A stretch of DNA of 37,943 bases, from positions 1 through 37,943 of IMG/VR virus record IMGVR_UViG_3300037780_000036; one strand, given 5' to 3'. Positions 1 to 37,943 of this stretch are shown piece after piece; position 1 is the first letter of the stretch, and each line of letters starts with the position of its first letter. This stretch comes from a virus. Taxonomy: Duplodnaviria > Caudoviricetes. The translations under genes and the position numbers were made by a program. Below the pieces are notes generated by a model, which did not search any database, was not told the origin of the DNA, and saw only the letters and a program-made list of their open reading frames with translations.

Positions 1-127
1 GGTATCGGCTGGGTGTTGCTGATTGCCGCCGTGATCTGTGTGCCGCTGATCGCGGCGTTTGTTTGGAGGATGGCCAATGGCTAAGTGGCGAGAATGCAGC
101 ATCGGGGAACAGTTCGGCGCAGGCACG
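1..127 (+). repeat. 127-bp exact terminal repeat, copy 1 (circular assembly overlap)
   Basis: ggtatcggctgggtg...cgcaggcacg is identical to 37817-37943. Confidence 0.97.
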
Positions 128-685
128 CCTGCGCCTCGCGCAAAGTTTTCGGCAAATAACACAACTTTTGAGTTGGGGGGATCCGGATACAGTTGCGTTG
201 CCAAATTCAGTTGCCCCGAAAACTCTGGAAATTTCCAAATCGGCAATTATGGCGGCGGCGAAAAGGTCGTATTTGATGGAGAAAACGTTTGCCTCGACGA
301 CTTGCACGTAATGAGTGCGATGGCTCTTGAGGCCAAACTCGCCGCCGCCCGCGCGGAAGGCTACGCGCAGGGCGTGCGTGATGCGGCAAGTTGGGTCCAA
401 TCTCAAGATGGATACGACGATATTGACGGCGTTCACTCACTCGTTGAAGGCATCCTCACCCTTCTCAACCCCGACACGCCCGCGCCCCCGTCGCCCGATG
501 CAGTGGTGAAGGCGGCGCTAGAATGGGCGGCGGAGGCAATCGGGTGTGGGTGTTCTCGTGGTGTCTGTGAATATCCTGCAAAATGCCCAGAAAGTGACGT
601 GGCGGAGTTGCTGACCGCTGCCTCCGACCCCGCCACGCTTGACCAGATCATCGCCCAAGCCGGAAAGGACCGCCCCCATGACTGA
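77..685 (+). CDS. Mosaic early hypothetical protein with LEAKLAAARAEGYAQGVR and DTPAPP linker modules
   Basis: GGAGGA RBS at 65-70 before ATG 77; shares nucleotide repeats with 30654-31247. Confidence 0.8.
   Translation: MAKWRECSIGEQFGAGTPAPRAKFSANNTTFELGGSGYSCVAKFSCPENSGNFQIGNYGGGEKVVFDGENVCLDDLHVMSAMALEAKLAAARAEGYAQGVRDAASWVQSQDGYDDIDGVHSLVEGILTLLNPDTPAPPSPDAVVKAALEWAAEAIGCGCSRGVCEYPAKCPESDVAELLTAASDPATLDQIIAQAGKDRPHD
326..372 (+). repeat. 47-bp exact intragenic repeat, copy 1 (copy 2 at 30795-30841)
   Basis: cttgaggccaaactcgccgccgcccgcgcggaaggctacgcgcaggg at both sites. Confidence 0.95.
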
Positions 686-971
686 CACCACCGACGGGTT
701 GCTAGATGCGGTCAAACGTCCAAAGCACAGGCCGAAATCGCACCGCGACGTAATCCGAAAACACCCAAGGTTGTGCGCGACCTGCAATCGGTCAATGTGG
801 CATCCGACATGGGCGATCAAGGCGGGGCCAGAAGATACGCGCGCAACCATTGACCACATCACGCCGCTTTCCCTTCGCGGGAATGACCACTACAAGAATT
901 TGCGCCTGCTTTGCTATCGCTGCAATCAGCGCAAGGGAAGCCGCATGGACAAGGAAAAACGCCATGGATGA
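678..971 (+). CDS. HNH endonuclease
   Basis: CxxC...TIDHITPLSLRGNDHYKNLRLLCYRCNQRKG is a canonical HNH motif. Confidence 0.9.
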   Translation: MTDTTDGLLDAVKRPKHRPKSHRDVIRKHPRLCATCNRSMWHPTWAIKAGPEDTRATIDHITPLSLRGNDHYKNLRLLCYRCNQRKGSRMDKEKRHG

Positions 972-989
972 CGCCTCACGCGCTGGCGG

Positions 990-1184
990 CTAACCGCACA
1001 CCGCCTTGAACACCGCGACAAACCGCGCGCCGGATGCAAGCGTTTCCGGCGTGTCCTGCGCCGAATAGGTTGGCAGATCGCGCGCCAGTTCGCGGCAAAT
1101 GGTGTCAGTCGTTGCGGACCCGGCCAGCCCGGCGCAACTCGCCAAGGGGATCGTTGCCAGCATCATCAGCGGCGCGCGCAGCAT
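990..1184 (-). CDS. Putative outer-membrane spanin lipoprotein (Rz1-like); start uncertain
   Basis: Lipobox LASC after a hydrophobic stretch; overlaps the 3' end of the i-spanin candidate at the end of the lysis cassette. Confidence 0.7.
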   Translation of the reverse strand: MLRAPLMMLATIPLASCAGLAGSATTDTICRELARDLPTYSAQDTPETLASGARFVAVFKAVCG

Positions 1185-1344
1185 CCGCTTTGTCGCGTAT
1201 CTTGTCGGCCTGTTCATAATCCCGCCTCACTTGCTTGTCATGCTCTGCCCGCGCGCCTTGTTGACGCCCCAGCACCCACGCCAGAGCGACGGATACCACG
1301 CCCGCGAGGATGCCGCCCAAAGGGCCTAGGATGGCGTCAAGCAT
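1105..1344 (-). CDS. Putative inner-membrane spanin (Rz-like)
   Basis: N-terminal TM helix followed by a charged helical tail; downstream of endolysin and holin. Confidence 0.7.
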   Translation of the reverse strand: MLDAILGPLGGILAGVVSVALAWVLGRQQGARAEHDKQVRRDYEQADKIRDKADAARAADDAGNDPLGELRRAGRVRND

Positions 1345-1573
1345 CCGCCTGCCCCCGCATCGCCCGCTCGAACTTGTCGCCCAGCCCGATCAGGCCAGAC
1401 CCCATAAACACCAGCGCCGCAGGGCTGTTGTCGCCCGATCCCGCGAACATCGTCAGCAGCTTGCCAAACTCCGAAAGAAAAAAGCTGTCGGGCACGACCA
1501 TCAGCGCGAGCCCCGTGCCAATGGCTAGCACGCCGCTCCACCAGGTCAGCGACTTGGGGCGAATGTATCTCAT
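1337..1573 (-). CDS. Putative holin (2 TM)
   Basis: 78 aa, two hydrophobic segments, charged C-terminus, directly after the endolysin. Confidence 0.65.
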   Translation of the reverse strand: MRYIRPKSLTWWSGVLAIGTGLALMVVPDSFFLSEFGKLLTMFAGSGDNSPAALVFMGSGLIGLGDKFERAMRGQADA

Positions 1574-2121
1574 GCCTTGCCCTTTCCGAATATGCGCGCC
1601 AGAAGCGCCAGGATAGCCGCCAGAAGCCCGCGCGGCTTGTCGTCAGTATCAGGCGCGCGGATGTCATCAACGGGGCTTGGCGATAGCGGCTTGGCCTGCA
1701 CAGACGCCCACCACGCCGCCGCGTCATATCCGGGGCATTGTGTCGCCACTAGATCGCGATGCCCGGTCACAGCCGCACCCGGATGCCGTGCGAGAATGTC
1801 CCGCGTCAGTTCGATCTGCGCCTTGATCTGCGCGGACGTGCGGTTGTCTACGCCCTTGTTCGGCCCCGTCGCACGGTCAAGCCCGCCCACAAGGCACACG
1901 CCGATCTTGCCCGTGTTCTGGCCCCGCACATGCGCGCCCGTGACGCCTTCCGGCCTGCCCGCCTCAATCGTGCCGTCGCGCCGGATTACCCAGTGGTAGC
2001 CGATGCGTGCGAAACCACGGTCACGATGCCAGCGGTCAATCTCAGCCGCGCCGATATCTTGATCCGCATAGGTCGCGGAGTAGTGCATCACGATATGCGT
2101 TGCCCGGCCCTGCGTTGTCAC
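1570..2121 (-). CDS. Endolysin, N-acetylmuramoyl-L-alanine amidase (Amidase_2, T7 lysozyme-like)
   Basis: IVMHYSAT, IGYHWVIRRDGTIEAGRP, GAHVRGQN, GHRDL..TQCPG motifs. Confidence 0.95.
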   Translation of the reverse strand: MTTQGRATHIVMHYSATYADQDIGAAEIDRWHRDRGFARIGYHWVIRRDGTIEAGRPEGVTGAHVRGQNTGKIGVCLVGGLDRATGPNKGVDNRTSAQIKAQIELTRDILARHPGAAVTGHRDLVATQCPGYDAAAWWASVQAKPLSPSPVDDIRAPDTDDKPRGLLAAILALLARIFGKGKA

Positions 2122-2540
2122 AACCCACCCCCTAAATCCACCATCGGGCTACGCGCCGTCGCGCGGAATGATCCCGCTTCATACGTCGCAACCGCTTGGT
2201 ATCTGCCAGCGCCCAGCCTGCAATTCGGATCGCCCACCCATTCCGCAACCGATAACTCCACCGCTTGCCGACCGGGCGCGTATGACCAAACTCCTGTGCC
2301 CTCGCATCCCGGAACGATGTTGCCGCGCGCGTCCCGAATTTCAGCGCTCCATACCGCCGTGAATTTGGCGTCGGTGTGGATGGTCCGGTCTTGAATTATT
2401 GTGTCTTGACGCAACTCAAGAGCGTTGATCTCTATCGGTGGCGGCGCGGGCATAACAACCCGCTTGACTGGCTCAATCACCGCGAATTGCAGAACGCCCA
2501 CAACCGCCGCGCCGCCAATGACCGCTTGTGTAAAGTGCAT
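2118..2540 (-). CDS. Membrane-anchored hypothetical protein in the lysis region
   Basis: N-terminal hydrophobic segment (MHFTQAVIGGAAVVGVLQFAV), beta-rich domain with two Cys; overlaps neighbouring genes. Confidence 0.7.
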   Translation of the reverse strand: MHFTQAVIGGAAVVGVLQFAVIEPVKRVVMPAPPPIEINALELRQDTIIQDRTIHTDAKFTAVWSAEIRDARGNIVPGCEGTGVWSYAPGRQAVELSVAEWVGDPNCRLGAGRYQAVATYEAGSFRATARSPMVDLGGGL

Positions 2541-2770
2541 CACTCGCCGCCTCCAATCAGCATAGACAAAGCGGCGATGACTTCGGGCCGATTGATCCAA
2601 ACGAGAAAAATCAGGCCAGCCGCCAGCGCTTTCCAGTTTGTCACGAACGCGTAGACCGGCTTCGCGATTACCCACGAGGAATGTCCCCGTTGCACGCCAC
2701 GCCAGACGTAAGCCCATTCTTCTGGCGTCTCCGGTGGTGTCTTGCGGCCCGCAAAATCATCTTCTTTCAT
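2540..2770 (-). CDS. Small membrane protein (holin/antiholin candidate)
   Basis: 76 aa with C-terminal hydrophobic segment; coupled to neighbours. Confidence 0.65.
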   Translation of the reverse strand: MKEDDFAGRKTPPETPEEWAYVWRGVQRGHSSWVIAKPVYAFVTNWKALAAGLIFLVWINRPEVIAALSMLIGGGE

Positions 2771-3255
2771 CGCCTCGCCTTCTTCGCCGCCTGCTCCGAA
2801 TATAGCATAGCGCCGCTGCGATGAACACCAGCCCGGCGTCCAAAGCTATGGCGACCCAGATCAGCCACTCTACCCACGAACCCACGCCACACGCCCCCGC
2901 CGATGATGACCATCGCGGCAAGGGCAAAGAGATCGCTCAAAACAAACGGCAACACCCCGAATGCAGCCGCCACGCCCGCCGCCTTGGCCCAAAGGTAACA
3001 CAAGGCGGATGCGGTCAACATTGTGGAAATCCCGTAGTTTTTCCAATTGTGGGCAAGGATCGCCGTCGCCGCGACAAGCCAGATCATTGCGTAAATCGTG
3101 GAAGGGCTTGGCACGCCCACCGCGACGAACGCGCGCACCGTCAGATAGCTTGCAAGGATCGCGCAGGCGGGCACAATCCAGCGCGCACCGCCTGCCACGA
3201 TAGCCATGCCCGCCACGATAGCAGACAGACCCAAGAGGAAGGGCCAGACCGCCAC
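2767..3255 (-). CDS. Multi-pass membrane protein
   Basis: About five hydrophobic segments and a basic C-terminal tail. Confidence 0.75.
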   Translation of the reverse strand: MAVWPFLLGLSAIVAGMAIVAGGARWIVPACAILASYLTVRAFVAVGVPSPSTIYAMIWLVAATAILAHNWKNYGISTMLTASALCYLWAKAAGVAAAFGVLPFVLSDLFALAAMVIIGGGVWRGFVGRVADLGRHSFGRRAGVHRSGAMLYSEQAAKKARR

Positions 3256-3256
3256 G

Positions 3257-3478
3257 TTATTTCGTGCCGCTGCGAGGCGTGATCACCGTGCCGTCATCGC
3301 ACGGAACGCGCAGCCGCCGCCCGCGCGCATAAGCCCGTATCAAGTCGGCCTGAATGAACCGCATTTCGGCGCTTGCATCGCTCTGCCCCTGCGCGCACAG
3401 ATCATCCGCCGCTTTCTCCGCGAATTTGATCAGCCGCCGCAGGGTGCTTTCGGCCCTGTCTAGTTCTTCTTGCGTCAT
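3257..3478 (-). CDS. Hypothetical protein
   Basis: AAGGA RBS; 73 aa; fills the gap after the tailspike. Confidence 0.7.
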   Translation of the reverse strand: MTQEELDRAESTLRRLIKFAEKAADDLCAQGQSDASAEMRFIQADLIRAYARGRRLRVPCDDGTVITPRSGTK

Positions 3479-3496
3479 CGGTTGGTTTCCTTTTGG

Positions 3497-5218
3497 TTAC
3501 TCAAAAAATGCAATCTGATACCAAGCGCCGAGAGCGTGATCGTATTGCACTCGGAGCCGCTTGTTTCCCGTCAACACCCGATCCGCGCCTAGCACAAATC
3601 CTTTATTGTCGCCGCTTGCTGCCGTGCCGTTTGTAATAGTGATCGTTGTTGCAGCCTGTGCCAGCAGGTCAATCACAATGCCATCCATGCTTGCATTGGC
3701 AAACATTCGCCCGGCTGCATCAGCGCCAGTTGGCGTCCTGTCCCTTTCCAAAACGCGCAGAGTTGTTGCAGTCACAACGGCTTGAGGGATTGTCCCACCA
3801 ACAATCTGCGCATCAACGGGTGTGCGAGTTATGGCGATGTCGCCCGTTGAAAGCGAAGTTGGAAAATATTTTACGCCATCAATCGTAATGTCGCTTGTCA
3901 GGCTTTGGTTTTTCACTAATTGAGTGGCCGCATTAAGCGATGATGTGACGCGCGCTACGCATCCGCTGGACGCGCTGGTAAACTCAATCAGTTCAGCCAT
4001 ATCAGTTGCGTATGTTCCCTGAAAGGAACGCGGCTCGATAACTGTAACGCCCGGAACCGCAGCAAATATACCGGCGCGCAAGCTGGACAGATACGGGTTC
4101 AAGAGATACCCACGAGAACCGATTTGCATACCACGCGAAGGATTAGCCAAAGCAACGCGATCACGCCCGCTTGCTGTTGTGCTGTTCGCATATTGCTGAT
4201 CTTCAATGTCTACGCGGTCAAAAATTATTCCCTGCCCACCTGCAAAAATTTGCCGCAAGCTTCCGCTTTGATCGTGCTCAACTTTCCAGAGGCAACCAAG
4301 AGCCTGGAAATTGTTAAACCTGACGTGAACAGGAACATCGCCAGAAAACGGCATATAAAGCGCGTGCCCGCCGCATTCAAACGCTCGGATATTGTGCGCC
4401 TCGCAATGAAAAGATCCTCGCGTGCTGGATGCAAAACCAGCAACAACTTGACCGTCGCCAATAGCGTAACCGTGGCGCAAACAATCAATAACTGTTACGT
4501 TTTCCCAGCCTGACATTTCAATTGACGAAGCCACAATGATACCGTCTGTTGGATGCCCCTCCACAAAAAAATCCTCGCAAATAGACCGCGACAAAAAATC
4601 AATACCGTTTCCACCAATCAGAAACCCATGCCCGTCCGTGACGCCGCCCGTTGTCGTCGGATTGCCCGCCGCATACCGAGCATTTGCCGAACCAAGATGC
4701 CATCCCCGCATCTCACAGCTTCGCGCTTGGATGATCAGCGCCGTGCCGGATGTTGCGCCGACGATGATGCTTGACCGGCGAGTTGCGCCACCAACGCCGA
4801 AAATGCGCGTTTGCTCGCGCGCGATTGCCGCGCTGTTGTCCGTTCCGGTTGTGCCGTTCCAATCGCCCACCGCGCCGAACGCTCGCAGATCAGCCGGGCC
4901 GATGACGCGAAGCTTCACCCCGCCCGCAGTCGTCAAATCCTGCGTTGTCGCGCCAGAGGCTAGCACCTCGTATGCAAAGCCCTCTGCGCGCGTGCGAACA
5001 AAACTGCCCACCGTGACCGTGCTTGGCTGGCCTGCTGTGTAGGTCAGCGCCGTATCGGCCACCAGCGCGGCGACATCGTTAAGCACAGGGCCATCATACA
5101 ACGCGGCCTGCGCGGCGCTTGCGGCTGCGTCCTGCGCGTAGGTTGCCCCGCCGCCGATAGTCGCCGTGCCGTCGTTTGCAATCGAGACACCGTTGATCGA
5201 ACGAATGTTAAGCGGCAT
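3497..5218 (-). CDS. Tailspike/fibre, parallel beta-helix (pectate-lyase-like) receptor-binding depolymerase
   Basis: DLRAFGAVGDWNGTTGTDNSAAI motif opens a beta-helix; N-terminal LTTAGGVKL anchor-type domain. Confidence 0.85.
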   Translation of the reverse strand: MPLNIRSINGVSIANDGTATIGGGATYAQDAAASAAQAALYDGPVLNDVAALVADTALTYTAGQPSTVTVGSFVRTRAEGFAYEVLASGATTQDLTTAGGVKLRVIGPADLRAFGAVGDWNGTTGTDNSAAIAREQTRIFGVGGATRRSSIIVGATSGTALIIQARSCEMRGWHLGSANARYAAGNPTTTGGVTDGHGFLIGGNGIDFLSRSICEDFFVEGHPTDGIIVASSIEMSGWENVTVIDCLRHGYAIGDGQVVAGFASSTRGSFHCEAHNIRAFECGGHALYMPFSGDVPVHVRFNNFQALGCLWKVEHDQSGSLRQIFAGGQGIIFDRVDIEDQQYANSTTASGRDRVALANPSRGMQIGSRGYLLNPYLSSLRAGIFAAVPGVTVIEPRSFQGTYATDMAELIEFTSASSGCVARVTSSLNAATQLVKNQSLTSDITIDGVKYFPTSLSTGDIAITRTPVDAQIVGGTIPQAVVTATTLRVLERDRTPTGADAAGRMFANASMDGIVIDLLAQAATTITITNGTAASGDNKGFVLGADRVLTGNKRLRVQYDHALGAWYQIAFFE

Positions 5219-5567
5219 CGGTGATATCCTCTAGCACGATGATCTCGAATGTGTCAGACGACACGCGCACGCCCGCCTCAGTGAATTGCACGTCGCAGAA
5301 CATTTGCGCAGGCAAGGCCGCGCCAACTGTGGGCTGCGTCAAAGGCCAACTTTCCGTATCGGCAAACGCCCGCGTGAGGCTGAATTCACCCGCCGCCGCG
5401 TCGGTGACTGTCACCGTCAATTCGTCGGTAAACACGCCAGCCCGAACCTCTGACTTGACAGTTACGCCGCTCAAATCCTTCGGCGTCGTGCCGTCAGGCT
5501 CAACCCATGTCAGCGCCATGTCGAAGGTATCGCCGCGCTTGAACGGGATTTTCTGCATCCGCGCCAT
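5208..5567 (-). CDS. BppU N-terminal-like baseplate/fibre adaptor
   Basis: KRGDTF...DLSGVTVKSEVR...DAAAGEF...DVQFT pattern; precedes the tailspike. Confidence 0.7.
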   Translation of the reverse strand: MARMQKIPFKRGDTFDMALTWVEPDGTTPKDLSGVTVKSEVRAGVFTDELTVTVTDAAAGEFSLTRAFADTESWPLTQPTVGAALPAQMFCDVQFTEAGVRVSSDTFEIIVLEDITDAA

Positions 5568-5588
5568 TTCTGCCCTCGCGTTGTTTGC

Positions 5589-5621
5589 GTTACATTATCA
5601 CATTGCGACGGCGCGCGCTAG
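5589..5621 (-). promoter_or_regulatory. Late promoter motif CTAGCGCG-N11-TGTGATAATGTAAC, copy 1
   Basis: Intergenic, ~20 bp upstream of the start at 5567; one of five copies. Confidence 0.8.
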
Positions 5622-5622
5622 G

Positions 5623-5907
5623 TTATGCCTCGATCTGCATCGCCGCGCGAAATAGGTCGTCAATCTGTTCGTCGGTAAGCCCCAAGCCCTGCGCCATCGC
5701 GTTGATCGTCGGGCTATTGCGGCGGAACTCGATAGCATCGGCCCACGCGATTTGAACAAGCGTATCGGCCTGCGCCACGAATTCCTCCGCCTGCGCCAAT
5801 AGCCCCGCTTGATGCAGCGCCGCGCGCGCCTGAAAGCGACTGCACACCATGCTTGCACGCTCGCCTACGGCCTGCCCTGTCACCGCGCTTGTCAGGCTTC
5901 CCGTCAT
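5623..5907 (-). CDS. Small tail-tip-associated protein
   Basis: SRFQARAAL...W..A.EFRRNSP....LGLTDEQIDDLF pattern seen in proteins next to tail fibres. Confidence 0.75.
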   Translation of the reverse strand: MTGSLTSAVTGQAVGERASMVCSRFQARAALHQAGLLAQAEEFVAQADTLVQIAWADAIEFRRNSPTINAMAQGLGLTDEQIDDLFRAAMQIEA

Positions 5908-6458
5908 GCCTTGCCCGCCGTGATGCTGGCTGTCAGGCGAAAATGCCCCGTGCCATTAACGCGGAATTGAATTGCATCCGCGCCACCGCTCGGGATTGTC
6001 AGTGTCGGATTGCTGATGCTACTAATTGGCCCCGGCGGGGCGATGCTTGACACGCCCGTGACAAGATCAATCGTCATGGCAATCGCGCCCGCTTCGGTGT
6101 CTGGCGTCGGGTTTGCCGGGATGGTGTAAAGCGTTTGTTCCGTTGCCCATGTGCTGCCGTTGTCGTTTGAAAAGCGCACCTGAAACGTGACAGGATCAAC
6201 CGCGCGTCCGACAACGCGCACAAAGCCCGCGAAAAATATCTCATCAACCGCGCCAAGGTCTGTTAGGCCAGCCCATCCGGTATTTGCGCCGAATGCAGGC
6301 AAGCGGTTTCCGGCAAGCGCCGTCGCAACAATCTTTGGCGCGCCCGTCGCGCCTTCGGTTATGGCAATCGGGTTTTCATACACCGCCAACGCCTTGCCGC
6401 TTGTCCAAGGCTCTCCCGGTAGCAGGTTGTTTAGATCAACGGTTGTCCAATCGGTCAT
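5904..6458 (-). CDS. Minor tail-tip protein
   Basis: Follows the hub gene; ENPIAITEGATGAPKI N-terminus and a beta-rich C-terminus. Confidence 0.7.
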   Translation of the reverse strand: MTDWTTVDLNNLLPGEPWTSGKALAVYENPIAITEGATGAPKIVATALAGNRLPAFGANTGWAGLTDLGAVDEIFFAGFVRVVGRAVDPVTFQVRFSNDNGSTWATEQTLYTIPANPTPDTEAGAIAMTIDLVTGVSSIAPPGPISSISNPTLTIPSGGADAIQFRVNGTGHFRLTASITAGKA

Positions 6459-6467
6459 CTCACGCCC

Positions 6468-8264
6468 CTACTGCAATAGATACGGCTCGCTGCCATCCGG
6501 CATAAGCCCCGTGCTGTCATCGGCAAGCCAGCATCCGTTTAGCTTTTCAGCGTCCGTCGCATCGGCATAATCCGGCGCATCGTTTGCCATGATAACCGCG
6601 AATTTCCCGACAAACTGATAAGACTGCAATTCAAGCCTAACCGTTTCGCCGCTTGCCGTTTCCTCGAAGCTGATAACCTGCCACCGCGTTTCTACCTCTT
6701 GCCCCTCAGTGTCCAATATCTGCCGCGTCGTCACATCGAGAACGTCGCCCACATCAATTGATCTGTCTTTGGCGTCGAGTGATATTGTAACATAACGGGG
6801 CGGCAAGCGATAGCGCAGCAACAACTGCGCGGCCAAAAGGAAAGCATTGGTTTGCGAGCGTATCCAGCGCGAAAATATTTCATTGTCGCGGATCGTGCCG
6901 TCCGTGGCCTCGGGCAATTCAACTTCGCCGTCGATCCGAATACGCCGGAACGCATAGTTCACATATTCTTCAAGCCCCTCAGTCGGGTCGCGCTGACCGT
7001 AAAGCACCGTTACCCGCGTCATGCGGTCATCTGGCTTTTCTGTAACGCTTGCGCTATCGGCAAGGATGTTCAATTCATCGGTGATCTTGATAGGCGTTTC
7101 TTGCGGGGGCCGCACCGCGAGCAACGGTATCACCTGCGCGCGCTCATCCCACCAGATCGAGAATAGCCCGTCACGCGAAAGCTGCCCGCACAGGTTCCGC
7201 ACCGGCTCAGGATTGGCAACCGTGGCAGTCGTGCGGAATGTGGCAGGCCAGCGCCCGCCTTCATCATCCCATTGGCCCGCCGCGTTGATATAGGCGTTCG
7301 GCACTTGGGTATGGTTTTCAAGAAGGTCCTGCGCAGCCTTATACATCAACGTATTGTCATACGCGCCGACACGCTGGCAGGCTTCGCCGTCATCATGGCT
7401 TTCGACTTGCGTCCCGCGCTGGCCTCTCAGAACGCCCGTTAGCGTGAATTCGCCGTCGCCGTCATCTGTATAGCCCGAATATCCGATAATCTCAGAACCG
7501 ATGCGCAGATAATCCAGCGACGAAATGCCAAACGTGTCGGATAGATCAGCCTCAAGACCAAACACCCGCACCGCAAGAGTGCTGCTGTCGATGTTGCCAA
7601 TCAATCTCAGGTCAGTTGAACGGGGGAAAAGCGCTTTCTTGTCATCTGCGAATTGCAGGGGGTCATCGCCTTGAAGCGTAATTGTGCCGTTGCTTGGCCC
7701 CTGCACCGCGTTCAAGAAAAACAGGCTTACCTGCATCTCCGAAAGAGATTGCCCGCGATAGCCCTGATAATACCGAATGATGCAGCCGGGGTAGAACGGA
7801 TTGCGCGCCTTCCACAACTGCCAGAACGTCGCGCGGGGATTGCGCGCTGGCCTGTCGCTCAAGTAGAAGTCGCCCACATGGTCATCAAAGAGTTGATCTT
7901 CTAGCACCACCTGAATATTCGCGCGGATGCCAAACGGGCTTTCCCCCTTGCGCGATGCACCAAGGTTAATCCGCGTCGGGTTTGTTCGCACGCTGCGCAG
8001 AATGTAAAGCGGGTTGGTGGATATGTCGTTATCGCCGTCCTGTTCATACAATGGCAGGATGCCCGCAGAAGGCTTTGTGAACCTCCAGCGGATAGACCCC
8101 TCGGGCGTATAGTTCGGCTTGTCCTTGCACGTCCAATAGGTCTGGAAACACTTAGGCGTGCCCGTCGCCGTGCATGGCGCTTCGCCAAAGCGCAGGCTGC
8201 AACGCGGTTGCTCTAGTTCGATGATCTCGATAGGCTCGCGCCCGTATGACAGTTCGTCAGCCAC
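6468..8264 (-). CDS. Baseplate hub / central tail-tip protein
   Basis: 598 aa, second gene after the tape measure; N-terminal Cys cluster; IGSEII..RGQRGT....H insert. Confidence 0.8.
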   Translation of the reverse strand: MADELSYGREPIEIIELEQPRCSLRFGEAPCTATGTPKCFQTYWTCKDKPNYTPEGSIRWRFTKPSAGILPLYEQDGDNDISTNPLYILRSVRTNPTRINLGASRKGESPFGIRANIQVVLEDQLFDDHVGDFYLSDRPARNPRATFWQLWKARNPFYPGCIIRYYQGYRGQSLSEMQVSLFFLNAVQGPSNGTITLQGDDPLQFADDKKALFPRSTDLRLIGNIDSSTLAVRVFGLEADLSDTFGISSLDYLRIGSEIIGYSGYTDDGDGEFTLTGVLRGQRGTQVESHDDGEACQRVGAYDNTLMYKAAQDLLENHTQVPNAYINAAGQWDDEGGRWPATFRTTATVANPEPVRNLCGQLSRDGLFSIWWDERAQVIPLLAVRPPQETPIKITDELNILADSASVTEKPDDRMTRVTVLYGQRDPTEGLEEYVNYAFRRIRIDGEVELPEATDGTIRDNEIFSRWIRSQTNAFLLAAQLLLRYRLPPRYVTISLDAKDRSIDVGDVLDVTTRQILDTEGQEVETRWQVISFEETASGETVRLELQSYQFVGKFAVIMANDAPDYADATDAEKLNGCWLADDSTGLMPDGSEPYLLQ

Positions 8265-9054
8265 GCGCCCTGAACCCCTGCAATTCCAGCGTTACGCTGT
8301 TCGCGTTCAATGCGTTCGGCCTTGCCCGCTCGGGGATCAACTCGCCCTGCGCAAAGGCATACGCCACAGACGCGGGATATTTGCTAGGCCGATCTGCGAT
8401 AAAAAACGGGGCCTCGCGCGCGCTAGAGCGGAACGCATCAAACGTGCTCGCAATCCATGCCTCAGACAGGTTGTCCACTTGCATATTCGGGCGCAACTCG
8501 CGCCGGATCACGCTACGCCCTGCCCACTGGCCCCCGTCCGTCAGGTTGGTGTTATAGCTTGTCTGTTCGGTGCGCTCGAACGACACGCTAGGCGCATACA
8601 CCGCTTGGCGTTCCCATTCCATCACTTGCCCCGCGCGGATCACGCCTATTGTTGGCATGGTGCTGCCGGTCACGCGCACGCGGTATTGCGTGGTGCTTGT
8701 CGGATCAAACAGGAAGAAGATCGCGCCATTGTCCGTAGGCGTGATCTGCCCTTGCGTCACCCAAGCCGCGCCGTCCCATGTCTCAAAGAACACCGTCGCC
8801 GCCTGCGTTGCCAGATCGTGCGCCGCGATGCCCGCATAGGATAGCGTCTGCGCCGGGCTTAGCGTTACAGTCCATGTCGCGGGCAATGCCGTAGGACGCC
8901 AGAAGCTATCCGTTCGATCCGTGCCCGCGTTCGCCGCCAGAAACCCCGCCGCTGATGTGCTGCCCGCAATCGTGCCCAATGCCTTAGCCCACCCGATGCG
9001 CGGATGGTCAAGCGGATACGCGATGCCCGAGAAATATGGCTTGATGACGATCAC
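8257..9054 (-). CDS. Distal tail (Dit-like) protein
   Basis: Immediately downstream of the tape measure gene; beta-rich, 265 aa. Confidence 0.7.
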   Translation of the reverse strand: MIVIKPYFSGIAYPLDHPRIGWAKALGTIAGSTSAAGFLAANAGTDRTDSFWRPTALPATWTVTLSPAQTLSYAGIAAHDLATQAATVFFETWDGAAWVTQGQITPTDNGAIFFLFDPTSTTQYRVRVTGSTMPTIGVIRAGQVMEWERQAVYAPSVSFERTEQTSYNTNLTDGGQWAGRSVIRRELRPNMQVDNLSEAWIASTFDAFRSSAREAPFFIADRPSKYPASVAYAFAQGELIPERARPNALNANSVTLELQGFRARG

Positions 9055-11027
9055 TGAACTAGCACCCCATCGATCTGATACCCGCGCCTAAGCCCGTCAT
9101 TGATGACGTCAAACACCTCTTGCACGCTGCCACGGCTGAACGTATCGCCCACAAGGTCAATCACGATGTTTTGGCGCGGCAATGCGGGGGCCGATCCTGC
9201 GCCGGATGCGCCTCCAGACGAACCAGCGCTAGTCCCGCCCTTCTGAGCGCTCTTGATGCTCTGCACCGCAGCTAGGCCGCTAGACAATGCTGCCGATGCA
9301 GCCGCGAAACGCCCGAATGGATTTCCAACAAATGCAGGGTCTTTCAGAACCTCAGTAAAGGCAAGAAAGCTGTTGGCAAGCGCAATGCCAGCGCTGATTT
9401 CCTTTGACCCCTGAAACAGATTTCCAAGGCCGCTAAGAATGTCTTTCACGCCCCCTTTGACATTCCCAACCGCGCTTCCGATCATGCCGTCAAGCGCCGA
9501 TTGAACAAGCGCTGTGCTTTCATCAATCCCCATCGCTAGGCCAGCGCCAATTTCGTTGCCGATGTTTGCAAAAACACGCGACGGCGATTTGATTTCTAGT
9601 TGGTCGCGCGCCTCTTGTTCGATCTGTTGCAAGTAAAGGCGAATTGCCTCGCTGTTTGCATCAAGCGTTGATGTAAGGCCCTCTTGAAAGCCGGTCCCGA
9701 CCATGCGCCCGAGCATTGCCCCGCGCTCCCTTGGGTCGGCGTCCATTATCTCGCCAATTTGGCCTTCTGACAATCCTTGCTGCGAAAGCACTTCCGGAGT
9801 GATTGCGCCACTCACAACGCCGCCGCCGCCTTGAGGCAACATGCCCGGCAGGCTTGCAAAAAAGTCTTTTACAGACTGCGCAGCATCTTTGATTGACTGC
9901 ACAAAATCTTGGATTTTCCCAACAATCCAATCAAATTTCTCGCCCACCCAATCAAGCGCGCCCCCAATCGCCGCCTTGATATCATCGCCCCACGTTTGCC
10001 AAGCTGCATATGCAAGCGTTGCCGCAGCAATAAATAGACCTATCGGCCCCGTTGATGCGATGATAAGCGAAAAAGCTTTTGACATGACGCCAAGCGCCAA
10101 AAGGATTGGGCCACCAGCGCCAAGGGTTGTAGCGATAACCGCCGCCGCTTCTTTGATCGGCTCAGGCAAGTCTCCGAACCAGTCAATCACTTTCACAACG
10201 CCTTGCACCATTGAAGCAAGGCCGGGGATAACCTTTTCTTCAATCGCAGGTATAAGCGTGTTGACCAAAACCGGCAAAAGCGCCGCGCCGATTTGATTTT
10301 TCAAGCCAGCAACCGCAGTTTGAACGCGGTCCATCGCATCATTGAAGTTCTCGGATGCGGCAAGAGCATCGCCATCCAATACGCCGCCAAGGTCGTTTGC
10401 CTGTTGTCTAAGCGCGGAAATTGTCGCCGCCGCACCGATCACCTTCGGGCCAAGCTCAGCACCCGCGCGCCCCATCAAGTCAGACGACAAGGAAGCGGCT
10501 TTTGCGGCGCTATCCGCTTCGTTCATCACGTTGATGAACCGGCCCATCGCTTCTTCGGTAGTGATGACGCCTGATGCAATTTCCTCAGCGGAAAAACCAA
10601 GCTGTTCTAGCGCTTCAATGGCTGGCGTCATGCCGTCAGCGGCTTCACCGATAGTTCGGTTCAATCGGCTTAGGGCCGCATCAACTTCACCACGGGACGC
10701 ACCGGCGACCTGACCCAATGCAAACCGATATTCTTGCAAAGCGCCAGCGCTGATACCAGCCCCGCGCGCTGTTTTAGCAATCTCATCGCCAACCAACGCC
10801 GTGCTTTGCGCCAAGCCAAACGCAGCCGCAGCACCAGCCGCCATAGCGCCTGAGACAATCGACATGCGCGCGCCGACGCGGTTCAGCGACGTGCCCAGCC
10901 GGTCCATTCGTTGCGCAACAGATTGCGTTGATGTGCCAAAGCGGCGAAGCTTTCCTTGCGCTTCATCAATGCCGCGCGTCAAGCCGTCGGTTGTCGCTTC
11001 TATGATGATGTTAAGGCTTGGAAGCAT
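9051..11027 (-). CDS. Tail tape measure protein
   Basis: 658 aa, Ala/Gly-rich helical, W/F-spaced repeats, LEIKSPSRVF motif. Confidence 0.93.
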   Translation of the reverse strand: MLPSLNIIIEATTDGLTRGIDEAQGKLRRFGTSTQSVAQRMDRLGTSLNRVGARMSIVSGAMAAGAAAAFGLAQSTALVGDEIAKTARGAGISAGALQEYRFALGQVAGASRGEVDAALSRLNRTIGEAADGMTPAIEALEQLGFSAEEIASGVITTEEAMGRFINVMNEADSAAKAASLSSDLMGRAGAELGPKVIGAAATISALRQQANDLGGVLDGDALAASENFNDAMDRVQTAVAGLKNQIGAALLPVLVNTLIPAIEEKVIPGLASMVQGVVKVIDWFGDLPEPIKEAAAVIATTLGAGGPILLALGVMSKAFSLIIASTGPIGLFIAAATLAYAAWQTWGDDIKAAIGGALDWVGEKFDWIVGKIQDFVQSIKDAAQSVKDFFASLPGMLPQGGGGVVSGAITPEVLSQQGLSEGQIGEIMDADPRERGAMLGRMVGTGFQEGLTSTLDANSEAIRLYLQQIEQEARDQLEIKSPSRVFANIGNEIGAGLAMGIDESTALVQSALDGMIGSAVGNVKGGVKDILSGLGNLFQGSKEISAGIALANSFLAFTEVLKDPAFVGNPFGRFAAASAALSSGLAAVQSIKSAQKGGTSAGSSGGASGAGSAPALPRQNIVIDLVGDTFSRGSVQEVFDVINDGLRRGYQIDGVLVQ

Positions 11028-11226
11028 TTGCCATATCCAACATTTTCCGAAGCCCCTTTGCGTCTGCGCGCGTTAACTGGCTTTTCTTTTTCGGCGGGCG
11101 CTCCGCTTCAACTAGCCACCAAAAATCGCGCGGGCGCATTTTCCAGAACTCAGAAGGCGCGATGCCAAGACCTTTGACCGCCATTTGAAACGCCGACTTT
11201 ACGAAGCGCCCGCCGTGCCCTTTCCC
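11011..11226 (-). CDS. Tail assembly chaperone gpGT extension reached by a -1 frameshift
   Basis: The -1 frame after G GGA AAG reads GHGGRFVKSAFQMAVKGLGIAPSEFWKMRPRDFWWLVEAE...ASKP* with TAA at 11011-11013. Confidence 0.85.
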   Translation of the reverse strand, partial: GKGHGGRFVKSAFQMAVKGLGIAPSEFWKMRPRDFWWLVEAERPPKKKSQLTRADAKGLRKMLDMANASKP

Positions 11227-11564
11227 TTGTCGTCACCGTCCGCTTCTGGCGCGCCATCCATCAGGATTGTCATAAGGCTTTCGATTGCGGAAAATAGCAC
11301 AAGCTTTGTGTCGTCTGCGCTTTTTCCTTTGATCGCGCCCATGATTTCAGAATGAATATCTTGAGCGGTTACATTTTTTGCACCAGCAAATTTGAGCATA
11401 ACCGCATAGGCGCGCGAAAGTTTCACAAACTTCGGGCGCTTTGCCATTTCCGCAAGCTCGCCAATGGTCACGACTTCTTCTATTTCCCCAGCAACTTCAA
11501 AAACCTCCCGCTCGGAGATAAGATATTCTTGCCCCTTCCATTGCAGCTTTATGGACTTTGGCAT
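11199..11564 (-). CDS. Tail assembly chaperone gpG
   Basis: Between tail tube and tape measure genes; slippery heptamer near the 3' end. Confidence 0.85.
   Translation of the reverse strand: MPKSIKLQWKGQEYLISEREVFEVAGEIEEVVTIGELAEMAKRPKFVKLSRAYAVMLKFAGAKNVTAQDIHSEIMGAIKGKSADDTKLVLFSAIESLMTILMDGAPEADGDDKGKGTAGAS
11220..11226 (-). other. Programmed -1 frameshift site GGGAAAG
   Basis: X XXY YYZ in the correct frame; same heptamer as lambda G/GT. Confidence 0.88.
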
Positions 11565-11565
11565 A

Positions 11566-11952
11566 TCAGATCGCCGTCGCGGTGAATTGGCCAGACGATT
11601 GCAGAGTTGCCGTGTAAGTCTGTTCGCCATCATGCTCGCCGCTTGCCTCAAAGTTGGCAAGATAGAAGTCGCCAGAAATGACGTCTACGCCATCTTCAAG
11701 CGTAACATCCGTCAAAAGCAAGCTTCCTGTGCCAAGGGCAAGATCGGAAAGCACTTGATCAACCCAAACGCCCTCCACGTTGATGTCCAGAGACTTTACG
11801 CCCGCAAAGCCAGCCAAGCGGCGATACCCGCCATCTGTCTTTGACGTAATGTCAACCGGCGAACCATCAACAGTAAAGCCCGTGACGCGCTGTGCGCCAA
11901 TAGCAGTGCCGCCCTTTTTCAGAATAAGGTCGCGTCCTGTTCTCGCTACCAT
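11566..11952 (-). CDS. Major tail tube protein (TP901-1/GTA-like family)
   Basis: GRDLILK...VDITSK..GGYRRL..AGVKS...YTATLQSSG pattern. Confidence 0.9.
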   Translation of the reverse strand: MVARTGRDLILKKGGTAIGAQRVTGFTVDGSPVDITSKTDGGYRRLAGFAGVKSLDINVEGVWVDQVLSDLALGTGSLLLTDVTLEDGVDVISGDFYLANFEASGEHDGEQTYTATLQSSGQFTATAI

Positions 11953-11964
11953 TTGCGTATCTCC

Positions 11965-12375
11965 TTACAATGTTACGCCAGAAATGATCGGGCGGAACGC
12001 CAGAACACTTGTTGATTTCGCCACGCCCAGAACGATCACGCTATCGCCCGTCGTCAAGTCAGCTTGCGGCGCAACTGCCCCCGCCGTATCAGCGGCGCAA
12101 TAAGTCGTGCCCGCCGTCATTACCGCGCCAATGGTAACGTCCCCTGATTGCAAAACAGTAATCGGCTGATTGTTTGATGCGCCGTTTAGGGCCATGAATG
12201 CTGCACTTGCGCCGCCAGAAGGCAGGCTGTCAGCGTCAAGAAGCTTGTATTTCGCATCGGCAGGATCAAGGTAAACGATCTGCCCCGCTGCGATTGTCGC
12301 GCCTGATTTTCCGTTTCGCGTTACGGCAGTTGCCGAAGCTACGACATTCGCCGGTGTAATCGTCAAATCCGCCAT
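11965..12375 (-). CDS. Virion decoration/cement-like protein
   Basis: GATIAAGQIVYLD motif typical of small trimeric decoration proteins; GGAGG RBS and its own late-promoter copy. Confidence 0.65.
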   Translation of the reverse strand: MADLTITPANVVASATAVTRNGKSGATIAAGQIVYLDPADAKYKLLDADSLPSGGASAAFMALNGASNNQPITVLQSGDVTIGAVMTAGTTYCAADTAGAVAPQADLTTGDSVIVLGVAKSTSVLAFRPIISGVTL

Positions 12376-12402
12376 GCCGAAACCTCCGTCAATTGGCCTG
12401 CT

Positions 12403-12435
12403 GTTACATTATCACACAACGCGGGCACGCGCTAG
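12403..12435 (-). promoter_or_regulatory. Late promoter motif, copy 2
   Basis: CTAGCGCG-N11-TGTGATAATGTAAC upstream of the tail operon. Confidence 0.8.
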
Positions 12436-12857
12436 ACGCTAGGCAACGCCAGCACGCGCACCCTGATCATACACCGCCGCGTCTTGCCGTCAGGGTCTAG
12501 CATGAAGTCCATGCCTTCAACCTCTGACGTGATGAAACCCGTCAGGCTCCAATCTGTGCGGTGCAGCCGATCATACGCCGCCTTGGCGATGCGCTCTAAT
12601 GCCCCGTTGGCCGTGCGAGACCAGATGTCCACCTGCAAAATCACGTTGTCGCCTGTCGTGTCTTTAGTGGCGTAAAGCACATTCGACGGCGCGCTAACCG
12701 TGATGTATGGAAAGAAAGCATCGTCGCCGCTATCCTTGCGCTGCGGCGCGCCTTCCCAATAAATCGCGGGCGCAGGGGCTTGCGCAGAAAGCAGGCTTGT
12801 CACGGCGCTTACATTCAAGCGCGCCATGACTGACGATCTAATGCCGCTCGGGTTCAT
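12432..12857 (-). CDS. Tail terminator/completion protein (DUF3168-like)
   Basis: FPYITV...LQVDIWSR...DPDGKTRR pattern; expected position. Confidence 0.85.
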   Translation of the reverse strand: MNPSGIRSSVMARLNVSAVTSLLSAQAPAPAIYWEGAPQRKDSGDDAFFPYITVSAPSNVLYATKDTTGDNVILQVDIWSRTANGALERIAKAAYDRLHRTDWSLTGFITSEVEGMDFMLDPDGKTRRCMIRVRVLALPSV

Positions 12858-13069
12858 GCTACACCGTTCGGAAGCCAAGCCTTTGCTTCCGCCTCTGTGT
12901 CAAAGAGCGGGCTTTGCCATGTCCTGCGCTGAGGCCCAAAATCATAGACAAACCGCTTGCACCGATCCGGCCCCTCGGTGTCAACAAAAGCGCGCCAGCC
13001 CTTTTCCCTATGCGGCGTTCCGTTACAAAGCTGTCGGTTCTTGATGACCCTTTTGCCGGTTACAGTCAT
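12854..13069 (-). CDS. Small hypothetical protein inserted in the neck module
   Basis: ATGA overlaps with both neighbours. Confidence 0.65.
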   Translation of the reverse strand: MTVTGKRVIKNRQLCNGTPHREKGWRAFVDTEGPDRCKRFVYDFGPQRRTWQSPLFDTEAEAKAWLPNGVA

Positions 13070-13557
13070 GTCAGCCTCGCAATCGCCGTAGTGATCCGCA
13101 GTTGAAACTTGGGACGCGCCGCCTCAGCCGCAGGAACCCATGACGGGCGCGCGGCAATCATGCGCGTGCCGAATTCGAGGTATGTCGCGTATTGCACGCC
13201 GCTTGTAATTTCGGCAGTTAAATCATTGATGCGCTTATATGCAATGCTTTTAACTAGCACACCTGTGTCAGTTGCAGGTGCTTCACCCGGCGCGGACGCT
13301 TGATGCGTTGCGGAAAGGTTATTTCCAGAGCGCGGGCCAACTGGAACTGGCCTGCCGTTAATCATGCGGAAAATGTCGGAATAGACTGCGCCCGTTTTGG
13401 GCCCTCGATTGATGCGCGATGTAATATCTCTAGTAACATCCAAGGCCGTCGCCTGCACCGCCTGCCCGATAGCCTCCCGCGCGCGCTGCCCATACTTGCG
13501 AAGCGCCGCTTGCACCTCCTGCATATTGGCAGGCTCGATCTTGACTGTTCCCGTCAT
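13066..13557 (-). CDS. HK97 gp10-like tail completion protein
   Basis: HQASAPGEAPATDTG.L..SI and YATYLEFGTRMIAARP motifs. Confidence 0.9.
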   Translation of the reverse strand: MTGTVKIEPANMQEVQAALRKYGQRAREAIGQAVQATALDVTRDITSRINRGPKTGAVYSDIFRMINGRPVPVGPRSGNNLSATHQASAPGEAPATDTGVLVKSIAYKRINDLTAEITSGVQYATYLEFGTRMIAARPSWVPAAEAARPKFQLRITTAIARLT

Positions 13558-13913
13558 GACGCCACGCCCCTCTCCACGTCGATAATCAACCAGCGCCGCC
13601 GGAATTCCCAATCGACAATGCGCCGAATGTTGTAGGCCACGCCATAGATCAGCACCCGGTCAACCTCAGTTAGCCCCGAGAAATACCGGCACGTAACGCG
13701 ATACATTGCCCGCGCCTCGATCCGGTCATTTGCGTAAACCTCGCGCCCGGACGCCGCGACAACCTGCGCCCGCGTCGGGCTTCCCGCGATGCTCGCAAAC
13801 GTTTCTTGCACGCCCCCCTCATCGCCAGACGTGGAAAGCCGCGCAACGCTATAGCGCTGAAACGTGACCGGCGTGCGAAGGTCGCTAACGGATATCGGGC
13901 CGCAACACTTCAT
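13554..13913 (-). CDS. Head closure / head-tail adaptor (SPP1 gp16-like)
   Basis: LRTPVTFQR...SGREV...YRVTCRY...YNIRRI pattern. Confidence 0.85.
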   Translation of the reverse strand: MKCCGPISVSDLRTPVTFQRYSVARLSTSGDEGGVQETFASIAGSPTRAQVVAASGREVYANDRIEARAMYRVTCRYFSGLTEVDRVLIYGVAYNIRRIVDWEFRRRWLIIDVERGVAS

Positions 13914-14185
13914 GCCGTGCGCCTCACAACTGCAATCTTTGCTGGCCCATTATCCCCGCGCGCCCACACATGAGATTGCCCAACCTGAGATGAACATTCA
14001 AAGTCCCAGCGGGGCGGGAAGCTTTCGACAAGGATCGACGGCGCATCAATAGCTGGGGCAGTAGCGCTATCGTTGAAATGCAGCCTGACATTCGCAGCCG
14101 AGATAAGCTGCACCGCAAGAGTGTTGTTCCCGCCAAGGATTTCAGTCCATGCGCCTGCCGTGAGGTTGAAAACCAGCGTTTGCAT
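13910..14185 (-). CDS. Small beta-rich hypothetical virion protein
   Basis: Coupled between connector and closure genes; VWARG C-terminal strand. Confidence 0.65.
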   Translation of the reverse strand: MQTLVFNLTAGAWTEILGGNNTLAVQLISAANVRLHFNDSATAPAIDAPSILVESFPPRWDFECSSQVGQSHVWARGDNGPAKIAVVRRTA

Positions 14186-14856
14186 TACACCGACACCACA
14201 CGATAGCGCCCAGCGATGGCCGCTGCACCGCTCGCGTGATACGCCTCAGAAGCCGCGCAGCCGCGATGCTCATACATGTGCGAAACCATCACCTTGATAG
14301 CCCGCTTCAACGGGGCGGGAACGGACGCCACGTTGCCATATCCTGCCGTGTAGTCGATCTGAATAGCGTTGATCGCGCGCAAGGCAATTGGCCAAGTCTG
14401 CCCCCGCTTTAACGCCATGCGCCCCGGATGCTGATATGGATCAACATCAAACACGTTGCCCACCGTTACCGCAGTGGGGTCGCCCGCCTCATTGAACACG
14501 GTTACAGTGTCCACCGTTTGCAGCGGGTAACGGGGCAGATGCACCCAAGGCACAGGAGAATTGGCATACAGTTCCGAGATTGGTATTTGCTTGATGCCGT
14601 CCCACCAATCAGCAAGCGCGCCCGGCCAGCGGTCCAGCGACAAGCGCCACGATTGCGTAACCATTGCAATGCCGGTCACGTCCTCGATTTCTTGCCGCGC
14701 CTCGGTAATCATGCCCGCAATCAACGTGTCGTCTTGCGTTTCCTCAATCACAAGCAACGCCGCCATTTCAGCGGGCGTCACCGGCTCAACAGTGGGCGCG
14801 GTGCGGATCACATGGCCGCGATACTGCCGCAGCGGGATTGCAGGGCGAAGCGTCAT
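14185..14856 (-). CDS. Head-tail connector (gp6-like)
   Basis: PTVEPVT, ITEARQEIE..TG.AMVTQSW, IDYTAGYG...VPAPLKRAI...HMYEHRG motifs. Confidence 0.9.
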   Translation of the reverse strand: MTLRPAIPLRQYRGHVIRTAPTVEPVTPAEMAALLVIEETQDDTLIAGMITEARQEIEDVTGIAMVTQSWRLSLDRWPGALADWWDGIKQIPISELYANSPVPWVHLPRYPLQTVDTVTVFNEAGDPTAVTVGNVFDVDPYQHPGRMALKRGQTWPIALRAINAIQIDYTAGYGNVASVPAPLKRAIKVMVSHMYEHRGCAASEAYHASGAAAIAGRYRVVSV

Positions 14857-15041
14857 TTCTTGCGCCCTCGCTTTGTTTCAAGATGCGGCGCTGGCTTCGT
14901 TTCCTCTACGGGATTAAACGCCGCGCCATCATCAAGCGCCAGCCGAGCAGCCTTGCCCGTAAGCACGTCACCCGCCTTGTAATGGGCGGTTGTGTGGCCG
15001 TCCGGAGCGCATGAATAGTTGGTGTGAAGGATCGCTTGCAT
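14853..15041 (-). CDS. Small head-associated hypothetical protein
   Basis: ETKPAP..ETKRGRKK tail typical of small genes after the capsid gene. Confidence 0.7.
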   Translation of the reverse strand: MQAILHTNYSCAPDGHTTAHYKAGDVLTGKAARLALDDGAAFNPVEETKPAPHLETKRGRKK

Positions 15042-15232
15042 TATTCCATTCCAGCCGCGTTTCCCCATTCTGAAAAAGCCTGACGCCCCGGCGCGGTGTC
15101 CCACATATTTTTGCTTTCCCAAGTTGGCACGATAACGTGCCCGCTTTTGCCTTTAGGGTGCGACCCCTCACCGGTCGCCCAGCGAGAAAGGGCTTTAGCT
15201 TCGCGGGCGCGAGCTTCATCTAGTGTTTTCAT
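15041..15232 (-). CDS. Small hypothetical protein
   Basis: AGGAGG RBS; TAATG overlap with the next gene. Confidence 0.6.
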   Translation of the reverse strand: MKTLDEARAREAKALSRWATGEGSHPKGKSGHVIVPTWESKNMWDTAPGRQAFSEWGNAAGME

Positions 15233-15285
15233 ATCAGCCTCCTGCGCTTAGGATGGGGGCCGGTTGCCCAGCCCCACACCTAAAT

Positions 15286-15738
15286 TCAGGTCGCCGCCGT
15301 TGTCGCGCCGACAGTCGTCGTGGGTGCGCGATGCGGCTTGTTGAGCATGGCCAGAACCTGCACGGTTGCGTTGGTGCCAGTCGTGCCCGTGATGACCGCG
15401 CGAACATAGCGCTTGCCGCCCGCATAGCCAACCCCACCAGCAACAAGGCCATTGGCCGCGTCCGTGGTGACAGTGACAGTCGTGCCGCCCGCGCTGTTGG
15501 GCAGAAGGCCAGCCGCAGGCACGTCAACAAAGTCAGCCGCCGCCGTGGTGTCGCTGTGTTGCAGCTTCATGGTAAAGCCCGACGCCGTGCCCGCATCCGT
15601 GACTGTGCCAGTCTCAAGATACAGGGTGATCGCGTCAAAGCCGCGCCGGTCAAACAGTGCCGAGTTGTTCGGCGTGACACCCGAGAGCGTTTGCACCGCG
15701 CCCCGAATGATAGTCTGGTTGGAGATCATGTCGCGCAT
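15286..15738 (-). CDS. Capsid decoration/head protein
   Basis: Directly after the capsid gene; DRRGFD...LQHSD...GYAGGKRYVR beta-sandwich pattern. Confidence 0.75.
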   Translation of the reverse strand: MRDMISNQTIIRGAVQTLSGVTPNNSALFDRRGFDAITLYLETGTVTDAGTASGFTMKLQHSDTTAAADFVDVPAAGLLPNSAGGTTVTVTTDAANGLVAGGVGYAGGKRYVRAVITGTTGTNATVQVLAMLNKPHRAPTTTVGATTAAT

Positions 15739-15761
15739 TGATTTACCCCTTTTGCGCTAGA

Positions 15762-15791
15762 GAAAACGGGGCGGCAGGTTCACCGCCCCGC
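15762..15791 (-). terminator. Rho-independent terminator after the major capsid gene
   Basis: Minus strand cggggcgg-tgaacctg-ccgccccg followed by ttttc. Confidence 0.8.
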
Positions 15792-15797
15792 TATGTG

Positions 15798-17099
15798 TTA
15801 CGCCGTGGCGAACTCGATCAGCTTGAGCGCCTCGAAGTTCACAACATCGCCGCCGGTCCGCTTCGTGGTGTAAAGCAGGATGAACGGCTTGGAGGTGAAC
15901 GGATCACGCAGAACGCGAATGCCCGCGCGGTCCACGATCTGATACGCCGCCCGCATGTCGCCGACAGCAATCGACAAGCTGCCCGTTGCCGGGTCAGGCA
16001 TGTCCTCGAAAGATGCAGTCGGATAGCCCAAAAGCGTAGCAGGCTGACCAGCGGCAATGCCGGGAGACCAGATATAAGCGCCGTCGCTGTCTTTCAGCTT
16101 CCGCACCTTGGCAAAGGTCGTCCGGTTCATGAACCACGTCGCGTTGGCCCGATACGGCGCTTTCAGCGAATACAAGGCGTCAATCAGAACGTCGCCACCA
16201 GCAGGCGCGGCGGCAAAGTCGCCGTTAACGCCAGTTTTCACGCGCTCAATCGTGCCCGGAAGCGTGGTGCCCGCCGCATAAGTCAGGAAGCCGCGCGGCT
16301 TTTCCGCACCGTCTCCCGTGACAAAGGCCGTGTTCTCGGCAAGCGAGAATTCAAGCGCCACTTTGTCAGCAAGCCAAGCCTCCATGTTCAGCGAAGCATC
16401 ATCCAGAAGCTTTTGCGTTGCTGCAGGCATGGCCGACAGTTCATGCACCGGAATGCGCCATTTGCCCAGCTTGGGGGTGGCGGTTTCCGTGCGCGCCGCA
16501 GTCTCGCCAACCCACACAGCCGCCGCCCGCTCAAGGTCAAACAGACCTTCAAGCGCGTCGGTGCTGATAACCTGAATAGACGCAAACGCGCGCATCGGGG
16601 ATGTTTCGTCAACCTTGGTGACGATCTGTCCAGACATATCTGGATAGACGACATAACCGCCGCTCGGGTCAAACCCCACCGAAAGCGCCTTACGTTCATC
16701 AGCCGAAAGCGCATCCATGCCCTTCGCCATGTAGCGCAGACCGGCTTGGCGATAATCTTCCATCGCCTTCGCGTTCATGTCGAACGGGCGCTGTTCATAC
16801 GCCGTCGCCGTCACGTTCGCCCAAGTTTGCGCCTTGGCGTCGAGATCAATCTCATTGCCCTTTTCATCGGTGATGACACGCTGCGAACGCTTGACCGCGA
16901 GAAACGCCTTTTCGGCGGTTTCGTTCGCCGCGTTCAACGCCTCATCAATGCGGGCCAGCTTTTGCTCCAAGAGCGGGTCAGCCGCGCCCTTGGCTTCGAT
17001 CTCTTTCAGCCGCGCGTCATTGGCTTCCTTGTAAGCCTCGAAGCCTTTCTTGACTTCGACAACAGCCTCTGCGGCTTGTTTCATGATATCTTCAGACAT
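15798..17099 (-). CDS. Major capsid protein, HK97 family
   Basis: Coiled-coil delta domain, KALSVG.DPSGGYVV, WVGE, GDGAEKPRGFL, KLKDSDGAYIW motifs. Confidence 0.97.
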   Translation of the reverse strand: MSEDIMKQAAEAVVEVKKGFEAYKEANDARLKEIEAKGAADPLLEQKLARIDEALNAANETAEKAFLAVKRSQRVITDEKGNEIDLDAKAQTWANVTATAYEQRPFDMNAKAMEDYRQAGLRYMAKGMDALSADERKALSVGFDPSGGYVVYPDMSGQIVTKVDETSPMRAFASIQVISTDALEGLFDLERAAAVWVGETAARTETATPKLGKWRIPVHELSAMPAATQKLLDDASLNMEAWLADKVALEFSLAENTAFVTGDGAEKPRGFLTYAAGTTLPGTIERVKTGVNGDFAAAPAGGDVLIDALYSLKAPYRANATWFMNRTTFAKVRKLKDSDGAYIWSPGIAAGQPATLLGYPTASFEDMPDPATGSLSIAVGDMRAAYQIVDRAGIRVLRDPFTSKPFILLYTTKRTGGDVVNFEALKLIEFATA

Positions 17100-17754
17100 G
17101 GAATGTCTCCTGTAGTTGTCTGAGTTGCAACAATAGGGCCTTGGCCCCGTCATCAGCCCCAGAGACGCCCACGTCGCGCGGTGCCCTTATGGCTTTAAAG
17201 CCGTCAGCCATGAAGGCTTTGGCCTCTGAAATGGAAAGGCCGCATACGTCGCGCAGCGCCCGTTCCATCAATTTCGGATCAAACCGCCCGTCCTCGTTTT
17301 TGACGGCGGTGATTTTTGCGTCGGGCAGCATCGGAAATGTCACGATGCTGATTTCAAACAGATCAACCTCTTTCAAGCGCCGCACGCGCCCGCCCGCTTC
17401 CGGGGCCGCCTCTACAGTGCGATAGCCGATTGACATGCTGTCGATAGCACCGGCGCGCATCAAGGCCATTGCCTCGCGGCCCTTGTTCACTTCTTTCAGC
17501 AACCGGCCTTTGACGTATAGCCCGCGCTCATCTTCGCGCACCTCATCCCAGACGCCAATCGGGTCGTTCTGGTTGTGTTGCCAAAGCATTTTGACCTTGC
17601 GCCCGCTGCCCAGAGATTTTGAAAACGCCCCCGGCGCGACAACATCAAAGCCAAGGTCCACCACGTCAAAAACGCTGGCATACCCCTCAAATGTGCCGTC
17701 CTCATCCGGCTCGCGTTTCAACTCGAACGCAGCGTTCTTGAAGTCCAAAGCCAT
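17092..17754 (-). CDS. HK97-family prohead protease
   Basis: FEGYASVF, MLWQH, SMSIGY, EISIVTFP motifs. Confidence 0.96.
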   Translation of the reverse strand: MALDFKNAAFELKREPDEDGTFEGYASVFDVVDLGFDVVAPGAFSKSLGSGRKVKMLWQHNQNDPIGVWDEVREDERGLYVKGRLLKEVNKGREAMALMRAGAIDSMSIGYRTVEAAPEAGGRVRRLKEVDLFEISIVTFPMLPDAKITAVKNEDGRFDPKLMERALRDVCGLSISEAKAFMADGFKAIRAPRDVGVSGADDGAKALLLQLRQLQETFHV

Positions 17755-17776
17755 GCCGTGCCCTCTGCCCGTTTGC

Positions 17777-17809
17777 GTTATATTATCACATAACAATTCG
17801 GCGCGCTAG
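17777..17809 (-). promoter_or_regulatory. Late promoter motif, copy 3
   Basis: CTAGCGCG-N11-TGTGATAATATAAC upstream of protease and capsid genes. Confidence 0.8.
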
Positions 17810-18567
17810 TCATCGACAATAAACCCCTGCGCGCACCGGCAATTGGCGATTTGCTCAACCGGCGCGCTAGGGTCGCCCGGATACATCAGCGATGAACCGC
17901 CCACGTCAAACGCGTCATCCACGCCCACGATCTGCCCATCAGCCGCCGCGTGATCCGGCCTTGTCCGGTCGTCCTCAGCGGCAATCCACTCTTTCCGCAA
18001 GGGCAAGCCGGTTTCCTTTGCCGCAGATGTCGCGCCAAAGTTCGCCGCGCCGTGCGTTTCTGTGCGCGCAATCAACGCCGACCGATAGCGGCTGAATTCG
18101 GGCACAAGACCGCGAATGTATTTCGCAACGCCTTCCTGCCCCAAGCCATCGGCATAACCGCGCGTCACCGCGTTGATAACCTGATTGCGCGTTGTCTCTG
18201 CAATCGAAGTGATGTGCCTGCGGATAGCCTCATTCGCGATGTATCGCAGCGCTAGGCGCGCCATCGTATCGGCGAAGTCCTTGGTTTCCAGAACGCGCCC
18301 GGACGCCTTGCCTTGATCTATCACTCGCGCGCCGAACGCCGTTGCGGCGTCAATTGCCATCGCCCGAAACGCGGCTTCCACGTTGTCGTGATGATCGCGC
18401 GGCGGGATAACCTCGCCCGTGATTTCAAACCCGCGCACCATTTCCAGCATGGCGCGGGCAATCTCGCGCTGCATTCTGTTACGAAACGACACTTCTAGCC
18501 GGTCAAGCAAGATGTTTTGGCGGCGAAGTTCACGCTCGCGGCTCTGGTCAAGAAGGCGTCTTGCCAT
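17806..18567 (-). CDS. Minor head protein (Mu gpF / SPP1 gp7 family)
   Basis: IARTETH, KEWIAAEDDRTRPDH, YPGDP...NCRC motifs. Confidence 0.93.
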   Translation of the reverse strand: MARRLLDQSRERELRRQNILLDRLEVSFRNRMQREIARAMLEMVRGFEITGEVIPPRDHHDNVEAAFRAMAIDAATAFGARVIDQGKASGRVLETKDFADTMARLALRYIANEAIRRHITSIAETTRNQVINAVTRGYADGLGQEGVAKYIRGLVPEFSRYRSALIARTETHGAANFGATSAAKETGLPLRKEWIAAEDDRTRPDHAAADGQIVGVDDAFDVGGSSLMYPGDPSAPVEQIANCRCAQGFIVDD

Positions 18568-19819
18568 AGACCAAAGCCTTAACATCATCTGGCGACAACT
18601 CGGGCGCGGGCGAAAGCGGGGCCGCCGCCATGCCAAGGCTTATCTGTGACGATTGCACAAGGATCGTATCGCCGCCCTCGATAGGCTCATAGCCCTTGAT
18701 CGCGCGCCGCTCGTTGATTGTCAGGTCCGTTGCCTTGTCTGCCATATCCCAAAGCGTTTGCCGCTTGTCTGCAATGGCGGGCACTTGATCCAGATCAGGG
18801 CGAAGTTCAATGCCCTCGGGGCCTGCCAGCCATGAATTCCAATCATCCGCGATAAGGTCAATCAGCGGAATGACTGTATCCTCCCAGAAGGCAAGCCGCG
18901 CCTCCTGATAGTTGGAATACGTGTTGTCACCCGGAATACCTAGCAACTGCGGCGGCACGCCAAGCGCCAATGCCACGTCTCGCGCGCTGCTGAATTTGGT
19001 CTCGATGATCTGCATGTCGACGGGGGATAGGCCCATCTGTTCCCATTTCAAGCCGCCTTCCAAAAGCATCGGCCTGCCAGCGTTGCGCGCGCCCGAATAT
19101 TGTTCGTCGATCTGCACCTTAAGGCGGTTGAATTGATCGTCGCTCAGCGGGTTTTCAGGCGACGACGACAATGCACCGGACGGGCGCGCGCTGTTCTGCA
19201 ATAGCGCCTGCATCCATTTCATCGCCTCGTTATTCTGGTCAACCGCATAGGCCCCCGCCTCGATAGGGCTTAGGCCATACCAATCATCAAGCGGGTTGAA
19301 TGACTTGATGTGGCGAACGTCGCTATCCATCGTGGCGGGATCAACATCCCAGCGCACAGTGCGCCCGGCGTTTTTGTATTCATACCCAATCGGGAAGCCA
19401 TTAGCGCCGGGGATAATCCGCATCCGATCAGGGCGAAGCTGATAGAGTTCGCGCACTTGCCCGCCAATCGTAACGCGTTCCTCATACCCGTTGCCGGAAA
19501 GCAGAAAGAAGCCCACCTTCGCCCGCACATACTGCGCGCCGGATTGCATGGGGTTCGGGCGGCGCAAGAGGCTGAGAATGGGATGCTCGCTTCTTTCCTC
19601 TTCGCCACGAAACGCCATCCAAGGCACAGACGCCACCGCATCGGCAACCTTGTTGATCGCCTGATAGGCAACCACGTTTTTACGATAGCCCTCATCCGCG
19701 AAGGCTGCGTAATCGCGGTTTGACCATGCGGGTTGACCGGGCGACATGACCATTGCCGCGCCCGCCCGGCTTTCCTTTGTTTCCGGCACGCCGGGCCTAA
19801 ACCATTTGAGCAAATCCAT
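18548..19819 (-). CDS. Portal protein, HK97 family
   Basis: LLRRPNP.Q, YGLSPI, NSARPSG, LLEGGLKW, GVPPQLLG, TYSNYQEA motifs. Confidence 0.97.
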   Translation of the reverse strand: MDLLKWFRPGVPETKESRAGAAMVMSPGQPAWSNRDYAAFADEGYRKNVVAYQAINKVADAVASVPWMAFRGEEERSEHPILSLLRRPNPMQSGAQYVRAKVGFFLLSGNGYEERVTIGGQVRELYQLRPDRMRIIPGANGFPIGYEYKNAGRTVRWDVDPATMDSDVRHIKSFNPLDDWYGLSPIEAGAYAVDQNNEAMKWMQALLQNSARPSGALSSSPENPLSDDQFNRLKVQIDEQYSGARNAGRPMLLEGGLKWEQMGLSPVDMQIIETKFSSARDVALALGVPPQLLGIPGDNTYSNYQEARLAFWEDTVIPLIDLIADDWNSWLAGPEGIELRPDLDQVPAIADKRQTLWDMADKATDLTINERRAIKGYEPIEGGDTILVQSSQISLGMAAAPLSPAPELSPDDVKALVYGKTPS

Positions 19820-19846
19820 CGCGCGCCCTTTGCAGTGCGTTTGCCT

Positions 19847-19879
19847 GTTACATTATCACATTGAAGCCCGATAGGCTAT
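19847..19879 (-). promoter_or_regulatory. Late promoter motif, copy 4
   Basis: ATAGCC...TGTGATAATGTAAC with the same spacing, upstream of the portal gene. Confidence 0.78.
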
Positions 19880-21096
19880 AGCGCGCGGATGCCGGGTGCA
19901 GACTTCCGCCGTATCATCGGCGAAACGGCATATCGCACCGCGTCCCAGCCGTGGTTGTGCGCATCGACAAGCGCTGTCGTCACGTCGCCCGTGTTCCGGT
20001 CCACCTTGTAGCTGTAAAGCCGCGCCTCGCGTTGCAAATTGGTGCAGCGCGGATGAATGACAATGCGCTTGAAGCTGCGCAGGTAGGCGATGCCATCCTC
20101 TACGCTTCCCGGCCATTTATCAACCGCCTGCGCGCGCGGCAACCCGTGGCGCTTAAGGTGCGATATGCTTTCTGGGCGCGCGTTGTCCCATCGGCTCACC
20201 TCGAGTTCAAAGCCCGGTATCGCGGCATTAACAAACGGCGCTGTGTCGTCCAGTTCCAAGCCGGTCTTATATGCCTCATGGCTAATCCACACATCATCGC
20301 CGTGCAGGTATACCGCCACCGCCGCTGTCGGGTCTTGGGAAAAGCCAAAGTCACCTCCGAAATATGGGCCTTGCCAATGCGGGCCTGGCGTGAATTCCTC
20401 GATTGCAACTTTCTTGGCGAACACCTGAGCGTCCGAGTTGGACAGATACGCGCCTTCCCAGACGTGCGCATACGTTGCCGGATCAAGCCGCTCTTGCTCG
20501 CGCTTGCGCAGAGTGTGCATTCCCTCGGGAAAAAACGGGTTATCCTGCCAGTTGATTTCACGGATCAACGCATTTGCGGGCGGGCGTTTGCGAAAGCGCT
20601 GGTCAACCGGGCTGCCGTCTAGGCGGGGGTTCCAGATCGCCCACAGTTCCGACTTAGGCTGTCGAAACACGGTTGCCTCCAAGGCAAGCCATGCGCTTTC
20701 CGGCACGTCCTCAGCTTCTTCGACAATCGTCAGATCAATCTTGGCAAGCGACTTGATTGATTGCTCGTTTCGCCTTAGCCCGCGAAAAATGAATTCCGTG
20801 CCGTTTGGCGCTTTAAGGTAATCCACACCGACATCGTAATGGCTGGACAGCCAAGGCTGGCTTTCAATCGCGGCTTTGAGTTCCGCGTGGAAGCTTTCCT
20901 TGATGCTCGCCTGAAACTCGCGCGTGCAAAGGATGCGCAGGGGTTCAGCATAGCCCCAGACAGACGCCATAAGCGCGGCGGTGTATGACTTGGCCGATCC
21001 CCTGCCTCCGAATAGCGCGCGATATTGGACGCTGCCACGCGGGGGCGTGAATACCGGCACTAGCTTGGGCGGCAGTTTAAGCCGGGCCGTCGTCAT
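19876..21096 (-). CDS. terL: Terminase large subunit, PBSX/Terminase_3 family
   Basis: GGRGSAKS Walker A, IVEEAE Walker B, WNP, GGDFGFSQDP, NHGWDAVRYA motifs. Confidence 0.96.
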   Translation of the reverse strand: MTTARLKLPPKLVPVFTPPRGSVQYRALFGGRGSAKSYTAALMASVWGYAEPLRILCTREFQASIKESFHAELKAAIESQPWLSSHYDVGVDYLKAPNGTEFIFRGLRRNEQSIKSLAKIDLTIVEEAEDVPESAWLALEATVFRQPKSELWAIWNPRLDGSPVDQRFRKRPPANALIREINWQDNPFFPEGMHTLRKREQERLDPATYAHVWEGAYLSNSDAQVFAKKVAIEEFTPGPHWQGPYFGGDFGFSQDPTAAVAVYLHGDDVWISHEAYKTGLELDDTAPFVNAAIPGFELEVSRWDNARPESISHLKRHGLPRAQAVDKWPGSVEDGIAYLRSFKRIVIHPRCTNLQREARLYSYKVDRNTGDVTTALVDAHNHGWDAVRYAVSPMIRRKSAPGIRAL

Positions 21097-21442
21097 CTGT
21101 CTCTGCGGCTTCGATGACGATCCGCGTGGGCGACATGGTTCCGTCGCTGGACGTGTGGTCAACAGACTGCCGCGCCGTCCCAAGCCCCCGATCTTCGCTT
21201 TCCTTGATCAAGCGCAGCACCTCTGATGTTAGCCGTTCCTCGATAAGCTTGTCTTTCTCGGGATGTTCGTTCATCAGCGCTTCAAGCGCTTCAAGAAACC
21301 GCCCACGAATGCGCGTTGCTCGCTCTGCGTTTTCGATTTCCATCTTCCGTTGCGCAGATGTGCGACCTTGCGGGTTGCCGTTTTCGGCCCCGAATTGTGT
21401 ATGCTTTGGCGGTTTCTTGTATCCGACTTCTGACATATTCAA
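21077..21442 (-). CDS. terS: Terminase small subunit (DUF5681-like N-terminus)
   Basis: VGYKKPPKHTQF...NPQGR N-terminus; VDHTSSDGTMSP tail; directly upstream of terL. Confidence 0.85.
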   Translation of the reverse strand: MNMSEVGYKKPPKHTQFGAENGNPQGRTSAQRKMEIENAERATRIRGRFLEALEALMNEHPEKDKLIEERLTSEVLRLIKESEDRGLGTARQSVDHTSSDGTMSPTRIVIEAAETDDDGPA

Positions 21443-21464
21443 TTTCCCATATCAGGGAAGCTTA

Positions 21465-21665
21465 TCAATCGCGCCGATATCCCGACATGCCGCGATATAG
21501 CTTGCCGTTTCGAAATGCTACGCCCTCAATCTCAAAGCTAACTACACCGCCGATGGTGTGCTTGATTGTCAACATGTGAACGCCATCAAGCTTGCGTCCA
21601 TGCTGGTCTTGAAGATGCGTCACGCCGTCAACTGTTACGGGCATAAGCTGAATTGTCTCTTGCAT
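21465..21665 (-). CDS. Small hypothetical protein, possibly leaderless
   Basis: ATG lies 3 nt downstream of late motif copy 5; no RBS. Confidence 0.55.
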   Translation of the reverse strand: MQETIQLMPVTVDGVTHLQDQHGRKLDGVHMLTIKHTIGGVVSFEIEGVAFRNGKLYRGMSGYRRD

Positions 21666-21668
21666 TGC

Positions 21669-21701
21669 GTTACCTTATCACTCTTGCCCGTTTCGTTCAA
21701 T
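21669..21701 (-). promoter_or_regulatory. Late promoter motif, copy 5 (degenerate: AGTGATAAGGTAAC)
   Basis: 12 of 14 core bases match; heads the terminase operon. Confidence 0.65.
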
Positions 21702-21804
21702 GCGCGGGGTCACGGGCGAAAGGATAATCCCGCCCCCGCTGCCGTGGATAGCGTCACACACTAAAACGCGGCTCTCACGGCTTACCGCCAGCTTGGCCCG
21801 CTGG

Positions 21805-22149
21805 TCAGGGCGTCTCGTTCACAAGCCCCCATCGTGACGCGCCCCTGAGATTGACGCTATCCACGCGGCGGATCAACCCCTTTTCGCGCAGGTTGTTCGC
21901 GGCTTTGGAAACGGCGTTAGGCGTTAGGCCGGTTTCTTTGGCGATCTGTCGCACGGTCATGGGGCCTTGCTTGAGGGCTTGAAGGATCACGTCGCGCGTT
22001 GTCGTGCTTTCCTCTGGCGCGGGCTTGGGCTTGATGTATGGCGCTTTCCAAGGCTCGCAGGACACTGAAACGATGCCGGTTGCAATGCCCTCGCCTATGC
22101 TTTGGCCGGGGATGGTGCGAACAATGTATTGCCGGATTGGTATGTTCAT
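21805..22149 (-). CDS. Winged-helix DNA-binding protein
   Basis: ILQALKQGPMTVRQIAKETGLTPNAVSKAANNLREKGLI. Confidence 0.85.
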   Translation of the reverse strand: MNIPIRQYIVRTIPGQSIGEGIATGIVSVSCEPWKAPYIKPKPAPEESTTTRDVILQALKQGPMTVRQIAKETGLTPNAVSKAANNLREKGLIRRVDSVNLRGASRWGLVNETP

Positions 22150-22778
22150 CACATGCTTTCCATCTGGTCGACGTTGCAGCGATGCACGGTGAAGGTCAGA
22201 GCCGCAACCCACGGGTTTGCGTACCATGCGGCGGGGCCGTGGAGGCTGTTCCAGAGATGATGAAATGCCCAAACGGTTTTCGGGTAGCCGATAGTTCCTT
22301 TATGGCCGCGCCAGCCGCCGTAGCCATCTGGCATCACGCCCTCCGCCGAAGCATCCGCCTCACTGATTTCCCGCAACCGCTGCACCCGCACGTCCGTGAC
22401 AACCAGCGTCAGGCGGGAAGCCCATCGGGGCATGTGGATGGATGGACGCCAGCGACCATCAGTCGGTTGTCCGTTTGCGGTTGCCTTGTAGTCCGGGCGA
22501 TAAAATCCCTCCTCGGCGTCGGCGCTTTCATGCGTCCACGCTTCCCGCACCCAGAGGCGGTCTCCGGGGGCGTAATCTGGATTGATGGTTGCGCCAATGC
22601 CCATGCCGCCAACAATGTTCCAGGCGCCGCCAACAGATCGCTCAGCGCGCCAGCCGGTAAATCTTGGGTTTGCGCCGGGTTTCCAGTGTATTTTTGCCAC
22701 CCGCCGCGTCTGCGTCTTGCGTCCATCCAACAGAGCGCGGACCATCGGCGCGGAAAAAATGATTGGCTTAGCTTTCAT
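22149..22778 (-). CDS. Conserved phage protein, ASCH/PUA-like
   Basis: PIIFSAPMVRALLDGRKTQTRR, GDRLWVREAW, WRPSIHMPRWASR, W.ANPWV motifs. Confidence 0.85.
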   Translation of the reverse strand: MKAKPIIFSAPMVRALLDGRKTQTRRVAKIHWKPGANPRFTGWRAERSVGGAWNIVGGMGIGATINPDYAPGDRLWVREAWTHESADAEEGFYRPDYKATANGQPTDGRWRPSIHMPRWASRLTLVVTDVRVQRLREISEADASAEGVMPDGYGGWRGHKGTIGYPKTVWAFHHLWNSLHGPAAWYANPWVAALTFTVHRCNVDQMESM

Positions 22779-23119
22779 CACATACCCGCCCATTCCCAAA
22801 TAATCACAACCGTTGCCGCGCCGTCCTCGAGGATCAGCCAGCCGGGGTCAGCGACGAAGCCATCGGGCGGCGTTACCGTGAATTCGTCGGGATCGCGCCC
22901 CGGTTCAGCCGCATACATTACGACAACGTCGCGACCATCGTGGTGCAGGACGCAGGGACCTTCCCGAAAGCGCGGCGCTAGACGGTTGTCGATCACGACT
23001 TGCGCCCATGCTTGGGGATGCGGGGCGATGCTTGCGCGCGTGCCGTTCGCGCCGAAGTCGCATGTATCTGCCAGCGCGGGTGATGCGGCTAGGCATATGG
23101 CGATTGCGGCGCGGATCAT
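22778..23119 (-). CDS. Secreted hypothetical protein
   Basis: Signal peptide MIRAAIAICLAASPALA. Confidence 0.7.
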   Translation of the reverse strand: MIRAAIAICLAASPALADTCDFGANGTRASIAPHPQAWAQVVIDNRLAPRFREGPCVLHHDGRDVVVMYAAEPGRDPDEFTVTPPDGFVADPGWLILEDGAATVVIIWEWAGM

Positions 23120-23331
23120 GGCTGCACCATGTGCGCAATGCCATCAACGCAAGCCGTTCGGGTGCAATCTGACAACCGGCTTTCGGGCAAATGGCAAACA
23201 CTGCAAAACGGCTCATTGGCTTCGCGTTCTTCGCGCAAAGTTTTTTCGCGCTCAGCTTCGGCTGGCTTGCATTTTGAACCGATCTTAATGCAGTCGCAAG
23301 CTGGGTGCGTGCATTTCCAATGGCGGGTCAT
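23116..23331 (-). CDS. Small Cys-rich hypothetical protein
   Basis: Eight Cys in two clusters; ATGA overlaps on both sides. Confidence 0.65.
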   Translation of the reverse strand: MTRHWKCTHPACDCIKIGSKCKPAEAEREKTLREEREANEPFCSVCHLPESRLSDCTRTACVDGIAHMVQP

Positions 23332-23687
23332 TTGCTTTGCTCCTGTGCAATCAGGGCCTCAAGGATTGCCAAAAGCCATGCGCGGGCGGGTGTGTATGGC
23401 GCTTCAATTTCCGGTGTTGAAAATTCAGGCCCGTCAAGAACCGCCACATAATCGCAATCAGTCAAGGCGAACACTTGCCAGCCCCACCCCGGCAACACCG
23501 CCTCGTGCAGCGCCTTGGCTGCGTCAAGGCTGCCTTTGTATGCGTGTAGGCAATGTTCTTCGCGCAACTGCAAGTCCATGTCCTGACACGGCGTCGAAAA
23601 CGCCGCCCTGTTGGCACGGCGAAAACCGGCATAGTCCCCCGCCTTCACTTTGTCCCGCAGTTCGATCAGCGCTTCAATCCGTGTCAT
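23328..23687 (-). CDS. Conserved phage hypothetical protein
   Basis: SLDAAKALHEAVLPGW...PARAWLLAIL.ALIAQ pattern. Confidence 0.75.
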   Translation of the reverse strand: MTRIEALIELRDKVKAGDYAGFRRANRAAFSTPCQDMDLQLREEHCLHAYKGSLDAAKALHEAVLPGWGWQVFALTDCDYVAVLDGPEFSTPEIEAPYTPARAWLLAILEALIAQEQSK

Positions 23688-24025
23688 GTCACCACCTGAA
23701 AGCATTTGATATCGTGGGCCTTGGAACAGCGCACCGCGCCGCGCGTCACGAGGCTGGATAGGCCGTTTTCCACCTGACGGCGCGGAAGATGCGTTGCCGT
23801 CATGACGTCTTGGATGGTGCGCCATTTGCCATCGGCTAGGGCTGCCATGATCTTGGGATATTCGTTTGACGATCCCCCCTTGTGCATCTCGGGAAGCTTT
23901 GGCGGCTGGCTTGGCTTCATGGCCTTGTGGATGCGGCGGGCAACTTGATCCTCGATCAGCGTTGCCGCGCGCGGGTATAAGAAGGGGCTGGCGAGCGTGA
24001 TTTCCTGGGCTTCGGCACTGGTCAT
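23684..24025 (-). CDS. Winged-helix DNA-binding protein
   Basis: IMAALADGKWRTIQDVMTATHLPRRQVENGLSSLVTRGAV. Confidence 0.75.
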   Translation of the reverse strand: MTSAEAQEITLASPFLYPRAATLIEDQVARRIHKAMKPSQPPKLPEMHKGGSSNEYPKIMAALADGKWRTIQDVMTATHLPRRQVENGLSSLVTRGAVRCSKAHDIKCFQVVT

Positions 24026-24345
24026 TTGATGCGCTCCATTTTCACCGATGAGCAATCCGGCACGCCGTCGATGGTGTCAAAGGTGATGCAGTGTGTGTCG
24101 TGGTTTTCTGGTTTGTGAGTGAATGCCCAGCAAAAACCCTCTTGCCCATACAGCGTTAGGGTTTTCCGCTTCGGCTCTGGACGGACGCGGTAATAAATGT
24201 TGTTGCACCAACTTGGCGTCGCCGCTCCCCAATGCTCCCCATACATGCTATTTTCAATCACCTTGCCCTCATGGTGCGCCAGAAGCAGCGCGCCTTTTTC
24301 CTCGGGCGTCATGTCGCGCCATAGCTTGGGTGTGTCTTGTGTCAT
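24022..24345 (-). CDS. Hypothetical protein
   Basis: MTQDTPKLWRDMTPEEKGALLLAHHEG; leader resembles the early-gene leader repeat. Confidence 0.75.
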   Translation of the reverse strand: MTQDTPKLWRDMTPEEKGALLLAHHEGKVIENSMYGEHWGAATPSWCNNIYYRVRPEPKRKTLTLYGQEGFCWAFTHKPENHDTHCITFDTIDGVPDCSSVKMERIK

Positions 24346-24398
24346 CTGTGTGTTCTCTTGTGTGTGGTGCCAGGCTCTGTGGCCGGGCTTGGGGGTGT

Positions 24399-24707
24399 TC
24401 AATGCAAAACGGCTTTTCCGCCCTTCATTTGGATGCCAAGAGATCGGGCGGCGGTGTATACTCCGCCTGTATTTTTCCAACCAATTGCTTTTGCGATTTC
24501 TTCCGCTGACAAACCAGCCCGCAACATCTGCTTTACAGTGGCACGCTTAGACCCGTCTCGCGCGCGACGGTTGATAAAGTCTGCTAGCGTCATCCCGTAG
24601 GTCGCGGCTATCGCTTCCATTTCTTGAATGCACTCTGCGCGTCGGCGCTGCATTTCCGCTTCAACCAACTTTTGAAGTTCTGCCATTCAGAGCGATTTGA
24701 TTTCCAT
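24399..24707 (-). CDS. H-NS/HvrA-like N-terminal domain fused to an HTH; in-frame TGA at codon 7 (restart ATG at 24686)
   Basis: GGAGA RBS then MEIKSL*MAELQKL...EMEAIAATYGMTLADF; C-terminal GLSAEEIAKAIG. Confidence 0.65.
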
Positions 24708-24755
24708 TACGTTATTCTCCATTTCTAGGCCATTGCCCGTTTCCATGCCTAGACA

Positions 24756-24980
24756 CTAGCTCCCCCCGTTCCGCCCGTCAACACCTTTGTGCGCCTTTGC
24801 CAAACTTTTATCATGCTCTGCCGTCGCCCATGCGTTTAGCCATCCCTGCCGCCATTCGTGATAGGGGCCGGGGTATGCGTCGCCGTCCCAAGGTGGGGAC
24901 TTGGCGTAGGGGTTTGCATCGATAGGCTGGCCCGCGCGGAATGCGGCCTGCGCGGCTTTGAAGGGGGGCAGATCAGCCAT
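24756..24980 (-). CDS. Rmf/CrpP-like small protein
   Basis: AFRAG.....NPY...EWRQGW pattern. Confidence 0.55.
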   Translation of the reverse strand: MADLPPFKAAQAAFRAGQPIDANPYAKSPPWDGDAYPGPYHEWRQGWLNAWATAEHDKSLAKAHKGVDGRNGGS

Positions 24981-25413
24981 TGCGGTTGCTCTGAATGCGC
25001 GCAACGCCAGCGGCGCGAAGGATTGCTTGCGCTTGTTCTGCAGATATGCGCTGGCGCTCCGGCTCAGGATCTTGCTTGGGAAGGCTTGCGGCGACCTTCT
25101 TGCCCCTCGCCTCTTTTAGTATTGCGACGACATCGCCAGGCGTAGGGCGCGCGCGCGGGTGTTCGCGGTTCCACTTGCGAAGGCCCCACAACACTTGCTC
25201 TTGCGTCCAGTCCTGCAATTCGTCGCACCACCACGCCAGTTGTGCGGCCCGGATTTCATCCGCTTCATGCGGCTGAAAATACGCGCTTAGAACTGTCTTG
25301 ACGTCAAAAGCAATCTTCGCCCGGTGTTCGGCTAGCTGCTGCGGCGAAAGCGATTTGGCGATCTGCGGTGTCGCGGGCGGTATCTCGCGCCGCATGGCTA
25401 TTTCGGTGCCCAT
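24973..25413 (-). CDS. Putative helicase loader (lambda P / G39P-like)
   Basis: W..EL.DW..EQV..GL..W......PTPGDV pattern; GGAGG RBS; overlaps the preceding O-like gene. Confidence 0.65.
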   Translation of the reverse strand: MGTEIAMRREIPPATPQIAKSLSPQQLAEHRAKIAFDVKTVLSAYFQPHEADEIRAAQLAWWCDELQDWTQEQVLWGLRKWNREHPRARPTPGDVVAILKEARGKKVAASLPKQDPEPERQRISAEQAQAILRAAGVARIQSNRNG

Positions 25414-25648
25414 CTTTTTGCCTCCAATACCAACCGGCTTTGATCGTCTGCCAGCCGTGTTCCTGCGCCATGTCTAGCGCCTCTGTGGCGTCACCCCCAG
25501 CCGCGTTGATAGCGGCTAGGGTCTTGGCGATCATGCAAGCCGCGCGCTCTGTCAGCGGCTTCCTGATCTTCTTGCGCCATGCAGCGAAGCTGTCGCAGGC
25601 TTCGCTGTCCGCGTGGTGCGCAAGGATTTGTGACGGCGTTTCGATCAT
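25304..25648 (-). CDS. Replication initiator-like C-terminal domain only (O/DnaT-like), no N-terminal HTH
   Basis: F..WRKKIRKPLTERAA...L......ALD....GWQTI pattern; only 114 aa. Confidence 0.65.
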   Translation of the reverse strand: MIETPSQILAHHADSEACDSFAAWRKKIRKPLTERAACMIAKTLAAINAAGGDATEALDMAQEHGWQTIKAGWYWRQKDGHRNSHAARDTARDTADRQIAFAAAASRTPGEDCF

Positions 25649-26388
25649 GCTGGATACCCGTCATGCACTACGCCATCCAGCGCGCGGCCCTTTGCCTTGA
25701 TCTCGCGCTGATTGCGGCCCTCCCATTGCTTGAACAGGAACGGCACGCCAGCGACTGCACACTGGTCGCGCAGGTTGCGAAACCAGTCAGGATTGACTGG
25801 CCTGTAATGCGCGCCGTTTTCGCCACCAGTGATCACCCATGACGGCATGATATCGGCCGGGATATCGCCTAGGTCACCGACCAGAGGCTCAGCAGACCAG
25901 AACGTGATACGCGCGGGAATTTTGGCAAGCGCCGCGCCTCGCCGCAACATTTCCTCGCGGTTTTCCGTAGAAACCCCAAGCCAGACGTTTGCATATCCGG
26001 CGCCCCAATCATCGGGCAGATACCGCGCAATGTTCTGCGGGCGCTTGGTCAACAAAAGCCAGTCAAGGTGCGGCGTGTTGCGGATCAAAAGCCATAATTC
26101 GCGCCGCCATGCCGGATCAATGCTCTTGTGATTGTCGAACACGTCAGCCAAAGAAGCGCAGAATACGCGCGGGCGTTCTCCCGTCTCGGCTGCTTGGCGG
26201 TTCCACTTCACGGGGTTGCCCCATGACTTTGTGCGCGTCCGTGGCGCATGTGCCCCCCAGCGTTCGCCGTTAAATCTCTTGTCCCATGCCTCTGCATAGC
26301 AATGGTCGCAAGCCGCGCTGACCTTGGTGCATCCAATCCACGGGTTAAAGGTGTGGGTTGTCCACTCAATACCGCTATTTTCTGCCAT
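25645..26388 (-). CDS. Phage Gp37/Gp68 family protein (DUF5131)
   Basis: IEWTTHTFNPWIGCTKVSAACDHCYA, VFCASLADVF, LLTKRP, WVITGGENG, FLFKQW motifs. Confidence 0.93.
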   Translation of the reverse strand: MAENSGIEWTTHTFNPWIGCTKVSAACDHCYAEAWDKRFNGERWGAHAPRTRTKSWGNPVKWNRQAAETGERPRVFCASLADVFDNHKSIDPAWRRELWLLIRNTPHLDWLLLTKRPQNIARYLPDDWGAGYANVWLGVSTENREEMLRRGAALAKIPARITFWSAEPLVGDLGDIPADIMPSWVITGGENGAHYRPVNPDWFRNLRDQCAVAGVPFLFKQWEGRNQREIKAKGRALDGVVHDGYPA

Positions 26389-26419
26389 ATTTCGCCCTCC
26401 TTGGCGTCTCCCATGTAAA

Positions 26420-26473
26420 GCGCGGGCAGGCAGGGGGAGGGCCTGCTTTTCGGGGATCAGCCTATCCCGCGCA
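26420..26473 (-). ncRNA. Structured leader riboregulator with an anti-SD loop (Proteo-phage-1-like, from memory)
   Basis: gcgcggg-a-tagg...cctg-cccgcgc outer stem, ctgatccccgaaaag junction, inner hairpin loop CCCTCCC complementary to the downstream GGAGGG RBS. Confidence 0.6.
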
Positions 26474-26509
26474 CGTCAATCCTTGCCGTTTTCGTCTTGC
26501 AGGTCAAAT

Positions 26510-26963
26510 CTTTTTTCTTTGCCTTCAATGCTTTAAGCTTTAGGCATAGTTCCGCTTTCCGCTCGGGTTGACCCCATAGGATCAAAGCGGCCTGCCCGTC
26601 AGCTTTAGCTTCGTATCCACGCGCTGCTGATTTAAGGCTCAGCCAGACCCGACCCCCGATCACGCTCGGGAAAGCGTCAACCCATATGCGCGCTTCTGGT
26701 GTGTCAGCACTGAGACCAGCACACCGGCCCGGAAAGTCCATTGCGCCCCGTAGGTCGCGCGGCAAAAGAGGCCCGAAGCATCCGAGGTATTTGGGAACCC
26801 CGGCTGAACCGCATCGCTTTGCTTTCAAAGCGTCAAAAGTCAGTGGGAAATGTCTTGAAGCCTGCCCGCCCGTGCGGTATATCTTCGTCAAGGGCGCGCT
26901 GCTTCCCACGGCGAGGCGTGCCCTTCAAGGCGGCGGTTGATGTTGTAAGCATCCCGCCGCCGC
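26510..26963 (-). ncRNA. Putative ~450-nt structured RNA (RNAII-like primer/origin transcript)
   Basis: Own promoter; many helices (cgctttg/caaagcg, ccgggg/cctcgg, cc-tacg-gg, ggtgtg/cacacc, gggttgac/gtcaaccc, gctga/tcagc); no convincing protein. Confidence 0.5.
26855..26883 (+). promoter_or_regulatory. Sigma70-like promoter for the antisense RNA
   Basis: TTGAAG-N17-TATATC. Confidence 0.65.
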
Positions 26964-26972
26964 TTTTCTTTC
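26890..26972 (+). ncRNA. ~80-nt counter-transcribed antisense RNA (two stem-loops and a U-tract)
   Basis: Hairpin aagggcgcgc/gcgtgccctt, then ggcggcgg/ccgccgcc followed by ttttcttt; begins ~6 nt after the -10 box. Confidence 0.65.
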
Positions 26973-26997
26973 TAAGCCATCTTAACGGATATTGCAA
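26969..26997 (-). promoter_or_regulatory. Sigma70-like promoter for the leftward structured RNA
   Basis: TTGCAA-N17-TAGAAA; same -10 hexamer as the early promoter at 33601. Confidence 0.65.
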
Positions 26998-27078
26998 GCC
27001 CGCCCGTGTCGCGGTATCGTTTCAGCGCGGCGCTTGCATCATGCCGCTTTCCTTTTCGGTTGCGCAAGGCCCCGGCGT

Positions 27079-27432
27079 TTACTCGTCGGGGCCGTTGCGC
27101 CTCTGGTCGCGGCGTTTCTGCTCTTGGCGAATAGAGTGCAGAATGGTGGTGTGATCGCGCCTTAAAGCTTGCGCAATCGCTGTAAGCGTCATGCCGCCAC
27201 GGTGGTGCAAAATCCACGCCAGACCCTGCCGGGCTTGCAAGGCGGGGCCGTCTCGGTAAGACCGGCCGCGCCCCGTGATATCGTTCCAACTTACGCCGCA
27301 CAGATCGCACCATTCCTGTGCCAAGCGAAGGTTGTCTCCGCGCAAACCAATAGAAATTTCTGCGGCTCTGCGCTTGTCGTCCTCGCTAAGCTGAGGAGTA
27401 TCGCGGGTTATGCTCGGGGCGCGGCGTTTCAT
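27079..27432 (-). CDS. DnaA domain IV-like HTH protein
   Basis: ARQ.LAWILH..GGMTLTAIAQALRRDHTTILHSIR matches the DnaA C-terminal signature RDHTTV.H. Confidence 0.88.
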   Translation of the reverse strand: MKRRAPSITRDTPQLSEDDKRRAAEISIGLRGDNLRLAQEWCDLCGVSWNDITGRGRSYRDGPALQARQGLAWILHHRGGMTLTAIAQALRRDHTTILHSIRQEQKRRDQRRNGPDE

Positions 27433-27436
27433 GGCG

Positions 27437-27895
27437 TCACCACGGCGCAAAAGGTATACTGTCCCCATCATCAAGCCCAGCGCCATATCCGCCCGCAGGT
27501 GCGCCCCCTTGCGGCTGATACCCGCCAGACTGGCCAGCATCGTCGCGCTTGCCGTCCAGCATCACCAATTCGCTGCGATAGGGGCGAAGCGCGATTTCCG
27601 TGCTGTAACGATCCGCGCCCGATTGATCCTGCCACTTGCGCGTCTCAAGCTGGCCCTCGATGTAAACCTTTGACCCCTTGCGCAGATATTGCTCTGCCAC
27701 GCGCGCAATAGCCTCGTTGAAGATCGAAACGCTATGCCATTCGGTGCGCTCTTTGTTTTCCCCCGTGGCCTTGTCTTTCCACCGCTCGGATGTGGCAACG
27801 CGAAGATTGCACACCTTGCCGCCGTTCGGGAAGGATCGAACCTCAGGATCGCGGCCTAGCGCGCCGATGATGATGACTTTATTGACGCTGTTCAT
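27437..27895 (-). CDS. ssb: Single-stranded DNA-binding protein
   Basis: [33 protein letters not shown], acidic DDGDSIPF tail. Confidence 0.97.
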
Positions 27896-28281
27896 GAAAT
27901 GACCCCTCTCATGGGTATGAAGACGGCTTCAACCGCCGTTGTGATTTCGATTGCGACCGCACCGCCCGGCACAGGCTCGCCACGGCTAAGGCTTAAAGAC
28001 CATTGGCTATCGTCTACCCCGATAGCGTCGGATATGCCGTCCAGCCCGCTCTTGATACTGGCTAGCATGTTGTCTAGATCGCGTCTGCGCTTGTCGGGCG
28101 GATGAAAGCATATCCGCAAATGCACGCCTTCATTTGGCCGACACCATGCCAAATCCATCGCCTCGCGCGCCACCGCCCAAGCGGCCAATTTATACTTGGC
28201 CCGGATAGGTGCCACCGCCCGCCTATCTTTTCGCGCGTTTGGCGATAAGTCGCTGTGCGGCCAAGGGATGCTAACGATCAT
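27892..28281 (-). CDS. rusA: RusA-family Holliday junction resolvase
   Basis: [34 protein letters not shown]. Confidence 0.88.
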
Positions 28282-28465
28282 TAGTCGGCCACCATTTCTT
28301 CAAAACGCCGCGCTCGCGCAGGTCAGATACATACAAGCGAACATCTTTTGCTTGGCATCGCATTTGAATGGCAATGTCCTCAATACCAAAGCCAGCTTTT
28401 AGTCGGTAATCAACCATTTCGCGCCAGCGAATAGACCGGACAGGATATGTTCGGCTAGGTATCAT
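28271..28465 (-). CDS. Small HTH-like protein
   Basis: GFGIEDIAIQM....DVR.YV..LRERGVL. Confidence 0.65.
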   Translation of the reverse strand: MIPSRTYPVRSIRWREMVDYRLKAGFGIEDIAIQMRCQAKDVRLYVSDLRERGVLKKWWPTNDR

Positions 28466-28715
28466 CAGAAAAGCGTCCCTTGCTCAGGCTTTGGTGGCGA
28501 AGAACGTATTGCAGCGCCTTTGCCTTGTCGCGGTTGTTCAGGTTCAGCCCGCGCCTCCACAGGGCGGATGTGCTCAAGCCATGCGCTTTCGACTTGGGCG
28601 CGGTGATCTCGACAAGCCCACGCGCGCCAGTGTTACTTGCGCTCGCGTCTCTGGCCGGGCGGGCCGAAAGCGAACGGGCCAAGCGCGCCGCATATCTTGC
28701 AAGGCCCCACATCAT
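28455..28715 (-). CDS. Hypothetical protein
   Basis: Coupled to the Cro-like gene by an ATGA overlap. Confidence 0.6.
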   Translation of the reverse strand: MMWGLARYAARLARSLSARPARDASASNTGARGLVEITAPKSKAHGLSTSALWRRGLNLNNRDKAKALQYVLRHQSLSKGRFSDDT

Positions 28716-28990
28716 CCTTCCCCGCCTCTGTGCGTGAAAATACCATGCGCAACGCGCGCGCGATGATCCGGCTTGTCAGTCAACAGATCGTCAACAGACA
28801 CCCGCAAGCCCTCTGCAATCCGCAGCGCCGTCCAGACACCTGGATTTGGGAATTTCCCGCTGCGCATCTCCGAAAACTGGCCTTTGTTCATGTTGCATCG
28901 CTTCGCCTGCTCGGCAAAAGTGACACCCAAGCCGCGCCACGCATCCGAATAGGCGCGCACGTTCGCGGCGAAAATTGGCGTAGGTTGCAT
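28712..28990 (-). CDS. XRE/Cro-like HTH regulator
   Basis: AGGAGA RBS; SEMRSGKFPNPGVWTALRIAEGLRVSVDDLL; no peptidase domain. Confidence 0.88.
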   Translation of the reverse strand: MQPTPIFAANVRAYSDAWRGLGVTFAEQAKRCNMNKGQFSEMRSGKFPNPGVWTALRIAEGLRVSVDDLLTDKPDHRARVAHGIFTHRGGEG

Positions 28991-29011
28991 TTGATCTCCT
29001 GTTTTTTGTTC

Positions 29012-29044
29012 TTGCATCTTGGAACGGTATGCGGCTATTGTCAA
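29012..29044. promoter_or_regulatory. Overlapping divergent promoters
   Basis: Plus: TTGCAT-N18-TATTGT; minus: TTGACA-N17-CAAGAT, interleaved within 33 bp. Confidence 0.7.
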
Positions 29045-29069
29045 CAGGCAAGCAACCGAAAGGCACGAC

Positions 29070-29717
29070 ATGACCGAGACAAAGCACGAAAGCATTGCCG
29101 CCGCGCTAGCCGCCGCGCAGGCTGAAATGGGCAAGGCCCTAAAGCAAGCGAACAACCCGCATTTCCGCAGCAAGTATGCCGATCTAGGCGCGGTGATGGA
29201 TGCTTGCTTGCCTGCGCTCAATCGCAACGGTATTGCCTTGATCCAGCCCACCATTGACGATGACGGCGGGCGATACGTCAAGACTGTGTTGCTGCACGCC
29301 AGTGGCGAAACGCTTGAGTGTCGCGTGCCGCTGATTGTGCAAAAAAACGACATGCAGGGATATGGCAGTGCCGTCACCTACGCGCGGCGCTATGGCCTTA
29401 TGTGCATGGCCGGCATTGCGCCCGAGGATGATGACGGAAACGCCGCCGCCAAGGCCGCGCCTAGCGATGATGTCACCGAACGCCCGCGCCAGCAAGCCAG
29501 ACAGCCCGACATGAAAGGCGCGGCAGATCACGCGCAGGCTGCGCTGGCTAACGCGGATAGCGTCGAGCAACTTGAGGCAATCTATCGAGACTTACCCGCA
29601 GGCGTGAAGGCGTTGCCGGAGGTAATCGGCACGGCAAAGAACCGCAAAGCCGAATTGCAGCCCAAACCTCAGCGCGCGCCAGATAGCGCCGATGCTGACG
29701 AAATCCCGCACCAGTAG
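29070..29717 (+). CDS. erf: ERF-family ssDNA annealing protein
   Basis: NPHFRSKYADL and GSAVTYARRYGL...GIAPEDDDGN motifs. Confidence 0.95.
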   Translation: MTETKHESIAAALAAAQAEMGKALKQANNPHFRSKYADLGAVMDACLPALNRNGIALIQPTIDDDGGRYVKTVLLHASGETLECRVPLIVQKNDMQGYGSAVTYARRYGLMCMAGIAPEDDDGNAAAKAAPSDDVTERPRQQARQPDMKGAADHAQAALANADSVEQLEAIYRDLPAGVKALPEVIGTAKNRKAELQPKPQRAPDSADADEIPHQ

Positions 29718-29725
29718 GACGCAAC

Positions 29726-30391
29726 ATGCAAAACACCGTTTTCCTTGATATTGAGACAATCCCCGCGCAATCATCCGACGCACGCGACCGCATCCGCGCC
29801 AGCGTAGCGCCGCCAGGCAACATTAAAAAGCCGGAAAGCATCGCGGCATGGTGGGATGAAAAGGGCGATGAGGCATTTGCGGATGCCGTGGCAAAGACCA
29901 GCTTCGACCCCGCTATGGGTCAAATCTGCACTATCGCATGGGCGGTTGACGATGGCGAAATTGACGTAGCGCACGCGCGCACGGCGGGCGAAGAAGGCAA
30001 CGTGATTCGGGCATTTTTCGGTTGCCTGCGCGACCATACGCGAAGCCAGTTCGTCGGCCATTACATCGGCGGGTTTGATCTGCGCTTCATTTTGTGCCGC
30101 GCCGTTGTTCTGGGCATTCGCATTCCGCAATGTATCCCGCGCGACCCGAAGCCTTGGGATGGCAAGATGTTTGACACCATGACAGCATGGGCCGGTTCGC
30201 GCGGGACAATTGGCCTAGATAACCTTTGCGCCGCTCTTGGCATTCCCGGAAAAGACGGAATGGACGGATCGCAGGTCGGGCAAGCTTGGGCCGATGGGCG
30301 GCATGAAGAAATCGCGGCATACTGCGCCGATGACGTGATGCGCGTGCGCGAAGTATGGCGCAAGTTTCAAGCCGCTGGATGGAACATTTAA
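29726..30391 (+). CDS. 3'-5' exonuclease (DEDDy, PolB-exonuclease-like)
   Basis: FLDIET, GH...FDLRF, DTM, YCADDV motifs. Confidence 0.9.
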   Translation: MQNTVFLDIETIPAQSSDARDRIRASVAPPGNIKKPESIAAWWDEKGDEAFADAVAKTSFDPAMGQICTIAWAVDDGEIDVAHARTAGEEGNVIRAFFGCLRDHTRSQFVGHYIGGFDLRFILCRAVVLGIRIPQCIPRDPKPWDGKMFDTMTAWAGSRGTIGLDNLCAALGIPGKDGMDGSQVGQAWADGRHEEIAAYCADDVMRVREVWRKFQAAGWNI

Positions 30392-30408
30392 CACAAGGAG
30401 ACGACGAC

Positions 30409-30657
30409 ATGACCGATGCAACCTACACCGTGACCGCCGAGGAACTGCGCCAATTCATTGAGCGGTATGAACACCTCGAAGCCGAGAAAAAGGACATCGC
30501 CGACCAACAGAAAGAGGTAATGGCCGAGGCGAAGGGGCGCGGGTATGACGTAACCGCCTTGCGCGCACTGATCGCGCTGCGCCGCAAGACGCCCGACGAA
30601 CTGGCGGAACAAGAGGCGGTGCTTGAGGTTTACAAGCAAGCGTTGGGGATGGTGTGA
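30409..30657 (+). CDS. gapR: GapR-like nucleoid-associated protein (DUF2312/UPF0335)
   Basis: ELRQFIERYEHLEAEKKDIADQQKEVMAEAKGRGYD...Y.QALGM. Confidence 0.93.
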   Translation: MTDATYTVTAEELRQFIERYEHLEAEKKDIADQQKEVMAEAKGRGYDVTALRALIALRRKTPDELAEQEAVLEVYKQALGMV

Positions 30658-31247
30658 TGGACAAAGAAATCAATTCCGAAAAAATTGCACAATTCATGCA
30701 ATTGGAATGTGACGCGATTATGGGACCTGATGGCGCTGGATACACCGAAGAACCTGTTTCTGTTTACATGCTTGCAATTCATCGCATTCGAAAACTTGAG
30801 GCCAAACTCGCCGCCGCCCGCGCGGAAGGCTACGCGCAGGGGGTGAGGGAAGCGGCGCACTTGATGCCTAAGCGCTTTGGCGTGTGGTCGCGCACAGGCT
30901 GTCATATAGGTGTCTGGGATGATCGCAAAATCGCCGCTAGTATTTTTTCACAGTATCCCGGCGGCGTAATGCGCGATTTGATTGACATGACCGACATCCT
31001 CGCCCTTCTCGACACCGACACGCCCACGCCCGACCTTTCGCCGCAAATTGTGACTTATACTAACTGGCGCGGCGAAACCGATATTCGCAAGATCATCCCG
31101 CAATCTGTTTGGCACGGATCGACGGAATGGCACCCAGAAAAGCAATGGTTTATCAGAGCGATTGACGCCGATAAGCAAGCGATCCGTGATTTTGCGCTTG
31201 CTGATTTTGGGAAAAACACGCCCGCGCCCCCGCTGCCCGATGCCTAG
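30654..31247 (+). CDS. Mosaic protein with linker repeats and a C-terminal WYL-like domain
   Basis: YTNWRGET..RKIIP...A.D.DKQAIRDFAL; shares repeats with 77-685. Confidence 0.75.
   Translation: MMDKEINSEKIAQFMQLECDAIMGPDGAGYTEEPVSVYMLAIHRIRKLEAKLAAARAEGYAQGVREAAHLMPKRFGVWSRTGCHIGVWDDRKIAASIFSQYPGGVMRDLIDMTDILALLDTDTPTPDLSPQIVTYTNWRGETDIRKIIPQSVWHGSTEWHPEKQWFIRAIDADKQAIRDFALADFGKNTPAPPLPDA
30795..30841 (+). repeat. 47-bp exact intragenic repeat, copy 2
   Basis: Identical to 326-372. Confidence 0.95.
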
Positions 31248-31680
31248 CCGCACGATCCGAACACCCGCGCAGCTAGACGCATGGATTGCGTTCTTGCGCG
31301 GGCGCAAGCTGCCTTTGACGGTTAGCGCCGTGCAAGGCGAAGCCCGTAGCTTGCCACAGAACCGCACTCAATTCCTATGGTTCGCAGAAATCGCTCGCCA
31401 GCTTGGCGACACAACGCCCGAAGAGGTGCGCGCCTATTGTAAGCTAACGATTGCCGTGCCGATCCTGCGTGCCGAAAACGAGGCTTTTCGCGAAGTGTAT
31501 GACCGCATCATTCGACCGCTACCCTATGAGGATAAACTCGCCTGCATGTCGCCGCCGATTGATATGCCGGTCACGTCGCAGATGACCAAAGCGCAGGCGA
31601 TGGCGTATCTTGACGCGATGCAACGGCACTGGGCTGAAAAGGGCGTGATCCTGACAAATCCCGATCCGGCGATGGCATGA
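31240..31680 (+). CDS. NinB/Orf-like recombination mediator
   Basis: RSLPQN...W..EIA.Q and TSQMTKAQ...YLD.......GV.L patterns. Confidence 0.8.
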   Translation: MPSRTIRTPAQLDAWIAFLRGRKLPLTVSAVQGEARSLPQNRTQFLWFAEIARQLGDTTPEEVRAYCKLTIAVPILRAENEAFREVYDRIIRPLPYEDKLACMSPPIDMPVTSQMTKAQAMAYLDAMQRHWAEKGVILTNPDPAMA

Positions 31681-32042
31681 AGCGCGCGCCGATCAAACGC
31701 AAGACGCGCCTAAAGCCCGTCAGCGCCAAGAAGCGGGCGCGCAAGTCTAGGGAAGCGTCAGAAGGTGCGCGGGAACATATGGCGCACGTTGCAGCCCTGC
31801 CCTGCCTTGTGTGCGGCGCTTGGCCGGTGGAGGTTCACCACGAGGGGACGCCTCGATCTGACTGGCGCGTGTTGCCCTTATGCGCGCGCCACCATAGACG
31901 CGAATACGGGCCGGGGGCGCGGCACTACAGCCCGAAGGCGTTTTTCGCGGCACACGGAACGGCCAGCGAGATGCTGGCACAGGTTGCCGAGATGATTGGA
32001 GAGACACATGACAAAAGGAAACGTAACAATGCAGACACCTGA
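31677..32042 (+). CDS. HNH-like nuclease (DUF968/Ref-like)
   Basis: Basic N-terminus; VAALPCLVCG...EVHH...LPLCARHHR. Confidence 0.8.
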   Translation: MKRAPIKRKTRLKPVSAKKRARKSREASEGAREHMAHVAALPCLVCGAWPVEVHHEGTPRSDWRVLPLCARHHRREYGPGARHYSPKAFFAAHGTASEMLAQVAEMIGETHDKRKRNNADT

Positions 32043-32232
32043 CGAACGACTGATCGAACGCATCCGCGCGGGCTTTGATCCTGACCTGACGGACGCGCAG
32101 CGCTTGGTGGCGCTGATCCGCAGCGGCGACCTACTGCACGTTGACGAGATAGGCGACCGGCTGCGCGCCATTGCGGCGGGCGGCGATGATCTGCCCGAGG
32201 GCGTGGCGCTCTTGGGGGAGGTGGTGCAATGA
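32029..32232 (+). CDS. Hypothetical protein
   Basis: AAGGA RBS; coupled to the next gene. Confidence 0.6.
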   Translation: MQTPDERLIERIRAGFDPDLTDAQRLVALIRSGDLLHVDEIGDRLRAIAAGGDDLPEGVALLGEVVQ

Positions 32233-32564
32233 CGGAAATTGTTAATTTTCACGGGGTTCCCGCGCCACGCCGCCGTCTTGCTAGAATGCTCAGGGAATTG
32301 GCGGAAATTATTGAAACTGACCAAGCGGAAACAGAACCGCACGGTATAATGATGTGCCTAATGGGCGCTCATCAATTTGAGGTTATTGGCATTGGAGAAA
32401 CGGAAGGATGGAGCGGCGCGCGATCTGCAATGACCGCAGTATTGTCTGCACGCTTTGATACAATTGGCGGAAACATTAGGACGCGAGATCATTTTTTATA
32501 TCAACCGCGCGGATCGGCCGATGTGGTCCCGTTAATTGTTGCAAGAAAGTCGGCAAACACATGA
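32229..32564 (+). CDS. Hypothetical protein (visibly more AT-rich)
   Basis: GGAGG RBS; ATGA overlaps on both sides. Confidence 0.7.
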   Translation: MTEIVNFHGVPAPRRRLARMLRELAEIIETDQAETEPHGIMMCLMGAHQFEVIGIGETEGWSGARSAMTAVLSARFDTIGGNIRTRDHFLYQPRGSADVVPLIVARKSANT

Positions 32565-33031
32565 CGCACGATGTAGCCCGCTGGCACGCGAACCCTATGC
32601 CCACCCTGCGCAACTCTGGCGATACCGTCAACGCCCACCAGCGCCGAGTTGCCAAGCTATGCCACGAACTCGCCGCGCGCGTGCGCCACCCGCTGCATGA
32701 CAGCGACTTGATACACGCGGCCTTGCACCACGACGAGGCGGAGAAGGTGCTAGGCGATATGCCCTATCCCGCCAAGGCGCGCTTTCCTGCGCTAGCAGCG
32801 GCGTATGCCAAGGCCGAGTTGCAGGTGCTAACGGAAATGGGCCTGACGTGGAACCTGCGCCGGATCGAAGCGGACATGCTGCACCTGTGCGATAGGCTAG
32901 ACGCTTACACATGGGCCACCAAGCGCGAAGCAGGCGGCGAAGAATGGGACATTGCACGCGCTGACCTTTATCGCATCGCCGCGAAAATCGGCCCGGCGGC
33001 GTCGGATTGGGTGCAGGAGAAGTTAATCTGA
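32561..33031 (+). CDS. HD-domain nucleotide phosphohydrolase (YfbR-like)
   Basis: RWH...TVNAH...ALHHDEAE..LGDMPYPAK...CDRLDA. Confidence 0.88.
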   Translation: MTHDVARWHANPMPTLRNSGDTVNAHQRRVAKLCHELAARVRHPLHDSDLIHAALHHDEAEKVLGDMPYPAKARFPALAAAYAKAELQVLTEMGLTWNLRRIEADMLHLCDRLDAYTWATKREAGGEEWDIARADLYRIAAKIGPAASDWVQEKLI

Positions 33032-33042
33032 CAGGAGGCGGC

Positions 33043-33246
33043 ATGAAACGCGCCATCAAAGAGGAACTCATGTGGCGGGGGATAACCCCGCCGCCAGAGG
33101 GCAGCAAGAAAACGACCTGCCCAGAGTGCAGTCACACGCGGGCGAAAAAGCACCGGCGCTGCCTTTCAATCAAGCTTGATCGCGGAATGATTTTTGTTCT
33201 GTGTTTTCACTGCGGCCACGAGGATTGCTTTCCGCAGCCGGATTAA
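33043..33246 (+). CDS. Stand-alone primase/helicase-type zinc-binding domain protein
   Basis: AGGAGG RBS; KTTCPECSHTRAKK...CLSI...CFHCG. Confidence 0.75.
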   Translation: MKRAIKEELMWRGITPPPEGSKKTTCPECSHTRAKKHRRCLSIKLDRGMIFVLCFHCGHEDCFPQPD

Positions 33247-33276
33247 AAAAAAGCCCCAGCGCCTTAGCGCCGGGGA
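33245..33276 (-). terminator. Rho-independent terminator between convergent genes
   Basis: Minus strand ccccggcgc-taag-gcgctgggg followed by a T run. Confidence 0.8.
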
Positions 33277-33329
33277 GTTTGATGTGTCACCTGAAGCACA
33301 GACACCTTAGCGGCTATCTGGCGGCGTGT

Positions 33330-33551
33330 CTAGCCCACCCACCCCCGCGCAGGAACAGCGCCATTGGTCGCGTCCTCGACCGCGAAGGCGTGCTTCAACT
33401 CGGGAACGTCGCGGCCTGTTTTCCATGAACTTACGCGGCCCTTGGATACGTTGATTGCGTCCGCCAACCGCTGCGCTGCGCCGCGCCCGTGCCGATCTAG
33501 GTATGCGTTTAGGTTTTCCTTGCTCATGTTTCGCCCTTTGTGTTTGCTCAT
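33330..33551 (-). CDS. Cro/YdaS-like HTH regulator (start 33551 or 33527)
   Basis: AQRLADAINVSKGRVSSWKTGR.VP...AFAVEDATNGAV. Confidence 0.88.
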   Translation of the reverse strand: MSKHKGRNMSKENLNAYLDRHGRGAAQRLADAINVSKGRVSSWKTGRDVPELKHAFAVEDATNGAVPARGWVG

Positions 33552-33556
33552 GCTTA

Positions 33557-33585
33557 CGAATAGGGGCGCGAAAAAGTTTTGTCAA
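33557..33585 (-). promoter_or_regulatory. Promoter for the Cro/YdaS-like gene
   Basis: TTGACA-N17-TATTCG. Confidence 0.65.
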
Positions 33586-33600
33586 GCCGCACGAAAGGTA

Positions 33601-33678
33601 TTGACTGGCGGAACAGGGCGGCGTAGAAAGGTTGCATGAAAACGGCGCAAGCCACAGAGGGAGACACACAGATGACCA
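33601..33678 (+). promoter_or_regulatory. Early promoter and conserved leader/RBS, copy A
   Basis: TTGACT-N17-TAGAAA; 27-bp ccacagagggagacacacagatgacca at 33652-33678 is identical to 36369-36395. Confidence 0.8.
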
Positions 33679-33833
33679 GCGAAGACACACTTGCCAAACG
33701 GCTCAAGGAAGAACTCGCAAAGCAACACTTGAATGCGGTTGCAGGTGTCCTTGATGCAAGGGCGCAGCAGTTGCGCGAAATGGCGAAAAGCCTTGAAAGG
33801 CAAGCTGAAACCATTCGCGCGAGCCTTGCCTGA
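33672..33833 (+). CDS. Small coiled-coil early protein
   Basis: Follows the conserved leader with a GAGGGAG RBS. Confidence 0.75.
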   Translation: MTSEDTLAKRLKEELAKQHLNAVAGVLDARAQQLREMAKSLERQAETIRASLA

Positions 33834-33886
33834 CCCCCGCCCAACCCCGGCCACGCGCCGGGGCAACACCGCCGAAAGGACAACAG

Positions 33887-34234
33887 ATGACAACGCTTTA
33901 CGAGCAATACAAACCCGCTTGGGATCGCATTGCGACCACGCGGCCAAATCTGGCGCGCATGGCAATGCACGTCGCCAGCAAACCGGAAATGGAACGCGCC
34001 CTTGGCTACGGCTCAAGCGTCGTCGTCAAATGGCTCTCGGGGCATAACACGCCGTCCCGCGAAAGCGATTTCCGCGCCGAAAAATGGCTTGCCGAACGCG
34101 CATCGCCTGCGCCGGTCGAGCAAGCCGCGCCCGCCAGCGCCGCGCTTTTGCTGGTCGCTTGCCCGTCGCCCGATGTTGCGGCAAAGGTCCAGCGCGTGCT
34201 TGCCATGCTTGGCTGCGAAGTGACGGAGGTGTGA
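33887..34234 (+). CDS. Hypothetical protein, possible HTH
   Basis: AAGGA RBS; MERALGYGSSVVVKWLSGHNTPS. Confidence 0.75.
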   Translation: MTTLYEQYKPAWDRIATTRPNLARMAMHVASKPEMERALGYGSSVVVKWLSGHNTPSRESDFRAEKWLAERASPAPVEQAAPASAALLLVACPSPDVAAKVQRVLAMLGCEVTEV

Positions 34235-34238
34235 GGCG

Positions 34239-34469
34239 ATGCACGCCACATACGACAGCGACCACATCACGGTGCAATTCAGCGCGCGCGCCGAACGCAG
34301 CGATTACGGCGTTCCAGGCTCGCCGGTGTGGTATGAGCCGGTTGATATCGAGATCGAAAGCGCCGAGGTGCTTGGCGTTGCGGTTGATCTGAAAGCATGG
34401 CCCGCCGAACTTGTCGCGGCGCTGCACGCTCTGGCCTACGAATGCGAATGGCATGACGACGACGCCTGA
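34239..34469 (+). CDS. Acidic hypothetical protein
   Basis: GAGG RBS; DYGVPGSPVWYE. Confidence 0.75.
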   Translation: MHATYDSDHITVQFSARAERSDYGVPGSPVWYEPVDIEIESAEVLGVAVDLKAWPAELVAALHALAYECEWHDDDA

Positions 34470-34590
34470 CCTACCCCAACACATCGCGCGCGCCCTTGAC
34501 GACTTGGGCGTGCGCAACCCGCCGCCACCCCCGCCGCCGATACTGCCGCAAGACGCATGGTGGAAGCGCGGCGAAGAATGCCCTTTCTGA
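34453..34590 (+). CDS. 45-aa Pro-rich protein ending in EECPF (not in the ORF track)
   Basis: MTTTPDLPQHIARALDDLGVRNPPPPPPPILPQDAWWKRGEECPF fills the operon gap. Confidence 0.6.
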   Translation: MTTTPDLPQHIARALDDLGVRNPPPPPPPILPQDAWWKRGEECPF

Positions 34591-34601
34591 GAGGATCACA
34601 C

Positions 34602-34703
34602 ATGACCCCGCTCACCCTACACGCCATTGCCGAGGCAACGCGGCGCATCGTTGCGCGACAGGCGGCGGAACGCGCCGCGAAGGAGAAGGAAGCAGAGAAA
34701 TGA
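34602..34703 (+). CDS. 33-aa peptide (not in the ORF track)
   Basis: GAGGA RBS; ATGA overlap with the next gene. Confidence 0.6.
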   Translation: MTPLTLHAIAEATRRIVARQAAERAAKEKEAEK

Positions 34704-35020
34704 CCCGCCCCGAACACCTGCGCCCGCTTGAAGGTTCCGGCCCGTGGCTCGAAAGCAAGCGCGCGCACTCGCAAATTGTGAACCGCCCGCCCCCACCAAC
34801 GCCGACGCGCCCCGCAAAGTATGCCGATCATGTCGAAGCAACCCGCCCGTCATCAGGCCCTTGGCTTCACGCCCCTGCGCCGCGCGCGAAGTTGGGCCGC
34901 ATCCGCGCATGGCTGGCCGTGCTGGCTTTTGTCGCCGGGCTTGTCATCGGCGCGCATGTCGCGGGTAAGGGAATGCAACAGGCCGCGCTGGACGCGGTGC
35001 AATGGGAGATTGGACAGTGA
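34700..35020 (+). CDS. Membrane protein with two SGPWL repeats
   Basis: C-terminal TM segment AWLAVLAFVAGLVIG. Confidence 0.7.
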   Translation: MTRPEHLRPLEGSGPWLESKRAHSQIVNRPPPPTPTRPAKYADHVEATRPSSGPWLHAPAPRAKLGRIRAWLAVLAFVAGLVIGAHVAGKGMQQAALDAVQWEIGQ

Positions 35021-35295
35021 CACCGAGAGACGGCAGATTGGACCCGAAACACTTTGCGCATATGCAAGGCCCAGAATACGAGGCAAAGCTTTCTCGGGCG
35101 CAAGAAATCGAACAAACCCGCCAAGCTTTGGTGCGCGGAGAGGCGACAAACGAGACTTTCGCCTACGCCAAATTTTTGTGCGCGTGCGAAAACGACGCTA
35201 CGCTGACAAAGCCCCGATTTTCGGCAGGCGATGGTGAAGTTATGCGCGCGTTTCCAATTTTCGACGCCAAGCTTAAAGTGAGGGACGAGGAATGA
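35017..35295 (+). CDS. Hypothetical protein
   Basis: GGAG RBS; GTGA overlap. Confidence 0.65.
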   Translation: MTPRDGRLDPKHFAHMQGPEYEAKLSRAQEIEQTRQALVRGEATNETFAYAKFLCACENDATLTKPRFSAGDGEVMRAFPIFDAKLKVRDEE

Positions 35296-35498
35296 CCTAC
35301 CGCGAACGACTGGCCGACTGGATCAGCGGCGGCGCGCTAACGAAGGCGCGCGTTGAACTGCGCGTATCTGATGCGGCAAAAAATGTCGGCAAGCGCAGCA
35401 TGAGGGACGCCCTCGAACGCATCCACGCCGCCACATGCAACGGCAAGAGCGGCACCGCGCAGAAGATCTCGCGCATGGCACGGGAGGGGTTGGAATGA
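35292..35498 (+). CDS. Hypothetical protein
   Basis: RERLADWISGGALT; coupled on both sides. Confidence 0.7.
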   Translation: MTYRERLADWISGGALTKARVELRVSDAAKNVGKRSMRDALERIHAATCNGKSGTAQKISRMAREGLE

Positions 35499-35644
35499 CA
35501 GACTGGCTAAATCTTGGCCTGAAAATCTGCGGCGTCGTGCATGGTGTGATTGCCATCCTTCGCCTTCTTGATGGCGACACAGAAGGGGCCGAGCGCGCAA
35601 TGACGTTGGGCATTCTGTTTGTGCTTTTGGGGAACACGAAATGA
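35495..35644 (+). CDS. 49-aa two-TM membrane protein, paralog 1
   Basis: MTDWLNLGLKICGVVHGVIAILRLLDGDTEGAERAMTLGILFVLLGNTK. Confidence 0.75.
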   Translation: MTDWLNLGLKICGVVHGVIAILRLLDGDTEGAERAMTLGILFVLLGNTK

Positions 35645-35844
35645 CGCGCAAAACTTTCGCTGCGGCCATTGGAAAAATACCGCAGTTCGCTCGCGGGATG
35701 GTCTGGTGTCATACCTGCGGGCGCGAACAACGCGTTGATGCCATCAGCGCCACCACGCGCACTAGCTGGCCCGTGTGCTGCGGTCACACCATGTCGATTG
35801 ACAGTCCCGAGGAGCGTCGGGCCATGCGAGGAGCCGCGAAATGA
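35641..35844 (+). CDS. Small zinc-ribbon-like protein
   Basis: VWCHTCG...WPVCCGHTM. Confidence 0.75.
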   Translation: MTRKTFAAAIGKIPQFARGMVWCHTCGREQRVDAISATTRTSWPVCCGHTMSIDSPEERRAMRGAAK

Positions 35845-35990
35845 CAGACTGGCTAAATCTTGGCCTCACGGCTTACGGCTTGGGTTGGGCTGCTATTGGA
35901 TTTGCTCGATACTTTGCGGGCGATGCAAAAGGTTTTGAGCGTGCAATGACGCTTGGAATTCTGTTTGTGCTTTTGGGGAACACGAAATGA
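35841..35990 (+). CDS. 49-aa two-TM membrane protein, paralog 2 (not in the ORF track)
   Basis: MTDWLNLGLTAYGLGWAAIGFARYFAGDAKGFERAMTLGILFVLLGNTK. Confidence 0.75.
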   Translation: MTDWLNLGLTAYGLGWAAIGFARYFAGDAKGFERAMTLGILFVLLGNTK

Positions 35991-36292
35991 CCCGCGACAT
36001 ACTGGACCGCGCCGCCGAGGCGGTGGAAGGAACGACGCCGGGGGATTGGTGCAACACAACGGATAGCGGGGAAATCACGGATGCAAAGGGCCATTACGTC
36101 GCGCGCGCCATCAACGCTGCAACCCGTGAAGGCAAATCCAACGCCCGTTTCATCGCCGCGTCCCGCCAGCTTGTGCCTGAGATGGCCGCCGAAATCGCCG
36201 CCCTTCGCAGCGCGCTTGACCTGATTGCATCGGGACAGGTTGACGCCGTGGCGCTGGCACGGGCTGCGCTTCGTCAGGTTTCGCAAAAATAA
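35987..36292 (+). CDS. Ead/Ea22-like protein
   Basis: TTPGDW...NARFIAASR.LVP.M..EI..LR pattern. Confidence 0.75.
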   Translation: MTRDILDRAAEAVEGTTPGDWCNTTDSGEITDAKGHYVARAINAATREGKSNARFIAASRQLVPEMAAEIAALRSALDLIASGQVDAVALARAALRQVSQK

Positions 36293-36315
36293 TCGCCCGG
36301 CCCTGCATTTTCCCC

Positions 36316-36395
36316 TTGCAATGGCGGCAAACTTGCCGCATATTGAGTGCATGGAAACGGGCAGACGCCCACAGAGGGAGACACACAGATGACCA
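36316..36395 (+). promoter_or_regulatory. Early promoter and conserved leader/RBS, copy B, with an operator-like inverted repeat
   Basis: TTGCAA-N17-CATATT; gcggcaa-ac-ttgccgc in the spacer; 27-bp leader repeat. Confidence 0.78.
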
Positions 36396-36577
36396 ATGAA
36401 ACGCTTGCCCAAAAATATCAAGCTGAATGGCGCAACGCCGAAGAAGCACTTGAACTCGCCAATGTGTATATCCAAGACGGAGCGTTTTCTACGGGTGCCG
36501 CGCACTTGCGCAAAGCTGCCGAACATTTCGATCAGGCGGCAAAAATCAAGCAGGCTGCTTTTGGTGGCCGCCCATGA
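36389..36577 (+). CDS. Small helical early protein
   Basis: Follows the conserved leader; MTNETLAQK resembles MTSEDTLAK of copy A. Confidence 0.75.
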   Translation: MTNETLAQKYQAEWRNAEEALELANVYIQDGAFSTGAAHLRKAAEHFDQAAKIKQAAFGGRP

Positions 36578-36747
36578 CCCCCGCTGAATTCGCCACGCTG
36601 CACACCGCGCTGGGGCTGACCCGCAAGCAGCTTTACGCCGCCTTGTGGATCAGCCCGCGCACGGGCCGCAACTACGCAAGCGGCGCGACAAAGATACACC
36701 CCCGCGTTGCCGAACAGGCGCGCAAGATGTTGGAGGAAAGAACGTGA
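36574..36747 (+). CDS. 57-aa XRE-like HTH protein (not in the ORF track)
   Basis: MTPAEFATLHTALGLTRKQLYAALWISPRTGRNYASGATKIHPRVAE. Confidence 0.8.
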   Translation: MTPAEFATLHTALGLTRKQLYAALWISPRTGRNYASGATKIHPRVAEQARKMLEERT

Positions 36748-37052
36748 TTGATTTTTACGAAATGTCAAAAAGACAGAGAGAATGGATGAACAGAATGCCT
36801 CCCATGCCTTTTCAGGCGGACTGGGATGTTCGCGCAATTCCGCCTTTTGGCGGCGCAATGGTCCGTTACAAAATAGCAAAGGGAAAGGCGACTGTATCGG
36901 TCTACATGGACGCTTATGATGAGCTTGGCAGCATGGGAGAACCCTACTGGGAAATATACCCATCCAAGGACGGCGAAACAGATCGTTTTTTGCTCGCTGA
37001 AACAGAAGAACTCATTGCCGCAATCGGCGCTTCATTGGATGCGCGCCCATGA
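36744..37052 (+). CDS. Conserved phage hypothetical protein
   Basis: GGAGG RBS with GTG start; IPPFGGA..R...VSVY.D.YD.LG..G.PYWEIYP. Confidence 0.78.
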   Translation: MIDFYEMSKRQREWMNRMPPMPFQADWDVRAIPPFGGAMVRYKIAKGKATVSVYMDAYDELGSMGEPYWEIYPSKDGETDRFLLAETEELIAAIGASLDARP

Positions 37053-37516
37053 CCCGCACCCTCGCCCCCATCCTCGCCGCCCTCGCCCTATCCGGCTGCG
37101 CGTCATCCGACCGCCTCAGCGGCGGCGTGACGAACAACATGGCCACGCAGATGCTGCACCACACCGAGCCGACATTCCGGCTTCCCCATCGCGGCGGATA
37201 CGTCAACGCGGCGCGCGGCATTGCCAACATGGCGAACATGCGTATGCAGACGCTGGTGATCGACGGCCCGCTGGTATCGTCGTCGGTTCTTGCCGCCCGC
37301 ATGACGGCCCGCGTGGAGGTGGTTGACCCTGACGCGCCGTGGATGGGATTGCACCTTGCACACCGTGGCGGCGTGGTCGACATGGCCGAAAGCCGCCGGA
37401 TGTTCGAGGACATGCGCGCGCCCGGATGCATGGACTGGTATCTTCGCCAGCCCGAGGCGCGGGGCAATCGCATCGCCTATGTGTCGTGGAATTTCATGGA
37501 GAGGGACTGCAAATGA
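37049..37516 (+). CDS. Lipoprotein with a possible ClpP/crotonase-like fold
   Basis: Lipobox LSGC; GGYV...VIDGP.VSS...MGLH pattern. Confidence 0.7.
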   Translation: MTRTLAPILAALALSGCASSDRLSGGVTNNMATQMLHHTEPTFRLPHRGGYVNAARGIANMANMRMQTLVIDGPLVSSSVLAARMTARVEVVDPDAPWMGLHLAHRGGVVDMAESRRMFEDMRAPGCMDWYLRQPEARGNRIAYVSWNFMERDCK

Positions 37517-37719
37517 ATAAGCTGGAAGTGTTGAAAAAACTGGAAGAAATGGCGTCTCGCCGCTCTGATGCTTGGGCGGGCAAGATAGTCCAAGCTTGCA
37601 TGGTCGACGGTGACGTTGATCACATAAAGCTTTCGGCCCTTACGGGTAGAATGGTGGAGGCGCAAGAATTTCTTGCCGAAATCAAGGCCCTGATCGCACA
37701 AGAGGCCAGACATGACTAA
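37513..37719 (+). CDS. Hypothetical protein
   Basis: GAGGG RBS; overlaps neighbours. Confidence 0.7.
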   Translation: MNKLEVLKKLEEMASRRSDAWAGKIVQACMVDGDVDHIKLSALTGRMVEAQEFLAEIKALIAQEARHD

Positions 37720-37900
37720 CCCATACCGCGACCGCATGACGCCCGAGGAACTTGACCGGCTGCTGTCCAGCCACCACGCCCACAACGACGACCACGGGCG
37801 CGACGACCTGTGCGGCGGTATCGGCTGGGTGTTGCTGATTGCCGCCGTGATCTGTGTGCCGCTGATCGCGGCGTTTGTTTGGAGGATGGCCAATGGCTAA
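37712..37900 (+). CDS. Small membrane protein
   Basis: GAGG RBS; C-terminal TM segment. Confidence 0.7.
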   Translation: MTNPYRDRMTPEELDRLLSSHHAHNDDHGRDDLCGGIGWVLLIAAVICVPLIAAFVWRMANG

Positions 37901-37943
37901 GTGGCGAGAATGCAGCATCGGGGAACAGTTCGGCGCAGGCACG
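37817..37943 (+). repeat. 127-bp exact terminal repeat, copy 2
   Basis: Identical to 1-127; reading frames continue across the junction. Confidence 0.97.

Follow-up and report, generated by a model that had tools for sequence, protein, structure and literature searches.

A structured RNA family with a cis-antisense unit as a putative RNA-governed replication origin of Rhodobacteraceae-type phages and phage satellites

The R-loop origins of phage T4 are transcript-dependent phage origins that are used by T4's own replisome and are not known to be under antisense control, and the ARRPOF RNA is a large structured RNA from a region needed for plasmid replication. RNA-governed replicons have been described for two plasmid families, ColE1 and the marine RNA-based replicons (MRB) of Vibrionaceae plasmids, pB1067/pES213; according to the accessible text on the latter (PMC3035462), they comprise a 488-bp ori, a two-hairpin RNA I of ~68 nt and an RNA II of ~465 nt with an exchangeable 3′ part. 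In the literature at our disposal, with little subscription coverage, an element of this kind was nowhere described for phages or satellites (the accessible part of PMC6380287 included). Among the 10,000 candidate RNAs from phages in PMC10690425, the main text of which was searched by terms, there may be pieces of the module described here.

The stretch of DNA analysed (the window) is a complete siphophage record of 37,943 bases with direct terminal repeats. A preliminary description had proposed that its largest gene-free gap holds a long structured RNA overlapped at its 5′ end by an antisense RNA, in the ColE1 arrangement. The gap agrees with the window's ORF list (26389-27078), a comparison with that list only, and all the motifs that had been named are present where they were placed. 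A predicted sigma70-type promoter on the minus strand (26969..26997; TTGCAA at 26997-26992, a 17-nt spacer and TAGAAA at 26974-26969) would start transcription near 26962 and give rise to a predicted non-coding, RNA II-like RNA of ~420 nt (26540..26962, minus strand), delimited by comparison and covariation and designated type A. A predicted promoter on the plus strand (26855..26883; TTGAAG at 26855-26860, a 17-nt spacer and TATATC at 26878-26883) would drive a putative RNA I-like antisense RNA of ~80 nt (26890..26972, plus strand), composed of a variable-loop hairpin followed by a GC-rich terminator hairpin (26928-26966) and a U tract. The two-hairpin, U-tract-terminated RNA proposed earlier is upheld by folding, since the 86-nt RNA 26890-26975 (plus strand) reaches -45.5 kcal/mol (z -4.3) and 0 of 200 shuffles fold as well. 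The downstream half of a proposed CUUGAAG/CUUCAAG pair coincides with the antisense -35 box. Most of the long RNA is taken up by a core domain of ~265 nt (26548..26810, minus strand) with predicted multi-helix junctions and pseudoknots, closed by a helix between 26810-26803 and 26555-26548, and relatives of this core occur in satellites without the 5′ module. The element itself is real, its conserved part ending at about 26540 and not at 26510 as first drawn; a c(UACG)g tetraloop (26753-26748) and a G-tract (26657-26648) are present in the window, but both vary among homologues, and the comparison does not bear out the G-tract as a conserved G6 loop.

Set against the published description of MRB replicons (PMC3035462, accessible text), the module resembles them as a ~0.5-kb unit free of ORFs and iterons, in its two-hairpin antisense RNA of ~70-80 nt that ends in a terminator and is complementary to an RNA of ~420-465 nt, and in combining a conserved antisense part, with variable loops, with exchangeable 3′ parts, phage phiGT1 carrying the 5′ module on another 3′ part. 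One feature by which MRB replicons are recognised, a two-stem-loop RNA I within a ~500-bp ORF-less and iteron-less unit, is seen here in the sequence; MRB replicons are also marked by a conserved RNA I unit of ~110 bp homologous to pB1067, by autonomous replication of the unit and by negative regulation through RNA I. In contrast to MRB, the module resides on Rhodobacteraceae phages and satellites and a truncated O and a P-like gene have been kept; blastn searches of a plasmid collection gave no Vibrio plasmid match to it. With ColE1 it shares a promoter, an A-tract and a hairpin at the 5′ end (NC_001371; PMC5043065, accessible text) and, at the level of motifs, an antisense RNA that has its own promoter and covers the 5′ terminus of a long non-coding RNA (26/26 sequences), as well as a predicted alternative pairing of the segment under the antisense RNA. 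ColE1 itself is further characterised by a persistent R-loop, an RNase H cut and priming by PolI. The module differs from ColE1 in that its antisense RNA has two hairpins and ~80 nt rather than three stem-loops and ~108 nt, in that its long RNA is ~420 instead of 555 nt long with a pseudoknotted closed core, and in that it is viral and comes without Rop. Profiles of the 5′ module, the A core and the B core found no nhmmer match in ColE1 600-1260, the Rfam model RNAI (RF00106) matches ColE1 at 73.8 bits and not the window, and resemblances to words of the ColE1 3′ end, noted by eye, were lost in the profile search. Rfam gave no ARRPOF or other match to the module, and when the covariance models of Rfam 15 were used only the neighbouring int-alpA and tRNAs passed the gathering cut-off, the module remaining unmatched. 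In its anatomy, then, the module would appear to work like ColE1 and MRB replicons, with no detectable sequence match to ColE1.

The window sequence alone proves little, because the long RNA by itself is not unusually stable (z -1.2) and a strict scan of the window listed neither promoter; it is comparison among homologues, rather than any single sequence, that carries the proof of the observation. Homologues were collected from viral, metagenome and genome contigs by scanning with proteins and patterns, and profile search recognised non-coding modules of ~460 nt in Rhodobacteraceae-type phages on 27 distinct contigs, the window (26540-26997, minus strand) included, to which a later locus survey added further members. 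The antisense promoter conforms to TTG(A/C)A(A/G)-17/18-TAT(A/G)T(C/T) in 26/26 sequences and the long-RNA promoter (TTG...TA) keeps its register by alignment in 26/26, both motifs persisting while the spacers vary. The shared 5′ module is joined either to a core of type A, as in the window, or to one of type B, and loci L180-L184 are intermediate between the two. In phiGT1, a cultured lytic Sulfitobacter phage, the 5′ module (79.7 bits) sits in a 640-nt gap upstream of the truncated O and is followed by a third type of 3′ domain (L138, 34575-34900); the module goes unmentioned in the accessible text of the phiGT1 papers (PMC7427195; PMC10386132: 0 matches for 'replication', 'antisense' and 'noncoding').

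With the window element, blastn returned only chance matches of 25-38 bases in phages and plasmids, and no small Rep-less plasmid carrying it was found in the plasmid collection; 42 of 43 gapped-pattern matches in GTDB contigs were due to chance, the one real match lying on a 5.6-kb Sulfitobacter MAG contig; the B-core pattern gave 0 matches in 401 class-level genomes, and a word search with the longer protein was empty. Judging from such relatives (phiGT1, the Sulfitobacter MAG contig), the host of the window phage is presumably a member of the Rhodobacteraceae.

The gene that follows the module differs from phage to phage and its neighbours are variable, and in five loci (L009-L011, L130, L132) the module is inverted with respect to all flanking genes, so that it must be more than a mere leader. 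In four loci (the window, L012, L037, L181) it is followed by an int-alpA RNA, which leads the variable gene that intervenes between module and truncated O (DUF5131, helicase-methylase or another); this RNA is absent from many module members and is not part of the module. In the window it is a separate 66-nt leader (RF02996, 26407..26472, minus strand, 42.5 bits in Rfam) of a DUF5131 gene (25645..26388, minus strand), whose place is taken by different genes among relatives, and a candidate promoter, TTGACC-17-AAGGAT, was read by eye near it (26507-26479, minus strand). Four module-bearing phages (L008, L012, L014, L037) encode a different short protein with an F-W-x-x-x-P-x-K motif and no Pfam match, which by eye resembles another HTH-less initiator C-terminal domain.

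Covariation argues for a conserved fold in both core types. Among the 11 type-A rows, eight helices (52 pairs) are 98.8% paired, 14/52 pairs are changed on both sides and 0/500 shuffles were as good, with slid controls at 37-44%, these controls ignoring relatedness and the helices deriving in part from the same alignment. In 21 type-B cores, both partners have changed in 29 of the 42 pairs given by RNAalifold. When helices were sought de novo, type B yielded 9 with two or more double-changed pairs against 0-2 in column-shuffled nulls, a loop pseudoknot ranking third, and type A yielded 8 against 1-4 in the nulls. The long-range pair GGGUUGAC (26683-26676) with GUCAACCC (26572-26565), which spans 26565..26683 on the minus strand and crosses another helix, is 100% paired in 11/11 type-A rows with 2/8 pairs changed on both sides, and only 1/20000 permutations equalled it in a cognate-versus-swapped duplex test. 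In the same test the type-B loop pseudoknot and a second loop-to-3′-end pairing scored 0/20000 each and the type-A loop pseudoknot was marginal (919/20000); the closing helices (1420 and 15404 of 20000) did not favour the cognate partner, and two controls were likewise not significant. The core also contains invariant unpaired words, frequent G-U pairs and tetraloop caps.

A further pairing concerns the part of the long RNA that the antisense RNA would cover. The segment alpha (GUGGGAA, 26903..26909, minus strand) lies inside the antisense-covered hairpin and has an alternative partner downstream, beta (UUCCCAC, 26843..26849, minus strand). Over 23 distinct pairs, cognate alpha-beta pairing amounts to -13.3 kcal/mol as opposed to -10.4 kcal/mol for non-cognate combinations, a preference attained in 0/100000 and 0/20000 permutations. 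The pairing dominates the short nascent RNA (at least 3 pairs) in 15/25 rows, and in fold computations with the 5′ part blocked, beta pairs downstream; no conserved partner for beta (gamma) was seen in the four segments tested. This suggests that the segment under the antisense RNA co-varies with its downstream partner, as in a ColE1-type switch.

How the remainder of the genome bears on replication was assessed from its gene content. A PHROG scan of 77 chosen ORFs of the window identified head, tail, lysis, Erf, SSB, RusA and exonuclease genes and no integrase, polymerase, primase or helicase; its sole replication match was a 114-aa ORF (25304-25648, minus strand). Six-frame searches of the window likewise yielded neither integrase nor AAA_25, and HTH_36 matched below threshold at 21871-21957 alone. 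Absence of integrase is not specific to module phages (0/6, against 0/5 in controls), and a phage-plasmid lifestyle was rejected since the controls lack integrase equally. The 114-aa ORF appears to be an O-like initiator cut down to its C-terminal domain: it matches only positions 222-306 of a 346-position O-like profile, its 15 best relatives are short (77-188 aa), and the more distant ones are mostly 220-350 aa long with this domain at the C-terminus, HTH_36 or DUF1376 occupying the N-terminus in 19/25 long relatives scanned. A fold search with the truncated O gave a best Z of 5.1 and weak matches to DnaD domains (Z 4.6 and 3.9). The overlapping downstream ORF (24973..25413, minus strand), which has no Pfam or PHROG match, is labelled a P-like helicase-loader candidate from its position. 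Other HTH proteins of the window (DnaA_C, 27079-27540; wHTH, 28271-28465, 21805-22272) might bind an origin. Hairpins at 27036-27102, just upstream of the long-RNA promoter and behind the DnaA_C gene, may shield the module against readthrough, and a GapR-like DNA-binding gene (Pfam PF10073) at 30355-30657 is common near the module in relatives. The GC skew does not switch at the RNA element but turns with the divergence of transcription near 28-29 kb, which is uninformative for a small, possibly unidirectional replicon.

Lambdoid O/P iteron replicons (phrog_678; L185, L187, L191, L213, L224) occupy the same genomic slot as the module; at module loci their O C-terminal domain and overlapping downstream gene are kept, whereas the HTH domain, the linker and the iterons have been lost and are replaced by the RNA module. 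In 80 viral loci with the O C-terminal domain, the module was present at 11/16 truncated-O loci (one of them with only the module's 3′ end, at a contig edge) and at 0/64 others (57 clearly full-length, 6 running off the contig end and 1 frame-broken); these loci are related, and because many are near-duplicates with uneven flanks the counts are not independent events. Of the five truncated-O loci without the module, three lie on contigs that end too early, starting 0.5-1.8 kb upstream; in L185 the module's slot is filled by a full HTH_36 O gene that has five iteron-like repeats, and L186 has the same truncated O as L185. Arrays of at least three iteron-like copies were found in 6/7 full-length O genes as against 0/3 module loci and 0 in the window, where 24000-29500 contains no iteron array; the hallmark of lambdoid O/iteron replicons, an N-terminal HTH with iterons in the initiator gene, is therefore absent from the window. 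The window phage and three other complete phages showed no self-encoded origin-binding initiator or iterons by a search whose HTH_36 component is insensitive (2/5 full-length-O controls detected), while truncated O and P-like genes remain. One of five complete phages checked, G404, carries an intact module together with a 164-aa HTH_36 gene with three iteron-like repeats (L288, 3241-4304 and 5563-5862) and a broken truncated O; its close relative L283 has the truncated O and P-like pair. G404 may represent a replicon swap in progress or a recent replacement, or else the module may do something else.

Cores also occur apart from the 5′ module. A B-type query matched 15 of 401 host-order genomes, with 13 cores lacking the 5′ module, one source contig and one chance match, and 4 of the 13 lone cores lie in att-bounded, capsid-forming islands of ~11 kb. 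These Rhodobacterales satellites (G215, G160, G266, G355; L157-L160, L168-L171) have no recognised terS or replication gene. Among all 118 ORFs of at least 80 aa in three of the core-bearing satellites we recognised integrase, terminase, HNH, capsid, protease, portal and regulator genes and no primase, helicase or Rep; five ORFs were scanned in the fourth, one being topoisomerase-like. Since att lies between integrase and core, excision would be needed to bring the core together with the satellite promoter. The B-core pattern occurs in 44 viral loci: nine carry the 5′ module, all nine having the truncated O and, beside the core, the O C-domain and P-like gene (9/9); 27 lie upstream of a satellite terminase without the 5′ module and eight are unassigned. 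A terminase-anchored set of 80 loci, kept from at least 205 found, contained 17 that were too short, two with the core and 61 informative core-less loci. In 32 of these 61, replication genes fill the slot before the terminase (25 AAA_25 helicases, six HTH_36 proteins and one VapE, counted from 68 of 126 upstream ORFs scanned), which identifies it as a replication slot for which the core is one alternative.

In 18 other core-less loci an 84-aa gene is followed by a gap of 500-630 nt; 16 of these gaps are conserved stretches unmatched by the A and B profiles, and two look, by eye, as if they held an HTH gene with repeats. The conserved gaps, between the 84-aa gene and terL (L346, L349, L356, L357, L362, L364, L372, L374-L377, L379, L380, L382, L384, L390), comprise at least two further hairpin-rich, apparently non-coding sequence types, which are candidates for additional RNA-origin families. 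The 84-aa protein itself (L157:9505-9756 and relatives) is a three-helix protein with a W-x-P-S-x-K-Q motif, whose gene immediately precedes the core in most satellites and is also found ahead of other fillers of the slot; neither Foldseek (E<=0.001) nor the named families of the Atlas offered a match. The core is also found on a plasmid with its own Rep gene and often adjoins terminase genes: in L139 (plasmid CP081164.1, 13870-14126) and L153 a B core precedes a lone gene for the terminase small subunit, next to VgrG/PAAR genes.

What stands of the preliminary interpretation is a non-coding, covarying long RNA, a 5′-overlapping antisense unit with its own conserved promoter, a co-varying alternative pairing, and an alternation, nearly without exception, with iteron/HTH initiators (in phages) or helicase/primase genes (in satellites); homology to ColE1 by sequence does not stand, the core being a closed pseudoknotted fold. 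None of the computable outcomes that had been named as contrary, such as conservation of the ORF or lack of covariation, was encountered. We therefore appear to be dealing, as far as sequence comparison can tell, with a real and undescribed structured-RNA family with a cis-antisense unit, with strong contextual evidence for a role as an origin, its function being putative. The module is probably an RNA-opened or RNA-primed replication origin under antisense control, in which the RNA likely starts DNA replication instead of an origin-binding protein, a plasmid-like arrangement that would be new for these viruses. From transcription onward, the steps of the proposed mechanism are modelled on ColE1 and MRB (PMC5043065; PMC3035462, accessible text of both). 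Host RNA polymerase would make the ~420-nt RNA, and the pseudoknotted core of this transcript would open the DNA, or prime it, near the RNA's 3′ end, the folded RNA staying hybridised as an R-loop near 26540; on the opened strand, the host helicase would be loaded by the retained O C-terminal domain and P-like protein. Switching the origin off would fall to the ~80-nt antisense RNA, which would sequester alpha, upon which beta would mispair and the core misfold. Speculatively, satellites could do without the antisense unit because their core would be transcribed only upon induction. The origin reading is backed by the loss of the initiator's DNA-binding domain and iterons and by occupancy of the replication slot. 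Against it, G404 carries both an intact module and an iteron initiator, the RNA's 3′ end is tied up in the closing helix and pseudoknot, which would compete with an RNA-DNA hybrid, no G-loop/C-tract R-loop signal was defined, and the reading does not account for copy control in a lytic phage. Also speaking against it are the want of a conserved gamma partner for beta, the dominance of alpha-beta in no more than 15/25 nascent RNAs, the window's other HTH proteins, and the occurrence of the core on a plasmid with its own Rep and often beside terminase genes. More tentatively, it is possible that the pseudoknotted RNA is the initiator itself, replacing the DNA-binding half of a lambda-type O, marking and opening the origin and recruiting the leftover DnaD-like O domain and P-like loader, and that the unrelated cores (A/B, the phiGT1 type and the other satellite types) constitute, in phages and satellites, a class of RNA origins that can be exchanged for one another.

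The replication-slot evidence would serve equally well if the core were no primer and acted as a folded scaffold, made either of RNA or of the single DNA strand that is displaced, to which primase or proteins that load the helicase are drawn in the manner of n'-pas/ssi, transcription only exposing it. The closed pseudoknotted core with its invariant unpaired words and the retention of the O C-domain and P-like gene beside it (9/9) are in keeping with such a scaffold, but the frequent G-U pairs and tetraloop caps fit RNA rather than DNA, and the antisense unit and the alpha-beta switch act at the RNA level; we give this explanation a small chance. That 27/44 viral loci have the core upstream of a satellite terminase, that other copies precede terS, that the element is independent of orientation and that its fold is closed could alternatively point to a large structured RNA or ribozyme outside replication, gated by the antisense RNA and concerned for example with packaging or late-gene timing. 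This leaves unexplained both the loss of the initiator HTH domain and iterons in phages and the absence of helicase and primase from core-bearing satellites, and the replication genes of core-less satellites occupy the very same place upstream of terL, so that we consider it a slim prospect.

Antisense-controlled leaders and attenuators have parallels in the repABC ctRNA, pT181-type attenuation, P4 CI and lambda OOP, and in most phages the module does precede the O/P genes and share their strand, with an alpha-beta switch and, in four loci, an int-alpA RNA behind it. Control of downstream replication genes in this fashion is nevertheless improbable: the five inverted loci have no co-oriented gene behind the module, the downstream gene varies, the core persists without antisense in satellites, neither a terminator nor a ribosome site closes the core, and a promoter and leader of their own seem to serve the downstream genes. 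An open frame of 150 aa (26457..26909, minus strand) spans the region in the window, and a 5′-3′ closing helix with a short antisense RNA is reminiscent of hok/sok, in which a small toxin peptide is paired with a short antisense. A protein-coding function is hardly credible all the same, because the start codon is kept in 0/10 homologues, each of which has 4-10 frame-shifting indels, divergence by codon position (0.22/0.29/0.28) reveals no bias and no protein family matches, so that the frame is spurious and the RNA non-coding; among sense-strand ORFs of at least 15 aa, the range covered by the survey, a stop column is shared by at most 6/11 (A), 6/14 (B) and 7/21 rows.

The origin reading would explain “Rep-less” satellites and phages, it is testable in the cultured phage-host pair phiGT1 and Sulfitobacter HGT1, and the module could provide compact, mutually compatible vectors for roseobacters. 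Should it fail, there is still a pseudoknotted RNA family of ~265 nt, so far undescribed, that comes with a cis-antisense regulator. If it is true, small tailed phages and phage satellites would harbor a third lineage of RNA-governed replicon, in which an RNA has taken over the job of a protein initiator while being coupled to one half of a lambda-type initiator.
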